A stretch of 64,000 nucleotides of DNA from Antedon mediterranea (Eukaryota > Animalia > Echinodermata), in NCBI RefSeq assembly GCF_964355755.1, contig NC_092674.1:15748001-15812000 (forward strand), written 5' to 3'. The notes under the pieces were generated by a model that saw only the letters and a list, made by a program, of their open reading frames with translations, was not told where the DNA came from and did not search any database. This document shows, piece after piece, positions 1 through 64,000 of this stretch (position 1 is its first letter; each line of letters begins with the position of its first letter). A program made the translations under genes and the position numbers.

Positions 1-539
1 AATCGATACCTATAACAAGAAAACAACATTATTTATTAATAACGATGATCATGTAAATAAATAATAAGGATAATCAATGGTATTTCTGTTAAAATTACAA
101 ATGTAAGGAGCATTACTAGTAAAATGACAAAAGTACTGTAACCGAATAAGTAATGTAAGTAAGTTGCAGGCAGTGAGTTTTATTTAAGAAAAGGTTATTA
201 CAAATAATGTGGTAGAAAGAAGTTTCGTATCGATCAGTAAATTACCTGTAAAGGCCAACATTGTTATTGCAATGAATAAGTTGGTTTAATAATGTAAATC
301 ACATACCTGTGTCTGTCAACCTTTTCGATATACGGAGATTCACTGAAGATCTGACGAACACATTCTCTGACATTCCTCATATTATACTTCTCCGGACAAA
401 TTGTATCAATAATGTGCAGCACGTTTAGAGAACCGCTGGTAGTATCTGGACAACGGAGAAGAGCCGCCACAACAAGTTCTTGAAATGAGAGAGGCATCAT
501 CAATGTATCGGTGAGATCGGAGAACATCATGCAAGACAT
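1..539 (-). CDS. Divergent forkhead-like winged-helix gene, copy A (exon 1 539-307; exon 2 starts at 9 and runs off the window)
   Basis: PLSFQELVVAALLRCP...VRECVRQIFSESPYIEKVDR aligns by eye with forkhead PYSYIALITMAIQSSP...[20 protein letters not shown]. Donor AG|GTATGT at 307/306; acceptor TTTTCTTGTTATAG|G at 10/9. Confidence 0.6.
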
Positions 540-639
540 ATTTAGGTTATTCGTCGTTCGGATAATAGTCGAATGGTAGCTTTTCAGATAATTCAGTTGA
601 CTTTAATAGTTGAATGCCGTAGAAATCAAAGACACACCA

Positions 640-760
640 TTTTATAAATGTCTTTGTCGGTTAGATATTAATGAAAGAACAAGAAAAACACAATAGAAAC
701 AATGGCTGCGTTGAGTAACGCGGGCGCAATCGCAACAATAAACAATTTTAAAACAATAGA
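640..760 (-). promoter_or_regulatory. Candidate promoter of the forkhead-like gene: TATAAAA plus clustered Sox-type (ACAAT) and Fox-type (ATAAACA) motifs; repeated in each unit
   Basis: TATAAAA on the minus strand at 646-640, ~100 nt upstream of ATG 539. Five ACAAT cores between 690 and 759; ATAAACAA at 738-745. Confidence 0.4.
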
Positions 761-1023
761 AACGGTAAAGCAAAGAAAGCAGATAACACTTTAATGATTT
801 GTCGGTATGAAATTACAACTTCCAATACTATTAAAAACAACTAGCATTTAAATTTAGTTGATATGAAAATATGTTTGAGAATAGACTACAGTTAATGTAA
901 GTTACAGAAGAGTATATTACTATTTACATTATGACACTGTAACTGAATATAAATACCAGAATGACACTTGTACAACGATACCAAGCCAATATGTCAGCTA
1001 AGAAGGTGGTATGGCGTTTAAGC

Positions 1024-1189
1024 ATACTTACCTGGCACAGGAGCGACTTTGATCAGAAAGGAATGTCCTCCCAAGATGAGGCCTCAGCATTGCACACACG
1101 GCTGCGGTTGACCCTTGCGATTCCCCCAAACGTGGGGAACTCGGGTGTATAATTTATGGTAGCGGGGGACTGCGTTCGCGCTAACCCCA
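1024..1189 (+). ncRNA. RNU1: U1 spliceosomal snRNA, copy 1 (variant in loop I and SL IV)
   Basis: Starts ATACTTACCTGG. Loop I GATCAGAAAG; loop II ATTGCAC; SL III TTCCCCCAAACGTGGGGAA; Sm site AATTTATGG; SL IV GGGGGACTGCGTTCGCGCTAACCCC; ~166 nt. Confidence 0.96.
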
Positions 1190-1547
1190 ACCCCAATTCG
1201 ACATTAATATTAGATAAGCCTATGCAGTTCACGATAATCGTTAGTTTAATTAAGAACACTTGATATATAACTATTTATGGTTACATTATCTGTTTTGAAA
1301 CTTTGTTGGTTTGTAACTATTTATTTTCTCTTAACAACTATTGGTATAGCATATTGACAGGCGTTGAACGCTTCATAATTATTTCGAAGCGTACGAAGAA
1401 TAATATCAAACTCTAGATTAAACAAAATCAAGTAGTCTATTATAGAACTTACGTATTTAAATAATTTTATTACTTTCTGTTAAACGATAATTATATTTCA
1501 CTTACAATATGTATTAAATGCTATTTATTTATAGATATTTTATTTAT

Positions 1548-2400
1548 TTACATGTCATATTGTTCTTGTCGAAGAAGTTTGGCGATAGAAAACCTTTGAC
1601 ATTTTAGACTCAATGATGAAGACGTAGTATGTACAGCGTTTAATTGTTCTGTTTCAGTTTGTAAGCAATGTTGTTTTTCTTCGCCATTTCTATCGCTGCA
1701 ATTCAAGTGGTTTATGGATTGGAGATCTAGCTCCATCGGTGCATTGCGTGATATCGTATACAGGTATGCCACCCACTCGTTGTAAGTGTTGGATGTTACG
1801 TGGTACTTCGTTCCATTCACTATAATGATATATGGCAGATAGTATTGCCAACCGTCCTGTCAATCGATACCTATAACAAGAAAACAACATTATTTATTAA
1901 TAACGATGATCATGTAAATAAATAATAAGGATAATCAATGGTATTTCTGTTAAAATTACAAATGTAAGGAGCATTACTAGTAAAATGACAAAAGTACTGT
2001 AACCGAATAAGTAATGTAAGTAAGTTGCAGGCAGTGAGTTTTATTTAAGAAAAGGTTATTACAAATAATGTGGTAGAAAGAAGTTTCGTATCGATCAGTA
2101 AATTACCTGTAAAGGCCAACATTGTTATTGCAATGAATAAGTTGGTTTAATAATGTAAATCACATACCTGTGTCTGTCAACCTTTTCGATATACGGAGAT
2201 TCACTGAAGATCTGACGAACACATTCTCTGACATTCCTCATATTATACTTCTCCGGACAAATTTTATCAATAATGTGCAGCACGTTTAGAGAACCGCTGG
2301 TAGTATCTGGACAACGGAGAAGAGCCGCCACAACAAGTTCTTGAAATGAGAGAGGCATCATCAATGTATCGGTGAGATCGGAGAACATCATGCAAGACAT
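1548..2400 (-). pseudogene. Forkhead-like/eh1 gene, copy B (exons 2400-2168 and 1870-1548); +1 frameshift at 1856-1857, possibly an assembly error
   Basis: 297-nt GT-AG intron in phase 2. An extra C versus copy C shifts exon 2 out of the frame ending RFSIAKLLRQEQYDM*. AATAAA motifs lie at and just after the stop. Confidence 0.6.
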
Positions 2401-2884
2401 ATTTAGGTTATTCGTCGTTCGGATAATAGTCGAATTGTAGCTTTTCAGATAATTCAGTTGACTTTAATAGTTGAATGCCGTAGAAATCAAAGGCACACCA
2501 TTTTATAAATGTCTTTGTCGGTTAGATATTAATGAAAGAACAAGAAAAACACAATAGAAACAATGGCTGCGTTGAGTAACGCGGGCGCAATCGCAACAAT
2601 AAACAATTTTAAAACAATAGAAACGGTAAAGCAAAGAAAGCAGATGACACTTTAATGATTTGTCGGTATGAAATTACAACTTCCAATACTATTAAAAACA
2701 ACTAGCATTTAAATTTAGTTGATATGAAAATATGTTTGAGAATAGACTACAGTTAATGTAAGTTACAGAAGAGTATATTACTATTTACATTATGACACTG
2801 TAACTGAATATAAATACCAGAATGACACTTGTACAACGATACCAAGCCAATATGTCAGCTAAGAAGGTGGTATGGCGTTTAAGC

Positions 2885-3050
2885 ATACTTACCTGGCACA
2901 GGAGCGACTTTGATCAGGAAGGAATGTCCTCCCAAGATGAGGCCTCAGCATTGCACACACGGCTGCGGTTGACCCTTGCGATTCCCCCAAACGTGGGGAA
3001 CTCGGGTGTATAATTTATGGTAGCGGGGGACTGCGTTCGCGCTAACCCCC
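2885..3050 (+). ncRNA. RNU1: U1 spliceosomal snRNA, copy 2
   Basis: Same hallmarks. Loop I GATCAGGAAG fits the GAUCANGAAG consensus; SL IV closes GGGGG/CCCCC. Confidence 0.97.
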
Positions 3051-3408
3051 ACCCCAATTCGACATTAATATTAGATAAGCCTATGCAGTTCACGATAATC
3101 GTTAGTTTAATTAAGAACACTTGATATATAACTATTTATGGTTACATTATCTGTTTTGAAACTTTGTTGGTTTGTAACTATTTATTTTCCCTTAACAACT
3201 ATTGGTATAGCATATTGACAGGCGTTGAACGCTTCATAATTATTTCGAAGCGTACGAAGAATAATATCAAACTCTAGATTAAACAAAATCAAGTAGTCTA
3301 TTATAGAACTTACGTATTTAAATAATTTTATTACTTTCTGTTAAACGATAATTATATTTCACTTACAATATGTATTAAATGCTATTTATTTATAGATATT
3401 TTATTTAT

Positions 3409-4258
3409 TTACATGTCATATTGTTCTTGTCGAAGAAGTTTGGCGATAGAAAACCTTTGACATTTTAGACTCAATGATGAAGACGTAGTATGTACAGCGT
3501 TTAATTGTTCTGTTTCAGTTTGTAAGCAATGCTGTTTTTCTTCGCCATTTCTATCGCTGCAATTCAAGTGGTTTATGGATTGGAGATCTAGCTCCATCGG
3601 TGCATTGCGTGATATCGTATACAGGTATGCCACCCACTCGTTGTAAGTGTTGGATGTTACGTGGTACTTCGTTCCATTCACTATAATGATATATGGCAGA
3701 TAGTATTACCAACCGTCTGTCAATCGATACCTATAACAAGAAAACAACATTATTTATTAATAACGATGATCATGTAAATAAATAATAAGGATAATCAATG
3801 GTATTTCTGTTAAAATTACAAATGTAAGGAGCATTACTAGTAAAATGACAAAGTACTGTAACCGAATAAGTAATGTAAGTAAGTTGCAGGCAGTGAGTTT
3901 TATTTAAGAAAAGGTTATTACAAATAATGTGGTAGAAAGAAGTTTCGTATCGATCAGTAAATTACCTGTAAAAACCAACATTGTTATTGCAATGAATAAG
4001 TTGGTTTAATAATGTAAATCACATACCTGTGTCTGTCAACCTTTTCGATATACGGAGATTCACTGAAGATCTGACGAACACATTCTCTGACATTCCTCAT
4101 ATTATACTTCTCCGGACAAATTGTATCAATAATGTGCAGCACGTTTAGAGAACCGCTGGTAGTATCTGGACAACGGAGAAGAGCCGCCACAACAAGTTCT
4201 TGAAATGAGAGAGGCATCATCAATGTATCGGTGAGATCGGAGAACTCATGCAAGACAT
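3409..4258 (-). pseudogene. Forkhead-like/eh1 gene, copy C (exons 4258-4027 and 3730-3409); nonsense TAA at 3708-3706 and a 1-bp deletion near the start
   Basis: Exon 2 is 322 nt and in frame with exon 1 (HR|YRLTDGW*YYLPYIIIVNGTK...), but has TAA where copy B has CAA. Confidence 0.6.
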
Positions 4259-4742
4259 ATTTAGGTTATTCGTCGTTCGGATAATAGTCGAATGGTAGCT
4301 TTTCAGATAATTCAGTTGACTTTAATAGTTGAATGCCGTAGAAATCAAAAGCACACCATTTTATAAATGTCTTTGTCGGTTAGATATTAATGAAAGAACA
4401 AGAAAAACACAATAGAAACAATGGCTGCGTTGAGTAACGCGGGCGCAATCGCAACAATAAACAATTTTAAAACAATAGAAACGGTAAAGCAAAGAAAGCA
4501 GATGACACTTTAATGATTTGTCGGTATGAAATTACAACTTCCAATACTATTAAAAACAACTAGCATTTAAATTTAGTTGATATGAAAATATGTTTGAGAA
4601 TAGACTACAGTTAATGTAAGTTACAGAAGAGTATATTACTATTTACATTATGACACTGTAACTGAATATAAATACCAGAATGACACTTGTACAACGATAC
4701 CAAGCCAATATGTCAGCTAAGAAGGTGGTATGGCGTTTAAGC

Positions 4743-4908
4743 ATACTTACCTGGCACAGGAGCGACTTTGATCAGGAAGGAATGTCCTCCCAAGATGAGG
4801 CCTCAGCATTGCACGCACGGCTGCGGTTGACCCTTGCGATTCCCCCAAACGTGGGGAACTCGGGTGTATAATTTATGGTAGCGGGGGACTGCGTTCGCGC
4901 TAACCCCC
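4743..4908 (+). ncRNA. RNU1: U1 spliceosomal snRNA, copy 3
   Basis: Same hallmarks; loop II reads ATTGCACGCA (G4815) instead of ATTGCACACA. Confidence 0.97.
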
Positions 4909-5389
4909 ACCCCAATTCGACATTAATATTAGATAAGCCTATGCAGTTCACGATAATCGTTAGTTTAATTAAGAACACTTGATATATAACTATTTATGGT
5001 TACATTATCTGTTTTGAAACTTTGTTGGTTTGTAACTATTTATTTTCCCTTAACAACTATTGGTATAGCATATTGACAGGCGTTGAACGCTTCATAATTA
5101 TTTCGAAGCGTACGAAGAATAATATCAAACTCTAGATTAAACAAAATCAAGTAGTCTATTATAGAACTTACGTATTTAAATAATTTTATTACTTTCTGTT
5201 AAACGATAATTATATTTCACTTACAATATGTATTAAATGCTATTTATTTATAGATATTTTATTTATTTACATGTCATATTGTTCTTGTCGAAGAAGTTTG
5301 GCGATAGAAAACCTTTGGCATTTTAGACTCAATAAAGAAGACGTAGTATGTATATATATTAATCAAGGTTTATTTATTTTAATTGTTCT

Positions 5390-5850
5390 TTTAAGATCAG
5401 AACTTATATGTTGGCCTAGAATTTTTTTACGGAGTCAACCACATTGATAATTTCGTTATTAATACTGAATGGATCAATATTAAGTACTCTTTCATAATTG
5501 ACATTCATAGAAGCACATTTACTTTGATTAATTTCCATAATATATTAATGTGCCCAAACTGTTAACTAGTCCAGTTCAATCTGCATATTGCGTCTATGGA
5601 TATCGTTTCTAAATGTGGACTCGATAATCGTCATATCATCAACAAATTTTGTTCGATATGTCAACATCGTTATTCATGCAAAGGAATCCCAAAGGTTCTA
5701 ATTTAGTTCCTTGTGGGATACCTGCGCGGAGGGTGACAACTTTAAAGTTAACACCTTGGTAGGAGACGTATTGTGTGATCTACTTGTTAAGAAGTCACAT
5801 ACCCATGGCATGATTTCTGGTCTAGCACCAAGTTAAAGCACTCAATTGCT
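5390..5850 (-). mobile_element. Degenerate non-LTR retrotransposon RT fragment
   Basis: The minus strand gives GIPQGTKL (5722-), KFVDDMT (5649-5629) and NEIINVVDSVK..LGQHISSDLK, broken by frameshifts. Confidence 0.75.
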
Positions 5851-5869
5851 TCTATGAATGGTATTAACC

Positions 5870-6466
5870 CTGGGCTTCTTTTCAAGATAGTATGGGCTTC
5901 TTTTCGAGATAGACTACTATACTGTATTAAGAATGAGGTTTATTAACTGAACGTCAAAGGAACAGAAATAAACAATACAAACACGTGATTAAGAGTTAGG
6001 ATAATTTAATGCCAGATACTTGTGATGCAGACTGATGATAATAATTAATATGTATGATCGCGTTTATCATACATTTATTGTACAGTTTATTGTCGTCCAA
6101 ATGGTGCTTTGATCGCATCTTGTATCTTTTTCTTGTCTGCTTCGTTGGAAAATATGTAAAATCGGCAGGGAATTTCCACAAATGATTGTATTACGGTGAA
6201 TCATAGGACTGTTTTTTTTTTGCTTTTTATATTGTTTTTTTAATTGGTATATTAAACATAATTTCATGATTAAAAAAATGTCTCAAAAGTCATATTATTG
6301 TAGTAGAAATTCACAAAATTTACAGCATGCATCTCGAAAAGAAGCCCCCTCTACAGTTTGCAAAAGTACTCTCGAAAAGAAGCCCATCTCGAAAAGAAGC
6401 CCATCTCGAAAAGAAGCCCACCCAAGAGCACTAAAAAAGGAAGAAGCCCATGGGCTTCTTTTCGAG
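5870..6466. mobile_element. Probable non-autonomous DNA element with inverted subterminal repeats (ATCTCGAAAAGAAGCCC)
   Basis: TGGGCTTCTTTTCGAGAT copies at 5871-5910; reverse-complement copies at 6331-6420; palindrome AAGAAGCCCATGGGCTTCTT at 6441-6460. Confidence 0.55.
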
Positions 6467-6487
6467 GTTTTACGGTATACGACGAGG

Positions 6488-8192
6488 GTCTACGACAACT
6501 ACCCCCTGGACAACTACCACCCGGACAACTACCACCCAGACAATAACCCCCTGGAAAATCACCCTCCTAGGACAAATACCCCCCGGACAACTACCCTCTT
6601 AGGACAACTACCCCCTAGGCCAATTATCCCCTAGGACAACTACCCCCTAGGACAACTACCCTCTAGGACAACTACCTCCTAGGACAACTACCCTCTAGGA
6701 CAACTACCCCTAGGACAATTACCCCCTAGGAAAACTACCCTCTAGCTACCCACTAGGAACAACTACAGCTTACGATTGGTAACCAAATTAACAAGCTGCT
6801 TCTTTTGGTGCTAATTTTATTGTAAAATCAAATGGTGTGTAAAGAGGGGACTACGAGGGCGTTGTACCACACTATAAATACATATAACAATATTTGAGGT
6901 GAAATTATTAAAATATCCTAACATTTTTAGTATATTTTGTAATAACTGTAGCGATATTTATTTTTTTTTTAACTTCTAGGACAAACTATGAAAAACGATT
7001 TCCTCAATTGGCGCAGTTAGCTATGTTTTCAAAATAGGAAGACTAAGAAATGTATGAACTGTCAAACGGGGGAGAGAGAGATTGATTTTCAAATCGTCTA
7101 ATGTAATCAATTGTTTTATAGTGTAGGTTTTTTTAAATCTAAAGTCAAATTAGGAGGTTCTGTTCTGTAGAAAACGAATTGGAATAAAATGAAATAAGTA
7201 GAAATGTTTAAGTAATAGAAAATCATGGATATAATTATTCTTTAGGTTCTAAAAACGTTTATTGTTCTATTTTGTCAGGAGTGGAAAAAAAATGTAAAAA
7301 CAAATCAATTTAAGTTCTTCTATGAAGTAGTAACAGCCAAATCAATATTCCATTATTACTGGACTTTTAGTAGTAAACGTATAATGTCATTAAACAGCAT
7401 AATATAGCTCTACGGTAAAACATTTGTTTTGAAAAAGAAAAGATAGAACAAAATCGGGCCAATTTTATCGATAATAAGGGGCTTCTCCAGTCCCACTATC
7501 TTACAACTACCCTCTAGTCCAACTGCTATGCCCCTAGGACAACTACCCCTCTCGAACAACAACACTCTCTGAACAACCACATCTTCACCTTGGATTATTA
7601 TTACGATCTTGTAAATCTTACTGAACTTCAAAAGGGAGAGAGATTGATCTTAAATGAAAGACTGTTTGATTGACTGGTGCAGCTACAACTGTAGGTAAAC
7701 TGTATGTTCCTAGATTTATATACGGCATCTTCATGTCACACAAGAATAAAATAAGCCACCCCTTTATTTTTCAAGAATGCATTTTAATAATGTGATCAAT
7801 TCTCGTTTAATGTAAAATAACTGCCGACGATACGCATATTAAAAAAAAATCAAAAGCTATCATATAAGCAATCACTCTCCCTATGTTTTAAAGTTCAGTA
7901 AGTTTTACAAGATCGTAATTATAACCCAAGGTGTAGGTGTCATATGATATAGGTGTGGTTGTTCATAGGGTGTTGTTGTCCTAGGGGAATAGCAGTTGGA
8001 CTAGAGGGTAGGCCTAGTTGTCCCAGGAGGGTGCCTGGTTGTCCTAGAGGGTAGTTGTCCGGGTGGGAGTTGTTCTAAGGGGGTAGTTGTCCTAGAGGGT
8101 AGTTGTCCTAGGGGGTAATTGTCCGGGTGGTAGTTGTCCTAGGGGGATCATTGTCCGGGTGGTAATTGTCCAGTGGGTAGTTGTCCGGATAC
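6488..8192. mobile_element. Foldback-type non-autonomous DNA transposon(s) with tandem GGACAACTACCCCCT subterminal repeats
   Basis: 15-16-bp motif array at 6490-6770 and its reverse complement at 7970-8190; additional inverted pair ~7505-7650 / ~7870-8010. Confidence 0.75.
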
Positions 8193-8398
8193 GCATAATG
8201 TGAATGATGAACTACAATCAAAGAACTTATAACTTTGCTACAATCTTTGGGAGTAGAGTCTCTGAAATTTAATAACGTTGGCGGCGCAGTTCGTGTCAAA
8301 AACGCAGAGACATCATCAATTATGTTTTTTTCACAGATTATTATACGTCGACGACGGTGCAATGAAAAAAGATAAATAGGAACGTTGTCAAGACAAAA

Positions 8399-11300
8399 AT
8401 GCCTAGGCCTATCCAATTAAATATTCAGGGTTTCTGTAAGTAATATGTCCTAGGCCTAGTTGTCTGTCAAAACCCTACCTAATCTACTACTAGGCTAGCC
8501 TATAGTAGGCCTAGCTAGGCCTAGGCCTAGCTAGGCTAGTATAGTTAGGCCTAACCCTTTAGCCTCCCGGCCGGGCAGGAGGCTAGCTTTGGTCTTGCCT
8601 ACTCTAGCCTAGGCTAGAGTAGGCTAGTAGAGGCCTAATAATAATAAGCTTAAAAAGGGCGTCTAGGCCCGCCGCTTTTAAATTGGGTAAGTAAGCTCGA
8701 AAGATTGTGGTGTGACTAAAAATGCAGTAGGCCTAGCTAGCACTCTGTCCCCCGGACCCTACTCTAGCCCGGCATTATATATGACAGGTTGGGCCAGCAA
8801 CTATGGGCGGCCATTAGGGCCAAAATATACAAACGTTGCCGTACGAACAATTCGGCTCCCGTAAGGCAAACTAATGGCGTTAAAGACATAATTCCTCGAG
8901 TGACAACAAATATTGCCGTACGAAAACACAAACATATTGCCGTATGGTTAAATTGGCGTAAGGACAAAAATTGGCGTAAGGACAAAAATTGCCAAAAGGA
9001 CAAAAATTGCCGAAAGGACAAAATTGCCGAAAGGACAAAAATTGGCGTAAGGACAAATTGGCGTACAGTCTAACTAAATATAAACGTTGAGGGCAGCATA
9101 GTATTTTAAAACCACGTGACTGAAACCACTCTGTGTCCAGTCCTGCTGGGGAATAAAAGCACGATCATGGAAGGCATGTGTCAAGCCATGGAGGTACCTC
9201 CATGGTCAAGCTAGCCAACAATAAGCCAGCCAACAATAAGCCAGCCCACTTTTATTTTTTCCAGCCAACAATAACTATGAAACGCCGTTTGTGTATTTTT
9301 TACATTTTCAGTGTTACTTATGGTTTTTATGGTATTAGAAATTAAATATTTGTGAGAAAACGGCGGATTGCTCCTGGGAGTTACTTGGTGGGATTATACT
9401 AGGGTACCTCCTTAGTCATTTTTCTCATGTGTAGGCCTACTGTACCGTAAAATCACGTTGTCTCTCAGGAGGACTAATAGAGTATTGATATTCTTCGAAT
9501 GAGGTTAAATAATTAATTTTTATTTACTATCTTGTAATATCATATTTTTATTGAATTTTACAATTGTTAATAGTAATACACAAAATATTGTGATTTTATG
9601 TAATTATTTTACCGAAAAATGTTTACGTCTTTTTTGGCTAAAAACGATCATTTTCGGTGATGTTTTAGGCCTTATATTTTAGAATCTACAAGTCAGATTT
9701 TCATGATTATTTCTTAATTGTAATATTTAATAATATATACTAAAAACCGTGATATACAAACTTTTGAATATACATCGTTATCCCTAATATTAAATAAAAA
9801 TAGAACTTCTATTAAATAGAATTCATTAATACATGGGCAATTGAGCATGATCAATATTTGTCTTTGATATTGTTGGCAGAAGTGGCACACCATACACTTA
9901 GGCATTCTATACTGATACCAGGCAGGTGAAATGAATGGCTAGCAGTTGGTATGGTCATGTCTCAGCAAACCCAGTAATTCACTTGCTTCAGCAGTGCGAA
10001 TGATGCATGGTTTATGAGGTCGAGATAAACAAAAATTAAAAATTACATTTAACAAACTGTTCAGGCTACAGTGCTATTATAATAGGTCCTACTAAACAAC
10101 CAAAATATGGAATACTGAATTTTTTGTTATATTTAAAAAAATAATAGTGCTTTATTAACAAGGTACACTTTGTAAGTAATTTGTAGGACCGTAATAAAAG
10201 TAAATAAAGTCGATATGTAGGGACAAGGGTGTTGAACGAATCTAATGTAGAGTTTGGAATTTATAACAATAATATTTCTTTAAAACAATTTTGATAAATA
10301 CTGAATATTCCATACTAACCATAGGGCAGCAGGATTGGTGTGTTTAAAAATCTACATTCTAAATTAATTTGACTTAATTTATTAATTATTACACAGATAA
10401 AACCCCGGTAAGCAAAGTTTTGATGCCGATCATCGCTATACCATCATTAATCTTGAATTTTACACCCACATTGAGGCCATTTTTCTTGTACAGTCTTGAA
10501 GATTTAACAAATCCATACAAGGTAATTACTGCATACAGTAAGCATATTCTTATGAATTTTAAACAAGGAACAACACATTTTTATGGTCATGTTTTGTTTT
10601 TTTATCTTAATTTGGCTGATAAACTTGTTGATTGTCAAGATCATTATTTTCAATAAAATTCCAATATCCTTCTGCTATTTTTGTTAGTTATGTTTAACTC
10701 TAAAACAACACAGAATAATTTGTAGCTTAATTAACATGTAGTGCATAAAGTTGTGCATGTGACCTGTCTGACATCATGTTTGATGACGTTCATCATCACT
10801 GTATTTGTGCACCCTGTCATTTCTTCTATGCTAACTGTACACTGTATATTAAATGTGCAGTACAGTGTACAGTGTATATATTCTGTAAATTAATTAAAGT
10901 TAATACCTGTTGTTTTTATTAGGTCTGGAGGGTTTTATCATGTAAACTTGTTTTTCATCATACAACTGATCTTGTGTGTGGCCTTATACTTATCTACTAC
11001 TTTCGAATTTTTGAAAGAAGAGCAGGTTCAAGAAAATTCTGTGTAAGTTATACATGATATGGTAGTAGACTCAAATCTAGTAGTCTTATCATCAGTGTAG
11101 CATTTTATTTTACCAAAATCTCCAAAAAAGCCTTTTTTTTTTCTTAATTAAATCAAGGCAATCTAACATCAGGACGTTGAACTCGACTTGCTAAGATAGG
11201 CTAACAGACTTTGATCTGCGGTTAGATTTTGGCGAATTCATACAACAAATGATTCTCTTAATACAATAGAAGCCACAGGGACATTTTTGAGACAAAATAA

Positions 11301-14300
11301 AAACGGAAGTTTCCCCTTAATTGGGGTATTCGTTATTTTGTTACCATAAAGAACAATTAACTAATGTGGACTCAAGAAATTGAGGAGAAATGGAACCACA
11401 GGGATTGGGTGACACGGGGTGGTGGTGATAAAACCGCAGTAATAAAGTTGATTGTATTTATACAGTATAAGAACCACACTAAATAAATACAGTAAGACTT
11501 TCGGCGATTGGAAATACTAGCTCTTATTTAGTAACAAATTAAATTGTAGTCTACAGTCTTATTAAGCTAGGGATTATAAGACAGTTTGCTAAATATTTAG
11601 GGCTAATCATCGGTTGCGGTGTTAAAATTCCTGGAAACACTTGTGTGAACAAAACTGGATCGAATTTCTGTCATGAGTACTGATTTGTTAGGCCGCGATT
11701 TATGGGATCTATATAGACTTATTTTTTCGAATAAATGTACGTACCTATCACATCTTGTGTCGTATAACAAATAAGTACTGTTACCTTTACTGAAGTTACT
11801 ATTACAACCTCGTCAATAAAAACACAAATATGGATTTGTCAAACAAAATGATTTATTTACAAATATGTATATGTTTATTCACATATTTATGAAAACGCAT
11901 ACTATAAAGTTGCCGTTGTCTGTAAAATGATGTAATCCACCTGTTTACAGGAGTAATTAAAAACCAAATTGTATGTTTTCACCATTGACGGCCATTGGAG
12001 TGGAGCTGTACATGGAGGTTGGTGTTTGCCTTCCAATCCCAAGGTCCGGGGTTCAATCTTGACTTAGTGCCATATATGGTTATAACTCACACTCTTTCAA
12101 CTGCTCTCCCTAGCCTCAAATTGAGACTTAGTTTAAATTCATGACGCCAATTATATACTCTACGATAATCATTTGATTTCATAACTTTATATTTGATGTT
12201 GTATGAGTAGGCCTAATTCACTGGTTGGATGATGACCGAAAACGTGAGCTATAGCCACAAACAAATGACCTAGTTTATTTCTTATAAGCCTAACTACTCT
12301 CCCAGTTTGATGAATCTTCATTTATCGGTTGTGGATCTAAATTATCCGAAAGCCACTCTTAGTGTTGATTAAGTTTGCTGTTCTGTATACAATACCCGAT
12401 ACTATTTCTAATCTAAGCATTTGTCAAAATAATGCGCCCTCTATTTACCGAGGAATTTGAAGCTTCAAATTGACATGTTCCATTCATTGCAAATCAATAC
12501 ATTTGTATAAACGTATATTAAATCTATCAAAATAGTATTTGTTAAATAAAATCGGCCTGTCTTCAACATTATGATGCTGTACTCGAGCTGTTCAACCTGT
12601 TCAACCAATTATCGTAGAAAGAGACAGGAAAATGCGAAGCATCCTCGTATTATTGTGTGCGGATATTTTTCAAGATGGACATCCATTAGACAGTGTATAC
12701 CACGATTGAAAAACACCCCTATTTGGGGAAAATCGTTGAACCTATTTGTTTTAATTGTAAATACCTAATTATCTAACTCAATTTAATTAGTAAACAGGGT
12801 TATTTACATCAGGTAGTTAAAATCAGTACCGAAAGTATGAACCAACTTTATATACCATCAAGTAAAAATTCTAGAAGGCGCGATTTACCGAATTTTTTGC
12901 TTACGTAAAGTTATATAATAGTATACAATATTACAATAGCAACAATGTTAAATATTTAACAAGCTCACTTTTACAATACTGTATGTTTGTTTCCATTTAT
13001 TACAGTCATATATTCAATCGATGTTCATATTATGTACATTGCTGGAAATCTTTTGTTTAGTTGTGATGCAACATGGATTTGAAAAACTAACCTGGAAACC
13101 TGGATTGTAAGTTTACTTAATAATTTATATTAATTATTTATTATTACTATTACTGTATTTTGAAATATTTGTCAGATGCCAGAGATTGTAGACACACTGA
13201 AAATACTGTACTAAGAAAGAAATGTCTGCAACTAGAATGCAGAAAAGCTAGGAAATTGAAATCAGAAATATACACTAGCATTAATTTAAGTAGTGTACAT
13301 ACATTATTGTTTGTTTTCTATAGTCACAGTGTATTGATGTCATTTTTTGTCAAATTCTACATGGATGTACCTAGGACAAATGCAGCTTCAATATGTGGGA
13401 TACCTTTTAGTAGCAAGTCAATTACTTATTTTATGGGATTACAAGTAAGATTGTGTTATGCTTTATTCTAGTTAAATGGTAGAGAATGATAGGCTTTAAA
13501 TAAGGGTTTAAAAGAAAGTCTGTTTTAAGGTTTACTAAAATAAATGTGAATTAACTTGCATTTCTAACAGTCAAACATGTTGGTGGTCTTGCACATGAAT
13601 AGGAATATACTCAATTATACAGTAGTACATATAATTTGAACTAATTATTATATTTTACAGATAGTATTTTTAGAACCAATGAATGCAATATTTAGTGTTT
13701 GTGGAATTCTAATGGGTATCTTATATCGACTTAATTTCATAAATCTCCAAAACTGGTTTAATATTCCTGAAAGTGTTGCAGATTTTGTTAGTAGAACCAT
13801 AGGAGCCATAGTAAGAACTAAGCCACCACAGCGACTTTTGCAGCCCATGGGAGCAACGAGAGAAATTCAACGACAACAAAGAATGGAGTTATTAGAACAA
13901 GAGATGCTATTAACACAGGCACAAGGCTTTTTAAATAGACAAGTGTGTATCCAACTATTTTCAACCTATTTGGCTTCAATCTTATAAGTGCAAATCAAGT
14001 ATTAACAGGAATTTCAAATCATGATGTCCCACTTTTTATCATAGCATAATGATGTGTGTGAGCACCTTTTGTTGACGTCATGTATCATACATCGTCATTG
14101 ATGCATAATGATGTGTGTGAGCACCTTTTGTTGACGTCATGTATCATGCATCGTCATTGATGCATAATGATGTGTGTGAGCACCTTTTGTTGACGTCATG
14201 TATCATGCATCGTCATTGATGCATAAACATTTATATATCATAATCAAACTTCAATTGCATCACAAACTGTCATTACTCCAGAGCATTTTATCACAATTCT

Positions 14301-15051
14301 TGGATGCATTACATAGTCAAGTGATCCTACAATTGAGGCTAAAGCATTGTCTACACCATCAAACTAGTTTGATGTGCCCAAATATGGTAGTGCTATGCCC
14401 AATGTGGTAATGATATGAGATCATCATGTCTATATATAGGCACATCACATTTTTTTGTCACATAAAGTTTGATAGTGTAGACAGCTTTAGAACTACCTTT
14501 TGACCATTAAGAGTAGTTGTACAGTTCAAAAAATGCATACTTAAAAGATAAGTATGAAGTGTACATGAAGAAAGCAATTTTTTTGCATTTCATATTTACA
14601 CTCTGTGCTTGAATAATTTGAAACTGGTTAGAGTACTGTATCTAATTAATTTTTTTTTTTTTCAATATTCAGCATTCCATTCGGAGAAGGCACAATGCCC
14701 GGCAAGACCAAATACAAACAGGTAAATTTAGAGATTAAAAGTTGTATAATTAGATTATGTAGCTAAATATTACAATATATAATATACAACTGTATCAACA
14801 ATTTAAATAACATTACATAATATTATTATAAACAGTTCCTTTTGTGAATCTGAAGTTTGTGGCAGTATAAACATTTTTCTATTACAGGAATTCATATGAA
14901 TAGAGATAATGGAGCCCCACAGCAACCACCAGCAGAAGATAAGATAGTACAGCTGATTGAAATGGGATTCAGCAGGTCAGATGTTCTACAAGCTTTGTCG
15001 GTTGTAAATAACGATGTTACAATGGCTACTAACCTTCTATTGCAAGAATAG
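8399..15051 (+). CDS. UBAC2: Ubiquitin-associated domain-containing protein 2 (rhomboid-like pseudoprotease + UBA), 8 coding exons, 332 aa
   Basis: Exons 8399-8435, 10397-10521, 10923-11042, 13006-13106, 13324-13444, 13661-13942, 14673-14721, 14888-15051. All GT-AG and phase-consistent; total 999 nt. Motifs YKTPVSK, VWR, YFRIFERRAGSRKF, MGATREIQRQQRMELL and UBA LIEMGFSRSDVLQALSVVNNDVTMATNLLL. AATAAA at ~15082. Confidence 0.95.
8930..9065. repeat. Short tandem array of ~17-19-bp GGACAAAAATTGGCGTAA-like units (likely a transposon subterminal array) in UBAC2 intron 1
   Basis: About 6-7 imperfect copies visible. Confidence 0.7.
12003..12270 (+). mobile_element. Degenerate tRNA-derived SINE
   Basis: tRNA-like head ...TTCCAATCCCAAGGTCCGGGGTTCAATC with a B-box-like GGTTCAATC, followed by a non-tRNA body; boundaries approximate. 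Confidence 0.45.
12470..12921. repeat. Dispersed repeat; inverted copy at 27661-28062
   Basis: For example TATAAACGTATATTAAATCTATCAAAATAGTATTT...GGCCTGTCTTCAACATTATGAT matches the reverse complement of 27960-28026. Confidence 0.85.
14044..14226. repeat. 59-bp minisatellite x3 (UBAC2 intron 6)
   Basis: GCATAATGATGTGTGTGAGCACC... starts at 14044, 14103 and 14162. Confidence 0.92.
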
Positions 15052-15516
15052 CTAAGGGCCTGTTTTCCCTGAATAGTCCCGAATAAACCGTTTATTAAAA
15101 AATACAATTTTTAGACCAACCGCATTTATGCTAAATCTAGACTCCTAAATCACCGTTTAAATTTGTTTTTTGTAGTTGACAAAATATAATTTTAAAAAAT
15201 AGCCATTATTTTGCATTGCAGCTAGTTCTACAGTGACAACTGGTTTTTCATTTGGTGTTTTAACCATTATTTGCTTCAATTTATCTGGTTATTGAAATTT
15301 GTTTTTTTTCTGCTGCCAAGAAATTAGGGGTACTTTATTAATACAGTTAATAATTGTTTAATTCATTTTGTTGCAGCAGAAACAGGACCTATCATCTGTT
15401 TTGAAAATTGACTACTTACACAAAATATCTTTGCTGTATATTGCACTGTATTAGTTGCAAGGATAAATGTTGAAATATTAATTAGTAGTATTAGTAATAT
15501 TAATATATAATAAATA

Positions 15517-15841
15517 CATAGTTACCAACCTGAGAGATCATGACTAAAGAAATATGCCGGCTATCGGCCTATCATTTTTTAAAAATTGATTGTAATTTTT
15601 CCCTGATATTATGTATTTTTGTTGATGTGTGGTGTTATGAATACTAATAATGTTCTATACTTTTGCAATATACCAATTAATTTGAATGCATTTTCCTCTT
15701 AAATTGTGATAAAAAGTGATCACGCATATACTTCTGCTAAATGCGTGGTCATGCATGTGTTTGTTCAAAATGCGTGTTTCATTAAAAATCACGTTGAAAT
15801 GCGGCACCGTTGTGCACAATGCGAGACAGTTGGTAACTATT
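15517..15841. mobile_element. MITE (~325 bp)
   Basis: TIR ATAGTTACCAAC / GTTGGTAACTAT; flanked by TAAATA on both sides (15511-15516, 15842-15847). Confidence 0.7.
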
Positions 15842-16517
15842 TAAATAAGTAGTGAAATGATCTCTATTCTACTGTATATACAGTAAACCATATTAATTGT
15901 TTAGCCTAAATGTTTTTATATAACACCAATCATTTGATTGGATGATTGTGGGTCACATGTCGTGCAATAATACGCACTATTAAACGATCTAGTGTACAAA
16001 TTACTGTGGAATACAACAGCTCCACATGTTGTCTTGCCTCTGTTTTGTTTGTAAACACCACCAAGATATGCAGCAGCATTATGTGTACGATTTGGAGATA
16101 TATACTGTATGTACTAATTTCATTCAAAAACGGCATTTAAATTAGCTTTAGATCGTTTTTAGGATTTTGATTAATTAATGGGGACATCCCTACAAGACAT
16201 GGAATCGTTAGAAAAAACATAATTACCCTATATATAGTTCTAGTTGCCTGTCGAAGTTTCGTATTGCTGCAGCCTAGTGGGCCTAGGCCTGCTAGTAAGC
16301 TAGGCCTGCCTTGCTAGGCCTAGGATTGTTTGGTCGTTTGTTGATATAATTAACACTATAGTAGGTGCGTTTATAAAATCCAGATAAATAATAATATCTA
16401 ATATAATTAATAAAAACCAAATGTTACTGTTAATCAATGTGAATCAAATGTAGGCCTTGGCTAGGCCTAACTTTTTTATTTGATTCAAATGACAGGAATC
16501 TATTTAGATGTTATAAA

Positions 16518-16684
16518 ACAAATACTGAATATTTTATATTCGTGTAATGGTACAAATAATAACTGGTGAATGATGAAAGGTTAAATATCAACTCGGCTGT
16601 CGCCTTGTTGATATATAACCTTTCATTATTCACTTCATGCCATTATTTGTACCATTACCCTCATAAACATTGATTATTTGTATA
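16518..16684. mobile_element. Hairpin (palindromic) MITE; partial second copy ~52605-52668
   Basis: GTAATGGTACAAATAAT...GAAAGGTTAAATATCAAC pairs with GTTGATATATAACCTTTC...ATTATTTGTACCATTAC. Confidence 0.7.
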
Positions 16685-16995
16685 TTACTAAACCTATCAT
16701 TGGTTCCAAGTATATATTGTTCAATTCAATTAAAAATACGTACATTTTATTTCTCAAAATCAAAAAAGTGAAATTGTCTTCAATAATAATTATAACTATA
16801 CTAAAATCTTAACCATAAGAAAAGAAGAAACTAAGCAAGAATTTGATTTGATTTGCTTTGTTCAAAGCAATGAAAAAAATGACACACAACAATAGAGCAG
16901 TTACCTAAACTAATTAATTAAGGATATAATTGGGCCATTAACAATTTAATAGTGCTCCTTAGACCCAACATTTTCAAATTTAGTTAGAAGCATAA

Positions 16996-18242
16996 AACTT
17001 GGTATGGCAGTACTGTATAACTTGGTATGGCAGTACTGTATAACTTGGTATGGCAGTACTGTATAACTTGGTATGGCAGTACTGTATAACTTGGTATGGC
17101 AGTACTGTATAACTTGGTATGGCAGTACTGTATAACTTGGTATGGCAGTACTGTATAACTTGGTATGGCAGTACTGTATAACTTGGTATGGCAGTACTGT
17201 ATAACTTGGTATGGCAGTACTGTATAACTTGGTATGGCAGTACTGTATAACTTGGTATGGCAGTACTGTATAACTTGGTATGGCAGTACTGTATAACTTG
17301 GTATGGCAGTACTGTATAACTTGGTATGGCAGTACTGTATAACTTGGTATGGCAGTACTGTATAACTTGGTATGGCAGTACTGTATAACTTGGTATGGCA
17401 GTACTGTATAACTTGGTATGGCAGTACTGTATAACTTGGTATGGCAGTACTGTATAACTTGGTATGGCAGTACTGTATAACTTGGTATGGCAGTACTGTA
17501 TAACTTGGTATGGCAGTACTGTATAACTTGGTATGGCAGTACTGTATAACTTGGTATGGCAGTACTGTATAACTTGGTATGGCAGTACTGTATAACTTGG
17601 TATGGCAGTACTGTATAACTTGGTATGGCAGTACTGTATAACTTGGTATGGCAGTACTGTATAACTTGGTATGGAAGTACTGTATAACTTGGTATGGCAG
17701 TACTGTATAACTTGGTATGGCAGTACTGTATAACTTGGTATGGCAGTACTGTATAACTTGGTATGGCAGTACTGTATAACTTGGTATGGAAGTACTGTAT
17801 AACTTGGTATGGCAGTACTGTATAACTTGGTATGGCAGTACTGTATAACTTGGTATGGCAGTACTGTATAACTTGGTATGGCAGTACTGTATAACTTGGT
17901 ATGGCAGTACTGTATAACTTGGTATGGAAGTACTGTATAACTTGGTATGGCAGTACTGTATAACTTGGTATGGCAGTACTGTATAACTTGGTATGGCAGT
18001 ACTGTATAACTTGGTATGGCAGTACTGTATAACTTGGTATGGCAGTACTGTATAACTTGGTATGGCAGTACTGTATAACTTGGTATGGAAGTACTGTATA
18101 ACTTGGTATGGCAGTACTGTATAACTTGGTATGGCAGTACTGTATAACTTGGTATGGCAGTACTGTATAACTTGGTATGGCAGTACTGTATAACTTGGTA
18201 TGGCAGTACTGTATAACTTGGTATGGCAGTACTGTATAACTT
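16996..18242. repeat. 23-bp minisatellite AACTTGGTATGGCAGTACTGTAT, ~54 copies
   Basis: Near-perfect tandem array with no spacers; four units carry GGAAG instead of GGCAG. Confidence 0.98.
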
Positions 18243-18259
18243 TTGTTATACATTATACT

Positions 18260-19027
18260 TTTGTTGGCATTTTATTTCTGACAACCTTAAGTGGCACACT
18301 CGCATTTCTTCTGTCTACAAATCTGCTATCAGAAAAATCTCTATTCTTAAATACCTTAAACACTCCCTTGATTCTGATACTATTGCTTTTTTATATAAAT
18401 CCTACATACAACCTGCTATTGAATACTCTTGCTCTACCTATGGTCTCCTCCCCCCAATGTGAAATCGCCCGAATTAAACGCCTCGAACTCTATGCCGCTA
18501 AACTCTCTGATCATGCTACTTATTCTACCTATCCCGCCATATTTTTCAATATTATTCCCTTCTCTTTAAGGCATCAGTTTTTTTACTTAAATTTCTTTGT
18601 GCCATCACGCCCTGAACACCCTCTTCGTCCATTTCTTCCTCCTGTTCGTAGGCTACTATGTCTATGGTCCTTCGCCATAATAATACTACTCGTTTTCTTC
18701 ACTCTACTCTACCTCACTCTCTCACTCGCTCAATCTTTTCATCTTAACGTGTCTTCCTCTTCTGTGCTTGATATTAAAACTGCCCTTAAGATGTAACCTA
18801 TAATTTTTTACACTTATATTAATTATTATAATAACAATAACAATAACCATAATAACAATAATTACAATAATAAAAAAAATAATAATAATTACAACCGTAG
18901 TAATGACTATCATTTTTGTGTTTAAATTTTAAATGTAAATATGTATATGTTTGTATGATGTATGTTTAAGCGGATATTAGCCCCTGATGGCATTTGCAGC
19001 AATAAAAAAATTGAATTGAATTGAATA
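18260..19027 (+). mobile_element. 5'-truncated, degenerate LINE 3' end (CR1/L2 group)
   Basis: ISDNLKWHTRISSVYKSAIRKISILKYLK...LYKSYIQPAIEYSC is typical post-RT sequence; ends AATAAA + (TTGAA)n tail. Confidence 0.75.
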
Positions 19028-19150
19028 AGTTTTGAGGCCATTTAAAATTTGACCTCAGATAATGTCCGATTCCTCGGAACTCGTAAACAGTAAATCCTAG
19101 AAACACGAAAATAATGGCAAATTATGCAGAAGTACTACTTTCAATAGAAA

Positions 19151-19953
19151 TATCAAAGAATATATATCACAAGAATGAGTAATCCGCGATTTTCCCTGTA
19201 ACAGTAATATTGTCCATGTGGTAGGGCGCCGCCATAAGTGTGGATGTATCTGGGATGTATACAACTTTTTGTGACGCTTTCAATAATCAAAGGCTAGACC
19301 ACCGGTAGTATTTTCATGACAAAAAATGTTATCAACTACATGCCAACATCATGTTAAATACTATTTGGATATTTAATTGTTCGTTTTATGCAATTTATTT
19401 AGTAAAAACTGCCGTATAAACAGTTTGCTTTATCAACCGGGCGCTACGATAGCGTGACCGGGCGTGTTCACAAAGGATAGTTTAATAATATTCCTATATC
19501 TAACTTCTTTCTGGTAAAACAAATAAATGTTAATGACATTTAACATTTTGTCCTATTAATAACATGTATTTTATACTAATTTATATCATAAAAACAATAC
19601 TTAATTTACCGGGCGTAGAGTAGTACACGGCAATGGTAAAGAATAGGCCGTGCTGAGTAACGATTCGTGATTTTTGGTGTTGCTGTGTTAGGCTTTTTTT
19701 GTGAACTAACTTAGCATGTTAGTAAATAATTGTCTGTAAAAGTGAATGTACACTAGTTTGTTATATAAAATAGTTTACAATTGCAAAAACTATTATCATA
19801 ATTCTATTTAATGTGACATGTATAATATCTATTAAATCAAGTCTTATTTAGCCCTTATGAGGGCGGGCATCACTCACTGGAGCTCTCTGTTACAAATTCC
19901 TCATGCAAAAATCGCGGATTACTCAATCTTGTGATATAATTATATTCTTTGGA
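19151..19953. mobile_element. MITE (~800 bp) nested in a larger dispersed repeat
   Basis: TIR CAAAGAAT..ATATCACAAGAATGAGTAATCCGCGATTTT versus AAAATCGCGGATTACTCAATCTTGTGATAT..ATTCTTTG; empty site visible at ~52540-52560. Confidence 0.8.
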
Positions 19954-20790
19954 CATATGCATTAAAAATAATAGATCTGGACCTACTGTACCGTCAGTAT
20001 ATGAGATTTTACTGTGTTGACATTTAGTATGTTGTTAGTATGTGAAAGAAATAAGAGGGAATCTTTTCGTAGTAATCTTATTTCAAACATTCTGAAGATA
20101 GTCTGGTCCGGCATAGAGATTTTTATTGATTAAAATAGTTTTTTTACATACAGTAAATCCCAACCATAGTGAGGCTGAGGTAGTAATGTCTTTTCCAACA
20201 AGTCCATCAATCCCAAAACACAGTAACTAAGTACTAGTAATGCCAAAGTAATTTTTTACAATAGTTTATAATTATTTAGTCTCCTATCAATTCTTGATTC
20301 TTGATTATATTGATGTGTAAACCAATTAAAACAACCTACAATTGCTGAGCGAGCCTTCTCACTCCCTGCCGAAATTTACTTGATTTTCCATCACCCACAT
20401 CTTTTGAAATAGATCTATGTTGATGGTAATGCTGAGTGTCATGGTCATTGCAAGGGTTTTTCAAATTACTGTGTAGTAATTTGTGCAGATTTTGCTTATC
20501 CATGGTCTAGAGTATGACCAGCTACCAAAAAATATACTGCAACATTACATTTTTTAAATGAATTAATTGTGTGATATCTAGAATGGTTTGAGCAATTAGC
20601 TGCATGGAAAACATGTTATACTGTATTTTGATTATGATTGTTAACAATAGCTTCTCTGCTCAAATAAGTATGAAGATTTTACAAATAACTTTACTAAACT
20701 AAACAGTATTCATGGGTCTGACCACTTATACTTGGTGAAAATCATAAGAGGGTGGCACGTTTGGAAATGATATAGTCATGGCATTGAAAA
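19954..20790. repeat. Dispersed repeat (probable non-autonomous DNA element); inverted copy at ~50890-51610 and ~52430-52600
   Basis: Long reverse-complement match, e.g. CTTATACTTGGTGAAAATCATAAGAGGGTGGCACGTTTGGAAATGATATAG versus 50900-50950. Confidence 0.85.
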
Positions 20791-21752
20791 TGGTAACTGT
20801 CACAACACAAATACCGATCATCAAGTACACCATCTAGATTTCGGGGTCGATATGATATGGAAAATTGATATTTAAAAAAAAAAAACCGACAAATATTCTG
20901 TGGTAAACTATCCCCCGTCGGACACCATCCCGGCTTTTCTGAGTCTAGGTTTCGGGGTCGATATGATATGGAAAATTGATATTGGGAAAAAAAAAAAACC
21001 GGCAAATAAGTACAGCAGAGAAGCTATTGTTAACAATCATAATCAAAATACAGTATAACATGTTTTCCATGCAGCTAATTGCTCAAACCATTCTAGATAT
21101 CACACAATTAATTCATTTAAAAAATGCATAGAATGCGCGTCACGTATTAACAGAGTGAGAAAACATCCAATTTTTTTTAAATATTAGTTTTTATTTGGTT
21201 CTATGGGTTTGCATTTACTTGGTAAATAACTAATATGCATATTAAAATGTTGACATTTGACCTTATGTCAACTGATGAAATTGACCTTATGTCAACTGAT
21301 GAAATGATGTAGGCCCCTATTCGCGCTTTTACATTGCGTATAATAAAAGACCAAATTGTGCTTTAATAAATTTGTTATAATACATAATACATTGTTGTAA
21401 TTTGTCAATTTTGAACTTTGACACCCGTGTTTCCGCAGCCAAAACAAAATTATCGGTTAATTTTTTAACTAATAAAGTCCGCATGATTAGTCATTACCAA
21501 ACAATCAGATGCCCAATCACATCGCAACAATTGTTCTTCAGGTCAAAGGTTAAACATTATCGCATTTATTCGATAATTATCTGATTTGAATGAGATAATT
21601 ATCGGTTAATTTGTCAGTTAACAGTTAACAGCGGAAACACGGCCATCAATACAAGTAAATCGAAAGCTCTCTCTCTAATGTGCATATCGATAATTTCATA
21701 GTAACATCTTTGCGCTACCGTATCACAACTTCTGGTCTCATTGTGCATTCTA

Positions 21753-23944
21753 CCGATAGACCTTGGATCACTCCATACATTAAAAAACTTATCAGGTATA
21801 GACAAACTGCTTTTAGGAAGAAAAAACATGAACGTTACAAAACACTTAGAAATAAGGTAATATGGGAAGTAAAGAAAGCTAAGGAGAAGTACTATCGTTA
21901 TAAAGTAAAAATGCTTGAGGTGAGCAATCCCCGAAAATGGTACGACAAAGTGAAGCAGATTTGTGGTAAACGTAAAGACAAACCAAGAATTACATTTGAT
22001 AATCCTTTACCGATCCCAGATTCCGTTGCCTCTAAACAAATTAATGAACACCTCGCAAAAATTTGTCGTGAACTGGATCCTCTCAAACTTGACGAATTAC
22101 CTACATACCTCCCAGCTGAGAGTCCACCGCCACAAATTTTATGCTTTGAAGTTAAACAACAATTATTAAAAGTGCAGATTAATAAATCAGTTCCACCTGG
22201 AGAAATTCCACCAGTTATCATCAAAGAATTTGCACCCGAAATAGCAGAACCCCTAACGCATATATTTAATTCTTCTTTGAAAGAAGGTATTGTACCCAAA
22301 GCTTGGAAACAAGCTACCGTTATACCGATACCAAAGAAAAAAGGTACAGTCAGTATAGAACAGATTAGACCGATCTCGCTTACGCCACTGTTTATCCGAA
22401 TCTTTGAACATTTTCTAACTAAATGGTTAAATGAAGACCTATCTACCATTATAGATAAACAGCAGTTTGGTAATGTCAAAGGTATCAGCACGAGTCATTA
22501 CCTTATTGGACTCTTACACTACCTTCTTTCTGGACTGGAAAAACCTGGTCACAAAGCACGAATTCTTGCTGTAGATTTCAGCAAAGCTTTCGACCGTATT
22601 AGTCACCAGGTACTAATCAGTAAGATGATATCAATTGGTGTCAGGAAATCTATCATCCCGTGGTTCTGTAGCTTCCTAACTTGTAGAGAACAAAGAGTGC
22701 TCTATGGTAGCGCTATTTCCAGTTGGACATCTATATTTTGCGGTGTTCCGCAAGGAACGAAATCTGGCCCAAGCCTTTTTCAAGTAATGGTCATTGACTC
22801 GGCATCAGATTGCATTACAAGGTGGAAATTTGTCGACGATCTAACCTTCGCTGATATCTCAAAAAATAACTGTCAGGACTCTATTCAATCGTACTTTAGT
22901 AATTTAGAGGAATGGTGTAAAATAAATAAAATGTCCCTTAACCCTAATAAGTGTAAATCAGTGGAGATTAACTTTTGCAAAACTCCTGGTTACTATGATT
23001 TACTGACTAATAATGGAGTCCAAGTTGAGACTGTTAAGCAATTGAAGCTTTTAGGTGTAACTATCCAAGATAACCTTAAGTGGGATACACACATTGGTGA
23101 GATCGTTAGCAAGGCCAATAAAGCCATGCATATTGTGTCGGTACTTAAAAGGTTTGGTGCACCAGAAGATCAGTTAATTAAGATTTATAAATCTTTCATA
23201 CGCCCCATAATTGAATATGCTTGTCCAACCTGGCACTCCTCCCTGACTTCCGAATTAAGCTTTGACCTGTAATCGGTCCAGAAGAGGTTTTTAAGAATTT
23301 TACTAGGGAGGAGGTACTATTCGTACACTGCAGCCCTAAAGAAATTTTCTCTTGATAGGCTCTGTGACCGTCGTCTCCAGCTTGTTCTGAAGTTTGGGAG
23401 GAGTGTCCATGAAAAATTTAGTAATATTATCCCCAATACCCGTGCTGAAGCGACAGGTAGATCTCTCAGAAACGCAAACAAAATATCCCAAATTAAATGT
23501 AGAACAGAAAGATTTAAGAAATCCACACTCCCATTCCTGATTAACAATGACCTTATAGTGCAATAATATATATATATGAAATTCTTAATTTTGATAGGCC
23601 TACGGATAATTAATAATTTTACTCGCAGTTTTTAAATTTGTAATTGTATATTCTTTATTTTTTTTTTTATGAATTTATGTGTATATATATATTTTTATAT
23701 TAGATAGTTGTGTAATTTTGCTCGTTTTTGATATATATCTTTGTAAATTTGTAATTGTATATTCTTTCTTTTTTTTTTAATGCATTTTGTATATATATAT
23801 ATATATATTTATATTGGATGTTTGTGTAAATCTTGCTCGTTTTTGATATATTTTTAATGTTTATGTTACTGGACGCAATTCAGTTTTGTACTGCCATGTC
23901 TTTGTTTTTAAAAAACCAGAATAAATAAATAAATAAATAAACAA
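21753..23944 (+). mobile_element. 5'-truncated LINE (CR1/L2 group) with a near-intact RT ORF and one nonsense codon
   Basis: WKQATVIPIPKK, RPISLT, QFG, DFSKAFD, GVPQG, KFVDD. TAA at 23270-23272 is followed in frame by SVQKRFLRILL. (AATA)n tail 23920-23940. Candidate TSD CATTCTA at 21746-21752 and 23945-23951. Confidence 0.92.
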
Positions 23945-24235
23945 CATTCTATTGTTCTGAAGGTAAAGGTCTTTCAAGATGAAAAGATAGAATTCGGTCG
24001 ATGCCAAGCTCGACCAATTTTTATCATGCAGAGCATGTATAAAGGGTGTTTACAGGGTAAGACGCACAATTTTTTGGAGTACCATTACTATTTTTCGAGT
24101 ACAATATTTTCAAAAGATTAATACTGTACCAACATGAGTCAACCTTATTATATTGCAGGGAATGAGAGTAGAAATGGCGAAAAAACAATCTGGACCTAAC
24201 TTAAACTCCATCCCATCCTTCCCCCTCTTTCCTTT

Positions 24236-24325
24236 CCACCCGCTCCTACACTTCCCTCTCCACCCGCTCCTACACTTCCCTCTCCACCCGCTCCTACACT
24301 TCCCTCTCCACCCGCTCCTACTCTA
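24236..24325. repeat. 24-bp tandem repeat CCACCCGCTCCTACACTTCCCTCT (~4 copies; PPAPTLPS in one frame)
   Basis: Direct reading; lies within the Pro-rich candidate exon. Confidence 0.85.
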
Positions 24326-24711
24326 CCCCATCCATCCTCTCCTGCTTTCCCTCCTCCAGCCTCTCCCACTTTCCTTCCTTCCTCCTCTCCCACTCTGCCT
24401 CCTCAACCCCCTCCCACTCTCCCACTTCTTTCTCCTGCACCCCATTACTCATTTTCACCTAATAATTCTCCATCTAAACAAGCTTCAACCAGTGAAAATG
24501 GTATATTATTATTATCATTATTCTAATTAACGGATTTACATAGATTTGTCTAGGTCTAAACTCATTGAGTTTAAAAAATGGTTGGCCATTGTTAATAGAG
24601 GTAAAATTGCTGTGCAGAATATAAATAGCAACAATTATCATCAACATTATTATCATAGTCCTCATAATCATCATTATCACCATTATATATATATTATATA
24701 TATTATAATTA

Positions 24712-26268
24712 AATAAAATAACAGCAGAAAACTTGGTTACTTCATTGTTTTAATCACTACAAATTTGTTTCGTACGACCAGCATGTAGCTGGCCGCACTC
24801 TTCAGGTGAAATATAAAACATAAGTGACACAGTTGTCTCATAGTGCTTAATAGAAGTGAGTCATCCGGAAGTCGTATACAATAGCCTATTGTTTTAGATA
24901 AACTATTTGGATCTGCAATTTAGTAAGAATTTTTTCCTATGTCTACAAGTAGAGACTAAATCGTTCTTACGGTTCAGTGAGCATAGCTCTGGTTGACATT
25001 ATAATAATATACTTTTCATATATACATAAATTACATCTTTTGTTAATATTTGAGTAAGGTTTGCATTTCTTTATAATTTTCCATTTAATTGAGTAATTTG
25101 TTTTAGAGTCTTTTTAAAGACTCTAAAACAAATTAGTCAATTAAATGGACACTTAAAAGTGTCCATATATATTTACTGAGTTCCGTCGCGTTTCTTAGTT
25201 TTTCGTTCCGGAATGAAGACGTATGGTTTCTGTATCTGGTTTTAAACTGGTTTTCAGTTAGTCCGACATATGTTTCTTCTTTTGATGAATCTTCTCTCTT
25301 TACTGTAGCTTGGTAAACTACACCTTTTGTTAGGCAGTTACCTGGGAGCGGGCATTCATTGGGATTGCGGCAGTTACATCCGCTTGTTTTCGCGTTGGTT
25401 TCAGTAGACTTTTCTTTGGCTATCACATATTTGTTGTGTGCGTTAATTACTTTTTCTACGCTGGGCATGCAACTGTAGCTTAGTTTCAAGGTATTTCTGT
25501 TAAATATTTTTCTGATCTTGTTGCCGGCAGGAAAACAATCTTCTACTATAGCTAAAAACTTGTGGCCGATGTTGGTTGCTACGTTTTTGCTGAATGGTGG
25601 GTTAAACCAAATTATGTTTCTGGTACGTGATTTTTTGGGCTTCTGCTGTTCAGCATTGAACTCAAGTTGATGATTGTATCCGCTTTCTTTGAGGGCTTCC
25701 TGTTATAGGGGTGCAGATGCATGAAATGTATCTTTGTCTGATGAGATGTCAGAAAGGCGTCTATTTATAGCAAGTGGGATGTTGCGGATAATAGATGGAG
25801 GATGGTTGCTGTCATAGTGCACGTAGGTTGGTTTGTTATTAGGCTTAGTGAAAGGTCGGAAGATCCCTGTCCTTAGGTCGAACGTTACATCCAAATAATT
25901 GACTATTTTCTTGTTAGCATCAATTGTTAGCTTGAGGTTGTTCTCCTGGAACACCTTACAAATATCTTTCTTGATTAGCTCAATCGTTTTGGCTGATTCG
26001 CGAAACGCAGCTAGGCCATCGTCGCGGTATAGACGAATTTGGTTGCCATATTTGTTAGACAGTTGCGACAAAAGATATGTACCTACGATTTCACAGGTTT
26101 CAGCACCGTCAAAGCTTCCCATTGTGACGTTAAACACAGGTTGGTTTTCAGTTCCTTTTTTGCACCATGTAGCGTTATCATGGAAAAGGAGTGACTTTTT
26201 CGCTTGGATAATAATATTTGTTTCTTCATCGGAGATTGCTTCAAACTCGGAGGCGAATTCAAGGGCTT
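24712..26268 (-). mobile_element. 5'-truncated Penelope-like retroelement (RT + C-terminal GIY-YIG), inactivated
   Basis: [68 protein letters not shown]. Nonsense TAA at 25705-25703 between in-frame segments; hammerhead in the 3' region. Confidence 0.93.
24746..24820 (-). ncRNA. Type I hammerhead ribozyme in the Penelope-like 3' region
   Basis: Minus strand: TCAC-CTGAAGA-GTGCGGCCAGC-TACAT-GCTGGTCGTAC-GAA-ACAAATTTGT-A-GTGA. All core nucleotides present; 11-bp stem II; palindromic stem III; GUA cleavage triplet. Confidence 0.88.
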
Positions 26269-28599
26269 TATATTATAATTATATATTATACAGTACAATT
26301 TTGTTCACTTTCATCATTTCTTTTCCATTTTTTACAGTACAAGTTGATGGCGAGGACGATATAAGACATGTAGTCAATTTGTATTACCGTACTGTACACA
26401 AATCTAAACATGGCTGTTATTTGTTGTACTTTACAGAAATTACATTTTTAGGAGGACACGCCAAACATTGTGTCTATGTTCCTAAAATAAATTACGCAAA
26501 TGCGAGATGTTTGCAAGTAACGTGGACAAGCTAGCGCTATCTATTTTAGAGCTGATCATTAACAAAAAAAAGACTGCGACAACCACCTGACGATCTACGG
26601 CCATGGAAAGAGGAAACCTGAATTGGGCGAAAATAGGAGGAGAGCGTTAAGAAGTAAGAAGTACGTCTTATCAGTGTGTAGATTTTCAATAATCAAATTG
26701 TCGTCTTCTTCACATTTGTATAAAAGTACATAATTATAATATAAAACAAATAACTGGGTAATCCCAGGACAGCAAATAAGTCGCATTCTTTCTGTTTAGA
26801 ACTTAATTTGTTTTAAAGATAAACTCCCAATATGCTTGAAAATTAAAATAGGATATTTTATCCAGGACTATGTTAAATCAGAGCGATGTGGTGGCTGTTT
26901 CGATACTGTGTGTTATGGAGGCGACTATTGAAATGGATCTTCTATATCCCCCATATAAAATAACATGTGGTGGTATACAGAAATGCGTGTGCATTCATCA
27001 GCTGGGAAACCATATTGATACCTCAACACTGAACACAATTAAAAATGTGAATTGGATTAAAATAACACAAACCCATGAAATATAATATCGAACGTATAAC
27101 ATGACTTTTCATAAAACAACATTATTCAAAAATGTATTAGTATTAAAAACATGATTAGGGGCCTAAAGAAACTTTTTCAGCAATATTTAAAAACTGAAAT
27201 AGTGTTAATGTTAACAGATACTAATTACTAATACTATTAAAATTATGTTTGTATTATTAAACGTAAAAGTAAATGCAATGAAAAATACTTATTTTGCAAC
27301 AAATAACATTTCGAAATAGATAAAGTCACAAAAGAGAGAGAAAACTTAAGTTCAAAAGAATTACCATGCATAAAGAAATAACAAGAAATATAACAACAAT
27401 ACTAGGTTTATTTATAAACTTTCTTCCAGGTCACATCTTTGGTATCTATCCAGAGAAAGACGAGCTGGAGCAAACGGTGTGGGATACGATTGTTAAACGA
27501 CTTAATGATAAAATCAGGGCCATACGCAACAACAAGTACAACATAAAAAGTACCCATTCTCCATTAAAATAAAGTTGATTTAATTTCGCTTTCTTATCTT
27601 ATTTGTTTAAAGTTGCGTTTTTGATCACATCATCGCAGATCTTCAGTTGTACCGAAAGATCTATATATAAATTTACGTAAGGGCAAAATCTCGGTACTGA
27701 TTTTAACCACCTTATGTAACTCTGTTTACTAATTAAATTTAAGTAGATTATTAGTTATTGACAATTAAAAGAAATTTAGGTTCAACGATTTTCCCCAATT
27801 AGGGGTGTTTTCCGATTGTAGTATACACTGTCTAATGGATGTCCTCTTGAAAAAATACCTGCACACAATAATACGAGGATGTTTCGCATTTTCCTATCTC
27901 CTCCTACGATAATTGTTTTTAATAGCTGAAAACCGATTGAACAGCTCGAGTACAGTATCATAATGTTGAAGACAGGCCGATTTTCTTTAAAAAATACTAT
28001 TTTGATAGATTTAATATACGTTTATACAATTATATTGATTTGCGATGAATGGAACATTCCAATCTCTCAGACTCTTAGTTTGTTGGTAAATTTATGAGCC
28101 CTTGGTTTAACACAAGTTGGTAAATTTATGGGCTCTTGGAGAATAAACTTAAAACTCAGATATATAGTATTGCAATATTGTAAATACGTATTAACCATTT
28201 TTGGTAGCCATTTGAATCGAAACTTTCTTACTGTGAATTAATGTGGTTACTGTTAGATATATAAACAAATATATAAAGAACATTTATTACTGTGACTGTG
28301 GGTAGGCTCTACTGCTGGATATATAAACACATAATATACAAATAAAAACTGACAGTTGCTTCTCAACGTTTGTATTAATTAATAATTATAAAAAATATAA
28401 ACGTCGTAGTGGTGTCGTTACATGTACTTTACTATTTCAATCGATATTTATAACAGGGACAGTTTAAAAAAAGTATTAAATCGTAAATGTTTTACTGTGT
28501 AAACTTAAAATCCAGTAAATTCTCGAGGACGATGATATTGACTGTGTCATTTTCGTGTGGAAACACTCGCGTTAGGCGATAAATAAACAAAAGTAATCT

Positions 28600-29190
28600 A
28601 CCGAGACTTGAACTCGCAAAGATTAGTCCACATCGTGGTCTAACATGGAAAACTAAAATTAAAGAAATCGAGAACAAAACTTCCAAGAGCCTCGGTGTCA
28701 TTTTTAGATTTCTTCGTTCATTCTCCCGAATGTCATTCCTATTACTTACTGTTCTTTAATTTTTCCCTATCTTGTATGGGCAAATACTTACCCATCCAAT
28801 CTCATCAAACTTCACATTATACAAAAAAGGCTATTCGCATTATATCTGGCGTTCCACCCCGGTCTTATTCGTCTCATTTGTTTTCTAACTTGAATTTCCT
28901 TAATATTTTTGACATTAATATTTTTCAACAATTTATATTCGTGTACTCACATCAACAAATTTCCTTCTTCCTGTGTAATTTGTTGATCCCAAATTCTGTT
29001 CGTCACTCGTAATGTACAAGAAACCAATCTAAGATCCATATACCGAAACATCGCACTTATTATTTTCAACATAACATTTTCCGGCTCCAATCTATGGAAT
29101 AAGTTATCTTCTGTCATCGGCAACTCTATTTAAAAAAAAAACCGTTTTCTTCCAAACTCAAGAAGTACCTTATTGCAAAGTATTAGTCTC
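28600..29190 (+). mobile_element. Degenerate LINE 3' fragment (Crack/CR1-like)
   Basis: LTWKTKIKEIENKTSKSLGVIFR and KKAIRIISGVPPRSYSSHLFSNLNFLNIFDI, across frameshifts. Confidence 0.7.
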
Positions 29191-29689
29191 TCTTATTTAT
29201 TCTTTCAATTATATACGAGTATCACTTTTCAGTCCTTGGTCCTTTTGCTGTCTTGTAATGTCCCTGTTCATACGTCCTGTATTTAACATTTAATTTTAGT
29301 CCTTACTACTTTTGTCTGTAAATAGGCTGGCCCGCCACAAGATTTTAATAAACAAAACTTTAATTATAGGAATATCGATTGGGTTAGAATGGAGAAGAGC
29401 TTTTTTGGTTTCATCACTGTGTAGAAGCGGTAGCGACCTACCAAGTACATTCGATTTAATGTTTACACGAGAAGAATGTTGCGTTGATGCGATTATATAA
29501 TATGGTCCTCCTCTAGGCAATAGGCAAGAGCGATCATGCAGTTTTGTCATTTAGAATATATGGATATCCTATAGTGGAAAAACCAGAAACTTTTATAAAG
29601 GGATGAGAAAATATTTAATTGACGCGAATTTAGTTAAGAACTGTAACGTGCTTCTCATGCATCTTCGTACCTCTCCGAAAGGCTAAAAG

Positions 29690-30600
29690 AATGCATAAAT
29701 AAGTTTGTACCCCTTCGGTCTGTTTATCATAAGAAAGCCACTAATAAGCTATGGTTTAATAAAGAAGTAGAAAATATAATGAAAGTTAAACACAAAGCAT
29801 GGAATAAGTATAAGTATGTAAAAACCACAGAAATTGCAATAGCTTTGTTTAGCTAGAAATCAAGTAACCAATGAAGTCAGCAAGGCAAGAGCTTCATTAG
29901 AGAAAAAAATTGCGTCTGATGTTAAAATAAATCCAAAATCCTTTTGGCGTTATGTAAATAGTCAGCGAAAATATAAGCCTTTTATTCCAGACTTAAAAGA
30001 TGATAAGGGTAATTTTGTGTCGTCAAAAATAAATAAAGCTGAATTATTTAATGAATCGTTTATTGGAGTTTTTACAGTGGAGAATTTTGAGGAGTTTCCT
30101 GAAATGGCTGATAAACCAGATATAATTCCGGTCAATGATATGAAGTTTTTAACGTCTGATATAACTAAATATTTAAGTGGTTTAGCCAGGTCCGGATGAG
30201 ATACATTCAAGGATTTTAAAATAAAATTCAGATATTATGAGTGAAGCATTCGCAGTTATTTTAAATAAAATAATGAGTGTATGTAGGCTAAACATACTTG
30301 ATCTTTCTACGTTAGCTTATAGAAGAAAGAGAGCGTCTCTGATCCAAGTATTTAGAATACTGAAAGGATTGGATAAATTGGACAACTATCCATTATACTA
30401 GAGGTAATTCTTTCAAACTATCAAAGCCGCGGGTTAAAACTAAATGGGGATCAAATAATTTTGGAGCAAGGGTAGTTAACGATTGGAACGCTTGGCCGAG
30501 TGTTGTTGTAGAGTCAAAGTCATTGAATCAGTTTAAGTCTAATTTGAAAGAACACTGGAAAAACCACCACCAGAAGTTTTAGTCGTATGTAAGAGATGTC
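29690..30600 (+). mobile_element. Degenerate CR1-type LINE, RT core deleted
   Basis: KIASDVKINPKSFWRYVNS, KAELFNESFIGVFTVE, PDEIH; then RRKRASLIQVFRILKG, TRGNSFKL, RVVNDWN. Confidence 0.75.
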
Positions 30601-32042
30601 GAATTCCAGAGAGGCGAATAAGCAATTTGCTTTAGCCTTAATTTCAAGGTAATTTCAATATTTCTCTCTTCTTTGGCACTGCCTACTTCCTTTTATTGAT
30701 AACTTTATACTTTTTAATCATAATAATATTAATTTATCATTCTTGACTCGTTATATATTTTACTTGAATTTATTATGTTTACCTCATTTTCTTGAAGGAA
30801 GAAATAAATGTTGAATTGAATCAAATAAAAATTTTTGTGGTCCCATATCCTGCAGATGAACAACGTCTTCAGTCTCCAGTATTACTAAAACCAGCTCTAC
30901 AAACCTCTACAAACAGTGACAAAGTTTGTAAACAAAAGTTTGCTAATGTTAATGTAAAATATGGAGGAATAATCTCTGAATTTCGGCCTACTGGCCTGAA
31001 TTGCACACATATGTGGACGACACAATTTTCCTTTTTTTCCGAATCGAGTGCTGCCACCACCATTTGTCTGTTCATTACAGGGGCTGAGATGTACCGGAGT
31101 AGGGCCCTACTCCTCCAGTACTCTTCCAAAAGATGAACTCGGTTCTTTAAAGTGCATACGAGCCCGATTGTGTAACTATGGTTTTTCTCGACCACTGAAC
31201 TATGTTTAGTAATGGAAGTAAGTGTGGAAAACTTAAATAATTTGAATTTACTTATTAGTCCTGGGTTGAGTATGATAAACTTCATTTAAAGAATGTACTC
31301 ATACTCAAATTCTCAGAGATAAAACAATATTTTGTTTGCACATAAATGATGAAAAATACAATATCTTACTTTGGTAGTTATTAGATACATTCATTACAAA
31401 CAATATTACCCCATGTTACATAGCCACAATAACAACGATGACAAGTTAACACTTTCATTTTTAGGAGGGAACTTAGCCACATGCCAACACTTTATATTAT
31501 GATAAATGATACTTTTATTTACTTATAATTTTAGAGTCATAAAAAAGCTATACTTAGCTATATTTAAAATAATAAATATTAATAATGGAAATAGTACTTT
31601 AATTACTCTGTGTAATGCATTGTTTAATATTTTCAAATAAAAATTGCTAAATTCAGTAAAATTTCTCTACATGATTGCATAACATTAAAATTGAATACCT
31701 TGTTATTTATCTGCACCAGTAGTCCTGATTTAAGTGTTTAATATATACAATTATTTATATTTTCATTATGTTTTTATAAACTATATGTTAACAATATTTA
31801 TTAAACCTCTTAATCACATTATGAACACTTTTATGTTTGTATTGTATGGAGTGAGTGCAGAATCTGTTTGGGCTTTAGCCTATTCTCATTCCTGGTTATT
31901 TTTTACATTGATGACCGAATAAATATTATTATATTATTATTAATAAGCAAGAAATAAAACTTTTATACATTCATAATGATGTTTTACATATTGCTATTTT
32001 TTCAATGTCACAATGCAGGTTCAAATGATTTAAACAATTATC

Positions 32043-63993
<31,951 letters not shown>

Positions 63994-64000
63994 CTGTAAT

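Follow-up and report, generated by a model that had tools for sequence, protein, structure and literature searches.

An orphan gene for a predicted winged-helix protein, probably a Fox-derived repressor, is co-amplified with U1 snRNA in the feather star Antedon mediterranea

Introduction

Does a tandem array of U1 snRNA genes in Antedon mediterranea also multiply a protein-coding gene and, if so, of what kind? We addressed this using a 64,000-nucleotide stretch of the genome (the window). A U1 gene that shares a unit with protein genes is in itself already known, as the histone repeat of Hydractinia echinata is described as carrying U1, U2, 5S rRNA and tRNA-Arg (PMC5011920). Sea urchins are reported to have a tandem U1 repeat that is developmentally switched (PMC4291461). 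An initial annotation of the window proposed that each U1 unit holds a spliced, forkhead-like transcription factor gene.

Results

Organization of the repeat unit

The array occupies positions 1..5352 as two full periods and a partial one of a unit of ~1.86 kb. Its right-hand end is at 5352; the window starts inside a repeat unit, and the array continues past the left end. Unit-to-unit spacing is 1861 and 1858 nt, with identity between units of ~99%. The features are as follows.

307..539, minus strand: exon 1, open; its partner exon 2 falls outside the window, past the left edge
1024..1190, plus strand: U1 snRNA gene, copy 1 (Rfam RF00003, 126.7 bits)
1548..1870, minus strand: exon 2, in a copy with one extra base at 1856
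1569..1592, minus strand: codons for FSIAKLLR, the eh1-like motif (majority-frame residues 171-178)
1871..2167, minus strand: intron, 297 nt, GT-AG, phase 2 (GTATGT...TTTTCTTGTTATAG)
2168..2400, minus strand: exon 1, ATG at 2400; 233 nt (77 codons plus 2 nt), phase 2
2401..2884, no strand: head-to-head spacer from ATG to U1 +1, 484 nt, a putative promoter region
2501..2507, minus strand: TATAAAA, ~100 nt before the ATG; changed to TTTAAAA (position 2506) in a second lineage
2885..3051, plus strand: U1 snRNA gene, copy 2 (RF00003, 130.4 bits)
3409..3730, minus strand: exon 2 in the majority register, with TAA at the eighth codon as assembled
4027..4258, minus strand: exon 1, with a frameshift near codon 5 in the assembly
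4743..4909, plus strand: U1 snRNA gene, copy 3 (RF00003, 129.4 bits)
5270..5353, minus strand: 3' end of exon 2, truncated at the array edge (found by tblastn)

The U1 array recognized by the initial annotation is borne out by three Rfam matches 1.86 kb apart. All three cover model positions 1-166 (gathering score 69.5 bits), and are thus full-length and uninterrupted. Near-identical head-to-tail units also occur in independent data, as unit-length or circular contigs in runs X1, X6 and X13; those of X6 and X13 are circular or wrap-around. In runs X2 and X7 the unit contig is 20-100 times as deep as diverged side contigs, a ratio that is not a copy number.

On the minus strand, two open reading frames are joined by the 297-nt, phase-2 GT-AG intron that had been predicted; the intron is confirmed, and homologs align across the exon join. 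When 200 dinucleotide shuffles of the unit were searched, the best one-intron ORF averaged 69 aa (maximum 150), and none reached the 184 aa of the spliced frame. Among the contigs of the eight runs compared, none has a joint at the intron, and the intron is present in run X1, which is RNA only by guess; neither point has a bearing on splicing. The gene had also been credited with its own TATAAAA and AATAAA. Both are present in the window, the latter at 1548-1543 and 1544-1539, but the TATA element is altered in the second lineage. The head-to-head arrangement is as described, and the first copy likewise has 484 nt between its ATG at 539 and U1 +1 at 1024. Compared with 1000 shuffles, the spacer is not enriched in Fox (p=0.34), Sox-like (p=0.68) or TATA (p=0.24) motifs; for ACAAT, p=0.051.

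As assembled, both complete gene copies of the window are defective, a point that the initial annotation did not raise. The extra base at 1856 shortens the product of the copy at 2400-1548 to 137 aa, and the copy at 4258-3409 has lost 1 nt around codon 5 and also carries the TAA in exon 2. Eight sequencing runs were compared, all as contigs, of which X13, X16 and X17 span the gene only patchily. All five runs that span position 1856 (X1, X2, X6, X7 and X9) are without the extra base, and none of them lists a change to a stop codon. The open 184-aa frame is the majority form of the gene; the consensus frame of the initial annotation stands in 5/5 covering runs and is broken in 2/2 complete window copies.

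Homologs and conservation across the exon join

Two homologs were identified, P0003 (ENA, 250 aa) and P0004 (XP_033095719.1, a 204-aa RefSeq model for LOC117100230 of the feather star Anneissia japonica). Within residues 1-122 of the majority frame, identities are 73/114 and 73/121, respectively (60-64%). Both align through the predicted join with a gap of at most one residue there. Past the join, scores against P0003 and P0004 are 150 and 155 for the majority frame, compared with 30 and 22 for the frame as assembled and 19 and 20 for read-through of the intron. The searches yielded no relatives beyond these two: candidate sets of 9, 18 and 1348 contained 1, 2 and 2 of them, respectively, and a set of 1.84 billion representatives contained 2. 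Two other loci are chance matches, each without U1-unit DNA: L001 resembles only the low-complexity linker of P0003, and L002 extends over 28 residues. We conclude that a conserved two-exon protein gene almost certainly occupies the U1 repeat unit.

Predicted fold and relationship to Fox proteins

Evidence for the fold comes from two AlphaFold2 models of the Anneissia homolog P0004, standing in for the window protein. The domain (pLDDT 69, pTM 0.63) has the order H1-S1-H2-H3-S2-S3, and both models contain the forkhead-type order H1-S1-H2-H3-S2-wing-S3. Transferred from these models, the predicted winged helix has its helices 1-3 and strand 2 in exon 1 and its last strand in exon 2, which also encodes a conserved, putative hairpin-helix extension, then a variable linker and, finally, the eh1-like motif.

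Foldseek searches of the PDB returned forkhead domains as 31/32 and 33/34 of the matches listed (target TM ~0.5-0.76). None had E<=0.001 (best E 0.02), and identity to Fox chains was 6-19%. In VIA-align searches of 48,161 chains the best matches were FOXN1 (Z 10.1, rmsd 2.2, 79 aligned) and Fkh1 (Z 9.8, rmsd 2.7, 80 aligned), and forkheads made up nine of the top ten in one search and seven in the other. Histone H5 appears in both and ties with forkheads (Z 9.2 and 9.1, rmsd 1.9-2.1, 66 aligned); a viral winged helix reached Z 9.0 in one. Thus, forkheads lead all four structure searches, yet H5 comes within 1 Z of them in both VIA-align searches. Atlas leads, by features and by structure, are Forkhead clusters, every one below the Atlas bar. 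With exon 1 alone, Atlas gave winged-helix leads below 0.9 only (HARE-HTH, DpnI_C). The modelled domain is very probably a winged helix. This is what the proposed AlphaFold and Foldseek check delivered for the homolog models, with nearly all listed rows forkhead but none at the significance threshold.

Sequence searches gave a different picture. The HMMER-type check for Forkhead (PF00250) was negative, with no match at E<=10 for four window ORFs and the two homologs, and no forkheads were found in PDB sequence or profile searches. Weak Pfam matches (TraP, Glyco_hydro_81, Y4YQ_C, PMG, conotoxin, keratin) and PDB sequence matches (formin INF2, Est1, a prophage protein) are below cut-off and were discarded. 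Fox proteins are described as being defined by a helix 3 triad of Asn(i), Arg(i+3) and His(i+4), with Asp at i in FoxH1 (PMC9701222). The Asn/Asp-x-x-Arg-His pattern is absent from all three proteins. By eye, Arg alone may be kept in two of the three, and the predicted recognition helix of P0003 is ~4 residues short.

All three proteins have an eh1-like motif C-terminal to the domain, although their linkers are otherwise dissimilar. The chance of such a motif is 0.4-0.7% per shuffled protein. The motif did not feature in the initial annotation. In the Fox literature, eh1 is the Groucho-binding motif of many repressors, C-terminal in subclasses A-E, H, I, L and Q, and pattern and position here agree with the Fox eh1 tables of that source (PMC1939712). 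The description "forkhead-like" is supported by predicted structure and the eh1-like motif, but Fox membership by sequence is not supported, with the Pfam match and the triad both missing.

Could the winged helix have a source other than Fox? The gene would then be real and encode a linker-histone-like or other chromatin-binding protein, with the eh1-like motif gained independently or incidental. We consider this improbable, though it is the strongest of the alternatives. In one VIA-align search, H5 and H1.8 both score within ~1 Z of the top forkheads, as does H5 in the other, and the lack of both forkhead sequence signal and base-reading triad also counts in favor of this reading. Linker histones H1/H5 have, by definition, a long, lysine-rich basic C-terminal tail. 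The predicted domain matches their winged-helix globular domain, but the tails of all three proteins are neutral to acidic: the last 64 residues of the window protein contain 6 K+R vs 9 D+E, and the homolog tails are also neutral. Other evidence against a non-Fox origin includes the almost entirely forkhead Foldseek rows listed, forkhead alignments of 71-84 residues in the VIA-align top tens vs 66 for H5, and the C-terminal eh1-like motif in 3/3 proteins. The motif is short and is believed to have evolved repeatedly (PMC1939712). In keeping with a histone-like source, the Hydractinia unit that carries U1 also contains histone genes, among them H1 (PMC5011920). Derivation from Fox, with a repressor as product, is the more probable reading of the gene.

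A second lineage and the state of the array copies

The gene-U1 unit is retained in a second lineage, ~2% diverged, where a contig of run X6 is an 1861-nt circle with the gene and a contig of run X9 spans 2478-3181 through U1. Between the window and this lineage we counted 5 silent changes at 115 sites and 3 replacement changes at 437 sites, giving a dN/dS of ~0.16 (binomial p=0.012). This test comprises eight changes and a single independent comparison, because the runs of organisms B-F have one common variant set. In codons 1-120, a split picked after the fold was seen, there are 4 silent vs 1 replacement changes (p=0.009). Coding sequence differs in length between lineages by a single 3-nt indel, which preserves the frame. 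In the intron, the splice sites are identical and the interior has 7 substitutions and several indels. The pattern of changes shows a reading frame that appears to be maintained by selection. The checks that the initial annotation proposed for related species, the same U1 linkage and a dN/dS below 1, are borne out for this second lineage.

Alternatively, the gene may be a passenger, once a single-copy neighbour of U1 that was caught in its amplification, with most copies silent or decaying and few or none working. The broken state of both complete window copies is consistent with this, as are the altered TATA of the second lineage, the diverged exon-2 fragments that run X7 contains at low depth apart from the main unit, and the record of the Anneissia protein from one contig. 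We regard it as distinctly unlikely. The majority unit is open in every covering run, the broken copies may sit at the array edge or hold assembly errors, and the array consensus differs between lineages with an excess at silent sites that would not persist in a silent array.

Dada and Utopia elements insert in snRNA genes and are recognized by a transposase or reverse transcriptase. A selfish element with U1 as its target or cargo, served by the protein, would also be multi-copy, lineage-restricted and linked to an snRNA gene, but is very improbable here, as there is no transposase, reverse transcriptase or Rep domain in the four unit ORFs scanned, U1 is uninterrupted, the gene has a spliceosomal intron and the remaining 58.6 kb of the window holds no dispersed copies.

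Discussion

The orphan gene is real and is co-amplified with U1; its predicted winged-helix product is likely a repressor of derived Fox type. On the predicted fold, we favor, with some reserve, a repeat unit that is a cassette of U1 and a forkhead-type winged-helix gene, the latter likely a Fox-derived repressor that recruits Groucho/TLE. The predicted winged helix would bind DNA or nucleosomes. With other residues in place of the base-reading Asn and His, its target is probably not the canonical forkhead site. Groucho/TLE would be bound through the eh1-like motif. Unequal crossing-over and gene conversion would amplify and homogenize U1 and the protein gene jointly, and gene dosage would therefore track U1 copy number. 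The coupling of copy number that had been proposed follows by construction from the presence of both genes in one repeat unit. With the protein gene in every U1 unit, a probable regulatory gene is multiplied together with a housekeeping RNA gene.

The Hydractinia repeat resembles this arrangement in that U1 and protein genes are co-amplified in one tandem unit, but it is described as a 6-kb unit with single-exon canonical histones (PMC5011920), whereas the Antedon unit is 1.86 kb and contains one spliced, orphan, regulator-like gene. As in Antedon, sea-urchin U1 genes form a repeat; the consulted portion of that report mentions no protein gene in the unit (PMC4291461). A literature search, largely outside subscription journals, gave neither a published U1 unit that holds a gene resembling a transcription factor nor any mention of LOC117100230.

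Like eh1-containing Fox proteins (PMC1939712), the Antedon protein has an N-terminal predicted winged helix with F-S-I-x-x-L-L/I ~90 residues downstream. Unlike Fox proteins, it lacks the Pfam Forkhead match and the base-reading Asn and His, and has an extra conserved, putative hairpin-helix after the domain. The orphan sea-urchin genes FoxX and FoxY are a precedent for fast-evolving echinoderm Fox genes, although they are still placeable in the Fox phylogeny (PMC4077281). FoxH1 is described as having a forkhead domain, a folded C-terminal extension and then eh1 (PMC9701222; PDB 7yzb). Its alignment to the domain model was the longest (100 residues, in one VIA-align search, with a Z of only 7.7, below other Fox chains), and it was the top Atlas lead by features (0.78, below the bar). 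However, the candidate extension has low confidence (pLDDT 45-57), and Asp-x-x-Arg-His is absent from the Antedon protein. FoxH is reported as lost in echinoderms and hemichordates (PMC4077281), and it is quite unlikely that the gene is this FoxH, invisible to all profile searches.

The D4Z4/DUX4 macrosatellite similarly has a transcription factor gene in each tandem unit, although here the factor is predicted. DUX4 is a homeodomain activator, and to our knowledge the D4Z4 unit holds no snRNA gene; the Antedon factor, in contrast, is a predicted repressor adjoining U1. An extended version of this parallel, in which the feather-star U1 array contains a DUX4-like multi-copy regulator (a radically diverged Fox repressor, with a bidirectional 484-nt promoter region shared with U1, activation together with the embryonic U1 burst and a dose set by array length), is speculative and we would not expect all of it to hold.

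In summary, the locus reveals an unnamed protein family that sequence profiles missed, in a kind of repeat that is collapsed during assembly and masked as snRNA in annotation. It raises the questions of whether one short spacer is common to Pol II snRNA and mRNA promoters, whether 'lost' Fox classes survive as unrecognizable derivatives, and whether genes are hidden in other snRNA arrays. If the protein is a repressor, the dose of a developmental regulator would be set by array length, and a protein gene would be subject to the concerted evolution of U1.

Array and gene structure

The window opens on the right-hand end of a tandem array, and Rfam bears out the tandem U1 array described in the initial annotation:

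1-5352, right-hand end of tandem array, units of ~1.86 kb, ~99% identical
1024-1190, plus strand, U1 gene, full-length (Rfam)
2885-3051, plus strand, U1 gene, full-length (Rfam)
4743-4909, plus strand, U1 gene, full-length (Rfam)

The first and third U1 copies have single-base variants at 1057 and 4816, respectively. The array boundary (5352-5353) falls inside exon 2 and is followed by a TA run; a terminal repeat is not evident by eye.

Each unit also encodes, on the minus strand, a 233-nt exon that starts with an ATG, a phase-2 GT-AG intron of 297 nt and a second exon. The ATG and U1 +1 lie head to head, 484 nt apart. Within the spacer, 2551-2618 contains five plus-strand ACAAT words in 68 nt, which we take to be Sox-like; both strands of the spacer have 6, versus 2.7 in shuffles (p=0.051).

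A one-intron frame of at least 184 aa occurred in none of 200 shuffled units. Neither of the two complete gene copies in the window is intact as assembled: an extra base at 1856 shortens one to 137 aa, and the other is frameshifted around codon 5, with an exon-2 stop as well. Position 1856 is covered by five of the eight sequencing runs compared (Logan contigs), all five without the extra base and with no stop listed; thus, the typical form is an open 184-aa frame. The breaks may be errors of the assembly or may mark decay at the edge of the array. The 184-aa two-exon consensus frame proposed initially stands as to intron, exons and open majority form.

Homologs

With exon 1 as the sole query, two relatives were identified among billions of proteins: P0004 (RefSeq model XP_033095719.1 of the feather star Anneissia japonica, annotated as uncharacterized) and P0003 (an unnamed ENA record). 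Later homolog searches yielded no others. In both, exon-1 sequence leads directly on to exon-2 sequence where the join was predicted, and identities to the majority frame are 73/121 (P0004) and 73/114 (P0003). Only the majority frame, of three scored, matches P0004 and P0003 after the join (155 and 150; the as-assembled frame scores 22 and 30, and intron read-through ~20). Judged by these sequence comparisons, the predicted two-exon protein gene in the U1 unit is real. The linker of P0003 (residues ~138-215) is enlarged by a Cys-containing tandem repeat, with the domain and terminal motif retained.

Protein fold

Sequence-profile searches of the protein recognised no family. We modelled P0004, using the other sequences as alignment, at full length (pLDDT 49) and for residues 7-121 alone (pLDDT 69, pTM 0.63). 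Both models have the order H1-S1-H2-H3-S2-S3, then a hairpin and helix at low confidence. Forkhead domains make up 31 of 32 and 33 of 34 of the Foldseek matches listed, none at E<=0.001. The VIA-align leaders are FOXN1 (Z 10.1, 79 residues aligned at rmsd 2.2) and yeast Fkh1 (Z 9.8, 80 residues at rmsd 2.7), with forkheads taking nine of the top 10 places in one search and seven in the other; histone H5 ties with the leading forkheads, within 1 Z, in both. The Atlas leads are Forkhead clusters, below the Atlas bar. Thus, support for a winged helix from the models is good, and a forkhead origin is the preferred but unproven reading.

FoxH1 is the top Atlas lead and aligns structurally over more residues (100) than any other match, but at Z 7.7; the modelled resemblance is a lead only. 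FoxH is reported lost from echinoderms and hemichordates in a source that also describes fast-evolving sea urchin Fox genes that defy assignment (PMC4077281).

All three proteins lack Asn-x-x-Arg-His, the triad with which forkheads read their site (PMC9701222), so we do not file the protein as a Fox family member. The forkhead-like designation thus keeps its winged-helix models and mostly forkhead structural matches, but lacks a profile match and the triad.

Near the C-terminus of all three proteins, after unlike linkers, is FSIAKLLR, FSIDELIR or FSIDELLK, in agreement with the eh1 Groucho-interaction motif; most Fox subclasses carry this motif on the C-terminal side of the domain (PMC1939712). 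A winged helix of non-Fox chromatin type, to which the H5 tie and missing triad are pertinent, is unlikely in our estimate; basic tails occur in none of the three proteins, which argues against a linker histone.

A second lineage

Runs from organisms B-F were counted as one second lineage because a single variant set is common to all. Non-coding divergence from the window is ~2% (intron 7/297, upstream 11/475). Coding changes comprise five silent and three replacement, giving a dN/dS of about 0.16 (p=0.012; 8 changes, one comparison), below 1 as the initial annotation had proposed checking. Among the replacements, one is at a site that is variable between window copies too; of three extra variants in single runs, two are silent. 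A single 3-nt indel, which keeps the reading frame, separates the coding sequences; several indels lie in the intron, whose splice sites are identical. Selection holding the majority frame open is thus shown, modestly. A mostly silent passenger gene, for which the broken window copies might speak and this selection against, is improbable.

The gene-U1 unit is kept in the second lineage. A circular 1861-nt contig (run X6) carries the gene, with 229 letters at the U1 position not displayed, and a contig of run X9 spans 2478 through U1 to 3181. Counting against the initial annotation, the TATAAAA assigned there to the gene reads TTTAAAA in this lineage. U1 differs at 2947 and near its 3' end. Run X7 also includes two diverged exon-2 fragments (records 11 and 13, window 1559-1873; depth 33-37 versus about 3,800 for the main unit), one of which skips 1624-1856. 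These are likely dispersed paralogs or orphons.

Elsewhere in the window

Short tandem repeats (16-17 nt units) occur at 6370-6745 and 7975-8188, oppositely oriented at 6490-6745 and 8038-8188; these resemble the arms of a non-autonomous element. A minisatellite at 16996-18242 (23-nt unit, 54 copies, 99% identity) has three open minus-strand frames. Retroelement remains are present at 21659-23272 (plus strand; RVT_1 at E 1e-25), 45150-46211 (plus strand; similar in appearance to the former) and 25133-26272 (minus strand; Penelope-like by eye, its 25703-26269 part without a Pfam match at 1e-3). Exon-like minus-strand frames at ~32500-32750 and 62180-62557 resemble ABC transporter gene parts by eye, with no Pfam match at E<=0.001. 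Going by the A. japonica homolog, the window probably comes from a crinoid, and its GC of ~33% is consistent with the figure for a feather star in PMC7351957.

Discussion

Both kinds of arrangement are already known: the Hydractinia histone repeat unit has U1, U2, 5S and a tRNA with protein genes (PMC5011920), and D4Z4 carries the transcription factor DUX4 in every array unit. An snRNA unit with a transcription-factor-like gene was not found in the literature searched (main texts, mostly of papers outside subscription), and the combination with U1, like the protein family, appears undescribed.

On balance we favour, with some confidence, a U1-linked winged-helix gene for a Groucho/TLE-recruiting repressor, both genes being turned over together by the array. 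A selfish element is a very improbable reading of the unit. The spacer would drive U1 one way and the mRNA the opposite way, and the intron, judging from the homologs, would be spliced out. The winged helix may bind DNA or nucleosomes, with specificity likely altered, and the terminal eh1-like motif would recruit Groucho/TLE to repress targets. A common timing of gene and U1 expression is possible; in sea urchin, U1 isoforms reportedly come under developmental regulation (PMC4291461). Array turnover would duplicate and homogenise U1 and the protein gene jointly, and their copy numbers would thus be tied.
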